Notes under the pieces: generated by a model | Told to the model about the DNA's origin: nothing | The model's database searches: none | The model's input: only the letters and a program-made list of their open reading frames with translations | Source of the DNA: Octopus vulgaris | Lineage: Eukaryota | Reading direction: 5' to 3' | Length of the DNA stretch: 64,000 nucleotides | Assembly: GCA_951406725.2 (NCBI GenBank) | Contig: OX597817.1 | Location: forward strand, 170,252,001-170,316,000 | Shown here: piece by piece, positions 1-64,000 of the stretch | How the letters are laid out: each line of letters starts with the position of its first letter | Position numbering within the stretch: position 1 is the first letter of the stretch | Made by a program: the position numbers and the translations under genes

Positions 1-893
1 AACATTCTGGTGATGCTTACTTAATTTTGGCATACAGGGAAAACAAATAGGAGAATTAAGTGTTATTCTCAGATTTCTAAAATTATCTTTTCACACTTTC
101 ACATCAGCAATTTACATACCATAAAATTTTAGAATTTCAAGGCTCAGAATTAAAAAGAAATTTGATAAGAAGTTCTAAGGCTTAGCAAAAAAGAATTCTT
201 ATTGTTCTTTCCATTGTTCATCCCAAACAAAATTTATGCGCTGTGGCCGAATCTGACTCAGCCACTGGCAGCTCGGCCACCAACCGTGACCGTGATGTGG
301 GATGACATCAGCAGCTGGGGAGCTGACCAGAACTTGGGGCTGACCGGAAGAGGAAGGGTGCAGGAGTGGCGCACATGCAGGCAGGAGAGCAGTGGGCCTT
401 TTTGATTGGGGTAGCCAACAGGGCTGGACGTGTGAGCACTTCGACAAGGTAAGGGAAAAGCAGCTGCTATTCTTAGCATTCGGGTCGGGCCATGTGGAAG
501 GATGTTTTATCGCCAGTGAGGTCTGCATCGACGAAGAGAAGGTAGGTGTCTTTACTTCAAATCTCCCGCATATACCACAGTAAGTAACCTAAATCTGAAA
601 CTCAAACTTTTAAGAATGCCTGCAATCATTACATTTCTACTCTTTAGAAAGATTGGAACTCTAAGCCATTAAGTATATCATATATCAAACATTCTGGTGA
701 TGTTTACTTAATTTTGGCATACAGGGAAAACAAATAGGAGAATTAAGTGTTATTCTCAGATTTCAAAAATTATCTTTTCACACTTTCACATCAGCAATTT
801 ACATACCATAAAATTTTAGAATTTCAAGGCTCAGAATTAAAAAGAAATTTGATAAGCAGTTCTAAGGCTTAGAAAAAAAGCCTTCTTATTGTT

Positions 894-1074
894 TGTGAGC
901 CATTTAAGAAACACACAAAAGCCGTTCGATTCACTTCAACATTTAAGTTTAATTTTTCAAAATATTTTCGTCGCTAAAATCCGTGACCTGTTCACTGACA
1001 AAAATCCGTGCTGCATCTCATTCCAGCACACGATCTCAGATCAAATCACTTGCTATGTGAGTACATCTCCATAA
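894..1074 (-). mobile_element. 181-bp retroposon-like insertion carrying the hammerhead motif; 12-bp TSD cttcttattgtt
   Basis: TSD at 882-893 and 1075-1086; the empty site is present in the paralogous block at 196-228. Confidence 0.8.
953..1003 (-). ncRNA. Type-I hammerhead-ribozyme-like motif with G3-C8 swapped core
   Basis: Minus strand: TTTTGTCA-GTGAACA-G-GTCAC(GGATTTTA)GCGAC-GAAA-ATATT-T-TGAAAAA. Stems I, II and palindromic III all form around a GUGAACA/GAAA core. Confidence 0.6.
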
Positions 1075-1604
1075 CTTCTTATTGTTCTTTGCATTGTTCA
1101 TCCCAAACCAACTTTTTAAACGAGGGCAGAATGGCTACCACTGATCCCACAATTAACCATTACTAAACATAGCAGATCAGACTCCAATACATAACAGAGA
1201 TAAGTGGCATAGCTAATAGCAGAGCAAGGGAAGAGTCTGCTCCCACCAAACACATTTTTCAAAATTGGTGCCTTTACAAGATTAAAAAAATTATTTAGTT
1301 CACTTGTGCAATAAAAATCAAATCTCTTTTATTTAGTTAAAAGTGCAGGAGTGACTGTGTGGTAAGCAACTTGCTTACCAACCACATGGTTCCGGGTTCA
1401 GTCCCACGGTGTGGTACCTTGGGCAAGTGTCTTCTATTATAGCCTCGGACCGACCAAAGCCTTGTGAGTGGATTTGGTAGACGGAAACTGAAAGAAGCCT
1501 GTCATATATATATGTATATATTTATATTTATTTTTATTTTATCTAGTTTCAGCTCACGAGCTGTGGCCATGCTAGGGCACCATATATATATATGTATGTA
1601 TGTA

Positions 1605-1708
<104 letters not shown>

Positions 1709-2009
1709 TGTCTGTCTGCTCACTCCTCCTAACTTTAGAACCTGGTGACACCTCCGAACAGAAACTACACAAAAACAAAACTGTAGATAGTACTCTGGCA
1801 TGATGTTATCACTTCATCCGTGTCATTGTCACCACTATCACCAACGCCATTGTTTTATGGTTTTAATAGTTACTTTCCCATGGGTCAGACAGATTTCACT
1901 GAGGCAGATTTTCTCCAAGCGGGTGCCCGTCCTGTCGCTAAACTTCCACCTGTTTCCAAGCAAGATAATATTTTCTCATGGGTGGACATCTCTGCATGAA
2001 AGAATGGGA

Positions 2010-2426
2010 GGATCTTTTCGGTTTGCCGGGTAGTTTTTGAAAATAATTTCCACGTAACTAAACACTTTTAAACTTGGTATACTGGTAGAATGTGTTTATA
2101 AAACATCTTTTTCTCTTGGCTTTATTGAAGAAATTCTATAGTTTGTGAGATATTTGTTGTTGTTTTTCTTCAATTTCTGCAATTTCAACCAATCAATGAC
2201 GTCTATTGAGGTGAAAACATTCTGTACCGTATGAATATGTCCCTCGTTTAAGAAACAGATTGGGTTTATTTACATTTGTGAAGAAAAAAATATACCCTTC
2301 TCCCCACCCCTAACCCTAACCCTAAAACAGATTGAAATGCAATAGATTGATACTAGGGTCATAATTATTGGTGACAATTTCATATGACACCGCTAGAAAA
2401 AACTGCCGTTCAAACCGAAAAGATCC
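2010..2426. mobile_element. MITE with GG-initiated TIRs and 8-bp TSD (Merlin-like, tentative superfamily)
   Basis: TIR ggatcttttcggtttg...caaaccgaaaagatcc; TSD gaatggga at 2002-2009 and 2427-2434; internal (CCCTAA)3 at 2308-2325. Confidence 0.8.
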
Positions 2427-2765
2427 GAATGGGAATAAAGCACACAGCGCGCATGTTGGTGACATTTGATGATTAGGTTATATCACTATTATACAATGTC
2501 GAGATAAGGGGACAATGCACCCATTGACACACCCACACAATGTGCTTCTTTCAGTTTCTGTCTACCAAACCTGCTCACAAAGCGATGATTAGCCTGGAGA
2601 TGTGATTGGTAAACAAATTCTTAACTACACAATTATGCTTGAGCCTATGATGGCAAAAACAAACTTGTGTAGTTATCTGTCACTTGTTATAACACTACCA
2701 CTTTGGTGCCTTTAAGAAAGTCTCCGCTGCTACAAGCATTCAGGGTAAATTTCTATTATCTCTCA

Positions 2766-3166
2766 CTAGCAGTATCGCCCGGCGTTGCTCGGGTTTGTAA
2801 GGGAAATAACTATAAAGCATTTTTAGAGAGTTATAGCCAAAAAATAGCCAAAAAATGCATTAAAAATGGAAAAAAAATTATGGTAAATTTTTTTAAAAAT
2901 CGTTGAATCATCGTAGACATTTTTAGAGAGTTACTTCCCTTATATTAAGCCGAGTAAAAAAATGCATTAAAATGGAAAAAAATGATGGTAAATTATTTTT
3001 AAAATCGTAGACTCATCATAGACGCGCGCTAATACCCAGAAGGGCTCGATATGAATCACGACTATAAGATACCCGCTTTTGGTTAAACTGCACCGCAAAA
3101 TGTGGGAGTAGTTAGAAATCTAAATCGTAGGAGACAGACACACAACTTCTCTTTTATATATAAAGA
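2766..3166 (-). mobile_element. Non-autonomous Helitron
   Basis: 5' TC (TCTTTATATATAA), 3' GC-rich hairpin CCCG...CGGG then CTAG, inserted between A and T, no TSD; second copy at 17839-18223. Confidence 0.85.
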
Positions 3167-3982
3167 TTATCTTTCCTGATGAAACGATAAAAAAGAAAAA
3201 TTAAGAAATGAGGACCCTAGTTGTCACAGTTATCTCCCCCATAATTAATAAAACATCAACTATGGGCTTCAAATGTTAGCACAATGCCAGCAATTTCAGG
3301 AGGGTGTGTGTGGATAAATCGATTACATCGATTCCAGGGGCACTTATTTTATCGATCTCAAAGAAAGAGAGAACGTTTGGTTACGGAGACGAAAACAAAC
3401 CAGCACTGATTGTCAAGCTGTGATGCGAGAAAATACAACACACGTTCACTTGTATATAAATACATACATGTATAAGAAGGGCTTCTTTCACTTCCCGTCG
3501 ACCAAATCCACTCATAAAGCTTTGGTCGGTCCGGGGCTATAGCAGAAGACACTTACCCGAGGTGCCGGACAGTGGAATTGAACCTAAGTCTTTGGGTTTC
3601 AAATTTTGGTGCAAGGCCAGCAATTTCAGGAGGGTGTGTGTGGATAAATCGATTACATCGATTCCAGGGGTACTTATTTTATCGATCTCGAAGAAATGAC
3701 ATGCAAAGTCGACGCCAGTTGAATTTGAACTCAGAACATAAAGACGGACGAAACGTCACTAAACATTTTGCCCTGCGTACTAACCATTCTGCCAGCTTGC
3801 CGCCTTAAAGACATCAGCTTCCTTGAGGTATTGGGCTGCAGTCTCAGTCCTTGTTTTGTTCTAAATCTGGTCATTAGTATATTGGTTCCTTTTGCCTGAC
3901 CGCTAAGTTACGAGGACGTAAAGAAACCAGCACATGCTGTGAAACTGTTGTCAATTTGTTGACGAGCTGTGGACTAACAGTA

Positions 3983-4007
3983 ACACACACACACACACAC
4001 TCACACA

Positions 4008-4073
<66 letters not shown>
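3983..4073. repeat. (CA)n microsatellite
   Basis: Long, slightly interrupted dinucleotide run. Confidence 0.95.
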
Positions 4074-4074
<1 letters not shown>

Positions 4075-5379
4075 CTTTTATCTTTCATTTGTTTCAGTCA
4101 TCTGACTGCGGCCATGCGGGAGCACCGTCTTGAAGGGTTTTAGTCGAACTAATCGACCCTAGGACTAATTTTTAAAAAACTTAGTACTTACTCTATTGGT
4201 TTCTTTTGCCGAACTGCTAAGATATGGGGACGTAAACACACCAATACTGGTTGTCAAGCGGTGGTGGGGAACAGACACAAAGAGACACACACACACACAC
4301 GGGCTTCTTTCAGTTTCCGCCTCAACGGGCCTTGGTCGTATCCGGATTTATTATAGAAAACAACCTGCCCAAGATGCCAAGCAGTGGGACTGAACCCGGA
4401 ACGATGTGGTTGGGAAGCAGACTTCTTACCGTAGTCCACAATGTACTAGACCCATTCTTATTAAACCTCATTACTTTATGAGAGACAAATATTTTAAACA
4501 ACTCTATGAGTAATATTAGTCATTATAACGGTAAATGCAAATGTATGAACTGTAAACGTATAATAGAAGTACACCTTTCCGAAAATCACACTTCAAACTA
4601 GTGCAAGAAAAATCAATAATCACTACTCAACAGATGTCACCAAATCATACGTGTAACTGGAAGAATAGACACGATGTCCTCCCCACCACTTTTATTTTCA
4701 TCTCTTAAATACTCGAAGCTGCTTTCATTTTAATTATGTTCATCTTTGACTATTTATATTAATTTTGTTTGCCCTTTAGGTTTAATCTTTTATCTTTTAC
4801 TTCTTGCAGTCGTTGGCCTGCGGCAATGCTGGGGCACTACCTTGAAGGGTTAGTCGAACAAATCGACGGGGAACCTAATTTAATTTTGTGGAGCTTTAGG
4901 TGTTTTCGCTCAATAAACACTCACAATGCCTGGTCTGGGAATCGAAACCACGATCCTACGACCGCGAGTCCGCTGCCCTAACCACTGGGCCATTGCGCCT
5001 CCACTGCCAAACAGATAAGATCCATTTTGACTATAGGCTAAGCTTTTTTCATATTTTTAAACAGAATGTTCTGGAAAACAGCTTACTTTAAAACACCAAA
5101 CAAAAAAACCAACAATAACTCTTTATTGTTTAACTTTAACTCCAAACTATAAAGTTTCAGAATGTTACAGTTGGCTGCATCCTGTCAATCACCACTACCT
5201 AACTTCATCTACCTCAAAGCATAGCATTTTTTTTTATTTTTCCTACTTGTTAATCAAATAAAACATTTATCCTTCTACCTTTGTATAAAGGAGTGTGGTA
5301 TTGGGCAAGGCCCATAACTCTGCATTTTTGCCAGGAAAAAATAAAATTAAAAATGCATCTTCACTTTTTTCCATTTCTA

Positions 5380-5735
5380 GGTGGCGCGCTGGCAGAAACG
5401 TTAGCACACCGGGTGAAATGCTTAGCCGTATTTCGTCTGCCGCTACGTTCTGAGTTCAAATTCCGCCGAGGTCGACTTTGCCTTTCATCCTTTCGGGGTC
5501 GATAAATTAAGTACCAGTTATGCACTGGGGTCGAGGTAATCGACTTAATTCGGTTGTCTGTCCCCTCTATGTTTAGCCCCTTGTGGGCAGTAAAGAAATA
5601 GGTGTTTCGTCTGCCGTTACATTCTGAATTCAAATTCCGCCAAGGTCGGCTTTGCTTTCATCCTTTCGGGGTCCATTAAATAAGTACCAGTTATGCACTG
5701 GCGTCGATGTAATCGACTTAATCCCCTCTCCAAGC
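5380..5735 (+). mobile_element. tRNA-derived SINE with a Meta-domain-like central box (partly tandem-duplicated)
   Basis: A/B-box-like head (TGGCAGAAACG...GAGTTCAAATTCC) then gtcgactttgcctttcatcctttcggggtcgataaa. Related copies near 3.6-3.8, 12.7-12.9, 13.2-13.4, 16.4-16.6, 30.5-30.7, 31.6-31.8, 41.5-41.7, 42.3-42.5, 43.9-44.1, 60.2-60.4 and 62.6-62.8 kb. Confidence 0.8.
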
Positions 5736-5999
5736 TGCCCTTGTGGAAAAAATTTGGAAACTTGAAATCATTATTTGCAACAGAAAGTTTATTTGGTGGT
5801 CAAGAAGAAAAAAAAAACAAACAACAATACTGGAATTCGTCTCCTCAGCCGTTTACTTAAAGGTTGCCCAAAGTGCTAGAAATGGTAGCCCAAACCACCT
5901 CAATACCAAACGGAAAAAACCCATATTAGATAATATAGTCCTAGGTATATCCCATGACACACGGAATATCATTAATCATGAATATAATATAATATATAA

Positions 6000-6520
6000 T
6001 AATAATGAAATTATTGTATACAGTGCTCAGGTGGACCACAACTTGTCAGAAAGTGCATATAAAGTACATGCAGTAATGTAGAAATGTCTGGAAAGCGAAC
6101 AATGTATAAGTCAGATACATGCTCGTGTGTGTATGGAGGGGAGAAAATCAAGTGTAGTGTTGGCGAATCTCAGGAAGCATGGAAGTTTTGAAGGATGCAG
6201 TGCTCCGACAACTAACAACCGATGCCGGCAGTTTGTTCCATGCTTCAGCAACTCTCAGCGTGAAAAAATGTTTCCTGAAGTCATGGGAGCTGTGCTGTTT
6301 TCTGACTTTGTAAATATGTACACGGGTGTTAGATGGGTGGTGTTTGAAGAGGTGCTGAGAGTTATTGTTTGTGCGATGGTTGATAATTTTATGGGTGTCT
6401 GTATGCTTTATCAGAGCTGACCTGGGAATAAAGATCAACTCTAGGTTATGCCACATGTTGCCATATACTGTGTTTGTTATGCTAATATTTAGATAGAGAT
6501 CAATTGACTTAGTATATTTC
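6000..6520 (-). mobile_element. CR1/L2-type LINE 3' fragment
   Basis: ORF 6148..6456 has the C-terminal motif NTR.H.YK...RKHFFTLRVAEAWNKLP..VV....ASFK and an (ATT)n-like tail; sister copy at 23040-23490. Confidence 0.8.
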
Positions 6521-6673
6521 TCATCCAGTTAGAAATACTAACAAGCCCCCCTGTATTGATTGCCACATGTTCAAGTGCCACATGTTCTTTGACCCCCTTC
6601 ATTCTATATCATTCTGTTCAGGGATCTCTAAACTAGCAACCTTTCAAACAGATCACACAGGTTGTATGAATTT

Positions 6674-7190
6674 GGTGGTAGTAGTAGTAGTAGTAGTGGT
6701 AGTAGTGGTGGTGGTGGTAGTGGTGGTAGTAGTAGTGGTGGTAGCGGTAGTAGTAGTGGTGGTAGTAGTGGTAGTAGTAGTAGTGGTAGTAGTGGTGGTG
6801 GTAGTGGTAGTGGTGGTGGTGGTGGTGGTAGTAGTAGTGGTAGTGGTAGTGGTAGTGGTGGTGGTAGTGGTAGCAGTAGTGGTGGTAGAAGTAGTGGTGG
6901 TGGTGGTAGTGGTAGTGGTGGTAGTAGTGTGGTGGTGGTAGCGGTAGTGGTGGTGGTGGTAGTAGTGGTGGTGGTGGTAGCGGTAGTGGTGGTGGTGGTG
7001 GTAGTAGTAGTGGTGGTAGTAGTGGTGGTGGTAGTAGTGGTGGTGGTGGTGGTGGTGGTAATGGTAGTGGTGGTGGTAATGGTAGTAGTAGTGGTGGTGG
7101 TAGTAATGGTGGTGGTGGTGGTGGTGGTAATGGTAGTGGTGGTGGTGGTGGTAATGATAGTAGTGGTGGTGGTGGTGGTGGTGGTGGTAG
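6674..7190. repeat. Compound (GTA/GTG)n trinucleotide tract
   Basis: About 520 bp of mixed GTA/GTG/ATG triplets; source of the poly-V, poly-T/H and poly-G/S ORFs. Confidence 0.97.
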
Positions 7191-7443
7191 TATGTCAAAG
7201 TTTCAGACAAAATGTCTTGAGGTATTCATTTATCTTTCCCTTGTTTCACTCATTCGAACATGGCCATGCTGGAGCGCCTTGAAGGGTTTATTTGCACAAA
7301 TCACTGCCCCCCCCCCATCCCTGGTGCTTATTCTAATGATTCTTTTTTTACTGAGTTGCTAAGCTATGGGAGTGTAAACAAACTAACAAGGGTGGGAGAC
7401 AACTAAGTACAAACACACACATAGAGACAGATACATACATACA

Positions 7444-7608
7444 GGCGTAGGAGTGGCTGTGTGGTAAGTAGCTTGCTAACCAACCACATGGTTCTGGGTT
7501 CAGTCCCACTGCGTGGCATCTTGGGCCAGTGTCTTCTACTATAGCCTCGGGCCGACCAAAGCCTTGTGAGTGGATTTGGTAGACGGAAACTGAAAGAAGT
7601 CCGTCGTA

Positions 7609-7646
<38 letters not shown>

Positions 7647-7863
7647 TGTGTGTTTGTGTGTCTGTGTTTGTTCCCCTAGCATTGCTTGACGACCGATGCT
7701 GGTGTGTTTATGTCCCCGTTACTTAGCAGTTCGGCAAAAGAGACCGATAGAATAAGTACTGGACTTCCAAAGAATAAGTCCCGGGGTTGATTTGCTCGAC
7801 TAAAGGCGGTGCTCCAGCATGGCCACAGTCAAATGACTGAAACAACTAAAAGAGTAAAAGAGT
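7444..7863 (+). mobile_element. tRNA-derived SINE with CORE-like box, internal (TA)n(TG)n and (GTAAAAGA)n tail; full length
   Basis: A box TGGCTGTGTGG, B box GGTTCAGTCCC, then a cttggg.cagtg CORE-like motif; many near-identical copies in the window. Confidence 0.88.
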
Positions 7864-8157
7864 ATACACACACTCACACGCACACACATTGGGTTGTTGG
7901 ATAAATTCATTTGTTTCCACTTTTTTCCTATTGTAATCCTTTCCAATGTTTATTTGAATTTACATGGAAAATATTTCATTGGAATGTTTTAATTTCTTGT
8001 AGTTCTGTTCTTCCTCCTGCAATTTTTGTTCATAGTGTTTGAAATTTTGATTTATTTTGCCTCGTTTCAGACATTTAACGATGGAATGCCTTGTAGGAAA
8101 AAAAAATGAACAAATTTATCTAACAACCCTAATATATGTGTGTGTGTGTATATATAT

Positions 8158-8364
8158 ATACAAAATGAGAAAATGGAGAAATATATCTAAATCAATCATC
8201 AACTATCAGATAATACCGAATCAATACTTCATTAAACCACTACACAATAGCAACAATATTATACATTAATATAGTACAAATATAACAAGACATAGAAATA
8301 CATTTACATTGTAGCTGACAGCTGTTTCGGCCATGAAGACAGGTATGTCTCATTTAACCTATTA

Positions 8365-8369
<5 letters not shown>
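8158..8369 (-). mobile_element. (TA)n-flanked Penelope-like fragment with the 3' half of a hammerhead
   Basis: About 140 bp shared with 45516-45659. The minus strand reads GGCTA...TGGCC-GAAACAGCTGTC (palindromic stem III, GUC site); the CUGANGA half is replaced by (TA)n. Confidence 0.5.
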
Positions 8370-8403
<34 letters not shown>

Positions 8404-8723
8404 CAAGTAAGTTAGGGGTTGTGTTAGGGGTTGTGGATCCAACCCACTAAGTGATAATGTATATATATATATATATAAATAAATAATATATATATATATA
8501 TGCATATATACATACGCATATGTACATACTTACATCTATAAGTATATAGATATGCATATGTGCATATATATTCTACCAAGTATGTTTTATTTATTATTTT
8601 GCACATTACTTAATCATTGGAATATTATTGTTATTTTATATTCAATATTTCTATTATATGTAATTTTCTAGATGGTGTAATTTAATTGTTCATTTTGAAT
8701 TGATAAAAGGTGTTTTTTTTCTA

Positions 8724-8764
<41 letters not shown>

Positions 8765-8795
8765 TATGCAATAGAGAGCAGTTGCCTTATTTCAT

Positions 8796-8903
8796 TCCAT
8801 ATTAGCTCTCTCTGATGAGTGCAGGGTTACATAATTGGATTGCTATTTAACACTCCGTTGAATTCCTAGCATGAAACCAATTGGTAAGATTGGACATAAT
8901 GGA
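8796..8903 (+). ncRNA. Type-I hammerhead-like motif, canonical CUGAUGA core, long stem II
   Basis: TCT-CTGATGA-GTGC.AGGG...CCT.A.GCAT-GAA-ACCAATTGGT-A-AGA; 10-bp palindromic stem III; GUA site at 8886; outer pair tccat/atgga. Confidence 0.6.
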
Positions 8904-8984
8904 TATATAATACTATACACGTTAGATAATATATATATATATATAGAACAATTCCACCAAAAATGCATTCATTGTATTTTAAAC

Positions 8985-9720
8985 ATTAAATGAAGTTCTT
9001 TTGCTCCAAACACAGATGTCTTTGTGTCTGCAGGCATCACCTCAATTAAAGCAATGATTATGAAAAACCAAATGAGATGGTGTGGTCATATTGTTTGAAT
9101 GGCAGATGAATGCACATCCAAACAGCTGTTTTATGGGGAGCTTGCAGAAGAGAAACGCTATCAGTGTAAACCTAAAATAAGGTTTAAGGACGGTATATGG
9201 ACTACCATGAAGTCACTTGGAATGGATCCCGAGGACATAGAAACCCTTGCTTTGGACTGAGTTGGATGGCAAACAAATGTGTGGAGTGGAGTGAAAACAT
9301 TTGAAGAGGCCAGGATAGCAAATGCAAGACTCAAGAGAGATTTAAAGAAGAATGTTACAATTTAGAAGGTGAATCACAATGACCTTTTTGTGTGTATAGT
9401 TTGTGACAGACCAAGCCTTTCTTTTTTGCTGGGCTTAAATCTCATTTGCGAACCCATGGAAAATGAACCTCCACCAACTATTCTGCCTATATGTCTGTGC
9501 ACACCTTTCAACGCAATGTATGTCAGAAGGCCTGCAAATTTAACGGCGGCTTCAAAAGACATTTTAAGATCCACAAAGATCAGAACATAACTGCAGCTCT
9601 TGGTAGTCCAAATCAGATGTGCAATCTATGTGGGTGTCTTTTCAGAAGATTGTCTGGTTTTAAAATGTCACATCAGATGTGTAGGTACAGCAGCTGGTCA
9701 ACTACCATATATGATGGAGA
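8985..9720 (+). mobile_element. RTE-clade LINE 3' fragment with degenerate C-terminal C2H2 zinc fingers
   Basis: Degenerate MRWCGHIV..M......KQLFYGEL...KR....PK.RFKD motif, then CNVCQKACKFNGGFKRHFKIH and CNLCG-type fingers; stops and frameshifts. Confidence 0.75.
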
Positions 9721-9999
9721 ACAATACAGGGGAGAGAATGTAGAGAGGAGGTGATTGGTGAAGACAGTAGGTAGGGGAAAATAATGACAAATAGAAGTGG
9801 TGAAGGATATAACTGAGAAAGCAGGGGGATTGTAGTATGTGCCTATTCTGCTCCCAGGTGGTAGAGAAGTGATAGGTGTTAGAGAATAAGAAGTTTAGGG
9901 GAAATGGTTGACAGAGACAGAGAGGATGCAGGTGGGTATGCGGAAGAGCCCCTCACAGATAAGCATTTACCAAGGTGGTTTAGGATATCAATTCTGCTG

Positions 10000-11995
10000 T
10001 GGTGAACAGATCTTCTTGAGTACAGCAAAGCATCAGATAACTTGGTCTTTTGTCATCTCCTTCGTAAGGCTCAATATCTTGAGATGGGCCTTCAGTACTT
10101 TGTCCCATGTTTTTCTGGATCTCTTTAAGTGATCAGCACTACTTTATGCAACTGCCCACATCCATACATATCACATGCAATATTCTTTCTTGTCCTGTGC
10201 ATCTAATTCCATTTATACCTAACTTTTCACTTAATACATTAGTGTTCTCTTGCACGTGTACACTGACATTGCACATCCAGTGGAGCATATTTGCTTCATA
10301 CCTCTCTAGTCTTTGCATGTCTTCTGCATTCAGGGCCCATGTCTCACTACCATGTAGAATTATTGTTTGCACAAATGTATAATACAATCTTACTTTTACT
10401 CAGAGAGAGAGAGACCTTTGTTTGCTAACAGAATTAAATGCTCTCTAAATTTTCCGCATCCTATTCTTATTCTAGCAATTACACTTTTCCTCTCCCACTG
10501 TTAATTAGGCCTCCTAGGTAGCAGAAATTATCCACTACCTATCTCTAAAGAGCCTCAAGAGAAAATCAATTCCCTGTGTATCCGTAGTCTTTATAGCTTC
10601 TGTGCATCTTCCACATGCAAACACTACTTTCTTTAATAACCTTCCCATTATTCCACTGCACCTTTTGTATGTCTATAGCTTGCACTTGGTCCACTGTATG
10701 GAACTGCTGCCTACACATAGGTTCTTACTAGAACCTTAGTCTTTACTAAGTTAATCTTAAGGCACTTTGATTCCAGGCTTTGCTTCCACACCTGGAGTTT
10801 CGTTTTTAGTTCTGTTATAGAATCTGCTATGACAACAAGATCATTAACATATAGCAGTTCCCAGGGGCATCTGGTCTTGAGTTCTTCTGTTATGGACTGG
10901 AAGACAATGATAAATAGAATTAGGGCTAAAAACCAAACCTTAATGAACACCCACCTGTACACTAAATTCATGATTAATTCTAACCTTATTAACAAAACCT
11001 CTGTTTATGGCTTTTACAAGCCACTCTTCTACCTCTACATTCCTGAGAGCCCACCATATTACACAGTGGAATAGTAGGCTTTTTCTAAATCAACAAATGC
11101 CAAGTACAATGGTTTATTCATAGCCAAATACTTCTGAAATTGTCTAACTATAAAGATAGCATAAGCAGTGCTTCTCCCTAGCACAAAGCCAAACTGCATT
11201 TCATCTAATCTGATTGGGCCAAGACTATTTATGAAAGTTTCATGACCAGCAATTTGATGCCTCATAATTACTTCTAAGGCATCACTTGTAGTAGCTGACT
11301 ATAATGCTGCTGTCCCAGTCATTGGGATGACACCTTCCTGAATAACCTGATTAACTATATGGGTAACTAGACTGTATCCTTCTCCAACAAATATTTCAAG
11401 CATATCAATGATGGATCTGGGAGCTTTCCTGGTCTTCATATCCTTAATTGCCTTAAAGACTCCGCCGGTTACGACGATGAGGGTCCCAGCTGATACGATC
11501 AACGGAACAGCTTGCTCGTGAAATTAATGTGCAAATGGCTGAGCATTCCACAGACACGTGTACCCTTAACGTAGTTCTCGGGGATAATCAGCGTGACACA
11601 GAGAGTGACCCTTTGAAATACAAGTACAACTCATTTTTGCCAGCTGAGTGGACTGGAGCAACGTGAAATAAAGTGTCTTGCTCAAGGACACAACGCGTCG
11701 CCGGGAATCGAACTCACAACCTTACGATCATGAGCCGAATGCCCTAACCACTAAGCCACGCGCCCTCACTCTTAATTGCCTTATCTATCATACTACTGTC
11801 AACATGAATGGCTAGTCCCTATGTTGGGTTCAAATAGGGGAGAATCCCAACTTTCATTCATTCTCTATATTTAATAGCCTTTTGTCGTAGCATTTCTATG
11901 CATCTTTCTTTTCAGAATCAGAGTAAAAGCATACCATTATTCATCCGTACAGACTTCTCTTTGATACATCGTCTAGCAATCTGGAATACCTCAAA
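10000..11995 (-). mobile_element. Degenerate RTE-clade LINE reverse-transcriptase region
   Basis: QFGFVLGRST..AIFIVRQ...YLAFVDLEKAY, LLYVNDLVVIA (decayed YADD) and LHGSETWAL motifs in ORFs 11059..11265, 10711..10995 and 10139..10387. Confidence 0.88.
11456..11770 (-). mobile_element. tRNA-derived SINE inserted into the RTE LINE; 13-bp TSD
   Basis: Head GTGGCTTAGTGG...GAGTTCGATTCCC; TSD cttaattgcctta at 11443-11455 and 11771-11783. Confidence 0.88.
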
Positions 11996-12524
11996 TTTTC
12001 ATTTCTACAAGAACACAATACATCGCCCAGTCCAGGAATCGAAACCACAATATTACTATCATGAGTGCAACACCCCAACCACGTGCCTCCACATACATGT
12101 ATCATCCAGAGATTTTAAACCTAGAAAATTTTGTGCTAAATTGTCTTAAAGCAAGGTCATGCCTAGAATACCTCTGAACATAGGCCTGTTGGATCAATAT
12201 AAGTTATTAAATTATAAGTCATGTTCACTAAAATAATTTACTACAAAGTCTGCATCTGTTGTTCTTTGGCTTGATTCTCAGAATATATTAGTGGGAAGGG
12301 AAAAAGAAAAAATATATTCCCATTGCTTGTAATGTTACAAAGGGAGGTAAGTAGTTTTCTTGCCTTGAGTTATAGTGTATGAATGCAACAGCAAAAGAAA
12401 AAATTGTTGGGAAAAAACTCCTTTAAGTAATGGCCATTGACTAAAATGAGGTCAACCATATGCTGTTCTTTGAAGTTGAGGGAGTGGTGGATTGAAAAAG
12501 GAGGAGATAAATTACCATGTTTAA

Positions 12525-12716
12525 CCCTTTTGTTACCATATTTCTGTGGAAATAAACTGCTTTTGCTTCAATAAATTTTGTCATTATTAAACTACTGTTT
12601 GGAAAATAAATTAGCATGGAATTTTGATGGAAGGGTTTTAATTAATATCAATTTAAGCATTAAATTTGTTTTACAAAGAACCAGGGATGGTCTTGGTAGT
12701 GTTAATATGTAAAGGG
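12525..12716. mobile_element. piggyBac-like MITE (TTAA TSD)
   Basis: ttaa|cccttt...aaaggg|ttaa. Confidence 0.65.
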
Positions 12717-13523
12717 TTAATATACTTTCAAATTTTGGCACAAGGCCAACAATTTTGGGAGAAGGGACTAATCGACCACATCAACCGCAGTGCTCAACTA
12801 GTACCTATTTTATTGACCCTGAGTGGATAAAAAGCTAAGTCGACCTTGGTTGAATTTGAACCCAGAACATAAAAGACAGACGAAATGCTGCTAAGTATTA
12901 TGCCTGACATGCTAAAAATTCTGCTGGTTTGCTGCCTTTGTAAAGGATTAATATAATCAGGATTTTAACCTTGTCCAATACCTGAGTGAAGAAAAAAGTT
13001 ACATGAAGGCAAACTCTATTTTGTCTTCTGTATAATATGGGGGAGGTGGAAGGCAAAAATTTCACTAAAATATTTTTTTTAGTTAAGTCCTGATATTTGT
13101 TAATTTGAGCAGAACTGCACTGTAAGGTCATAAAAGATCTGGTTCAATGCAGTTAGTCTCAATATCTACCTTTGTAACTAGAAAATATCAGTGATGTAAG
13201 ATAATCTTTAAAATGATGGATAAGTTGTTGGTTATAAATTTTGGCACAAAGCCAGCAGGTTTGTGGGTAGGAACTAAGTTGATTAAATCGCCCTGTGTTC
13301 AACTGGTACTTACTTTATTGATCTCTGAAAGGATGAAAAGCAAAGTCGATCTTGGTGGAATTTGAACTCAGAACATAAAGATGGACAAAATGCTACTAAG
13401 CATTTTGCCCAGCATGGCACTGATTGTCAGCTCGGCACCTTAATGATGGATAAGGTATTGACAATAAAGATGAAAGAGCAAAGAGGGAGAGTTGAACTTA
13501 TTTCATTGAACTAAAGCTGTCTT

Positions 13524-13811
13524 GTGGAAGCACATGGCCCAGTGGTTAGAGCAGCGGACTCGCGGTTAAGGGATCGCAGCTTTGAATCGATGTGTTTGAG
13601 CGAAACACCTAAGCTCCATGCGGCTCTGGCAGAAGGTAATGACGAACTTCTGCTGACTGTTTCACCACAACTTTCTATCACTTTTTCCTCCTGCATCTTG
13701 TAGCTCACCTACGACGGACCTGCGTCCCATTCAAATGGGGAACCTATACACCACGGAAACTGGGAAACCGGCCCTATGAGCCAGGCGTGGTTCGAGAAGG
13801 AACAAACAAAC
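13524..13811 (+). mobile_element. tRNA-derived SINE with V-domain-like body and (AAAC)n tail; 11-bp TSD
   Basis: TGGCCCAGTGG head; TSD aaagctgtctt at 13513-13523 and 13812-13822. Confidence 0.8.
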
Positions 13812-14076
13812 AAAGCTGTCTTAGTACTAGAGCTGTTATCAATGGGTCTCTGCTATATGACTTCTTATTGTTAATAAAAATTGGTGGCTTTAAATAAATT
13901 TACAAGTCAGAAATACTCTAACATCAAAAGAACTAAAGAGATATGTAATTAAATCTTTAGTGTTCAGATTACTCTGTCAAGTTTGATACTTATTTATTGT
14001 TTTGAATTAATCATGCATTATCATGTAACTTGGTTTTGATAGTGTGATAGTTCATTTTTAGAATGACATTCTAGAA

Positions 14077-14283
14077 CAGGGGTGGTCGAACTTTTTTGAT
14101 CGCGGGCCGCACAGTGCGTCTTTGGAACCTTGGCGGGCCTCATTTATAAAAATCAAGTGAAAATATTGTGAATTACCGTACAACTGAAACAGTTACGAAG
14201 TATCTGCATAGAAGTTGAGATTCATAAAAGCTCTCGGTGGGCCACATGAAAACTTATGGCGGGCTGTAGTTTGCCCACCCCTG
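14077..14283. mobile_element. hAT (Charlie-like) MITE nested in a piggyBac-like MITE
   Basis: TIR caggggtgg/ccacccctg; 8-bp TSD ttctagaa/ttctagag (7/8 match). Confidence 0.8.
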
Positions 14284-14597
14284 TTCTAGAGTAAGTGTAA
14301 GAGGCCAGATCGTGACAGTTTGAATATGAAACAGGTGGAAATAGCCAGTTGAAATGCTAAACAGTTAAAGCAATCATCATCATCGTTTAACGTCTGTTCT
14401 CCATGCTAGCATGGGTTGGACGGTTCGACCGGGAATCTGGGAAGCCAGAAGGCTGCACCAGGCTCTGGTCTTTGATAAAGATGATGATGACTAAGGACAG
14501 CAACTACAAAAAACATATCAAGAAATTTATTCATACAAATTTGTCTAGGGGTGATGAAGGAAAAAAAATAAATAAAAAAAAATGACAATTTTTTTTT

Positions 14598-14603
14598 TTT
14601 ATT
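14598..14603 (-). promoter_or_regulatory. Candidate PSMA5 polyadenylation signal AATAAA
   Basis: tttatt on + about 155 nt after the stop, followed on the minus strand by a U-rich tract. A second AATAAA overlaps the stop codon. Confidence 0.45.
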
Positions 14604-14757
14604 GAAAGAAAAGAAGCCTGACTGTGATAGGAGCGATACATACTGCATTGCCTTGCAAAAACGGGGATGAGCAGAGCAAGCAGTGAAAGAAACTGTTCTG
14701 GTCATCAGGATTCCATGAAAACAAATTCTGAATTAAGATGTACATTGATAGAGGTTT

Positions 14758-14850
14758 TTATTTTCTGCCTTTTTCAATATCTTCAATAATTTTTTCGAGA
14801 TCTTCTCTGGAAAACATGTTGAAGTTTTTCTCTCGCGTCACAGTTGCCAT
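14758..14850 (-). CDS. PSMA5: PSMA5 terminal coding exon (MATVTREKNFNMFSREDLEKIIEDIEKGRK*)
   Basis: 93 nt including TAA; ttacag acceptor. The joined CDS is 741 nt = 246 aa with no internal stop. Confidence 0.96.
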   Translation of the reverse strand: MATVTREKNFNMFSREDLEKIIEDIEKGRK

Positions 14851-15128
14851 CTGTAATGAGAACCGCAGTCGTAGTCGTTAAAACAGGATTACAATGATGA
14901 AAAGAAACAGAGATAATTACATTATCACAAGAATCATAAGGGTTTAACTATTAAGAAACATGAAAAGTCCTGCCACACATCATCATCATCTTCATTTTGC
15001 AACTCTTTTCATGCTGGCATGGGTTAGATGGTTTGACTGGTATTGGTAAGCTGGAGAGCAACACAAGGCACTGGTTGTCTGTTTTAGTTGAGTTCCTATT
15101 GTCAACCACTCTATATAGTGTACTGGGT

Positions 15129-15510
15129 GTGGAGGCGCAATGGCCCAGTGGTTAGGGCAGCGGACTCGTGGTCATAGCATCGTGGTTTCGATTCCCAGAC
15201 CGGGCGTTGTGTTTATTGAGCGAAAACACCTAAAAGCTCCACGAGGCTCTGGCAGGGGGTGGTGGTGATCCCTGCTGTACTCTTTCACTACAACTTTCTC
15301 TCACTCTTACTTCCTGTTTCTGTTGTACCAGTATTTCAAGGGGCCGGCCTTGTCACTCTCTGTGTCACGCTGAATATCCTCGAGAACTACGTTAAGGGTA
15401 CACATGTCTGTGGAGTGCTCAGCCACTTACACGTTAATTTCATGAGCAGGCTGTTCCATTGATTCGGATCAACCGGAACCCTCGTCGTCGTAACTGACGG
15501 AGTGCTTCCC
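15129..15510 (+). mobile_element. tRNA-derived SINE; 14-16-bp TSD; nested in an older (GAT)n-tailed element
   Basis: TSD atagtgtactgggt at 15115-15128 and 15511-15524; A and B boxes in the head. Confidence 0.85.
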
Positions 15511-16893
15511 ATAGTGTACTGGGTGTCTTAAGTGTGTCACTGGCATGGGTGTCTTTCATGACTTCTTATTGTTAATAAAAATTGGTGGCTTTAAATAAAT
15601 TTACAAGTCAGAAATACTCTAACATCAAAAGAACTAAAGAGATATGTAATTAAATCTTTAGTGTTCAGATTACTATGTCAAGTTTGATACTTATTTATTG
15701 TTTTGAATTAATCATGCATTATCACTTAGCTTGATGTGTCATCTCAAGCGCAGCAAATCATCAAAGTTCTCGATCACTTGTCATTGCCACAGTTAAAATA
15801 TCAACTAGATGACTTAAATGCTCAGTACACTTGGTATACAGTGACTGATTATTGTTTAGCTGTAGGACTGTACTGATTCAACAGAACTATGATCAAAGTG
15901 TTCTAATTGTGTAATCACTACATCCTTTATTCAGTGTATCTAGAATGACATTATCCAACATGTAATTTTATTTTGAAGACAATAGAATGTAATTTGAGGG
16001 AAATTTGGCTGTTATTTCTAGCAAATATATTGGTTAAAACCATAAGCAAGTGAGTGGTTACATTGATGTTCTATTTCATAAACATGATTCAGTGATCGAG
16101 CACATGTGCTTGAACTAGATTTTAATACTCAATCAAGAGATTTAAAAAGTCTGTCTAAAGTCAATCATTATTCACGAAATGGAGGTACCATCAATCATTA
16201 TCTCCTCTTTGGCATACACAGTTTTGGATGAGAATTTCTGTCTGTTGCTAACAACATTTTGTTTCTCAGATTTAGTTTATTACAAATCAAAACCTGTTGT
16301 AGAACAAGCCTCTATGTGATTGCCTGACGAGCTAGAAATAATAACCATATCAAACACTATCTTAAAAAGAAAGAGGGGTGGCGGAATTGTTTGATGCTAT
16401 CAACCATACATTCTCTCCATTCATCATCATGAAATAACCTATTTCTTTATTACCCACAAGGGGCTAAACACAGAGGGGACAAACAAGGACAGACATAGGT
16501 ATTAAGTCGATTACATCGACCCCAGTGCGTAACTAGTACTTATTTAATCGACCCCGAAAGGATGAAAGGCAAAGTCGACCTCGGCGGAATTTGAACTCAG
16601 AACGTAGCGACAAACGAAATACCGCTTAGCTCCATGTTGGCATGAGTTGGACGGTTTGACAGGAGCTGGCCAGGCACCATGTCTGTTTTGGTATGGTTTC
16701 TACAGCTGGATGCCCTTCCTAATGTCAGCCACTTCGAATACTGGGTACTTTAAAAAGGCAAAACCTGTTGAAGAAGGGCTGGATAAATAGGTGCTTCACT
16801 GAACACATTTTAAGCTACTAAAAAAAACAAAAAAAACAACAACAACAACAAAAAAAACACACTAAGATCAACAGCTACAAAGATAACACTCAC

Positions 16894-16980
16894 CTCGACA
16901 TTGGTTGGGTCTAGTTTTTCTTCCATGACTTGCTGCAAAATCTTTAGAGCTTCTTTACGTGCCTCATCCAGACTCATTGA
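16894..16980 (-). CDS. PSMA5: PSMA5 coding exon 7 (SMSLDEARKEALKILQQVMEEKLDPTNVE)
   Basis: 87 nt; tctag acceptor, gtgagt donor; QVMEEKL motif. Confidence 0.98.
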
Positions 16981-17269
16981 CTAGACAGAAGAAAGACCAG
17001 ATATCTCACCATCATCCACATTGCTGATTAACTCTTCAAAACAAATTTTAACTAGAACAGGTAACACTGCCACAGCCACCACTAATATTGCCTCCATTCC
17101 TTTCCTATATGACCACATCACCATTGTTTAATGCCTGCCTTCCATGCTGGCATGGGTTGGATGGCTTGACTGAGGGCTGGCAAGCCAGAAGTCTGTACCA
17201 GGCTTCAATCTTATCTGGCAAGGTTTCTACAGCTGGATGCCCTTCCTAATGCCAACAACTCTGAGTGTG

Positions 17270-17607
17270 CTGAGACCCCCTTTGGTCATGACTAACCATG
17301 GGATTGCACCTAGAAAGTTACCCTCCAAGGCACAAGTCCAGGCAAGGTTGTCTATGGAAGACCAGCAGTCGCCCATGCATACCAGCCTCCCCTCTCCACA
17401 CCACCAATGTTATCCAAGGGAAAGGTAAGGGCTGATACAGCTTGGCACCAGTGACTTCACAACTCATTTCTACAGCTGAGTGAACTGGAACAACGTGAAA
17501 TAAAGTGTCTTGCTCGAGAACACAACACGCAGCCCGGTCCAGGATTTGAATTCACAACCTCACGATCGTAAGCTTGACGCTCTAACCACTGAGCCATGTG
17601 CCTTCAC
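17270..17607 (-). mobile_element. tRNA-derived SINE (other copies at 47100-47345 and 61445-61780)
   Basis: Head TGGCTCAGTGG...GAATTCAAATCC; CORE-like gagcaagacactt; a distinct 3' body shared by three copies. Confidence 0.8.
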
Positions 17608-17838
17608 TGAGAGTGTAGTAGCTACTTTTTAGGTGCCACTGGTACAAGGGCCAGTCAGGCGTAACTGGTATCGACCGTGCTTGAATGGTGCTTTTTACAT
17701 GCCACTGGCACTGGAGCCAGTCAAGCAGCACTGGTAAGGACTACTACTCCACCATCATCTCTATTGCTACTGCCACTACCATATAGCATCCACCTACATA
17801 GACCATCACACACAATCAGTTTTTCCATCATTTTATAA

Positions 17839-18223
17839 CTAGCAGTATCGCCCGGCGTTGCTTGGGTTTGTAAGGGAAATAACTATATAAGCATTTTTAG
17901 AGTTATAGCCAAAAAATAGCAAAAAAATGCATTAAAAATGGAAAAAAAATGATGGTAAATTTTTTTTTAAATCGTTGACTCATCGTAGACATTTTTAGAG
18001 AGTTACTTCCCTAATATAATAGCGAAAAAATGCATTAAAATGGAAAAAAATGATGGTAAATTTTTTTTTAAATCGTAGACTCATGCTAATACCCAGAAGG
18101 GCTCGATATGAATCACGACTATAAGATACCCAGTTTTGGTTAAACTGCACCGCAAAATGTGGGAGTAGTTAGGAATCTAAATCGTAGGAGACAGACACAC
18201 AACTTCACTTTTATATATAAAGA
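17839..18223 (-). mobile_element. Non-autonomous Helitron (same family as 2766-3166)
   Basis: 5' TC, 3' hairpin plus CTAG, A|T insertion site. Confidence 0.85.
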
Positions 18224-18616
18224 TTTTCCTTTGCTTTACAGTCATTGGACTGTCCCAAAGATGGTTTAGTCAACCAAATGGTCTCAATAATTTTTTTAAA
18301 AGTTTGGTACTTATTGTATCAATCCTTTTTGTTGAACCACTCAGTTAAATATGTAAACAAAGCAGTGCTGAGGGACAAATACAACACAAACAGAAACACA
18401 AAGATAGACAGATAGCTACATACATACACACACACATATATGTATATATATACTCTATTCTTTTACTTATTCCAGTCATATGACTGTAGTCATGCTGGAG
18501 CACTGCCTTAAAAGGTTTTAGTCAAAGAAATTGACACCCAAGACTTATTGTTTGTAAGCCTAGTACTTATTCTATCAGCCTCTTTTGCTGAACCGCTAAG
18601 TTACAGAGACATAATA

Positions 18617-18672
<56 letters not shown>

Positions 18673-18882
18673 TACACATGGTGGGCTTCTTTCAGTTTCC
18701 ACTGACCAAATCTACTCACAAGGCTTTGGTCGGCTCAGGGCTATAGTAGAACACACTCACCCAAGGTGCTATGCAGTGGGACGACTGAATCCACAAGTGA
18801 TTGGGAAGCAAGCTACTTGACCACACACACCAATGTCCCTCGTCTGATCCCATCCACCACCATATTATGTATAAACTGGCAT

Positions 18883-19282
18883 ACTCTCTTTCTCTTTTAC
18901 TTGTTTCAGTCATTTGACTGCGGCCATGCTGGAGCACAGCCTTTAGTCGAGCAAATCGACCCCGGGACTTATTCTTTGTAAGCCCAGTACTTATTCTATC
19001 GGTCTCTTTTGCCGAACAGCTAAGTGATGGGGACGTAAACACACCAGCATCGGTTGTCAAGCAATGCTAGGGGGACAAACACAGACACACAAACATATAT
19101 ATATATATATACATATATACGACAGGCTTCTTTCAGTTTCCGTCTACCAAATCCACTCACAAGGCATTGGTCGGCCCGGGGCTATAGCAGAAGACACTTG
19201 CCCAAGATGCCACGCAGTGGGACTGAACCCGGAACCATGTGGTTGGTTAGCAAGCTACTTACCACACAGCCACTCCTGTGCC
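18883..19282 (-). mobile_element. CORE-like tRNA SINE, full length, in a PSMA5 intron
   Basis: Reverse complement of the 7444-7863 family. Confidence 0.88.
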
Positions 19283-19916
19283 TATACTGAATATAACATG
19301 ATTGAAGTGTTCAAATCTTGTTGCAGTCAATAAATAGTGACCCCTACCTAAAACATTACCCGATTTGAGTTAGTTCAGTTGACAAATAGATTTCCCTTCT
19401 ACTTCAGTAGTGTACTAGTTAGCAATATGAAATACATCTACTGGTAAAAATAAAACTAGTTCCAACAAAGAGCAAAATGCCCACATTTTATTTTTTATAA
19501 AACAGAAACAAAATCATCATCATCATTTAACGTCCGCTTTCCATGCTGGCATGGGTTGGACGATTCAACTGGGGTCTGGGAAGCCAGAAGGCTGCAGCAG
19601 GCTCCAGTCTGATCCGGCAGAGTTTCTACAGCTGGATGCCCTTCCTAACACCAACCACTCCGTGAGTGTAGTGGGTGCTTTTTACGTGCCAGACGAAGCT
19701 GGCAACGGCCACGGTCGGATGGTGCTTTTTACGTGCCACCGGCACGGAGGCCAGTCGGGCGGCGCTGGCAACGGCCATGTTCGGACAGTTCTCTTACATG
19801 CCACTGGCACTGGTATCACAGCTACAAATTCCATTGATGTTGATAGATTACGATTTTGATTTAACAAAAACATTTATGGTAAAAGTGCATGTAAAATATT
19901 TGAACATATTGAATAC

Positions 19917-20019
19917 CTTATGATAGACATCCTGCAGTGCTTGTTGTGCTCCTTCTGACCCAGATCCTATAGCTTTAGCATCATACTGTATGAAAGTGCC
20001 TGATGGATCCATATGGAAT
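19917..20019 (-). CDS. PSMA5: PSMA5 coding exon 6 ([35 protein letters not shown])
   Basis: 103 nt; tag acceptor, gtattc donor; DPSG and AIGSG motifs; seen inside ORF 19848..20051. Confidence 0.98.
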
Positions 20020-20517
20020 CTATCCAAATATGAAAAAAAAAAATTTATCATTCAATGCTACACATTAAGCTAAGACAATATTATATATTATACGTTGTGT
20101 GTATATACATACAAATAAATAATCATCCTCATTATTTAATGTCCATTTTCCATGCTGGTGTGGGTTGGGCAGTTTAACAAGAGCTGGCGAACCAGAGGAC
20201 TGTACTAAGCTGTTTGCTTTGGCATGGTCTCTATGGCTAGATGTTCTTCCTAATGTCAAACATCTAACAGAGTGTACTGGGTGCTTTTTGCATGACACCA
20301 GGACCAGCGTGGTCATCAAATAGCTTGCAAGACAAAGACCCCTCAACTAAGATTGGGAGTAGTATTAAGCGAGATCGCATTGTGCTGGGAAATTAGAGCT
20401 TAACATATGATAAAGGGATAAAAAGAAGTGTCTTGCTGTACATATCTGTATTACTGAGACTCTTTATGCAAGTGTGACAGCACAACATTACTAACTTTAA
20501 TTTTACACAATATTTAA

Positions 20518-20738
20518 CCCTTTCGTTACTGTATTTAATTTTGAGATGCTCTGTGTTTCTTTAAATTACTTTAAATATAACAAAGAATTTAGTAAAATAA
20601 CTTAGTTATCATTCAGCTAGTGTTAGGAACATAAATTGTGACTAAGGTTTGGTGGAAGATTTTAATTCAAAACTTATGAAAACAAGACTTTTGTACTCAG
20701 AGCCAGAGCCAGTTTCAGCCAGGTTAGTAATGAAAGGG
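20518..20738. mobile_element. piggyBac-like MITE (TTAA TSD)
   Basis: ttaa|ccctttcgttact...agtaatgaaaggg|ttaa. Confidence 0.78.
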
Positions 20739-21030
20739 TTAAACTATCATTGCAAACAAGTAAGACATAGTAACATATACTATGCTTCCATTAATTGTTT
20801 TTGGAGTCTATATAGTCTCCAGGAGAGATAGACACTCTCTTGACCCTCTCACCCATGACTTTGTGTAATGTTGAGAAAATGTGACAGCCGAAGAGAGAGT
20901 ACTGCATCACCACTCATGTAGGTACTCTTTTTCAGCTGAGTAGACAATGATGTGAAATGAAGTACTTTGCTCAAGAATAACACTGTCTAGTTCAGAAATT
21001 GAAATCTTATGATTACTACCTAACCATTAA

Positions 21031-21250
21031 CCCTTTAGCATTCAGATTAATCTGTCAAATGTAAAGCCTGTTTAATTACATTGTTTTAAATTAATTGTAC
21101 AGCATCTTGTAACTCTGAGATTTTGATGATGTCCCTGTTTATTTTTAGAATGACATTGTAGGGTAGGTGTGAGAAGTCAGAGCTGGCTGGTTTGAGAATA
21201 AAACAGGAAGACAATTTTGGCCTGGTATGGCCGGTTTAAACACTAAAGGG
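21031..21250. mobile_element. piggyBac-like MITE (TTAA TSD)
   Basis: ttaa|ccctttag...ctaaaggg|ttaa; related, interrupted copies at about 13950-14368 and 57439-57885. Confidence 0.75.
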
Positions 21251-21452
21251 TTAAAATGCAGGGCAGAACCCCCCACCCAAAAAAAAAATAAAACATAGTT
21301 TAGGTTAGCTTTCTGCAAACTATAATTATAAATAAATTATGATGATGTCATAATACAGCCAGAGTATTATCTAAATTTTATGAAAAATTTAGGTAACACA
21401 ATTTAGTATGAGAAACAGTTGTACAAGTTTCTAGATGTTTACAGTTACTTAC

Positions 21453-21511
21453 AATTGAGGACCTTTCTCATCAATACCAGCAAATAGCAATGCTACACCG
21501 AATGGACGGCT
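21453..21511 (-). CDS. PSMA5: PSMA5 coding exon 5 (SRPFGVALLFAGIDEKGPQ-L)
   Basis: 59 nt; ttacag acceptor, gtaagt donor; conserved RPFGV motif. Confidence 0.98.
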
Positions 21512-22539
21512 CTGTAAGGAAAAATGTAAGTTTTTAATAAGTTATCTAGTAAAATAACTTTATATGATGAGTCCTTAGACACAATAATAGAGATTATATT
21601 ATTTATTAGAATATAGTCCTACAAAATAATGGCGAAAATTATGAATTAAGACTTAGCTCAGATGGATAGCCAATTAAATTAGGAATATAGCTAAACATTT
21701 CATCACTCCCAACAAGCTGTAGTTAATGTTCATTTTTATCAATTGTAAGTGATTAAAAGAATGTTATTTTTTGGCCAAGTAAACTCCTAATTTAAATGGT
21801 TTCCAACCACGACTATTCTGTTCTTTTGTGTATCAGGGACAACAATGTCAAATGTATCCTCCTTATTTCTAGGAAAATAAGGTATGATTTAAAAATTTGA
21901 CAGCTATTTCTAGCACTACACAGAAGCTCTGTAATAGTTGATACAAGTGCTTTTGAATCCAGAATGTTGAATGAAGAATACTGTATAATACTCAGCTTAA
22001 TGATCTATCATTTTCTGCCAACTTTATCTTTTCAAGTGAAGGCATATATTTCAATTTTTTTTTCCAGACAAACCCAAGGGAGGTAACCCTGTGTATCAAT
22101 ACACTATACCCTCTACGTCATCACGCAGGTGGCAGAATTGCTAGTACGCCGAGCAAAATGCTTAGCGGCATTTCGTTCGTCTTCATGTTCATAGTTCAAA
22201 TTCCGTGGAGGTCCTTTCATCCTTTGAAATAGATACTTTCGAATATTCGAAAGTCTTCAATGTAGTAGAAATTCCATAATGTAGACCATGGACACAAGAG
22301 GTGAGGTGATATCACAGGCAGACGAAAGGAGGAAACAGAAATCATATGCACAGGTGTTAGTAAACTGTAAGACCTGTGTAATAGATGCTTTCAAATGCCT
22401 GGATGGCACCTTGGCGATTGAATTAGAAGTGGGGGTAGGAGCTCAAGAAGCAGAACAGCCAAAGTAAAATTTTTGAGGAGCTATTATATCTGCTTGCAAC
22501 TAGGACATTGTCTCTTCAAGAAATGGGTAGATTGTTTGA

Positions 22540-22941
22540 TAGGAGTGGCTGTGTGGTAAGTAGCTTGCTAACCAACCACATGGTTCTGGGTTCAGTCCCA
22601 CTGCGTGGCATCTTGGGCAAGTGTCTTCTGCTGTAGCCCCGGGCCAACCAATGCCTTGTGAGTGGATTTGGTAGACGGAAACTGAAAGAAGCCTGTCGTA
22701 TATATGTATATATATATATAAGTGTGTGTGTGTATATGTTTGTGCGTCTGTGTTTGTCCCCCTAGCATTGCTTGACAACCGATGCTGGTGTGTTTACGTC
22801 CCTGTCACTTAGAGGTTCGGCAAAAGAGACCGATAGAATAAGTACTGGGCTTACAAAGAATAAGTCCCAGGGTCGATTTGCTCGACTAAAGGTTGTGCTC
22901 CAGCATGGCCGCAGTCAAATGACTGAAACAAGTAAAAGAGT
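22540..22941 (+). mobile_element. CORE-like tRNA SINE in a PSMA5 intron
   Basis: Shares subfamily-diagnostic variants with 18883-19282. Confidence 0.88.
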
Positions 22942-23039
22942 ATAGTCCCCACTGGCTCTTCTAAATCACACTTGGCCTGAACAGCCACCAGCACCTTTTG
23001 TACCAATCAAGATGAAGAGGCTCAATACTCATTACAGAT

Positions 23040-23490
23040 TAATTAGTCGGATATGAGTTAATTCCACTGCTGCCACCAAGTACATAGTGCAATATTGCAT
23101 GGTAGTGAAATAGGTGTATTGACTGTAAGGGTGTATGAAGGCTTGAATAAAATGAGGTGAGTATTTTCTGTTGCATGTTGGGATGAATAAAGAATGGAGT
23201 ACAAATGAGCCAAGAAAAATTCCATGTGTCTAACACACGTGGACATGCCTACAAAGTCAGAAAACAACACAGCTCCCATGACTTTCGGAAACATTTCTTC
23301 ACGCTCAGAGTTGCTGAAGCATGGAATAAACTGCCTGCGTCAGTTGTTGACTGCCATGACACTGCATCCTTTAAGGCCCTCATGCTTTCCGAAATCCGCC
23401 GAAACTACACCTGATTATATATACACTTTAGATGAGTTGTAGTGCACCTGAGCACTGTACACAATTATTATTATTATTATTATTATTATA
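23040..23490 (+). mobile_element. CR1/L2-type LINE 3' fragment with (ATT)n tail
   Basis: ORF 23205..23414 reads NTRGHAYK...RKHFFTLRVAEAWNKLP. Confidence 0.8.
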
Positions 23491-23898
23491 TAATGAATAA
23501 GATGCAACATAATGAAAGGAGACAGATATATGATGGAACTTGAAGATGAAAACAGGAGAAACAGTTGTAGTGACTGATCTCAGGATGTTGAACTTCATTA
23601 GGGAAATAACAAAAGGCTGGGCCGCTGTGGTGAAGACTTGACCAACACAGGCAAACAGAACAACTGAATAACATAACTATACAATTATGAGAAAATATCT
23701 AAATTTTCGTATCACGCCCTAATGCTATGGAAAAAAGACATATTGAAATAATATAATCTAAGATGGAAATTTAGTGGATAAAATAAAAAAGAAAAAATCA
23801 TAGCCTGACTACTTTCAATCACAAGTCTGCTTGATTAGAGCTGACTTAGGGGCTAAAAATCATCAGCAATAAAAATGAATCAGTTCAAAATATCACAA

Positions 23899-24184
23899 CG
23901 GCCGTTGCCAGCCTCTCCTGGCCCCCGTGCCGGTGGCACGTAAAAAGCACCATCCGTCCGTGGCCGTTTGCCAGCTCCGTCTGGCACCTGTGCAGGTGGC
24001 ACGTAAAAAGCACCCACTACACTCACGGAGTGGTTGGCGTTAGGAAGGGCATCCAGCCGTAGAAACACTGACAGATCTGACTGGGCCTGATGCAGCCTTC
24101 TGGCTTCACAGACCCCAGTTGAACCGTCCAACCCATGCTAGCATGGAAAGCGGACGCTAAATGATGATGATGATGATGATGATG
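23899..24184 (+). mobile_element. (GAT)n-tailed short retroelement family with a variable number of ~60-bp internal units
   Basis: Conserved 3' end ...ccaacccatgctagcatggaaagcggacgctaaa(tga)n. Other copies at 19514-19860(-), 24523-24982(-), 25855-26330(-), 28283-28690(-), 31783-32024(+), 46368-46680(+), 54705-55039(+) and 63285-63675(+). Confidence 0.8.
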
Positions 24185-25020
24185 AAAAAGTACTTTGGTA
24201 GTTTCTGAAGTGTGAGAAAGAATGTTTTGCAATTCCTTGCTGAACAGCTGGCCCCTGATGATTTGTTTATTGTGATCAAATGTTTGTGGGACATAGGCTT
24301 ATTCCTTTATTCAAATCGACGATGTCTGTACAGACGCATGGCACTCCATACATCAAATGTCAAAATGATTGCAGAGCAACAGGAAATAAAGTGTTTTGCT
24401 GAAGAACACAACACAATTCACCAACCAGTCTGGGTACTGAACCCACAATCTTGAAGTTGTGAGTGCAACACCCTAACCATTAAACCATGTGCCTTCAATA
24501 AAAAGTATATAACCACATTATTCATCATCATCGTTTAACGTCCGTTTTCCGCGCTAGCACAGGTTGGACGGTTCGACCAGGGTCTGGGAAGCCAGGGGCT
24601 GCACCAGGCTCCAGTCTGATCTGGCAGAGTTTCTACGGCTGGATGCCCTTCCTAACGCCAACCACTCCGCAAGTGTAGTGGGTGCTCTTTACGTGCCAAC
24701 CGCACAGGTGCCAGGGGGGGGGTCCGGCATCGGTCACGATCGGTTGGAGCTTTTAACGTGCCAGCCAAGGCGGGACTGGCAACGTTCGGATGGTCTTTTT
24801 ATGTGCCACCGACACAGGAGCCAGTCGGGGCGGCGCTGGCATCGGCCACGTTTGGTTGGTGCTTTTTATGTGCCACCGGCACAGAAGCCAGTCGGGGCGG
24901 TGCTTTTTATGTGCCACCAGCACAGAAGCCAGTCGGGGCGGTGCTGGCATCGGCCACATTCGGATAGTGCTTTTTATGTGCCAATTATTACAATTTAGAG
25001 AAACAGAGAGAAGTACTTAC

Positions 25021-25128
25021 CATGGCACCTGGATCTGCATCATCATCACCAAATGCCAATGCGAGATTACTAACAGCTTGTGTAACACTCTCAACACTCA
25101 TCTTCTCGTTATAGGTAAACCAATGGTT
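25021..25128 (-). CDS. PSMA5: PSMA5 coding exon 4 ([36 protein letters not shown])
   Basis: 108 nt; tttcag acceptor, gtaagt donor; alpha-5-specific NHWFTYNE...DADPGAM sequence. Confidence 0.98.
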
Positions 25129-26381
25129 CTGAAAGACAACACAGTAAATATTTATAGACGAGATTAATCTGATGAAATGGTCAAGTCTTACTGAAATGAC
25201 GGCTTGGGAGGGAATGGCAGTTTAGGATTTGCTGCTGCTGTTGTTTTAACATCCACTTTTCCATGTTTGCATGAGTTAGATGAGATTATGTTGAAATTCT
25301 GCTGGGACAGAATTTTCTATGCCCCAACATACTCTTTCAGTCATCAGTCCTCACCTGTTTCTAAGGGAGGTGATAATCTAGTCTACTGGACAACAAACAG
25401 CCTGGACATGTTTACATGGAGAATTGGGAACAAATGGTGGCATCACACAGATGAACCTTTCATTTTCAAAGATCATACAATATATCAAGAAGCTGAACAT
25501 TCTTTCATGGTGGACTGCAAGAAAGAATAACCAATCACGAACACACACAAATACACATGACATGCTTCTGGTTTCTGCCTATCAGATCTAATCACAAGGC
25601 TTAGGTCAGCCCGGGGTTAAAGTAGAAGACTGAACCCAAGACTGAACCCAAAACCATATGCTCAGGAAGTGAACTGCTTAATAACACAGCCATGCCTGTA
25701 CCATTATATATATATATTCAACAATGAGCGTGAAAAAAATTAGATATTAATTCAATAATATCGTTGGCGATTATACCGGAGGAGCTATTTCTAGCACTAG
25801 AGTTAACATATTCAAAGTTGGCTCTCTTATATTTACGGATAAATATATATATATATCATAATCATCATCATCATCATCATTTAGCATCCGTTTTCCATGC
25901 TAGCATGGGTTGGACAGTTCTACTGGGGTCTGTGAAGCCAGAAGGCTTCATCAGGCCCAGTCAAATCTGGCAGTGTTTCTACGGCTGGATGCCCTTCCTA
26001 ACGCCAACCACTCCGTGAGTGTAGTGGGTGCTTTTTACGTGCCACCCGCACAGGTGCCAGACAGAGGTGGCAAACGGCCACGAACGGATGGTGCTTTTTA
26101 TGTGCCACCGGCACGAGGGCCAGGCGGGGCTGGCAACAGACACGAAATGGGGCGGTGCTGGCAACGGTTGCGAAACGGAAGGTTCTCTTACATGCCACCG
26201 GCACTGGTAACACATCTGCAATTTCCATTGATCGATTTCGATTCTGATCCTCACTTGCCTCAACAGGTCTTCACAAGTAGAGTTTTGTGTCCCAAGAAGG
26301 GAAGGTATGCATACGTAGGCTGGCTCCAGGATAAAATGTTTTTCGAAAAAAATGTTATTAAAAAATACCTTTAAAGGCTAA

Positions 26382-26501
26382 ATATATAAACAATTCATAA
26401 ATAAGGGCAAACGAAAAAAATTTCCAATGCCAAATATTGGACATATTGTCCATTAACCATTAATTTTTTCGTTTGCCCTTATTTATGAATTGTTTATATA
26501 T
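26382..26501. repeat. Inverted repeat with ~40-bp arms next to (TA)n
   Basis: atatataaacaattcataaataagggcaaacgaaaaaa and its complement; the spacer holds a small tggaca/tgtcca hairpin. Confidence 0.9.
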
Positions 26502-27002
26502 ATATATATAGATACATTGTAAAATTGTAGAGAGCTTTTGATATTTTATGTTACAATAGAGTGACTGATCTTCTTGTACTACTAATAGATGATACACTGC
26601 AAAATAATTTAGCGGTCATGACCACGTATATAGAATACACAGTAAATTAAACTCAACCTGTCCTAATATGCAAACCAAGCCAGTGCAGCTGCTGCATTTG
26701 CAAACACTCATCTTAAAAATCATTCAAAAGAAAGTCATCTTCCAACTGATTAGCAAAGATTCACTTGCCAACATACTACAATCTTTAGCTCAGACATGCT
26801 GTCTCCACACTGTCTATTCAATCACTGCTGCAACATCTGCACCTCTGAACCAGTTAGTTGAATACCGTTTTCACTCAAACCTACTTGACTCTCATTCCCT
26901 CATCAGTCATCAACACTGGTGTGTTGCATCAATCTCACCAACCTTAGAGGGTCTCCAAGGTTATGGACACTGCCCCCTTCTTGACTAAACCATGCAAGAA
27001 GT

Positions 27003-27409
27003 ACTCTTTTACTCTTTTGCTTGTTTCAGTCCTTTGACTGCGGCCATGCTGGAGCACCAACTTTTTTAGTCAAGCAAATCGACCCCGGGACTTATTCTTT
27101 GTAAGCCCAGTACTTATTCTATCGGTCTCTTTTGCCGAACTGCTAAGTGACGGGGACGTAAACACACCAGCATCGGTTGTCAAGCAATGCTAGGGGGACA
27201 AACACAGACACACAAACACACACACATATATATATATACATATATATGACGGGCTTCTTTCAGTTTCCATCTACCAAATCCACTCACAAGGCTTTGGTCG
27301 GCCCGAAGCTATAGTAGAAGACACTTGCCCAAGGTGCCATGCAGTGGGACTGAACCCAGAACCATGTGGTTGGTTAGCAAGCTACTTACCACACAGCCAC
27401 TCCTGCGCC
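27003..27409 (-). mobile_element. CORE-like tRNA SINE, full length, in a PSMA5 intron
   Basis: Reverse complement of the 7444-7863 family. Confidence 0.88.
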
Positions 27410-27794
27410 TAGTATTGTATTTTCCAGCACAAAAGTTTAGGTAGTATATAATGTAAACATTCAAACACTGTCACTATATTTCTAAATCTTGTGGCATTCC
27501 ACGTAGAATTTTTGGTCCTCCAAAGTTCTCTTAGTGAATAAGTAAATCTACCTTTTTTAACTGTAAATTTTGGTCAGAAAAATTTGATTTGTATGTCCAA
27601 AAATATGGTAGTTAGAGTTGATACACACACACACACATTTTCCCATCAGATCAAGACTGGAGCCTGGTGCAGCCATCTAGTTGCCAGCCCTCAGTCAAAA
27701 CCGTCCAACCCATGCTAGCATGGAAAACGGACGTTAAACGATGATGTTGATGATAAGCATGATAGAAGACGTTACATTTAAATTCAATATTCAC

Positions 27795-27862
27795 CTGAGC
27801 TTCAACTCGCGCTCGGTCAATCATTGTTCGGGAATCTGCAACCAATCCACTCATAGCACAAC
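27795..27862 (-). CDS. PSMA5: PSMA5 coding exon 3 (G-CAMSGLVADSRTMIDRARVEAQ)
   Basis: 68 nt; tttcag acceptor, gtgaat donor; phase fits exon 2; seen inside ORF 27651..27875. Confidence 0.98.
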
Positions 27863-27983
27863 CTGAAAGAAACAAGAGTTAGTTGGAATAGGTAGTCAGC
27901 AGACCAGACTATCTTTATACAATTAATTAAACACAGTAAAGAATTCATTACAATTTACTTGCAAATTTATCTTTTATACTTAC

Positions 27984-28110
27984 CTATATGTGAATCAACC
28001 TCGAGAACTTTCTCTATACTTGAAGCCACAATCAGAGGACAGGTAACCCTCTTTTCGACAGCCAACACAATACCATCGTTGGTTTGGATCCCTATGGCAG
28101 TAGAACCAAG
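27984..28110 (-). CDS. PSMA5: PSMA5 coding exon 2 ([43 protein letters not shown])
   Basis: 127 nt; tag acceptor, gtaagt donor; phase 0 to 1; matches the alpha-subunit GST..GI and LAVEKR motifs. Confidence 0.98.
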
Positions 28111-29024
28111 CTATAAATACAAAATGATAATCCAATGTAAATTCTAACAAAATCTTTTCCTACTTTTAACACTGATAAATGTTAAATAAATATAAGATTG
28201 TCAAGAACTTTTATTTGAAATTGCTGGAAAGCAGATATATTCAAAATTTCATCACTCGTAACTGTGAAAAGTAGTTTTATACATCATCATCATCATCATC
28301 GTTTAGCGTCCGTTTTCTATGCTAGCATGGGTTGGACGGTTCTACTGGGGTCTGTGAAGCCACAAGGCTTCATCAGGCCCAGTCAGATCTGGCAGAGTTT
28401 CTACGGCTGGATGCCCTTCCTAACGCCAACCACACCGTGAGTGTAGTGGGTGCTTTTTACGTGCCACCCGCACAGGAGCCAGACGGAGCTGGCAAACGGC
28501 CACAAACGGATGGTGCTTTTACGTGCCACCGGCACGGGGGCCAGGCGAGGCTGGCAACGGACATGAACGGATGGTGCTTTTACGTGCTACCGGCATGGGG
28601 GCCAGGCAAGGCTGGCAACAGACACGAACGGATGGTGCTTTTATGTGCTACCAGCACGGGGGCCAGGCGAGGCTGGCAACGGACACGAACATCTATTTTT
28701 TGTTGAGGAATATCATATTTGAAACTACTTTCTGTTGAGACAGGTCAAATGTTATCAAGGCAAAGAGACTGGCAGAAAATACCAATTCTATGTTTTTGGT
28801 AGATGTTTAACAACATTTATGGAATAATGATGTGATTAAATTTTGCAGTGAAAGAGTTAAAAGAGTAAAAATAAAAAAGACAGTCTCGGAAAGATGTCTT
28901 TTTCCAAAACACAACAGGTGCTAAATAGTTAACAGAAAATAAAATATTTCAGGTAAGCTTGTTGGAAAATTAAATCAAATAAAACATAAGTCATACAAAA
29001 ATGGGTCAAAGCACAATCATATTA

Positions 29025-30235
29025 GTCTGGCCCCCGGGCCGGTGACACGTAAAAGCACCATCCGTTCGTGGCCGTTTGCCAGCTCTGTCTGGCCCCCGTG
29101 CCGGTGACACGTAAAAGCACCATCCGTTCGTGGCCGTTTGCCAGCTCTGTCTGGCCCCCGTGCCGGTGACACGTAAAAGCACCATTCGCTCGTGGCCGTC
29201 TGCCAGCTCTGCCTGGCCCCCGTGCCGGTGACACGTAAAAGCACCATCCGTTCGTGGCCATTTGCCAGCTCTGTCTGGCCCCCGTGCCGGTGACACGTAA
29301 AAGCACCATCCGTTTCGTGGCCGTTTGCCAGCTCTGTCTGGCCCCCGTGCCGGTGACACGTAAAAGCACCATCCGTTCGTGGCCGTTTGCCAGCTCTGTC
29401 TGGCCCCCGTGCCGGTGGCATGTAAAAGCACCATCCGTTCGTGGCCGTTTGCCAGCCCTGTCTGGCCCCCGTGCCGGTGACACGTAAAAGCACCATCCGT
29501 TTGTGGCCGTTTGCCAGCTCTGTCTGGCCCCCGTGCCGGTGACACGTAAAAGCACCATCCGTTCGTGGCCGTTTGCCAGCCCTGTCTGGCCCCCGTGCCG
29601 GTGACACGTAAAAGCACCATCCGTTCGTGGCCGTTTGCCAGCTCTGTCTGGCCCCCGTGCCGGTGTCACGTAAAAGCACCATCCGTTCGTGGCCGTTTGC
29701 CAGCCCTGTCTGGCCCCCGTGCCGGTGACACGTAAAAGCACCATCCGTTCGTGGCCGTTTGCTAGCTCTGTCTGGCCCCCGTGCCGGTGACACGTAAAAG
29801 CACCATCCGTTCGTGGCTGTTTGCCAGCCCTGTCTGGCCCCCATGTCGGTGACATGTAAAAGCACCATCCGTTCGTGTCCGTTGCCAGCCTCGCCTGGCC
29901 CCCGTGCCGGTGACACGTAAAAGCACCATCCGTTCATGGCCGTTTGCCAGCCCTGTCTGGCCCCCGTGTCGGTGGCATGTAAAAGCACCATCCGTTCGTG
30001 CCCGTTGCCAGCCTCGCCTGGCCCCCGTGCTGGTGACACGTAAAAGCACCATCCGTTTCGTGGCCGTTTGCCAGCTCTGTCTGGCCCCCGTGTTGGTGGC
30101 ACGTAAAAGCACCATCCGTTCGTGTCCGTTGCCAGCCTCGCCTGGCCCCGTGCCGGTGACACGTAAAAGCACCATCCGTTCGTGGCAGTTTGCCAGCTCT
30201 GTCTGGCACCTGTGCAGGTGGCACGTAAAAAGCAC
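29025..30235 (+). repeat. 62-bp GC-rich minisatellite (~19 units) expanded inside a (GAT)n-tailed retroelement (element ends at about 30406)
   Basis: Unit gtctggcccccgtgccggtgacacgtaaaagcaccatccgttcgtggccgtttgccagctct; period 62 (starts at 29041, 29103, 29165...). Confidence 0.96.
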
Positions 30236-30870
30236 CCACTACACTCTCGGAGTGGTTGGCGTTAGGAAGGGCATCCAGCCGTAGAAACACTGCCAGATCT
30301 GACTGGGCCTGATGCAGCCTTCCAGCTTCACAGACCCCAGTTGAACCGTCCAACCCATGCTAGCATGGAGAACGGACGCTAAATGATGATGATGATGATG
30401 ATGATGAATAAGGGTTAAATTTGGTGAAGATCTCATCATAACTAAATTTAACGTCTCTTATACATATGCAATAGTCAAATTGGTTTCAAATTTTGGCACA
30501 AGGCCAGCAATTTCAGGGAGGAAGTAAGTTGATTAAAACGACCTCAGTGTTCAATTGATACTTATTTTGTCAACTCCAAAAGGATGAAAGGCAAAGTCAA
30601 CCCCAGTGGCATTTGAACTCAGAACATAATGTCAGAAGAAATGCTGCTAAGCATATTTTCTGGTGCAGTAACAATTCACAATACAGTCATATTACTATGC
30701 ATGTATTTCATCATATGATTAAGCTATTGTTTCTGACTAAATCTTAAACACCAACTATAACTACAATGTCTAATGTGTTCTTAGGATGAAGGTTGACCCG
30801 AACAGAAACAGGTTTCCTACAATAATTAAATAAGCTCCTTTAAGTGCTATTTCTCTCTCTTTTCCAGCTA

Positions 30871-31038
<168 letters not shown>

Positions 31039-33219
31039 TTATTATTATACAAGGGACATAACTCTGAGCAAATGAGAAAAAAGAATTTTTCACTAAATTT
31101 CGAAACTGATTAGTCACTGCTTTAAACAAACTCTCACGGTATAAGTTCAGATGTCCATTTAAGAAATTATTATCTTAAAGCTGATTCCAGAAAATGTATT
31201 TAATACAATGGAAACAAAAACAGATGTTTCTAACATGGGCACAAATTTTGGGGGAGAAGCCAATCACATCAATCTCAGGGCTCGACATCACCATCATCAT
31301 CATTTAGCGTCCGCTTTCCATGCTAGCATGGGTTGGACGGTTCAACTGGGGTCTGTGAAGCAGGAAGGCCGCATCAGGCCCAGTCTGATCTGGCAGTGTT
31401 TCTACAGCTGGATGCCCTTCCTAACAGTATATTATTAATCCTAGTGGGAGGAAGGATAAAGTTAACCGTAGCAGGATTTGAAATAAGAACATAAAGAACT
31501 AGAACAAATAGAAGGCATTCTGGTGATGCTTTAACGATTTTGCCAATCCATCCATCTAATTGGAAGCACTAACAATCCTTTCTGCTATAGGTACAAGGCC
31601 TGAAATTTTGGGGGAAGTGGCTAGTTGATAACATTGACACCCCCTTGCTCAACTGGTACCTATTTCATAGACCTCCAAACGATGGAAGGCCATAGTCGAG
31701 CTCAGCAGAATTTGAACTCAGAATGTAAAGATGGATGAAAAGCTGCTAAGCATTTTGCATGGCATTCTAAGAATTCTGCTAATTGGCACGTAAAATGCAC
31801 TAATCCGACCGTGGCCGTTGCCAGCCTCGCCTGGCACCTGTGCGGGTGGCACGTAAAAAGCACCCACTACACTCTCGGAGTGGTTGGCGTTAGGAAGGGC
31901 ATCCAGCTGTAGAAACACTGCCAGATCGGACTGGGCCTGATGCAGCCTTCTGGCTTCCCAGATCCCCAGTCGAACCGTCCAACCCATGCTAGCATGGAGA
32001 ACGGACGTTAAACGATGATGATGATTGGAAGCACCAATAATGCTTATATGTTAACCAGCTTGTGAATTTGACATTTTGTGGAAACTGAGGCAAAAGGCAG
32101 AAGCTTAAGTATCAGCAGGTTATAGCTTACCCCACAAGGGCTCTTTCTATGATCACATTACTCATGTCTTTTAAGATAGTAGGGTGCAATACAAAAAAAG
32201 ATTTAGTTGCTATTTCTTGTCAATTGAGAGTAATGTAGATAACCTCACTAGATTGGGGTTGGTGAATAGAAATTGTTGGCTTGGAGTTTGCAGTATAGGT
32301 AGGTCAGATTGGATAACAAAAAGTTAGGTTGCTATACATATCAGCCATTACCAATAAACTTTATAAAAGGAAAACTCAGGCCATAGTTAATTTTGGGTTA
32401 ATGAGGGATCTTCTATATGGTTGCTTGACCTTCTCAAAATACCAGCCAAATATTCCTCAAAATCAAAGGACATATTAACATTAGAAGGACCAGACCTTTC
32501 ACCTGCTTCTAAGGACCTGAATGCATCAATTGAGGCAAAGATATTTTTCAATTTGAAAGGAAAAAAGAGAAGGAGAGGTAGGAAACCATTATTAAATGTA
32601 TAAACCTACAGAATTTTATGACTTCATGTGGTTTATTTTTTTGGCAGGTGGTGCAAACAATCTATAATATATAGTATATAAAACTATGAAAAATGAAACA
32701 CCATGATGTCAAAATCTACAATAATTTTTGAATTGTGTTAAACAAGGTAATATCCTAGTTAGATGATATTCTCCTCAAAAAGTGTGGTTTTGTATCACAC
32801 TTTCTTTTGAGAGAATACAAATGATTAATTTAACTGAGTACTTGACTGGTACCTTATTTCACCAGTGGTCTTTATGAATGAGCAATATACTCTACAATTC
32901 AGGTAAATAATATCACCTGAAGGTTGCAGGTTCAATCCCCACTAAAGGTAGCATAATGAAAACAGCAGGATAACACACAGGAGTCACAACCTAGCTGAAA
33001 AACTTGCCTGAGAAATTCTTTCTCTATTAAGATTTGTCCTGCAGTCTGCTTACCTCATAGTGAGTATCCACTTATTATTGGTCTTGAAGGATGTTAGGTA
33101 AAAATCAACTTCAGAATGTCCAGATGAGAGACAGTACTACAAACCCATTCAACCACAGTCAATATAAATAGACATAATCAGAGACTATAACTTTGTCCCA
33201 TGTCTTCCTGGGTCATGCC

Positions 33220-34755
33220 CTCTATCGTCAACCAGAATTCATCTATGAAGCAATTGCCCCAGCTCCCCTTCAGGGTTGGCGAAAGCGATGTGGTGGGCAA
33301 TGAAAAACCTGGCTGATGACAGTCAAGGCTGATCTGGAACCCAACCTAGGCCCCCATGTCTACGGCACTCACCACTGGAATGAGTGGTTGGAGATCTCGC
33401 GGTCGTTAGCCTCAAATCGCCAAGCCTGGTCGGCATTTGTGAGAGATGTAGCATTGAGGATGAATGAAGCCAGCTCAACCCACTCCGGGTGAATGCTGTC
33501 TTAAGACAAGAAGAAGAAGACTTCCTGGGTCCCCTTTTCCATAGGTTCTGAGAACATTTAGCACTTCTTTCTACAGTTATCTTCATCCTACACCTCACAT
33601 GACTATACAAGCATTGTTTTCTCTCTTGCACACCCGATTCCTCTTATGCCCAATTCTTCTTTTATATTTGCACATCGTTGTACACGAACACTGACATTTG
33701 CACATCCATTGGGGCATGCTAGTTTCATTTCTTTCTAGTCTTTGCATGTGTTCTGTATGCATGACACATCTCATTATCATGTAACGCAGTTGTTCATACA
33801 AAGCAATTATCTTGAAGCAACCACTCTAGGTTGTTAATGCTCTTTGTTTAAGACCCAAATTTCTGTGATAGAGCAGAAACATACCACCAATATTCTCATA
33901 CCAAATAGCAAAACCTAGGCTTGTGGTGGGACGCTTAAGTTTTAGTTAGCAGGAAAGAAGACCATGCTAAGTGGCCATGCTCATTATGCAGAAAAAGAGT
34001 AGACAGTACTTCTATATGGTATACCCATCGTAAACAATGGATGCACAAGAAATGCAGCAGAATCACAGGCAAATTGACAAAGAATCTTATATGAAGTAGA
34101 TGTACAAGAGTAACTGCAGCATGGGCACCCATAAAATAAATGAAACCATTCAAGTGCTTTGAAGACTTTCTAGATGTAGTGGATACCTTCTCTTAAATAG
34201 GTGACCAAATTCGCAGTGAAGGAGGGTGTTCTGAAAGTAGCCAGAGTAGGAAAAAGGGTGGGAAATGTTTGGGAAGTTATTCTCAGTGTTTGAAATAATG
34301 GATTTACTTTTTACATCAAGTGTAGATTACAAGATCCTTGTGTACAAATTGTGATGTTGCAAGATATGGGCACTGAATATGGAAGATGTACGAAGGCTGA
34401 AAAAAAAAAAAAACGAGAGGCAAGCATGCCCTAACGGATATATAATGTTAGTGTGTGTACAAAAGATGGAGCGCAAATTAGGTGAGAGAAGAACTTGGTA
34501 AAAGAGATACTGTTTGCAAAATACAAGACTGAGCTGTACCTACATGTGATGTAAACAGAGGTTGACTGTTAGGTGAGGAAGTGTCAAAATAATCCAAATA
34601 GGAAGAACCTAAGGAAGAGGAACACAAGGGAAAAAATGGGAAGAGGCGGTGAAAGCTGATTACATCAATTACAACAGGTAGAGAAAGATTATGCTTTAGA
34701 AGTCCCGTCCAACCTATAGAACTATAGAATGGATGTAAGAAGATGATGATGATGA
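33220..34755. mobile_element. Cluster of highly degenerate RTE-type LINE 3' fragments in both orientations
   Basis: MQRLERNE.SM..WMC motif (ORF 33595..33801) matches the 10139..10387 LINE; (GAA)n and (GAT)n tails at about 33510 and 34745. Confidence 0.55.
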
Positions 34756-34776
34756 AGATAACAAGTGCAGTCATAC

Positions 34777-34870
34777 ATGAAACCATTTGAAATCGCTGAA
34801 TATTTTGTAACACTGGACAGGTGTGTGAAAAACAAACTCTTGAAATTCAATATAGTCGACTGTCTGAAAA
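34777..34870 (-). other. PSMA5: Candidate non-coding first exon of PSMA5
   Basis: Coding exon 1 starts at a splice acceptor, so an upstream UTR exon must exist. This non-repetitive stretch has a CAT|gtatga donor and an ARE about 100 bp upstream. Boundaries are inferred. Confidence 0.3.
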
Positions 34871-34975
34871 ACTTCTGTATGCTAATTTAGAGTTCGATTT
34901 CTATCACACCTCGTTGAAATTAGTTATAAGTTTTACACTGACTTAAAAAAATAAAATGTTTAAAAAATGCTAAGC

Positions 34976-34986
34976 ATGAGTTTGCA
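34976..34986 (+). promoter_or_regulatory. ARE / CNC-sMaf (Nrf1/NFE2L1-type) site ATGAGTTTGCA upstream of PSMA5
   Basis: Exact match to RTGA[G/C]nnnGCA with an A-rich 3' flank, next to Maf-like TGCTAAGCA, in unique sequence 5' of a proteasome gene. Confidence 0.45.
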
Positions 34987-36599
34987 GAAATCGCTGACTG
35001 TCCAAGTGAAGAAACGAAGTTGCGGTTTCGCCTCCGAATCAAACTTGATCGAACAGGGCCCACGATGAAAGGTATTTCAGGGGTAATAAATCCATTATTC
35101 TTCAAGTATGTGAGACTAGATGCCCCATTTGAGACGATAGGTGGTGATTTGAGGAAGACTTGGCTGATATTTCTAGCAGGTCGAGCAACTACTTAGAGGC
35201 TCGCTGGCTCGTATAATATATTCTGAGATAAGATTTGGACCTTCAACACAAATGATGACCATTACAAGTTACTTTCAGTTGTATAACTAAATTAATGTTC
35301 ACCACATCAAAGCATCGCGTATTTTTAATTCAATGAAATCCTATCTTCCGAAGATGAGACATAATTTCCCTCACACATCAATGTCCATATCATAAAGGAC
35401 TCGACAAAAAGCTGCTGATCCAAACATAATCAAATGATTTCCAAGTGAATCTCAATAATTGTTATTATTTCCAAGCAGTTAAGGTCATTCAGAAATAAAT
35501 AAATAGGTACAATGTCCATGTAGAGCGGGAGCCTTTATTCTATTTGTGATCATGTAGGGGTTGAAGCCTTTTTAATAAACAATAAGGGGCTGATTATTCG
35601 TAAAAAATTTCAGTTATCTCTTTCTTTCACACATTACTCCGTCTCTTCACACACACTAACAGAAGCACTTCACTTACACAACATACTGTCTGTCTCCCAC
35701 ACCCCATCAAACACACACACACACACATGTACATCAATGCTTCCCATGCACGGTAACTTCAAAAGAACTTCCCTCGTCATACAATCGCTTTGTCTTAGTC
35801 TCTTTCGCTCTCATTACTTCAAAAGTTCCCGCAAGCCCATATGTAAAAAAAACAAAAATTTTTTACGGAAATCGACGGAAAGGTCTACTAGAGACGAAAG
35901 ATTGTCACACAGGCGCACACAAAGTAAGGGACTCGTTAATATTAATAGAATTATGCGTGGTTTTAATTAGTGGCTTCCACGGTTTTTGGACACAATCAAA
36001 CTTGTCCATGTTACACTACAGATATTTTAATAGGATAGATTAGACAGAAAAACCCCCCAAACATTTAATGAACATGTAACAATGGAAATAAGAGATAAAC
36101 TATGAGAGAGAACGGTTTTTGAAGCTGGTAGAATGTATAATAGAGTCAGAAATAAATATTATTGTCGACATTGGAGCAGCAGCATGGGTTTCTGCTGTGC
36201 TTTAAACATAGAAACCATTTGGTTTTAGGACATGATTTGACTTTAAATGTTCTTATATAGGAAGAGGAAAGTTTTGAAGTTCTTTGTTGACAATCAGTCG
36301 ACTGGAAAACAGTAAATCTATGAAATATTTTACTCACCGGGATGAAAAAACACGACTGGACAATAGAGAAATGAGGGAGATGACACAGCACACCGGAAAC
36401 AGTAACTAGGGCCGCAGTGAATTCTATCGTTATTTCATTAGAGTTTCACATTCGACAATATATCTTAACAGATAATTTTATACTTATTATATATTCGTCA
36501 TTTTAATGTTGGAATAAATACTTAGATAATTTTTTTTATCACCGTTGTTGTTGTTTTTTTTTTTTAATGATTACGAGGGGGAAATTCTGTGCTGCTTAG

Positions 36600-36682
36600 C
36601 TGTAACAACTCATCTTCAGTTGATTGAATGAACTTGAGTAAACAAGATGGAGAACTTGCCGAAAATTCCCAGCCCGAACCAG
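36600..36682 (+). other. Candidate early exon of an unidentified plus-strand gene, head-to-head with PSMA5
   Basis: Strong CAG|GTGAGG donor at 36682/36683 in a repeat-poor, CpG-containing region. Short ATG-initiated frames (MNLSKQDGELAENSQPEP, MENLPKIPSNQ-like) have no recognisable homology. Confidence 0.3.
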
Positions 36683-38142
36683 GTGAGGAAATCGTCGGAT
36701 TTAAGCACTTTATAAATGAAATGTCGAGTTTTAGGATATTATTTGAAAAAAAAATAGACTCAGTAACTTTTATCTCGAAGTATAATGTCTTTAGATGTCG
36801 TGTTATCTGTTGCTAAATTATTTTTCTTTACTCTTCGTTTCATATTACTACACACACACACACCCTCTCTCTTTCTCTCTCTATCAAGGTGTTAGACACT
36901 GTCTGTCCTCTTTATATCTTATTCTAAGTTAGTTTTGATAATATATTAAAGCAGTTCACTTACTGAATCAGAAAATACGACTGTCGTAGTTGCAACTATG
37001 ACATGTCTCATATTCTTGATCTTTTATTATTATCATTATATATATTCCACTTCTGATTATCTCTCCTCTGCTTCATCTAATTCACGACTGATTTTACCAA
37101 CAGAACATATTTTCTGAGACATTATCAAGCATTTATCTTCATTATTATTAATATAATTTTAAAGATATCTCTAATTTATTTCCCTCTATATGTTCCTTGG
37201 ACGATTAAACGATTTGATCGGACAAAACGCTTCATAATCATTTCATTGCTTGTCAAACCTTTCAAATTATACACTCACATTCTTTCCTTTTATTTAACTG
37301 TTACGTTTCCTTATATCTCGGGTAACCTGTTTCTTTTAAATCAAACCTAATGCATTGCACATAATATATTCCTGCTGCCTCCTAAATTCACCCTCCCCTC
37401 AACTTGGTCTACACCAGTTTTCATCATGTAGTAGCAGAATGCCACGACCACTCTGCTGCCACTTCGACTCCTGCTCAGTACCACCAGCCAGCCAGCCTAC
37501 TATATATATTTACTATTGTAATAACAGCAATTTTCTTAAATGATATACCTTAATGCAATTCTCTAATGCACAAGGAAGAAGCGTGAAACACTGACTAGTT
37601 GCTCGCTTTCTGCCTATCATTGTTTGATTGCTTTACCTGTTCGTGTGAGTGAGTGTTGCTGCTCGATTGCCAAAGGAAATGACAGTTGTAAATAGTGAAA
37701 CGAGATAATTTTATGTCTAACCATTAAACATACTTAAGAATTGTACCATTGGGTGAGTGTCAATCTGGAAAACAACCTCTTGTTTTCATCGGTTTATTCT
37801 TAACTCATCCAAAATAGATTTACAAACTATTATAAATTGTTACCCTGCTTCGTCTCTCTCTCTCTATCTCTGTCTCGTTTTTTCTTTATAGAGTTAAAAA
37901 AACACTAAAAACAAATTATATATTGAATTATTTTGACTCGTAATCTACGAGTTATAGATGTTAACGCATACATATTTTCCTCCCAGTCTCACTTACACAA
38001 ACATAGAATGTGTATATAAATACATATATACGAGAACACATTACTGTATGGTTAACACCATATAGTTTTCTGGTGCATCTAAGTTAAGTACCATATTCAA
38101 GTAAATTCTTTGGAATTGACTTGAATCTTAATTGCTTTTATT

Positions 38143-38335
38143 AAATACATACATATATATATATATAGGTGCGTATATGTGTGAGGGGGGGAGAGAGAGA
38201 GAGGAGTCGATAGAGAAATGAGCAGGTGTATATATATATAAATGTGTATATAAATACATATATATATATATAGGTGCGTATATGTGTGAGGGAGGGAGAG
38301 AGAGAGAGAGGAGTCGATAGAGAAATGAGCAGGTG
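38143..38335 (+). repeat. Tandem direct duplication of an ~85-bp TA/GA-rich unit
   Basis: ggtgcgtatatgtgtgaggg...gaggagtcgatagagaaatgagcaggtg occurs twice. Confidence 0.9.
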
Positions 38336-38619
38336 ATCAATAATAATAATCTATTCATTGATGAGTAACACAAATCACGATAATAATAGATTATAACGGA
38401 TTTATTCGTTAACGTTTTTTTCCTCGGATCGATTTACTTTGTTCTAGATTCTAAAACCTTCATCTAATTTACATGAAATCATCTTGGTTCATTAACCCTG
38501 TCATGTGAGATACAACCTTGCTCGCCTCTCCTGATTGATATATCGGATACGGGTACCCACCACGCTTGGTCATTACTGTTGATATGTGAGACACATATAC
38601 CCAGTCTTACATGGCATTG

Positions 38620-38645
<26 letters not shown>

Positions 38646-38657
<12 letters not shown>

Positions 38658-38852
38658 AATTAAGGACTGGACACGAAAAGTGGACAATCAACATGCTAGA
38701 TATAGACGTCAAATCGCCATTCTCCACAAAGATTATGTTCTCAAAACAATGTTTCGAGAACATAATCTTTGTGGAGAATGGCGATTTGACGTCTATATCT
38801 AGCATGTTGATTGTCCACTTTTCGTGTCCAGTCCTTAATTGGTATATATATA
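38646..38852. repeat. 207-bp near-perfect palindrome (one mismatch, 1-nt centre)
   Basis: Pairing is symmetric about 38749; the only mismatch is A38743/C38755; (TA)n on both sides. Confidence 0.97.
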
Positions 38853-38936
38853 AATATTTTAATCTTCGGATTCTTTTTAATATGCTAGACCACTGGTTTT
38901 AATTGATAACTATATCAATTTCTACCCTTAATTAAT

Positions 38937-38974
<38 letters not shown>

Positions 38975-41900
38975 ATAGACATATCCACTCCTGCACACAT
39001 ACCTATATAATCGAGACACGTATACTAACTAACGTCCTGCATTCAACGTCAGTTATGCCTGCCACCTTATAAAATCCTACCCTATCATCCGTAACATCAT
39101 TCTACACATGACCACATCTTCAGACAACGGTTTATATATTATTTATTACCATCACAATTGTAAAAACTGACCACAAGCGTTGACAGTTTCACCAACCGTA
39201 ACTGCTACCTTTTCTTTTTCCCATCTTATTAGTAAAATGATAATTACATATTTGGAATGTCTACAGTTTTCGGGAGGATAATAAATGCTTCTTATTTATA
39301 GTTTATGATTGCTTTTTCTTGGTCCTTGAACATCGGAAAGAGAGAGATACCTGTCATTTAAGATGTTCAAATGCACACAGTCTTTTTAGTGGTCGTTATG
39401 ATTTTCGTGTTGGAGACTTGAGAAGACTCATTAATTACGTAGCTTTCATCTTTTTGGGGCGATTTTTCTGTCTTTCCAAACCCCTCCACCACCGACCACC
39501 ACTATCGATTTTCAAATATACTAGATGTGTAGGCGTATTTTCCGATCTAGTCGACCGACTCCTGTACCGCCACTACCACGTCCTCCTTACTACGTAGGGC
39601 CACTGCTACTACCCTCGAGCTCCTTCTTTACTGACTACTGTAAGTGGCACCCCACATTTTAATGTACATTCTTATTCCTTTTAATATTGGGACCACCACT
39701 ACTCAACGACAACTCCTGTCCCGATCGTTCCCGACCACTGAAAAAAACTTAATAAATAATCCCACACACTCACACTTATGTTTATCTCTGTTATTCGCAG
39801 TTTGAGAAATACTATTACTATTATTATTATTATTATTATTATCATCATCATCATCATCGTCGTTCGTTTCTGTAATTACTGATTAGCAAATTACTTCACG
39901 ATTCTCCTTGTTATTGCTGCCTCCTCCTTTGCTCCCGCCTTGCATAATCAAGGTGATCCATTTTCTTTCCGTCAGTCTCTTAGATTCAGAAACCAATTTC
40001 ATTGATCTGTGTTCTCTAGTATGACTATTTCTCAATCGGGCGGTTTTCTTTTAAATTACGCTAGTCTTCTGGCTGATATTTCTAGGTTACATTATAGCAT
40101 TATGCAGGGGGATATTTTTAAGAAGCTGACACATTTTATAATTCCATCACTTGGATTTATTATCTAAAGATGTGTACACACGTCTCTTCCATCTTACCTC
40201 GGACACTGCCCAACTTGTTGCTTCATTCCATTATCAGGATAAATAATCGTTTATTACCTTCTGTGTTATGGGGTGGGTTGGTCTTTCATTTTTCGTTGGC
40301 ACCATATTTCATGTTTCTGGTTATCTTTGAAAATATTTATGAAAGTAAAAGATGATATAATGAAAAAAAAAAAGAAGTTAAGAGAAATAGCAATCGTATA
40401 TCTTATGTCCATATATATGTGTGTATTTGATACATTATCATCATTATATAAATATATGTGTGTGATATATTATAATCACTAATTATGTATATATATGTAT
40501 GTATCTGCCTTCTAGGCTTTCTTCTCCACTTAATAAATATTCTCATTTAAATTCAATAATATCTTTTTATATAATCTTTTTGCACTCATGCTGAACACTT
40601 GCAAGAATTCTTCATTCAGTTTCAGGAATCCATTATAGGAGTCACAGGCCAAAGCTGGTTCCTAGTCTCTGTCCTCTCAGCGGAATGGATTAATGTGTGG
40701 GTTGTAAATTATTCAGTATTATTGATACCGGGGATATTTTTGACCAGCTAAAAAAGAATTGTTGTTACTCACTGTGAAAGACTTAATGTAATTGTCTCAA
40801 CATATTTACATAATTTTTTTTTTCTTTCTTTGGAAAAGGTTAATCTTCTTTATCTGATTTATATCTGCAATTTAGGTTAATTAACTGTTAAACTTTGGCC
40901 TCTTGAAAAATTTGATGAAATCAATTATTGACTACATTACAAAGGCCTTTTTATGTTAGGCATTGGTTGAAAGTAGCAGAGACTTTATTTTCATTCTTTG
41001 TATGAGATGTCAATTGATAAGTTAGCAACACATTAAGTGTTTTGATTCATTTTGTGGAATATTCTGTTATTTTTACACTGGTGACCTACACTGCAGATTG
41101 CTTCACTTCAGTGATGCCTAGCAATATATTCAACTGAAAATGGATTTCAATGTCATCAAAGTGACCCCTAAAAGTTGTGTCTTAATTGCAACTGTGTATA
41201 GGATACTAATTAATAAAATTGAATGGCACACTTGGTTTATGTTGAAGAATTGGGAAGGTGCTAATATTTCAAGACATTTCTATTTGCTAGTAAATGCAAA
41301 AACAAAATAACTAAAATTTTCAATATTTTCAAAAAATTTCATGCAGAAAGAGAAAGTTAATTGATTATGTAATGCTATATTGTGCTTTGAATATCATTAT
41401 ATTTCTTTCCATTCCATTATTGAATAATGTTTTGCATTATTAAATGTCATTCAAAGACGACAGGCTGGCAGAATCAGGAGTGTGTCAGACAAAACGCTTT
41501 AATGGCATTACTTCCGGAATTTTTATGTCTGAGTTCAAATTCCATTGAGGCCAGTTTTGCCTTTCATCCTTTCAGGGATGATAAAATAAGTACCAGTTAA
41601 GCATTGGAACAATGGAATCGGCTAGCTCTCTTTCCACTAAATAGCTGGCCTTGTGCCTATCGTTGAAAGTATTATTAAATGTCACTCTGAACTAGGAAGA
41701 AAACTAGTTATCCATTCAAGCTGATTGGGCCAAGTAGATGTATGTACAATACTTGGGGCTAATCTAGTAAGATTTCAATTGACCTGTGGTTATAATCACG
41801 GTGCATCGGTAATAGTATTTGGCTAATTAAATAATTTGTTCATATGTTTTATTTTACTAAAGAGTTATAACTAACAGCTATATATATATATTAAAAAAAA

Positions 41901-43081
41901 AAAAATCTGCCATTTGATCCTGATCTCATTTTTATTGAGTCTTCCTTCTTTTAATGGTTTCAACTGAACTTCTTATGACACAGTGTGTGCATTTATTTGT
42001 TAAGTTTCCTGACATAATGTATGTATTTATCTGACAAGTGTCTTTCCAAAATAATGGTAGAATTTTAACTGTGAACATTACATAACAATTCAATATGTTT
42101 TTGTGAACATTTCATAACAGCTGGACATGTCCTAATTCAGCTCATGGTGTTCTTTTGACAGATATCAAACCCAGGTTATGGATACGTCACTTTGTTAGTT
42201 ATTAGCAGAATATCCTGTCATGTTAGCATTGACTGATGCATTATCTTGTAGAGATAAAACAGTAAAAGTAGCAAATAAAAATAGTTCTTGTTACCTGTTT
42301 GAGAAGATGGAATAGCAGATAACCTATTTCTTTACTACCCATAGGGGGCTAAACATAGAGGGGACAAAAAAGGACAGACACACGGATTAAGTCGATTACA
42401 TCGACCCCAGTGCGTAACTGGTACTTAATTTATCGACCCCGAAAAGATGAAAGGCAAAGTCGACCTCGGTGGAATTTGAACTCAGAACGTAACGGCAGAC
42501 GAAATACCGCTAAGCGTTTCGCCCGGTGTGCTAACGTTTCTGCCAGCTCGCAGATAACTTGTAGTAGTGTTGGTAAAGTAGGTGTTTGACAAACAATAGA
42601 TAAATGGTTTGATTTCTGTTAGTGCATATGTCACTCTTCCCTGCTCGAATTTGTGCTTATAATATTCTAATATGACTTAAACATGTCCTCCGGAAGATTA
42701 TATATATATTACAACCAGATAGTTCTTCATGAACATTACTTAAGAGGTAGATAGGCATCATGGCATGCTTATGGGGTTAAGAGTCCACTCTGCTGGGTGG
42801 TTGGTGTTAGGAAGTGCATCCAGCCGTAAAAGCCGTGCCAAACACAGACACACAAGTCTGGTGCAGTCTTTTGCCTGGCTAGCCCCTGTCAAACTGTTCA
42901 ACCCATGTCGGCATGGAAGGCAGACGTCCAATGATGATGATGCTTGCTTTGTAACCATGTGGTTTTAGGTCCAGTTTTACTCTGCAGCACCTCAGATTAC
43001 TGTCTTGTACCGTAGCCTTCAGGCCAATCAATGACTTGTGAGTGAATTTGGTAGATAGAAAAGTATGTGGAAACCTGTTGC

Positions 43082-43113
<32 letters not shown>

Positions 43114-43459
43114 CTTCAACATCACTTGACAACTGGTGTTCATTTAAAACTTAGTGGTTTGGCAAAAGTGACTGATAGAATAAGTGACTTGAAAGAAATA
43201 AGAAACGCAGATGAGACCAGTTTGTTCAACTAAAACCCTTCAGGGCAATGCCCTAGCGTCGCCACAGTCCAAGACTGTAAGAAGTAGAAGATTAAATTAC
43301 ATGTTAGATAGATATATTCTCAAAATGCAATAATGGAAATATTACAATCAAAGTTGATATTGTTTGCACAATTAGCTACAACAGATAATATGTGCCATTT
43401 CACCGAGCTATGATAATACAAATAGGTAACTGGTAATGAATTTGTTTTAGTAATATGTC

Positions 43460-43547
43460 TAATATGAGTTAGTTACGTTCTAAAGAATATTGCAGAATAA
43501 TGAATATTATTCTGTAATGTTCTTTAGGACATAAGTAACTCATGTTA
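43460..43547. repeat. Imperfect ~88-nt hairpin
   Basis: About 40-bp arms, 4-nt loop GAAT; most differences are G.U on the + strand. Confidence 0.8.
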
Positions 43548-45479
43548 TGAATACTGCATAAAAACTTGATAAGTGTTTATGAACATTGCATAACAGTTAG
43601 GTATGCCTTCAAAATGAGATGCTGGAAATGTATAAAAGTCAGAGTTGTTAGTATTTCCAATGATATTCACCACAGATATAAGTCAATAAGTGCCAGTACC
43701 ATTTGAACAAGATGTGATGACACAGATAATGAATTAATAATGAATGCATTGATATGATAATCTCTATTATCATTTTGGCACAATTATTGTTTCACTGCAG
43801 TTTCAGAGTATATGTGTGTGTGTGTGTGTGTATGCATGTATGTATATATATTGAGAGAGAGATGCAGGTGTGGCTGTGTGGTAAGAATTTGGGCGGAGAG
43901 CTGGCAGAAATGTGAGGACCCGGGCGAAATGCTTAGCGATATTTCGTCTGTCTTTATGTTCTGTGTTCAAAGTCCGGCGAGGTTGACTTTGCCTTTCATC
44001 CTTTCAGGGTCAATAAATTAAGTACCAGTTACGTACTGGGGTCGATGTAATCGACTTAATCCCTTTGTCTGTCCTTGTTTGTCCCCTCTATGTTTAGCCC
44101 CTTGTGGGCAATAAAGAAATAAGAATTTGCTTCCCAACCACATGGTTCTGGGTTCAGGCCCACTGCATAGCACCTTCAGTGAGTGTCTTCTGCTATAGTC
44201 CAGGGCCAATGGAAACTGAAAGAAGCCCATTGTGCATATATATGTATGTGTGTGTGTGTGTGTATGAGTTTGTTTCTCTTTGTCTTGACATCATGTGATT
44301 GTTGTAAAGGATTGTCACTATCATTCATTTCCAATATTCTGTGAGAACATGTCTGGCCATGGGGAAATATTACCTTGCTTGGAAACAAGTGAAGGTTAGC
44401 AACAAGAAGGGCATCTAGCCATAGAAAATCTGCATCTGCAAATCTCCATCTGACCCATGCAAGCATAGAAAAGTGAACGTTAAAAATGATGATCATTGTC
44501 AGCATTAGTACATCATCATTTGTGTTTTACATTCGCATTGCCATGAGGGCATAGGACAGTTGGTTTTGTAGCTGGACATCCTTCTTGCCATTAACTCTTT
44601 TAGTTACCTCTTATGACATGGAAGGATGTGCTGTACCTACTCTAAAACTAGCACACATATGGCAATCCTCCTCCTCATCATAACATTTCCAGAGTGTCAA
44701 ATGTCGATTCATACTCCTTGATATTAACTCATCAGCATGTTATTTGATAACTACATGTAGTTTGTGTGTACAGTTAGAGATTGAGATCTCACTTGGAAAT
44801 CATGACCACACTTGTCTCTAGAGTTGCAGCCTGTAACTACATTTATAGCCTATGATCACACTTGTTGCATGTGACTGCAATCGCAGTGTCCACAATCCAT
44901 TTACTCCTGATAGCGTTATTGGAAGTCCTGGACATAGTAGTGGCCTAAAATTAGCAGTGGTCAGTTGATCACTGGTTCATCTTCTTAACTGTATTTACAT
45001 CATTGAATTTCCATAACTTTAGCAGAGCAGCAATAAAGGGTCTGTAATATCAATATATCACATCAGTCACAAGGGGGTCGGGCTTTTTAGCTCTGGTCTC
45101 ATCATATGAAGTCTTGGCTATTTATTGCAAGTAATGTTTCCAGGTGGTCATGCTACCTTTGCCTCCTGGCAGCCAGGTGAGCTGAGGTAATGAGGATTAA
45201 AATCTGTACAAGAACACTGGGAAACAGAAGCAGATTTGAACTCGCAGCCAATACTATTTCTACTCAACCACCTTGTTCTATCAAATAATTGAAGAGACAA
45301 TCATGTAAAAATTTAAATATCAGTTTTGGCTCTGTGGTAAAAAGCTTGCTTGCCAACCACATGGTTCTGGGTTCAGTCCCACTGCATGGCATTTTGGACA
45401 AGTGTTTTCTTCTATAGCTTCGGGCTTAGCAAAACCTTGTGAGTGGATTTGGTAGACGGAAACTGAAAGAAGCCCATCG

Positions 45480-45519
<40 letters not shown>

Positions 45520-45679
45520 AAATGAGAAAATGGAGAAACATACCTAAATCAATCATCAACCATCAGATAATACCCAATCAATACTTTATTAAACCATTAC
45601 ACCACAGCAATGATATTATACATTGATATAGTACAAATATAACAAGACATAGAAATACAACCCCTATCTAATTTTATAA

Positions 45680-45725
<46 letters not shown>

Positions 45726-46678
45726 TATATATATGTGTGTGTGTGTGTTTGTCCGCCTTCATCTCTTGACAACCAGTGTTGATGCGTTTACAACCCCATT
45801 GTTAGAATAAGTAGTAGACTTTAAAAGAATAAGTACTGTTTGACTAAAACCCTTCAAAGTGGTGCCCCAGCATGACCGCAGTCAAATAACTCGAACAAGC
45901 AAAAGTAACTCTCCATTGTCTTCACACAGCCATCGCTGTATGGTCGGAAAGTTTGCTTGCCAACCACATGGTTTTGGGTTCAGTTCCACTGTGTGGCACC
46001 TTAGGTGTCTCCTTTTATAGGCCTAGGCTCACCAAAGTTTTGTGGGTGAATTTGGTAGATGGAAACTGAAAGAAATCCCATCATGCCTACAGGTACCTGT
46101 GTGAATATGCATGTGTGTTGATGTCTCCTTGTCTTGATATTGTTTCATTGATGTAAATGAATGTGATTCATTTCTAATATTCTGTAGAAACATGTCTGGG
46201 CATGGCAAAATATTACCTTGTTCGGAATCAGGTAAGTGTTGGGAGCAGGAAGAGCATTCCAGCCATAGAAAACCTGCTTCAATAAACTCTGTCCCATGCA
46301 AGTATGGAAGAGTTAAAACAATGCCAATGAATCTCATATCCATGTGTGTATATGTATGTATGTATGTGTTCGTGGCCGTTGCCAGCCTCGCCTGGCCCCG
46401 TGCCGGTGGCACGTAAAAAGCACCATCCGATCGTGGCACGTAAAAAGCACCATCCGACTGTGGCCGTTTGCCAGCCTCGTCTGGCACCTGTGCCGGTGGC
46501 ACATAAAAAGCACCCACTACACTCATGGAATGGTTGGCGTTAGGAAGGGCATCCAGCTGTAGAAACACTGCCAGATCAGACTGGGCCTGGTGCAGCCTTT
46601 TGGCTTCCCAGACCCCAGTTGCACCTTCCAACCCATGCCAGCATGGAAAGCGGACGCTAAACGATGATGATGATGATG

Positions 46679-46718
<40 letters not shown>

Positions 46719-47390
46719 ATATGTATGTATATACATGCCTTTATACAAACATACACCTGTACATATCTACACATATACGTATGAATATGTATGTGTTTAC
46801 ACACACACACACACATTACATATTTATGTTGGTTTTTCTATGCTAGAATGGATTAGATGTATATATTGTGGTATTGCTTAACAGCCAGGGTCTCCTTCTG
46901 TCCCTAACACATGGCTGTGTTTCACACAAGAGCCCTCTTATTCTACATGTGTTCAAAAGTGAGAGTGAGTAGAAAGTTTCTTCACAGAGAGAATGGCTAC
47001 ACACCAGCTTATGGTTCAGTGATTTGGAAGAATGAGTAGAGATGACTTTTTCGAGGGAATAATTTTTATTTTAATCTTAATAATAGTGTTTACAGTGTAT
47101 GTAAAGACACTTTATTTCACGTTGCTCCAGTTCACTCAGCTGTAGAAACGAGTTGCCACGTCACAGGTGATAAGCTGCATCAGCCTTTGCCTTTCATTTG
47201 GATAACATCGGTGGCATGGAGAGGGGAAACTGGTATGCATGGGCGACTGCTGGTCTTCCATAAACAACCTTGCCCGGACTTGTGCTTGGGAGGGTAACTT
47301 TCTAGGTGCAATCCTATGGTCAGTCATGACTGAAGGGGGCCTCAGCAGCGATATATATATACATGTATATATATATATATATAAAATATT

Positions 47391-47568
47391 ATTAGAGACA
47401 AAACCACTATTTTGCAAAACAAACAAGGAAAGACTTAATCAATACATAAAATTTTAATAAATAGTCAAAAAAACCGCCACTACAATTTTTTTGACTATTT
47501 ATTAAAATTTTATGTATTGATTAAGTCTTTCCTTGTTTGTTTTGCAAAATAGTGGTTTTGTCTCTAAT
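47391..47568. repeat. Perfect inverted repeat, 83-bp arms, 12-nt loop
   Basis: Arms 47391-47473 and 47486-47568; loop ccgccactacaa; TA-rich flanks. Confidence 0.96.
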
Positions 47569-48178
47569 TTATTATAATATAATATTTTACTATAAAATTG
47601 GATTTAATCCTAAATCTGATTTTTTCCCTGTAAATTTGGATTTATTCCCTAATATTTATTATTATATATATATATATATATATAAAGAGAGTGAGAGTAA
47701 TGAAAGTTTCCATCAACTAAATTCACTTACAAAACTATGATCAGCTCATGGCTCCAACAGATGCTTGCTCAAGGTGCCATACAGAGAGTTTGAACCAGAA
47801 ATCACATAGTTGTGAAATGAACTTCTTAACTACACAGCCATGCACATATATCATTATCATCTTCATCTAATGTTCCTTTTCCATACTGGCACTGGTTGGA
47901 TAGTTTGACAGGAGTTGATGAACCAGAGGACGCTGCTATATCCCAGGGTCAGTTTTGGCATGGTTTCTACAGCTGGGTACCCTTCCTAACATCAACCACT
48001 TTACAGAGTGTACTGGGTGCTTTTTATATGGCATCACCACTAGTGAGGTCACCAGGTACTTGCATGGCAAGAGCCCTCAACTTAGTGGGATATAATATTG
48101 AAGGATGTGAATGTATGATAGAGAGATAGGAACTAGTGCCTTGCTGAAGAAGTGAATACATGGCTTCCCTTGATGGAA

Positions 48179-48209
<31 letters not shown>

Positions 48210-48725
48210 TGATAAGGGTTCTATATTTAAGAGATGAGGAATAAAAAAAATTTAAAATATACATACATAAATAGTCACATGTATATATACATTTATATAT
48301 TTATGCATATATTTCTAGTTGTCTAATTTATATATACTGTAATCTTGTGCACTTATATATGTGTACTGGCATATATTTTGTATGAATATGTGTAGATATT
48401 GTGTTTATTATGTGCATATGTGAATACATATATTTGCATAAACCTGCATTTTTCCCCCTCAAACAGTATTACATATATATATATATATATATACATGCAC
48501 ACACATAGATATAAGTGTGTGTGTGTGTGCGGTTTTGAATATAACCAACTTTTATGTATTTGAATGCTTTCTGAAATAAACATACACTTCATTTTAATTG
48601 GCTCCAAGGAAGCTATAGGATGTTGTGTAAGCTCTCTGCTGTGAGTGCACAGTTTCTGAAAGCAAAAACAGCTGTAAGCTAATAAAAGGGATCATGTAAC
48701 TCCTGTTCTTTCGTCATTCATTAAT

Positions 48726-48766
<41 letters not shown>

Positions 48767-49079
48767 GTCCAACCCGTGCTAGCGCGGAAAACGGATGTTA
48801 AACGATGATGATAATGATGATATATATATATATATACATGCGAGCACGGAAAAGTGAATGTTAAATGATGATGATGATGATATATAAGAATATGAATTGT
48901 GTGTGTATAGACATAGGCATAGCTGTGTGGTAAGCAGTTTGCTTCCTAACCACATGGTTCTGGGTTCAGTCCCATAGTGTGCACCTTGGGCAAGTGTCTT
49001 TTACTGTAGCCTCAGGCTGACCAAAAGTCTTGTGAGTGGATTTGGCTGGCAGAAATTGAAAGAAGCCTGTCATATATAC

Positions 49080-49128
<49 letters not shown>

Positions 49129-49413
49129 TACTGGAGTCAATTTACTTGACTAAAAATTTTTCAAGGCAGTACCCCAGCATGGCCGCAGTCTAATGACTGA
49201 AACAAGTAAAAGATAAAAGATATATATATATATTCCAGCATGACCAAGCCGTGTAGCTGAAATGAGTATATCTTCCTCTCTTCGTTCTTCTTTTTTTCTC
49301 CATTTTCTTTTTTCTCTGCTTCATCTCATTTCCCTTCTACTATAATACCAAACAGCAAGAAGCTTATATATATATATATATATATATATAGATGTGCAAA
49401 TTCTATTATTTCT

Positions 49414-49478
49414 TCAATCATAACTTATCTGAAGACCCCGTGCTTCCATGGGTGAAACTCAGAGTAGCAAGAGATTGA
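49414..49478 (+). ncRNA. Type-I hammerhead-like motif (CUGAAGA core)
   Basis: CTGAAGA-C.CCCGTG(CTTC)CATGGG.T-GAA-ACTCAGAGT-A; stem I cttat/gcaag plus tcaatc/gattga; shares GTGAAACTCAGAGTA with 58644-58658; follows (TA)n. Confidence 0.55.
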
Positions 49479-49537
49479 TTCAACCGAAATAAAGTATTAT
49501 TAACCTCTACTTATGCTATCAAGTACTCTGAAATATA

Positions 49538-50768
49538 CAGGGGTTGGACTAAATAATGGAAACACCTTAAAATTTCAGACAAATTTATTTTAATATTGGG
49601 TAGGACTGCCTTTGGCAATAATTACAGCTTGAATTGTATGAGGTATGGACTTGTAGAAAGTTTGAATTGTTTCCAAAGGAATTTTTGTCCATTCTTCAGC
49701 TAAAACAGTCTCCAGTTCTTGTAGTGATGATGGTGGAGGTTATCAACACCTTACTTGTTTTTCTAAAATGCACCATAAATGTTCAATAATATTGAAATCA
49801 GGGGACTATGGTGGCCAGATAAGATGTTCAACTTCACTAGAATGTTCCTTGTGCCATTCAGTAACAACTTTAGTTGTGTGAATTGGTACATTACCATTCT
49901 GAAAGATTGTGTTTCCCTCCAGAAACAGTTCTGCAACCATAGGATGAATTTGATCAGATAAAATGCTTAAATAGTCTTGACTATTAATTCTGCCATGAAG
50001 GAAAACCCCAGATCATCACAAATCCTCCTCCATGTTTAACAGTTGGAAGAAGGCAGTCTGGGTCAAATGCTTGTTTTGGCGGTCTCCACGTGTATACTTG
50101 GCCAGTGGTTGGAAATAAGGTAAAGGATGACTCGTCCGAGAAAATGACCTTCCACTGCTCTAGGGACCAATTCTGTAGGTTTTTACTCTATTCTAAATGT
50201 CTTGCAGTGTTTGTTTTTGAAAGTAGTGGTTTTCTGATTGCAGCCCTACCATAAAATCCAGCTTTGTGCAGCTCCCGATGAACAATTTTTGTGGAAACTG
50301 GGTTCTCGAGGTGCTCATTAAGCTCTGCACTAATTTTGAGGGCAGTACTTTTGTGATCCTTTCTAACAATTTGCATAAGAGTCTGAGGGTCCCTATCTGA
50401 AAGTTTTGGTTTTCTTCTGGAGTTTTGTTTCGACAAGGAGGTTTTTTTCCTCTTTCTCAAAGGCTGTCATTAATTTCAAGACAATATTTCTTGATACACC
50501 AAACATTTTAGCCGTTTTTGTTACGCTAGTGCCTGCCATACGAGCACCAACAATTTGACCTCTTTGAAAGTTCGATAGATCTGTCATTTTAATGAATTTT
50601 AACTAACTTTTTTCAGATGATATCTGAAAAGAAACAGCAATTTTAGCAAAATATATTAAGCAACACTAATAATAAATAAAAAAAAACAAAAATAAACAAG
50701 CTTTTGATGGTTTTATAGATATTTCAAAATTATGATGCTAGGTGTTTCCATTATTTTCCCAACCCCTG
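49538..50768 (-). mobile_element. Full-length Tc1-family DNA transposon (inactive)
   Basis: TIR caggggttgg.c.aaataatggaaacacct and its complement; TA TSD on both sides; 1231 bp. Confidence 0.93.
49590..50587 (-). pseudogene. Tc1 DD34E transposase pseudogene
   Basis: MTDLSNFQRGQIVG HTH start, WKVIFSDES, FQNGNVPIH (second D lost), WPP*SPDFNIIEHLW, AVIIAKGSPTQY*; frameshifts and stops. Confidence 0.9.
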
Positions 50769-51226
50769 TATATATATATGTCTGTGTAGTTGGGTCTATC
50801 TATCTATCTGTCTATCTATCTATATATATATCATATAGATACGTATGCATATTTATACATATCATATAGATATGCACATATATATGTATATATATACATA
50901 TATGCTATATACATACATGTGGGTGGGTATGATTGATTGATTGATTCTAGTTTCAGCTTATAAGCTGTGGCCATGCTGGGGCACCGCCATTTACATAATA
51001 TATATATATTATCTTATAGATATATACTTTTATCATATAGATTTATATGTATCTATATACATAATATAGATATATACATATACATACATGTGTGTGTGTG
51101 TGTGTGTTTACAGAGCAGTACATTATGTGTACTGATCTGTGAAGAAAATTCAACATAAATACACATAATGTACTGAAAATTGAACAAAAAAAGTAGTCCA
51201 TCTGGTGAGAGATATGCATTATTTAT

Positions 51227-51350
51227 TTAAGGTCACAATAGTTTCACATGTCGAGAGAACTCAAACATATTTATGCCTAAAGAATACGCTTGAGTTCTCT
51301 CAACATATAAAACTATTAGTAGCGTTTTAATACATGTATTATGACCTTAA
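51227..51350. repeat. Imperfect hairpin (30-bp inner arms plus ttaaggtca/tgaccttaa outer arms)
   Basis: aatagtttcacatgtcgagagaactcaaac pairs with gcttgagttctctcaacatataaaactatt. Confidence 0.85.
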
Positions 51351-51554
51351 AATTATAAATTAGGGTATCTACGAGATACCACCGTGCTGAAAATAGCAGC
51401 TATGATCTGACTCTAAACCCACCTTAATTGTCCGATCTGACTCTATAACCACCTTAATTGTCCACACTGGACAATTAAGGTGGTTTTAGAGTCAGATCAT
51501 GGCTGCTATTTTCAGCATGGTGGTATCTCGTAGATATCCTAATTTATGATTTTA
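51348..51554. repeat. Long inverted repeat with a 30-bp tandem duplication in the left arm
   Basis: Centre at 51465-51467; duplicated unit at 51404-51433 and 51434-51463. Confidence 0.93.
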
Positions 51555-51642
51555 ATAATTATTACCTTTGAAGGTTATTTTTTCCATGCTGACCACTTGA
51601 TAAAATAATCGTTTTATTTTTAAATTAATGATCTTATCCTTA

Positions 51643-51683
<41 letters not shown>

Positions 51684-52091
51684 AATATATATATATATGT
51701 GTGTGTGTGTGTGGTCATAAATGACAGAAATAGTTTCCTGGAATTTCTGTCATATTGTTAAATAAAATTTCTTTATTGTTTATGGCTTTGTACTCTCCTT
51801 ATCATTTTCTCTTGTATTGTACTATATATGCTATATGTTTTGTAGAATGATACATTAAGGAGTTTTTTTTTATGAGTTCTACTGGATTACTTGGATACAT
51901 ATATTGCGACTTAAATCAGTATATATATAGGTGTAGATGTAGCTTTTTGGTAAGAAGCTTGCTTCCCAACCACATGGTTCCAGGTTCAGTCCCGCTCTGT
52001 GACACCTCGGGCAAGTGTCTCGACTGTGGCCTTGGTCTGACCAAAGCCTTGTGAGTGGATTTGGTAGACGGAATATTAAAGAAGCCTATTA

Positions 52092-52399
52092 TCTCTCTAT
52101 ATATAAACGGCAAAATATGTGTGTGTGTCCTTTATACAAATCCACAATTTTTCAGTTAGAGGGCTTTGCACTTTCTATGGTCATTCAAAACCATCCAAAG
52201 GTGGTCGTGCACATCTTTACATTTCCCCAGTCATCCCACAAAGCCATTAAAAAATCAATAGAAGTGACTTTTTTGTGAATTTTCTATCCAAAACCCAATC
52301 AAAATGCCTAAAACTTGATACGCCAATTGAATGCCAGCTAGCTGTATGTGATTGGTCAGAGATTTGGACAGTACTCGCGTTGCTGGGTCATAGTGCTAG
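52092..52399 (+). mobile_element. Non-autonomous Helitron (second family) inserted in a SINE
   Basis: A|TCTCTCTATATATAAA ... hairpin actcg.cgttgc.tgggt ... CTAG|T. Confidence 0.75.
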
Positions 52400-52867
52400 T
52401 ATATATATATATATAAATATATATATACACACACACACACACATATATATATTTATGTGTGTGTTTGTCCCTCCAACATTACGTCCCTGTAATTTAGTGG
52501 TTTGGCCAAAGAGACCAATAGAATAAGCACTAGGCTAATGAAGAATAAGTCCAGGAGTTGATTTCTTCGACTAAAAGGCAGTGCTCCAACATGGCCACAG
52601 TCACATGATGGAAACAAGTAAAAGAATAAAAGAATATGTGTGTGTGTGTGTGTGTGTGTATGTGTCTATTTGTTCCCCCGCTGTTGCTTGACAACCACCG
52701 CTGGTGTATCTCCCATAACTGAGTGGTTTGGCAAAAGAGACTGATGGAATGAGTACTAGGCTTACAAAGAATAATCCCTGGGGTCAATTTCTTTGACTAA
52801 AACCCTTTAAGGCAGTACTCCAGCATGGTCGCAGTCAAATGACTGAAATAAGTAAAAGAATAAAAGA

Positions 52868-52921
<54 letters not shown>

Positions 52922-53033
52922 ATATATGTGTGTGTAATAAACCTTTACATAAATAAATAACGTGAAATACACGAAGGGACGAACAAAAAGACAAACGGGT
53001 CATTCAAGCCTTCATTCTTCAGTCAGAAACTGA

Positions 53034-53100
53034 TCCCTTATCGCAGATTTCGGCTGTTTAATTCTGAGATCCGCTCTGAATCAGCCAGCCCCAGAAGGAA
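53034..53100 (-). ncRNA. Degenerate type-I hammerhead-like motif
   Basis: TCCTT-CTGGGGC-T-GGCTG...CAGCC-GAAA-TC(TGC)GA-TA-AGGGA; stems intact but A6 and A9 substituted. Confidence 0.35.
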
Positions 53101-54105
53101 AGAATGCAACGCAACAGAGACGAACATGAAACGAAAAATCTTTTTTGGAGACAGTAAATGTTAAACACATGGATGACACAGGTGCCCTACGGCTTTGAGA
53201 CAAAAAAGAGAGACACAAAAACAATACACACGCTGTATACATATATGTGTATAAAATATATTCGTGATGAGTTTTTCAGGGTTTATCACACAAACATCTT
53301 TTAGAAATGATGTCACTTAATCTAGCATGTTGCCAACTGTTTTCCGTTGCCTGCTCCTGGCCCACAACTGGTTTGATCATATCACTGCAAACTAAAGACG
53401 ACTTACGGACTACTCTCTACCTAACTTGTCATTTTGCCTGTAATTGTAAGCAGTTTTTTTCTACATTGTGCCTATTTATTAGTAGATTAGTTTAGTTAAA
53501 GTAGTGAACTATACTTCACTCTGGGACCTATTTATTGATAGACAGACTGAGCTTAAAGAGTTTACAGACTTTGCCAAGGATATAACACAGTGCCAGTTAT
53601 GGGACATGTACTGTCAACTGTTTGGATAGTCAGCCAACATCTTATCAACTCGGCTAACTATGAGTCTTGGAGAATTTGTGCCAAATCGGAAATATGCCAA
53701 ATATTTAATTTTCATGTCTCACCACGCCTCTTACAGGCTGTTTATTGACTAAGGTCTAGTTTAGCGGTTAGCTATACCATTCTTTCAAAATAATTCTTAA
53801 GTTTTATATAATTATACTAAACTTGTACTTTTTTTCATTTGTGTTTATCTTCATAGACACCTCTCTTTCTCGTTTCTATAATTTATCTCTGTTCAGTAGC
53901 TACAGACCACCATGGGTATAGGAAATGTGATTTTTTGCTAATTCTGAAATACATGAAACAGGTCTTAATGCTAAATTGCATAAAACACACACATTTCTAT
54001 TGTGCATTATTAATACTTCCTGCTTATGTAAGTGGTTCATATCTAAATCACTTTCACTTAAGTGGCCTCTGTGTGTGTGTGTGTGCTTATCTCTCTCTCT
54101 CGCTT

Positions 54106-54138
<33 letters not shown>

Positions 54139-54139
<1 letters not shown>

Positions 54140-54497
54140 CTCTTTTACTCTTTTACTTGTTTCAGTCATTTGACTGCGGCCATGCTGGAGCACCACCTTT
54201 TAGTACTTATTCTATCGGTCTCTTTTTGCCGAACCGCTAAGTGACGGGGACGTAAACGCACCAGCATCGGTTGTCAAGCAATGCTAGGGGGACAAACACA
54301 AACACACACACATATACATATATATACATATATACGACAGGCTTCTTTCAGTTTCCGTCTACCAAATCCACTCGCAAGGCATTGGTCGGCCCGGGTCTAT
54401 AGTAGAAGACACTTGCCCAAGATGCCACGCAGTGGGACTGAACCCGCAACCATGTGGTTGGTTAGCAAGCTACTTACCACACAGCCACTCCTGCGCC
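54139..54497 (-). mobile_element. CORE-like tRNA SINE (further copies at 56883-57320(-) and 60759-61156(+))
   Basis: Same family as 7444-7863. Confidence 0.85.
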
Positions 54498-54659
54498 TAT
54501 ATATATATATATATTTTTATTTATTTATTTATTTATTTATTCATTTATTTATTTACACACACACTATCTATATTTGTATCTCCTTACTTTGACATCATGT
54601 GATAGTTGTAAATAAGTGTCACACACATACATATGTATATATATACACATATATACACG

Positions 54660-54704
<45 letters not shown>

Positions 54705-55899
54705 CGCCTTACTGGCACTTGTGCTAGTGGCACGTGAAAAAAACATTCGAACGAGGTCATTGCCAGTGCCGCTGGATTGGCTCCTGTGCTGGTGGCACAT
54801 AAAAAGCACCAATTGAGCATGGCCATTGCCAGTACCGCCTGACTGGCCCTCATGCCGGTGGCATGTAAAAACACCCACTACACTCTCGGAGTGGTTGGCG
54901 TTAGGAAGGGCATCCAGCTGTAGAAACTCTGCCAGATCAGATTGGAGCCTGGTGCAGCCATCTGGTTCGCCAGACCTCAGTCAAATCGTCCAACCCATGC
55001 TAGCATGAAAAGCGGATGTTAAACGATGATGATGATGATCTGTGTATCTATCTATATGTTTGTACCCATTTGCCGTAACATCAAGTGATAGTTGTAAATT
55101 AGTATCTCTGTCATATAAGCATTGTCATGTCATTCATTTCTGATATTCTGTAGAAACGTGTGGCTATAGGGAATTGTCACCTTACTTGGAAACAAGAAAG
55201 GCATCGGCTGTAGACAATTTGCATCCATAGACTCTGTCACACCCATTCAAGTATGGAAAAGTGAATGTTGAAATCATAATGATATAGATACATCAGATTT
55301 TATGCACTTATAACAGAAGGGTGTATTGAGAAATTTTGTTGTTTCTGAATTACAAATTAAAATTAAGTGGTATTTATGTATGGTATCATTGTCTTGTGGT
55401 TGATGCTGGACTAAAAGTAAAACCGGTGAAGGAGAAAAAGTACTTTTTACAGAGAAGCTAATTGCCATTTGTATGTGTAGAGGATATGGGCTCCACCATT
55501 GCCAAGTACCTATGGCCTCCTTTAGGTATAGATCTGAGATTTGTGTATGTATGTATGCATACATCTGTGGAAGTGTGTGTGTGTATGTGTTTGGGTATAG
55601 GATGGCTAAGTGATTAAGAAGTTTGCTTTGCAACCATGAGGACCAGGTTCAATCCTACTGTGTGGTAGCTTGGGTAATCATGAAATTGTTTGGAAGCTTG
55701 TGGGATGTACTGTACCTGTAATTCTAACAGGCAGCTTTGTCTTGTATTGAGCCTGCCTGAGGATTGAGCTAAAGGTTATTAGTGTCTGTGAAATACTCAG
55801 CCACTTATTCTATAAGTTACTGAGTATGCAGTTTAGTTCGTTGAGCAGTTGGAATATTCATTAACGAAATCATGGAAAATCTCTTACTTTTGTTTTATA

Positions 55900-56115
55900 T
55901 GACGTGGCGCTGAAAAGTTCCTGGCTTTAAGGGTTTTGCGAAAAGCCTGGTTGTAGGCCCAATGTTCCAAGTTCTTTTACAGAACTTAAAAAAACTGAAG
56001 GACCACTGCAATGTGTGTGAGTCTGAGAGGAGAATATGTTCGATGAAATCATAATTAACTGATCCTCCTGTATTTTCTTTTACCCAAAGTCAGGAGCTTT
56101 TCTGCACCCTCCTCA
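55900..56115. mobile_element. Mariner-like MITE, degenerate
   Basis: Imperfect TIRs gctgaaaagttcctggcttt / aaagtcaggagcttttctgc. Confidence 0.55.
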
Positions 56116-56349
56116 TGTGTCTCTGTGTTTCTGTGTTACTGTGCATCCATTCACAAATGCAGCCACATGTGTTTGGACATGTGCATATATTTATTGACAT
56201 TTTTTTTTTATAAGTGTCAGAAAATTTCCTATGAAGATGAAACTTATTTTTAACAAAGGAATGAGAGCTGCTTCCTTACTATAATTTAGATAACAACAAT
56301 GATAAAGCAGTACTTGTTGGTCTTAGAAAAGTTTTGTATGTCTTTACTG

Positions 56350-56519
56350 TTATTTTTTTTCTTGTTTTTTTTTTTTTTTTTACAGAAGCCATTACAGATT
56401 GTATTTAAAAAGTACTTTGGTTGAAGATCTCAGGTTTTTGCAATTCTCACTTAGACATTTACTAAAATAGCCAAATGCATAAAACAAAAAAAAGTTGCAA
56501 TTGTAGATTTACAATCTAG
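56350..56519 (+). other. Candidate splice acceptor (AG ending 56385) and probably non-coding exon of a plus-strand transcript
   Basis: About 30-nt poly-T tract then tacag, followed by unique sequence and a possible TAG|gtagag donor at 56519/56520. All three frames close early. Confidence 0.25.
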
Positions 56520-57079
56520 GTAGAGAAATTATAGGTTTTGAAGCAGTTGTCTGAAATATTCTTTTTCTCACAAATCATGAAAGAGATATTAACAGCTGGC
56601 CTCTCTAATTGTATAATGCTTCTTTTCTCTCCCGAACAACCATACCAGCTCCATTCTGTTTGTCTTTGGCAGAAGCTTTGTCGATAAAGCGCCACCAATA
56701 TTCCTTGTGTTGATGTTTTTGCGTGTACTCATTTGCAGAAATGTGTGTTCTTTGGGTTCCTTTAGTCATCACATTTAAAGCCGTGCTGGAATGTTCACTA
56801 AGTTGAATGTTCTTTATCTTTTCGCTCTTCTCTGTTTTATGTCCAGGGGCCAAAAAATATCTGTTTAGTTTTTTCAGTGTATACTCTTTACTCTTTTACT
56901 TGTTTCAGTCATTTCACTGTGGCCATGCTGGAGCACCGCCTTTAGTCGAGCAAATCGACCCCATGACTTATTCTTTAGCACTTATACTATCGGGCTCTTT
57001 TGCCGAACCGCTAAGTTACGGGGATGTAAACACACCAGCATCGGTTGTCAAGCGATGTTGGGGGACAAACATAGACACA

Positions 57080-57158
<79 letters not shown>

Positions 57159-58616
57159 GATGGGCTTCTTTCAGTTTCCATCTACCAAATCCACTCACAA
57201 GGCTTTGGTCAGCCCAAGGCTATAGCAGAAGACATTTGCCCAAGGTGCCACACAGTGGGACTGAACCCGGAACTGTGTGGTTCATAAGCAAGCTACTTAC
57301 CACACACCCACTCCTATGCCTGTATGCTGCATCTCTTGTTGGAACAGCAAATGGTTGGTGGCTGCTCTGTTTTGGTTGTATCTTTTGCAGATGGCTGATT
57401 TGGTAGTCTAAAGAGAACTGCATCTGAATAGCATTTAACCCTTCAACATTCAGTTTATTCTATCAAACGTAAAGCTTATTTATTAACATTGTCTTGAATT
57501 AATCATGCATTATCTTTTAGCTTCAAGATTTTGATGTCATCATCATCATCATTTAATGTCCCGTTGTCCATGTTGACATGAGTTGGACAATGTGACCAGG
57601 ACTGGTAAGCTGAGGGGCTGCACCAGACTCCAGTCTGATTTTGCATGGTTTCTATGGCTGGATGCCCTTCCAAACACCAACCACTCTGAGAATGTAATGG
57701 GTGCTTTTTACATGCCACTGGCATGGGTGCCAGTTGTGTGACACCAGTATCTGCTGTGTCTATGATTTCACTTGACTTGTAAGTATTTATTATTAAAAGG
57801 ACATTGCTGGATAGGCATGAGAGGCCAGATCTAGCCAGTTTGGACATAAAACAGGTAGAATACGGCCGGTTTAAATCCTAAAGAGTTAAAAGAATTTTCA
57901 GTGAAGCCTTGTTGGTTCATTGGGGTCAGTTGAATAAGTGCAGGCCTTTAAATGCCAAACTGTTGTTGCATGGACTCCTGATGTGAATGTTTGAAGAGAG
58001 AGGGTAGGGATCTATCAGCATCTCCTATTCCTTTTGTCATCACTTGAGATTTTTGCACATGTCTCTGACAGTGTCATTTCTGTCTGAATGTCAAAAATTA
58101 AAGGTGTTTATTCTGGGAACATTTCCAGTTGCTAAGGTCTCCGAGTATATCTGTTGAATGCTTTTTGTAATCTCTGCAGTTTGTAGGTAAGGCCTGGACT
58201 ACCAGGAGACCATAGTTGTGAGCAGTTGTCCAACTGGCTTCATAGATAAGATTTTTAATACCAACAACCATGACCTTGATAGGTTGTTGACATTCTATGA
58301 ATATGTTTAAAGAAACAGGCATATACATACACACACATAAAAAAAAGCACAGTAAAGTGTAACACAACCAAATTCATGGTCAGTTGTGGGTTCCTCACTT
58401 CACTCCAGTCTACAGCATAGTACAACCTTAGGATAGGCTAGTGTACAGAATACAAGCTAAGTAATAATATGAAGAGAAAGCAGGTATGTTATTCAAAACT
58501 TTACAGGACATATGTGTATGTATATCCTAATAAGCTTTGAACACCATACCTGTTTTCTTCTTATCTTTTGTGTGTGTGTGTGTATATATATATATATACC
58601 GGAGTAAACACATTCT

Positions 58617-58670
58617 AGCAAAAACTGTCCGACGAACGGGAACGTGAAACTCAGAGTAACAGGTTTTGTT
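58617..58670 (+). ncRNA. Minimal type-I hammerhead-like motif with U4C core (CCGACGA)
   Basis: AGCAAAAACTGT-CCGACGA-ACG(GGAA)CGT-GAA-ACTCAGAGT-A-ACAGGTTTTGTT; 11 of 12 stem I positions pair; GNRA loop II; GUA site at 58658; (TA)n flanks. Confidence 0.65.
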
Positions 58671-58883
58671 GAATTTTACGCTGCTTTAAATAAAGTATAT
58701 ATATCATCATCATCATCATCATCATCGTTTAGCGTCCGCTTTCCATGCTAGCATGGGTTGGACGGGTCAACTGGGGTCTGTGAAGCTGGAAGGCTTCGTC
58801 AGGCCCGGCAGTGTTTCTACGGCTGGATGCCCTTCCTAACGCCAACCACTCCGTGAGTGTAGTGGGTGTTTTTTATGTGCCAC

Positions 58884-58926
<43 letters not shown>

Positions 58927-59574
58927 TACATGCATACACACACACACACATGCATATACACACACACACACACACACACAAAAGATAAGAAGAAAACAGG
59001 TATGGTGTTCAAAGCTTTATAGGATATACATACACATATATATATGTATATGTATGGGTGGGTGTGTGCATAAATATGTATATATATATATATGAAAATA
59101 TGTATAAATTAGTATGTGTACATATGTTTCACTGTACCTGATTACCTCTGTGTGTGTGTGTGTGTTTTTCTTTCTGATTGGAAATTTAAAGTTTATTTTG
59201 ACAAGTCATTCATTTTGTGGTAAGGTTGTAAAAATATATGCATATAAAAAGAATTCTTTTTATTATCTTCCAACTTTTAAGCTTTTAGGTCTTACAGATT
59301 ATTATTGTCCCAGATACCACAGTCGTTTGAAGCATATGCATTATAGAGATTTATGATAAGAAGTTTACATTCCAACCTCATGGTTTCAGGTATAGTCTCA
59401 CTGTGTGGCGCCTTGAACAAGTGTCTTATTATAGACCTGGGCTGACCAAATCCTTGTGAGTAGATTTGGCATTTGGAAACTGAAAGAGACCCACCATGAG
59501 TATGTATGTATGTATGTATGTGATTGTGCGTGTGTGTGTGTGCTTATGTATGTATGTATGTACGTATTTATTTG

Positions 59575-60150
59575 ATGATTGCTGTCTACTTGTGACAGAG
59601 GAAGACCATCCCTGACCACTGTCCATGCAAAATGCCAGCAATACCCGTGCATGAGGTCATTGAACCAGCAGTTAGGTTCACCTGGGCTTGCATCTGTGAT
59701 TTCCATTCTCACTGTGGCACCCTCCTGCTTGACTGGTTATCCTATAGTTACCTTGCCGATGATTGCGCACCTAAAATTTTAGGTCCAATACGGCTTGCAC
59801 AGTACCCCACAAACACTCTCCTGGATTCCATCAACATGATCGAGAGACAAGCCAGGGCATGATATCCAGTGCAAGTATGGGTTGCAGGCTCAGGAATGTG
59901 GGCATACCATGATCTCAAGTGCAAGCAACACATTCCCAAAATGTTCAATGCCATTCCCTGCATATCTGGTTTTATATCAGAGTGACCTTCTAGAGACATG
60001 CTTTAACAAAAGCTAAGAGATGCCACACCTTCAGTGCTCTTCCAGCTTGCCAGACACCAACCAAGAACTTCTAAGGGCCTGTGCTACTGCTAGATAGTCA
60101 TAGAACCTACATTAGTTTCATCCATCCTTTTGACAGGTCTTGTTATTAGT
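59575..60150 (-). mobile_element. Degenerate non-LTR retrotransposon 3' fragment
   Basis: GC-richer island ending in a (TACA)n tail on the minus strand; only fragmentary LINE-like peptides. Confidence 0.4.
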
Positions 60151-61817
60151 CCTGCTGGCTTTCTTATTTCTTTATTGCTCACAAGGGGCTAAACACAGAG
60201 GGGACAAACAAGGACAGACAAAGGGATTAAATTGATTACATCGACCCCAGTGCATAACCAGTACTTAATTTATCGATCCCGAAAGGATGAAAGGAAAAGT
60301 AGACCTCAACGGAATTTGAACTCAGAACGTAACTGCAGACGAAATACCGCTAAGCATTTCACCCGGCATGCTAACGTTTCTGCCAGCTCGCTGCCTTCGG
60401 CTTTCTACCAACCCTTCTCTCTAGGCATATATCTGTGTGCGTGTGTGTTACTGTCATCTTGTTTTGACATTGTGCTATAGCTGTAAGCAAGTGTCATCAT
60501 CATATAAGCAATGTCTATCATTTTTAATCTTCTGTGAAAACATGTCTGGCCATGGGGAAACAGGTGAAGGTTAGCAACAAGAACAGCATCAGGCCATAGT
60601 AAATCCACCTCAATAAATTGAGAACATGGGGAAATGGAAGTTAAAATGATTAGGATCCTTTCTTCAAGATTCTAAGTTCAGCCATACTGTAACCCAAGCA
60701 AGTTGGTATATACCCTGTTGCTTCAATAATAAACAGTATAAAGCTGAAAGTATATATAGGCGTAGGAGTGGCTGTGTGGTAAGTAGCTTGCTTATCAACC
60801 ACATGGTTCCGGGTTCAATCCCACTGCGTGGCACCTTGGGCAAGTGTCTTCTACTATAGCCTCGGGCCGACCAAACCCTTGTGAGTGGATTTGGTAGACG
60901 GAAACTGAAAGAAGCCCTTCGTATATATGTATATATATATGTTTGTGTGGCTGTGTTTGTCCCCCCCAACATCGCTTGACAACCAATGCTGGTGTGTTTA
61001 CGTCTCCGTAACTTAGCAGTTCGGCAAAAGAGACCGATAGAATAAGTACTAGGATTACAAAGAGTAAGTCCTGGGATTGATTTGCTCGACTAAAGGCGGT
61101 GCTCCAGCATGGCCACAGTCAAATGACTGAAACAAGTAAAAGAGTAAAAGAGAGAGTATATTAGAAAGCAGATTTTCAGACTCCTCACCAATATTCCATA
61201 TTTATATGGTTGGATGGATTTCCTCCAGCTCAGCACTGAGATATCTGGCATCTTGTTGTACACATGTTGCTGCTGACCATCTTCTGTGGCCTCTTTTGCA
61301 AACTGTATCTTCTTTGCATTGCTATAACTACATCAGACACATGCATGACCTCTCATTCAAAGCCAAAACATCTTGTCCCTGTACTATTGTGAATGTTTAC
61401 AAGGCTTCAGATATGACTCACTACAGTGTTCTGTTCCCATACCTCTGAGACCCCCTTTGGTCACGACACAGACCATGGGATTGCACCTAGAAAGTTACCC
61501 TCCCAGGCACAAGTCCGGGCAAGGTTGTTTATGGAAGACCAGCAGTCGCCCATGCATACCGGCCTCCCCTCTCCGTGCCACCAGTGTTATCCAAGGGAAA
61601 GGCAAAGGCCAATACAGCTTGGCACCTGTGACGCCGCAACTCATTTCTACAGCTGAGTAAACTAGAGCAATGTGAAATAAAGTGTCTTGCTCAAGAACAC
61701 AACATGCAGCCCGGTCCAAGATTCAAGCTCACCTCGCGATCGTAAGCTCGACGCTCTAACCACTGAACCATGTGCCTTCCCATACCTACGTTGGTAAATA
61801 CTGCAAAGGTCCTAGAC

Positions 61818-62073
61818 CAGTGGTTCTCAACTGGGGTTCATATGGCCCTTGGGGGTCCATATAAGATTTTATTGTTAAAATTTATGTACAATAAATTACT
61901 TATACTTCTGCAATATACAGAATATTTTAACAATATTTTATACAATTCTGAATAATATTTAATTATAAAAATTCATTAAGGTTTTTTTTTATACACATTG
62001 AATGGCTATGGAGGTCCAGGAGAGTAAAATAGGAATCAAAGGAATCTAGGCAAAAAATGGTTGAGTACCACTA
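61818..62073. mobile_element. hAT MITE with a perfect 8-bp TSD
   Basis: TIR cagtggttctcaac / gttgagtaccacta; TSD tcctagac at 61810-61817 and 62074-62081. Confidence 0.88.
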
Positions 62074-63676
62074 TCCTAGACCATTGCCTTTTTTTTTTTT
62101 ATCTAGTTTCAGCTCATGAGCTGTGGCCATACTGGGGCACCGCCATTTAAAATTTGTGGGGAGGGGATTGCATTGGTTCCGAAAGAATGAAAGGTAAAGT
62201 CAACCTCGGTGGAATTTGAACTCAGAACGTAGCGATGGGCGCTTGATTTGTAATACTCAGAAATCTCTCTATTATTGCAACTTTTTAGTTATGGCAGTGT
62301 TATACAGAGTAGAGTGGGTGGAAGTTTAGTAAGGGAACATTAAGGATAACCAAAATGTCGAATTACTGGAATTATCATCATCATTGTTGTCATCATTATT
62401 TAGCATCTGTCTTCCATGCTGGCATGGGATATAAGTCCATTCTGGCACCATTATTTTTTATTATTCAAGTTTGCTATATTGCTCCTAGTATAGCTAGAGA
62501 CTACACCACTTGATGTAATTTCCCACCCCATGTCTATAGCTGAGATAATTTGTTAATATTTGATAAGGCAGAGAAGGTGGTAAGCTGGCAGGATTAACAA
62601 GCCAGAAAAATGCTTAGCTGTACTTTGTGTCTCTATGTCCTGTGTTCAAATGCCACTGGGGGTCAATTTTGCCTTTTGTCCTTTCAGGAGTGATAAAATG
62701 AGTACCAGCTGAGCACTGGGGTTGATAGAATAAACTTACCCCCTTGCCTGATATTGCTGGCCTTGTGACAAAATTTGAAACTAGTGTTTAAGAAGCCAGA
62801 AAGATAAATATTAAATAAATATCACTTAGATGAAGAAGTCTTGAGATATTGGAGTTCCCTATGTGTCTATTGCTAATTTTGATGATTAATTTCTAATATA
62901 TCTTGTGGAATTGTTTCAAACCCAGTTCCCCCTGATTAGTGTTTGACATTATTGTGCTCTATACACCACTGTTGTGTATTTAAGGGTATTTAATTCTCTT
63001 CTCTTTTCTTTACAAGATAGACTTGTCCATACACTTCTCTACCTTAACTGCTTGTGTTCCTGTGAATGAATACTTACAGCAACAAATACTATTGTTGTCA
63101 TTATTTCCCTCTGTCATTAACTGATTAAGCCGCCAACATGATGAATATACGGCATTTAATCACACATTTTAGTGTCTTTGCTTTATTTTCCCTAATTGTT
63201 ATTTTTAACCCTTTGTTACAACAGTTTAACGTTGTCTTACCAAAGTCCTACCTTTGTCTTCTGCCAGTTTTAGCATTATCCTATGACATGCCGGTGGCAT
63301 GTAAACAATACTATTCTAGTGTGATCATTACCAGCGTCGCCTTACTGGCACTTGTGCCGGTGGCATGTGAAAAAACATTCGAATGAGGTCGTTGCCAGTG
63401 CCGCTGGACTGGCTCCTGTGCAGGTGGCACATAAAAAACACACCATTTGAGAGTGGCCATTGCCAGTACCGCCTGACTGGCCCTCATGCCGGTGGCACGT
63501 AAAAGCACCCACTACACTCTCGGAGTGGTTGGCATTAGGAAGGGCATCCAGCTGTAGAAACTCTGCCAGATCAAGATTGGAGCCTGGTGCAGCCATCTGG
63601 TTCACCAGTCCTCAGTAAAATCGTCCAACCCATGCTAGCATGGAAAGCAGGCGTTAAACGACGATGATGATGATGA

Positions 63677-64000
63677 ATGTCTTAGAACAGTTTTAATATT
63701 ATCTTATGTTAGTTTTTAGCATTGTCTTATGCCAGTCTTAACAGTGTCTTTGAACAGCTTTGACAATGTCTTATGGTAGTTTTAGCATTGTCTTATGCCA
63801 GTCTTAACAGTGTCTTTGAACAGCTATGACAATGTCTTATGGTAGTTTTAGCATTCTTATGCTAGTTTTTAGCATTGTCTTATGCCAGTCTTAACAGTGT
63901 CTTTGAACAGCTTTGACAATGTCTTATGGTAGTTTTAGCATTGTCTTACAGCAGTTTTGACAGTGTCTTAAGTCAGTTTTAGAATTGTCATATCCCAGTT
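63677..64000 (+). repeat. 11-bp-subunit satellite with a 66-bp higher-order repeat, running off the window end
   Basis: ttagcattgtc ttatgccagtc ttaacagtgtc tttgaacagct ttgacaatgtc ttatggtagtt; gccagtcttaacag recurs at 63731, 63797 and 63884. Confidence 0.88.

What the first reader, a model, noticed from the sequence alone, without database searches (positions are those of the whole stretch)
882..1086. G3-C8 core-swapped hammerhead ribozyme carried by a 181-bp TSD-flanked mini-retroposon
Seen: on the minus strand, 1003 to 953 reads stem I TTTTGTCA, core GUGAACA, one extra G, stem II GTCAC/GCGAC with an 8-nt loop, GAAA, self-complementary stem III AAUAUU, H17=U (predicted cut between 960 and 959), stem I 3' UGAAAAA. 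The core differs from canonical CUGANGA at exactly positions 3 and 8. Established: C3-G8 is a Watson-Crick tertiary pair in the active hammerhead, and the double swap is compensatory. Minimal hammerheads with palindromic stem III are typical of Penelope-like elements and retrozymes and can act as dimers. The motif lies in an ORF-less insertion with a 12-bp TSD. Inference: a mobile family encoding a non-canonical hammerhead that CUGANGA-based searches would miss. This copy has one mismatch each in stems I and II, so it may be decayed.
Basis: partly seen in the sequence, partly recalled or inferred. Interest (0 to 1): 0.85.

Follow-up and report, generated by a model that had tools for sequence, protein, structure and literature searches.

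The report
Retroelement hammerhead with swapped core pair
This short insertion is a flipped end-piece of a young Penelope-type jumping gene, whose thousands of copies carry a hammerhead-shaped, likely self-cutting RNA motif with two paired core letters swapped, while sister jumping genes in the same genome carry the standard pair or a third matched pair, which suggests selection keeps that pairing.

Summary
The insert is not its own retroposon. It is the inverted pLTR end (890-1019, minus) plus the direct 'tail' (1020-1074, plus) of a young ~4.26-kb Penelope-like element encoding RT and GIY-YIG, Nematis-like by eye. G3-C8 is fixed in this family: 63 of 64 motif-bearing arms among 80 unbiased arms, with stems I and II restored. 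Sister families carry the same fold at the same place with C3-G8 or U3-A8 (27 rows: 16 CG, 5 GC, 4 UA, 2 unpaired), with compensatory stem changes. Against a needed cut: 40 of 80 arms start just upstream of the intact motif, probably at a capped start; I found no clear peak at the cut; the youngest sister family has A9C. Cleavage is untested. Natural U3-A8 and engineered G3-C8 are published; my searches found no natural G3-C8 in print, though two key papers were unavailable. This scan noted G3-C8 earlier in phages and a protist element. Verdict: new variant of a known kind.

The parts
882..893 (+). Left target-site duplication; its last 4 nt are also compatible with the element end
1075..1086 (+). 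Right target-site duplication, identical 12 bp
890..1019 (-). Inverted arm: pLTR 3' part, from the inferred transcription start through the hammerhead and 5' UTR into the first ORF codons; 94.6% identical to full-length copy L061
   Evidence: blastn (890-1018)
1018..1074 (+). Direct arm: the PLE 'tail' between the two 3'-end clusters, ORF codons ~13-30; 91-92% to L061
1018..1019 (-). Inferred capped start: A at 1018 preceded by a G that full-length elements lack there (also part of the junction microhomology)
   Evidence: inference
996..1002 (-). Hammerhead stem I, 5' strand
989..995 (-). Core G3-U4-G5-A6-A7-C8-A9 (G3 995, C8 990)
988..988 (-). Unpaired G between positions 9 and 10.1, typical of PLE minimal hammerheads
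   Evidence: PMC4209133
970..987 (-). Stem II (5 bp; one mismatch at 984 in this copy) with variable loop II
960..969 (-). G12-A13-A14, palindromic stem III, H17=U; predicted cut between 960 and 959
   Evidence: established hammerhead numbering
953..959 (-). Stem I, 3' strand (one private mismatch at 956)
901..903 (-). ATG that opens the element ORF in full-length copies
1..235 (+). Local duplicate of the flank holding the empty site (about 194-206)

Best explanation
The insertion is a short, 5'-inverted copy of the terminal repeat and tail of a young Penelope-like retroelement, likely retrocopied from a capped, uncut RNA, and the family's hammerhead-shaped motif carries a fixed G3-C8 pair that is predicted to keep a slow, dimer- or protein-assisted self-cleaving core. 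Shown: the parent element (tandem and inverted ~4.26-kb units, long open RT-endonuclease frames about 96-100% alike), the motif about 60 nt upstream of the ORF start, G3-C8 across young and older subfamilies, and C3-G8 and U3-A8 at the same place in sister families. Inferred: a Pol II start about 14 nt upstream of stem I makes the element RNA. Transcripts from any pLTR, including short ones, are bound by the element protein at the ORF 5' end. They are reverse-transcribed from one of two internal sites into nicked AT-rich DNA, and a template switch flips the body against the tail. Inferred: two motifs on tandem or paired RNAs form stem III together through the AAUAUU palindrome, the G3-C8 pair positions the nucleotide-8 2'-OH, and a minority of RNAs is cut after U17, processing multimeric or read-through transcripts or damping expression. 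Insertion itself does not need the cut. This genomic copy is decayed and antisense to its tail, and is probably inert.
For: Parent: (L061 unit, frames up to 777 aa); homologues with GIY-YIG and RVT_1. Conservation: 63 of 64 motif-bearing arms among 80 are G3-C8; 75 of the 77 G3 hits among the first 100 listed have C8, and N7 and loop II vary; only 229 copies genome-wide have a non-G at 3, and none of the first 100 listed is C3-G8. Covariation: pair 3-8 is CG 16, GC 5, UA 4, unpaired 2 in 27 rows; stem II, I and III pairs also change on both sides; 0 of 500 shuffles reach the score, and slid controls score at most 0.142 against 0.453. A model built without family 3 finds held-out family-3 copies at E 1e-10 to 2e-3. 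ORF starts are homologous across families. 5' ends: 40 of 80 arms end within an 8-nt window, and 10 of 10 arms ending at the same A carry an extra G. Two 3'-end clusters, +38-43 and +96-102, match the two RT starts and tail of PMC11167929. That paper also reports partial rescue by C3G/G8C, protein-assisted cleavage and uncut RNA as the dominant template.
Against: No cleavage data. No arm among 80 ends exactly at the cut. Targeted test: 18 of 30 versus 10 of 30 true breaks at the cut versus one base upstream, Fisher p 0.07-0.11, so no clear peak. The youngest family-2 copies have C at position 9 in 33 of 33 matched loci (35 examined) while older ones have A9, so the core is not absolutely constrained. 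The covariation rests on only two independent swaps; rows are related and were picked by patterns that already demanded part of the fold, so the shuffle counts are not probabilities. Monomer folding z-scores are weak. The minimum-energy homodimer swaps stems I/II and does not show the palindromic stem III. Some extra Gs can be junction microhomology, and two of the ten arms are one duplicated insertion. The clade name is by eye; no tree was built, and Pfam and PDB gave no direct hit for the L062 protein.
Confidence: 0.68

Rival explanations
1. The fold is kept for a non-catalytic job (protein binding, RNA dimerisation for tandem insertion, or control of translation 60 nt before the ATG) and cuts negligibly; the 3-8 pair is kept as a structural contact.
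For: Retrocopies start upstream of an intact motif. No clear cut-site peak. A9C in the youngest family-2 copies. Hammerhead mutants do not affect PLE insertion in vitro and no RNA-seq reads end at the cut in anole (PMC11167929). Naiads thrive without canonical hammerheads (PMC8557442).
Against: The 3-8 Watson-Crick pair belongs to the active conformation (established; PMC3884650 passages). U4, G5, A6, G12, A13, A14 and A15.1 are invariant in the 27 rows, though the search patterns demanded most of them. Two independent compensatory swaps fit selection on the catalytic fold.
Confidence: 0.18
2. The ribozyme is dispensable. G3 and C8 were fixed one after the other by drift in a single master lineage, and the match is luck.
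For: One founder is enough to fix any sequence in thousands of copies. Single mutants are catalytically dead, so an intermediate had to be tolerated. A9C in family 2.
Against: The same compensation happened independently to U3-A8 in family 3 (11 of 12 matched loci, 13 examined; older relatives C3-G8). Stems covary while loop II, N7 and flanks diverge.
Confidence: 0.09
3. An independent non-autonomous retrozyme or mini-retroposon that spreads through ribozyme-cut circular RNA.
For: Short ORF-less copies far outnumber long ones: 4,331 matches to a 5'-UTR tag against 401 that extend upstream of the start. The window layout recurs among the best hits.
Against: All sequence is pLTR or tail of the autonomous element. 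No head-to-tail monomer arrays cut at the motif were seen in the loci examined. Junctions differ between copies. Copies begin upstream of the motif, not at the cut.
Confidence: 0.05

Closest known systems
Minimal type I hammerheads in pLTRs of Penelope-like elements (Cervera and de la Pena 2014, PMC4209133; parts 1-2 of 4 read, supplements not seen)
   Same: Position in the pLTR, extra nucleotide between 9 and 10.1, G10.1-C11.1, short palindromic stem III, dispersed single copies and opposite-strand pairs from truncated elements.
   Different: Core pair is G3-C8; in the parts read that paper reports only C3-G8 and U3-A8. Stem I is 7 bp rather than 4-5.
Natural U3-A8 core variants (PMC3088659 passages; PMC4209133)
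   Same: Compensatory change of the tertiary 3-8 pair; U3-A8 also occurs here, in sister family 3.
   Different: G3-C8 needs two transversions and puts a pyrimidine at 8; three states coexist in sister families of one genome.
Engineered C3G/G8C double mutant, including in the Poseidon element PAc (PMC11167929, parts 1-2 of 4; PMC8495972 passage)
   Same: Same core; partially active. The PAc tail, two RT starts, AT-rich targets and uncut template match the genomic pattern here.
   Different: Here the swap is natural and fixed in a high-copy family.
Nematis/Neptune-type EN+ PLEs (Craig et al. 2021, PMC8557442; passages, supplement parts 1-2, Fig. S2 passages)
   Same: RT, CX2-5CxxC linker, C-terminal GIY-YIG, partial tandems with inverted 5'-truncated copy, tail, (TA)n targets. 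The compact linker resembles the Nematis rows.
   Different: No tree was built. The octopus Naiad and Hydra families listed there have other domain layouts or canonical cores.
Non-LTR retrozymes (PMC7229834 passages; bioRxiv 10.64898/2026.07.22.740005 part 1 of 5)
   Same: Short, non-coding, hammerhead-bearing, PLE-related.
   Different: Retrozymes are tandem monomers with canonical cores; these are dispersed truncated or inverted pLTR copies.

Membership tests
EN+ Penelope-like element (parent) | Single ORF with RT and C-terminal GIY-YIG endonuclease | tested here: met
   Long frames with YVDD and YIGETSR motifs. A 36%-identical full-length homologue hits GIY-YIG at 6.6e-7. Atlas neighbours carry RVT_1 and GIY-YIG. 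No direct Pfam hit for the L062 protein.
EN+ Penelope-like element (parent) | pLTR from partial tandem, inverted 5'-truncated copy, optional tail | tested here: met
   L061 self-alignment; two 3'-end clusters.
Nematis clade | Phylogenetic placement of the RT; CX2-5CxxC linker | tested here: inconclusive
   Linker present and compact like the Nematis rows of Craig Fig. S2, by eye; no tree with reference sequences.
Type I minimal hammerhead ribozyme | Three-way junction with stems I and II | tested here: met
   Pair counts with two-sided changes; consensus pairs restored.
Type I minimal hammerhead ribozyme | Literal core C3-U4-G5-A6-N7-G8-A9 | tested here: not met
   G3 and C8 in 63 of 64 motif-bearing arms; no Rfam hit. 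It is therefore filed as a variant, not a canonical member.
Type I minimal hammerhead ribozyme | Watson-Crick pair between positions 3 and 8; U4 G5 A6, G12 A13 A14, A15.1-U16.1, H17 | tested here: met
   part of this was demanded by the search patterns.
Type I minimal hammerhead ribozyme | Palindromic short stem III allowing a dimer | tested here: inconclusive
   The palindrome is near-invariant in family 1, but family 2 has a non-palindromic AGAACU and the cofold minimum does not show the dimer stem III.
Type I minimal hammerhead ribozyme | Site-specific self-cleavage after H17 | not testable with these tools
   Indirect truncation test inconclusive; only contigs of runs not on record as RNA.
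Non-LTR retrozyme | Head-to-tail tandem monomers, each with a hammerhead, independent of a coding element | tested here: not met
   Copies are pLTR fragments, single or inverted pairs.

The most novel reading that the evidence does not exclude
A recently active animal retrotransposon family uses a naturally inverted G3-C8 hammerhead, and its sister families sample three Watson-Crick states of the catalytic 3-8 pair plus an A9C core. This would be a natural allelic series showing that Penelope-like elements tune ribozyme speed downward so that capped, uncut RNA stays the main template, and that many elements called hammerhead-less hide such swapped cores.
Probability: 0.3. Interest if true: 0.75.

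Novelty: new variant of a known kind. Interest (0 to 1): 0.55.

Why it matters
What hammerheads do in Penelope-like elements is still open: they cut poorly, and cutting is not needed for insertion in vitro. Two independent compensatory swaps of a pair that forms in the active core are comparative evidence that the catalytic fold is selected, even though genomic copies come from uncut RNA. The sister families give ready natural variants (C3-G8, G3-C8, U3-A8, A9C) in one scaffold for kinetics. Thousands of motif copies in one genome are invisible to CUGANGA descriptors and to Rfam, so ribozyme censuses and 'no hammerhead' statements may undercount.

Tried and rejected
Rfam scans found no hammerhead. 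The RT remnant upstream of the motif in L019 first suggested a Naiad or Hydra-clade parent; it is a bystander target, since homology to L061 stops before it. I first called the parent Neptune; the Fig. S2 comparison points to Nematis. Metagenome scan for related elements: one weak locus (L142), with no motif. Viral-contig pattern scan: 3 hits, none with the stems by eye or by the model. Sequencing runs: no RNA holder listed, contigs only, so nothing on expression or RNA ends. Cut-site enrichment: inconclusive; the +1 control gave counts only (197), without loci, so it was not classified. L228 was entered on the wrong strand in alignment A1; A1 was not used. A2 left out 11 of those 28 rows (short stem III families and L236) and A3 left out L236. 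A splice-acceptor reading of the 5'-end hot spot was considered (a branch-like ACTAAC, pyrimidine tract and YAG precede it). It is not excluded, but upstream letters differ between copies except for one G, which fits a cap better than a shared exon. A core-loop II pseudoknot was considered by eye and dropped because loop II variants do not keep it. Literature: searches for 'G3-C8' (one engineered mention), 'C3G'+'G8C', 'GUGANCA', 'positions 3 and 8', natural variant/C3-G8 and clade-plus-hammerhead terms showed no natural G3-C8. Lunse et al. 2017 and Arkhipova et al. 2017 were not held. They, subscription papers, Repbase/Dfam and the unseen supplements of PMC4209133 and PMC3088659 could already contain it.

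Full report
Observation. The motif is present as described on the minus strand, 1002-953, with G3 at 995, C8 at 990 and the predicted cut at 960/959. The 12-bp TSD is exact, and a 95.9% local duplicate of the flank carries the site once without the insert. The pattern occurs once in the window against 0.01 expected. Rfam does not detect it.

What the insert is. The genome is 2.8 Gb and likely an octopus, since the closest named protein is annotated Octopus vulgaris. It holds 4,331 exact matches to a 23-nt tag next to the motif, and 401 matches to a pattern reaching further upstream. Following the longer copies gave full elements. L061 has a unit of about 4.26 kb in partial tandem with an inverted truncated copy; long frames run from RT through a cysteine linker to a GIY-YIG-like end, about 96-100% alike among the ten loci compared. 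Homologues hit GIY-YIG and RVT_1; the L062 protein itself has no Pfam or PDB hit. The compact linker resembles Nematis rows in Craig et al. Fig. S2 by eye; no tree was built. The window insert maps as 890-1018 reversed onto the pLTR end and 1018-1074 direct onto the tail. It is therefore a 5'-inverted short retrocopy, not a separate family. The motif lies about 60 nt before the ORF ATG.

How copies arise. I took an unbiased sample: the first tag hits on contig C1, 70 loci giving 80 distinct arms. Of these, 40 end in an 8-nt window just upstream of stem I, 13 end within or after the 3' half of the motif, 5 extend well upstream, and the other 22 end between the core and that window. All 10 arms ending at the same A have an extra G, against 10 of 67 at other ends. 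This fits copying of an mRNA cap, though microhomology explains some of them and two arms are one duplicated insertion. The 3' ends form two clusters about 58 nt apart, as for the two RT start sites and tail in the anole element (PMC11167929). No arm ends exactly at the cut. A targeted search gave 118 copies with a non-T at position 17; 18 of the first 30 are true breaks (3 explained by stem I homology). One base upstream gave 110 copies and 10 of 30, p 0.07-0.11. There is no clear peak, so templates are mostly uncut.

Is the swap real? Older subfamilies keep G3-C8 while N7 and loop II vary. Only 229 copies have another base at 3, and none of the first 100 listed is C3-G8. Within-family identity mostly reflects youth, so I looked for sister families. 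Family 2 (57% amino-acid identity) has the same fold at the same place with C3-G8. Its youngest copies have C9 (33 of 33 matched, 35 examined); older ones are fully canonical. Family 3 has U3-A8 in 11 of 12 matched loci (13 examined), and its older relatives are C3-G8. A fourth family has C3-G8 and, in L223/L276, the same stem II as family 1. ORF starts downstream are homologous in all four. Pair counts: 3-8 is CG 16, GC 5, UA 4, unpaired 2 of 27 rows; two stem II pairs, one stem I pair and one stem III pair change on both sides; slid controls fall to 0.142 or less from 0.453. Rows are related and partly pattern-selected, so the fair count is two independent compensatory swaps from a C3-G8 ancestor (parsimony, inferred). 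A model built without family 3 finds it.

Mechanism. Most likely the motif is a slow type I hammerhead that needs a partner or the element protein. The G3-C8 pair keeps the active geometry, and engineered C3G/G8C is partially active, including in a PLE. Cutting would process a minority of tandem or read-through transcripts, while capped uncut RNA is copied into the genome. Activity is not shown. A non-catalytic role (0.18) and drift (0.09) remain, supported by A9C in family 2, weak folding scores and the lack of a cut-site peak. The window copy has two stem mismatches and is probably inert.

Comparison and novelty. PLE minimal hammerheads, with the extra base after 9 and a palindromic stem III, and natural U3-A8 are published (PMC4209133; PMC3088659). 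My searches found no natural G3-C8 in print, but Lunse 2017 and Arkhipova 2017 were not held and relevant supplements were not seen. The additions here are a fixed, high-copy case in a young animal element and covariation across sister families. Other papers seen only as passages or parts: PMC3884650, PMC8495972, PMC7229834, PMC6765202, PMC2377424, PMC2920678 (part 1 of 2), and the 2026 retrozyme preprint (part 1 of 5). Hammerhead numbering and the cap-copy signature rest on established knowledge, not on a call.

Verdict. Observation confirmed, interpretation partly supported; new variant of a known kind; interest 0.55.

Noticed in passing
L170:2668-2712 (and L143-L172): The youngest sister family (frames up to about 1,311 aa) has a hammerhead with C at position 9 in 33 of 33 matched loci; older copies have A9.
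   Followed up: partly
L173:2778-2812: Sister family 3 has a U3-A8 core with a 4-nt palindromic stem III; older relatives are C3-G8.
   Followed up: yes
L061:4700-4725: Just upstream of the 5'-end hot spot lies a branch-point-like word, a pyrimidine tract and YAG; it could be an initiator or a 3' splice site.
   Followed up: partly
L019:170-1262: Degraded RT remnant resembling Hydra-clade PLEs (by eye), interrupted by a SINE and by a family-1 insertion.
   Followed up: partly
L274: An older family-2 copy has tandem repeats of about 33 nt containing the stem I and half-core of the hammerhead upstream of the full motif.
   Followed up: no
L233:1444-1506; L275; L276: Further, rarer related families with hammerhead-like motifs (one with an unpaired 3-8 in the single copy seen).
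   Followed up: partly
window 580-893 and 1-235: Local duplication of about 314 bp (95.9%) that extends left of the window; the two copies are separated by other repeat sequence.
   Followed up: partly
window 29000-30260: GC-rich array of imperfect repeats giving repetitive open frames on the minus strand; a similar unit occurs near 46300-46500.
   Followed up: no
window 1343-1500: SINE-like repeat that also recurs in many fetched loci.
   Followed up: no

Follow-up and report, generated by a model that had tools for sequence, protein, structure and literature searches.

Introduction

The described systems closest to the repeat examined here are the Hydra-type Penelope-like retroelements of Craig et al. 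In the Hydra rows of the available part of their File S2 (PMC8557442), the core reads CTGA in 26 of 26 cases and helix III is the palindrome ACTC-N-GAGT in five of the 26; the hammerhead lies near the 3′ end of the element, and positions 10.1 and 11.1 are often unpaired. We examined a 64-kb window (the whole stretch of DNA analysed) of animal origin, with many microsatellites and dispersed repeats, that contains at 58.6 kb a copy of a repeat family fixed for cytosine at core position 4 (the C4 family). Like the rows Hydra-2_aMil, Hydra-2_aJap and Penelope-3_HM, this family has a type I hammerhead whose palindromic, four-base-pair helix III surrounds one central base. It shares with the Hydra rows a (TA)n target, inverted 5′ pieces and a hammerhead close to the 3′ end, and with Hydra-2_aMil a CTGT/ACAG stem I (PMC8557442). 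It differs from those rows, which are all CTGA, in being fixed for C4, and its stem II has two constant pairs where theirs has three or more (PMC8557442). Two further differences from Hydra elements are the 12 pairs of stem I in the 58.6-kb copy and the lack of a linked reading frame in the family. The hammerhead of Hydra-1_Obim, a published octopus Hydra element, is unlike that of the C4 family (PMC8557442).

Two other groups of animal elements are comparable. The minimal Penelope hammerheads (PMC4209133) resemble the C4 family in being solo, dispersed motifs in hundreds to thousands, with a palindromic helix III and a predicted dimer; theirs have low activity. In the available part of that source, however, 56 of 56 representatives carry U4, and their stem II is a long helix with a closing G-C pair. 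U3-A8 occurs there as a core variant at the level of a family, but it is a compensated pair, whereas C4 is uncompensated. The animal non-LTR retrozymes (preprint 10.64898/2026.07.22.740005) are non-coding and Penelope-derived with a type I hammerhead, as the C4 family probably is; theirs are tandem units, each with a hammerhead, whereas the 58.6-kb copy is solo in the window.

The same change from CUGA to CCGA has been described in peach latent mosaic viroid and in CtaHVd-LR1, with cleavage reportedly kept (PMC3088659, PMC9608096). There it is a minority state (a single viroid variant, and 4 of the 30 clones of a citrus viroid-like RNA, PMC9608096) in molecules with tertiary loop contacts, whereas here it is the consensus of a family of genomic repeats, and the 58.6-kb hammerhead has no evident loop contact. 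Penelope descriptors in Cervera and de la Peña (PMC4209133) and in Craig et al. (PMC8557442) require U4, as the available texts give them, so the absence of C4 from the published sets is partly built in; one virome survey reportedly uses a CYGANGA descriptor (PMC13481778). As far as the available sources report, viroid-like RNAs already offer U4C as a variant that is slow and in the minority; our literature searches found no retroelement family, or other animal repeat family, in which C4 is fixed throughout.

Results

Layout of the insertion at 58.6 kb

A first, sequence-only reading of this DNA described a TA-flanked insertion of about 100 bp at 58599..58703. The TA flanks are present: a (TA)8 tract (58583..58598) forms the insertion target on the 5′ side, with no discernible target-site duplication, and a (TA)4 tract (58696..58703) forms the 3′ flank, beyond which lie (ATC)n and a further repeat. 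The extent had to be shortened, as the insertion proper is 97 bp long (58599–58695), terminates in AATAAAG at its 3′ end and excludes the (TA)4 tail.

All parts of the insertion are given for the plus strand. By contig depth, the 5′ leader (58599..58615) occurs in a small part of the family only, and it is either a truncation point or a subfamily-specific segment. It is followed by the 5′ arm of stem I (58616..58628; pair probabilities of 0.72–1.0 for 10 of the 12 pairs) and by the core strand C3-C4-G5-A6-C7-G8-A9 (58629..58635), in which C4 (58630) replaces the consensus U. Stem II (58636..58645) consists of an A·N apposition at 10.1/11.1, a C-G and a G-C pair, and a GGAA loop. Next come GAA, the palindromic helix III (ACUC-N-GAGU) and A17 (58646..58658), the 3′ arm of stem I (58659..58671) and a 3′ tail ending in AATAAAG (58672..58695), which the loose ends of contigs mark as the 3′ end of the family.

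The whole motif (58616–58671) has the layout of a type I hammerhead. Stem I (58616–58628/58659–58671) contains 12 pairs, two of them distal G-U pairs, and one A·G mismatch (58624/58663), and the pairs of stem II in this copy are A-U, C-G and G-C. GAA occupies 58646–58648 and ACUC-A-GAGU occupies 58649–58657; the predicted cut falls after A58658 (58658/58659), 37 bases from the 3′ end of the element. The C3-G8 pair (C58629/G58634), GAAA (58646–58649), A15.1-U16.1 (U58657) and GUA as the NUH site are all present. Every letter that the first reading listed (the stems, the GGAA loop, ACUC-A-GAGU, GUA and CCGACGA) is indeed found in the sequence. The core CCGACGA departs from CUGANGA, and on account of the fixed C4 we do not count the motif as a canonical type I hammerhead.

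Several features of the surroundings can be recorded here. At the A·G mismatch (58624/58663), no variant reaches 5%, so the mismatch may mark a subfamily instead of decay; clipped ends close by make this less clear. TTCTAG at the 5′ edge of stem I (58613–58618) resembles a 3′ splice site, as does a TTTTATTTCAG tract shortly upstream in another subfamily (loose ends at 58623); these sequences near stem I echo the D. virilis Penelope intron, which reportedly ends at helix I. An inverted duplication (58510–58595/58954–59039; 59 of 61 letters alike outside the microsatellite) encloses the hammerhead stub and a neighbouring repeat, and possibly reflects a fold-back at (TA)n during insertion.

The insertion had also been placed, in sense orientation, within a putative plus-strand host intron. 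This setting is not confirmed: no plus-strand exon was found by Pfam among the 238 frames scanned of 311 candidates, and the sole hint of plus-strand transcription lies beyond 36 kb, where the T-over-A skew is about −0.056. Elsewhere in the window lie minus-strand exons of proteasome subunit alpha-5 (19851–31038), one of which has bivalve proteins (82–85%) as its best named matches; minus-strand fragments of a Tc1-type transposase (50191–50466) and of a reverse transcriptase (10714–11004); and a tandem array (29025–30236) in which a 62-bp unit is repeated about 20 times with 92% matches. The 62-bp units are related to the tail units of a common dispersed repeat.

C4 is the state of the family

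We examined 58400–58730 in four of 24 listed public runs, using all contigs at 80% likeness and a 5% share: X5 (organism A), X8 (organism D), X16 (organism E) and X11 (organism A, guessed to be RNA), which come from four studies and bear three organism labels. The motif was covered by 2421 contigs in X5, 2271 in X8, 1377 in X16 and 189 in X11, and the summed depths of the core bin were 464,025, 262,707, 255,208 and 4,383, respectively; the flank bins used had depths of 4–30. Summed depth is not copy number: the core/flank ratio is 13,870–17,631 in the DNA runs, and drops to 447–569 on the assumption that as many as 31 overlapping short contigs count the same position. We claim only that family copies number from hundreds to many thousands. 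Helix III is covered more deeply than the core, as expected from overlap geometry (17 vs. 8 31-mers), and no contig bridging flank and element was found in the four runs.

At position 58630, no letter other than C reaches at least 5% of depth in any of the four runs, a bound that applies to summed contig depth and is dominated by abundant short contigs. Variants down to an 8% share were picked up nearby. One contig of X11 leaves the reference just before 58631. Independent evidence comes from fold-back pieces in X8: their sequence, GGACAGTTTTTG, is stem I together with C3-C4 in reverse complement. Because U4 stays below 5% while the larger subfamilies defined by position 11.1 and the palindrome centre exceed that share, C4 predates these subfamilies and is shared with organism E.

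As the first reading had suspected, these data support C4 as the state of the family and not as private decay. That reading had named a C4 private to this copy as the outcome that would count against it, and contig depth contradicts such privacy, with T below 5% at 58630 in all four deeply covered runs. Its argument from retained CpGs stands as an observation (six CpGs, observed/expected 1.67 vs. 0.50 for the window) and fails as proof, the sites being few. A mutation private to the 58.6-kb copy could still be argued from the U4 carried by all well-formed relatives elsewhere and by a second motif at 49.4 kb; it is nonetheless very improbable, given a T share below 5% in four of four runs at a position near which 8% variants are seen.

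Only two positions within the element vary at 5% or more in the four runs: 58645 (position 11.1) and 58653 (the palindrome centre). At 58645, T>A accounts for 23–37% and T>G for 10–18% in organisms A and D, and for under 1% in E; the 10.1/11.1 apposition, A-U in the 58.6-kb copy, is accordingly A·A or A·G in 41–48% of depth in three of the four runs. We conclude that the A and G alleles at 11.1 in A and D are lineage-specific subfamily bursts that followed the fixation of C4. At 58653, A>C makes up 8–14% and A>T 10–38% of depth (17–50% non-A). No variant at 5% was found at C58652 and G58654, which flank this centre, or at G5, A6, G8, A9, G12-A14, U16.1 and A17. A variable centre between fixed neighbours fits intermolecular pairing, not a three-base loop. 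Both variable positions are sites that a dimeric hammerhead leaves free, a coincidence that is suggestive only: the post-hoc chance that both fall among the 10 tolerant of 40 positions is 0.058.

Folding of monomer and dimer

The first reading had called this the cleanest fold in the window and had assumed activity as a dimer or in trans. The former holds for the letters of the motif and not for the best fold of the monomer, whose minimum free energy is −9.5 kcal/mol vs. −8.2 kcal/mol for the hammerhead fold. In the monomer, the pair probability of helix III is about 0.1 and that of stem II is 0.43; the 121-nt region folds with z = −1.66. The dimer assumption is supported by folding and by the varying palindrome centre in the family. 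The palindrome ACUC-A-GAGU can form an intermolecular duplex of eight pairs (−7.4 kcal/mol), and a swapped double hammerhead reaches −28.0 kcal/mol vs. −19.0 kcal/mol for two monomers (2 × −9.5). In these models, stems I and II pair, and a convincing helix III needs two molecules.

A descriptor that allows one core substitution, shaped post hoc after the motif had been seen, matched twice in the window, at the 58.6-kb motif and at 49429; on 100 shuffles, it gave one match in seven and two matches in none. At the gathering score, Rfam models matched neither hammerhead in the window, and no hammerhead is among 44 weak Rfam matches. A shifted register of the core was considered and ruled out, as U4 relatives align without gaps.

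The match at 49.4 kb belongs to a second, decayed hammerhead (49421..49496, plus strand), found by motif and model search, with a 6-bp stem II and a AAATAAAGTA tail. Its central part (49421–49474) has a canonical CUGAAGA core, a helix III identical to that of the 58.6-kb motif and a damaged stem I, and (TA)n precedes it at 49365–49390. Judged by its letters, it is a related family of the same architecture and provides a U4 comparison. Its 5′ arm and the 3′ arm of the 58.6-kb motif could pair at 6 of 7 positions, and the two motifs may form a mixed dimer within one long transcript.

Ends of the family

The consensus of the loose ends of 17 X8 contigs runs through TAAATAAAG into (TA)n with an agreement of 0.86. 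Family 3′ ends run into (TA)n, and the 58.6-kb copy has (TA)n on both flanks. Among the 24 loose ends listed of 209, the starts lie outside inner stem I (58621, 58623; 58659–58676). On the 5′ side, the pattern is one of truncation: depth tapers 5′ of stem I (in X5, it is 20,798 at 58604–58615 vs. 464,025 on the core; 58558–58604 were skipped as repeat), and the loose 5′ ends are mixed (agreement of about 0.5). Inverted 5′ pieces appear in X8 as fold-back loose ends and joints, with eight contigs at 58615.

The steep fall in depth and the mixed 5′ ends would also suit a short non-autonomous unit, retrozyme- or SINE-like, in place of the broken end of a protein-coding element; animal retrozymes stem from Penelope pLTRs and also occur as monomers, according to the available part of the preprint (10.64898/2026.07.22.740005). 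We regard this as unlikely. No head-to-tail joint is among the joints listed in the four runs, although short contigs could hide joints of other loci. Moreover, one subfamily continues upstream, its loose ends having medians of 93–118 letters, and one contig of X11 (the guessed-RNA run) has 739 letters upstream. As to chemistry, such a unit is compatible with the explanation that we prefer below.

Relatives and element class

Metagenomes were searched with the pattern C(C/U)GACGA ... GAAACTC-N-GAGTA, which gave 78 loci, 44 with U4 and 34 with C4. A loose stem filter passed 21 of the 78 (19 U4, 2 C4) and failed 57. All 17 loci with five of five stem I pairs carry U4 and have the same helix III. 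The two C4 loci were rejected as relatives: they have only four of five pairs, lie on contigs of 66% GC and are likely due to chance. The exact motif of the C4 family had no match in the metagenomes, and the C4 pattern, a narrow one, had none in viral contigs.

The stems of the U4 relatives covary, with 25 cells changed on both sides vs. 7.9 when shuffled and 0–8 in slid controls, a count that kinship inflates; of 15 such relatives, 11 leave positions 10.1/11.1 unpaired. When a model is trained on 15 U4 loci, it scores 58621–58666 at 39.9 bits (E ~7e-10) and 49421–49474 at 34.6, with the next match at 10.7, but these scores arise partly by construction, the loci having been selected by a pattern drawn from the 58.6-kb motif. 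In one U4 relative (L048), the likeness to the C4 family covers C7 and helix III and extends to stem I, AAAACTGT/ACAG.

Two of the U4 loci place the hammerhead within an element. An endonuclease-type frame ends 112 bp (L001) and 106 bp (L018) upstream of the U4 hammerhead on the same strand, and L018:3145–4120 is a Hydra-type element end in which an inverted reverse transcriptase fragment is fused to the endonuclease part on its 5′ side. Relatives of full length, about 700 aa, possess RWK, DKT and CxCX5C, which, together with (TA)n targeting, are given as marks of the Hydra clade in the available text of Craig et al. (PMC8557442). Neither Pfam nor PDB supplied a name for the endonuclease or full-length relative proteins, and the Hydra assignment therefore rests on motifs compared with that source. 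Among the loci examined, those with a Hydra-type frame are all U4 relatives that share this helix III; the C4 family has no linked frame, and tblastn found no Hydra-type frame in the 64-kb window. In the available supplement of Craig et al., where line breaks can hide matches, none of six family motifs was found as a hammerhead context, and two family motifs are absent from the available text of an O. vulgaris repeat supplement.

Together with the letters of the insertion, these relatives make it likely that it is a 5′-truncated 3′ end, left by a Hydra-type Penelope-like retroelement or by a non-autonomous derivative. The motif resembles the end of a Hydra-clade element; we do not file it as a member, as its core is CCGA and not CUGA.

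Discussion

Our best explanation, which we hold with moderate confidence, is that an abundant family fixed for C4, likely a truncated Hydra-type 3′ end, carries a hammerhead that is predicted to pair as a dimer and would cut slowly after GUA. A Hydra-type RT/GIY-YIG protein would reverse-transcribe the RNA into a (TA)n target, beginning at the AATAAAG end and breaking off early; target-primed insertion into (TA)n would thus come with early 5′ truncation. Two copies in one RNA, as in a tandem element, would pair through ACUC-N-GAGU and build two cores. U4C would weaken the uridine turn, and cutting would be slow and probably protein-assisted, with the fold presumably still under selection in master copies. 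The solo copy at 58.6 kb is without a same-family partner in the window and is likely inert.

The literature on U4C is split, for which reason slow, dimer-dependent cutting is ranked first and a dead but retained fold second. As reported by Perreault et al. (PMC3088659, citing Ambros and Flores), U4C considerably lowers in vitro activity and viroid infectivity is kept. A deep mutational scan reports low activity for single CUGA changes and, on its different scaffold, no second change that rescues CUGA mutants except a C3/G8 swap (PMC9901934). A lizard Penelope hammerhead reportedly cleaves only with its protein; its C3G and G8C mutants do not hinder insertion in vitro, and RNA-seq gives no RNA ends at the hammerhead site (PMC11167929). 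Because catalytic mutants insert in vitro, the spread of an element does not imply cutting.

From these reports one can construct a possible, if clearly less probable, account in which the element class is the same and the ribozyme is dead: U4C would have arisen in a master copy and spread since cutting is dispensable. What preserves the fold would then be its use as a handle, by the reverse transcriptase or in RNA dimerisation, or simply recent descent. The behaviour of the Penelope mutants, the missing RNA ends (PMC11167929) and the low CUGA mutants of the deep scan (PMC9901934) speak for it. So do a stem II with only two constant pairs and the reportedly wide distribution of Naiads without canonical hammerheads. 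C4-G5 is, moreover, a CpG one transition away from the canonical core, yet U4 stays below 5% in all runs. On the other hand, U4C is among the few core changes with reported activity (PMC3088659, PMC9608096), and the catalytic positions are without 5% variants while two free positions vary, which weakly fits selection on a catalytic shape.

The persistence of C4 could also mean that the core is fully competent, compensated by C7, by the short GGAA-capped stem II or by the long stem I, and equal to U4 or better. C4 is kept in subfamilies that differ at 11.1 (T, A or G), at the centre (A, T or C) or in the upstream arm, of which there are several, and under three organism labels, although reversion is a single CpG transition. 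We nevertheless consider this improbable: we identified no change that would compensate for C4, relatives with U4 have the same C7 and helix III and, in L048, the same stem I AAAACTGT/ACAG, and CUGA mutants went unrescued in the deep scan apart from the C3/G8 swap, albeit on a different scaffold (PMC9901934). Slow cutting by a dimer thus remains the explanation that we prefer.

Why Penelope-like elements keep hammerheads is a question raised by the available report that they are poor cutters and that catalytic mutants insert in vitro (PMC11167929). The C4 family has multiplied with a core change that should slow cutting, and its genome also has U4 families with this architecture; the two make for a natural one-base (C4U) comparison bearing on the need for self-cutting. 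It also marks a blind spot: Penelope descriptors, as available, fix CUGANGA, and Rfam misses the 58.6-kb motif. We suggest, tentatively and with more doubt than belief, that a mollusc Penelope-type family has been long running, across related species and through subfamily bursts, on C4 with a two-pair stem II, either as an active core compensated by protein or dimer, or as a non-cutting handle for dimerisation or the reverse transcriptase. If this is true, the C4 family would be the head of a genomic hammerhead class that is invisible to descriptors with a fixed U4.
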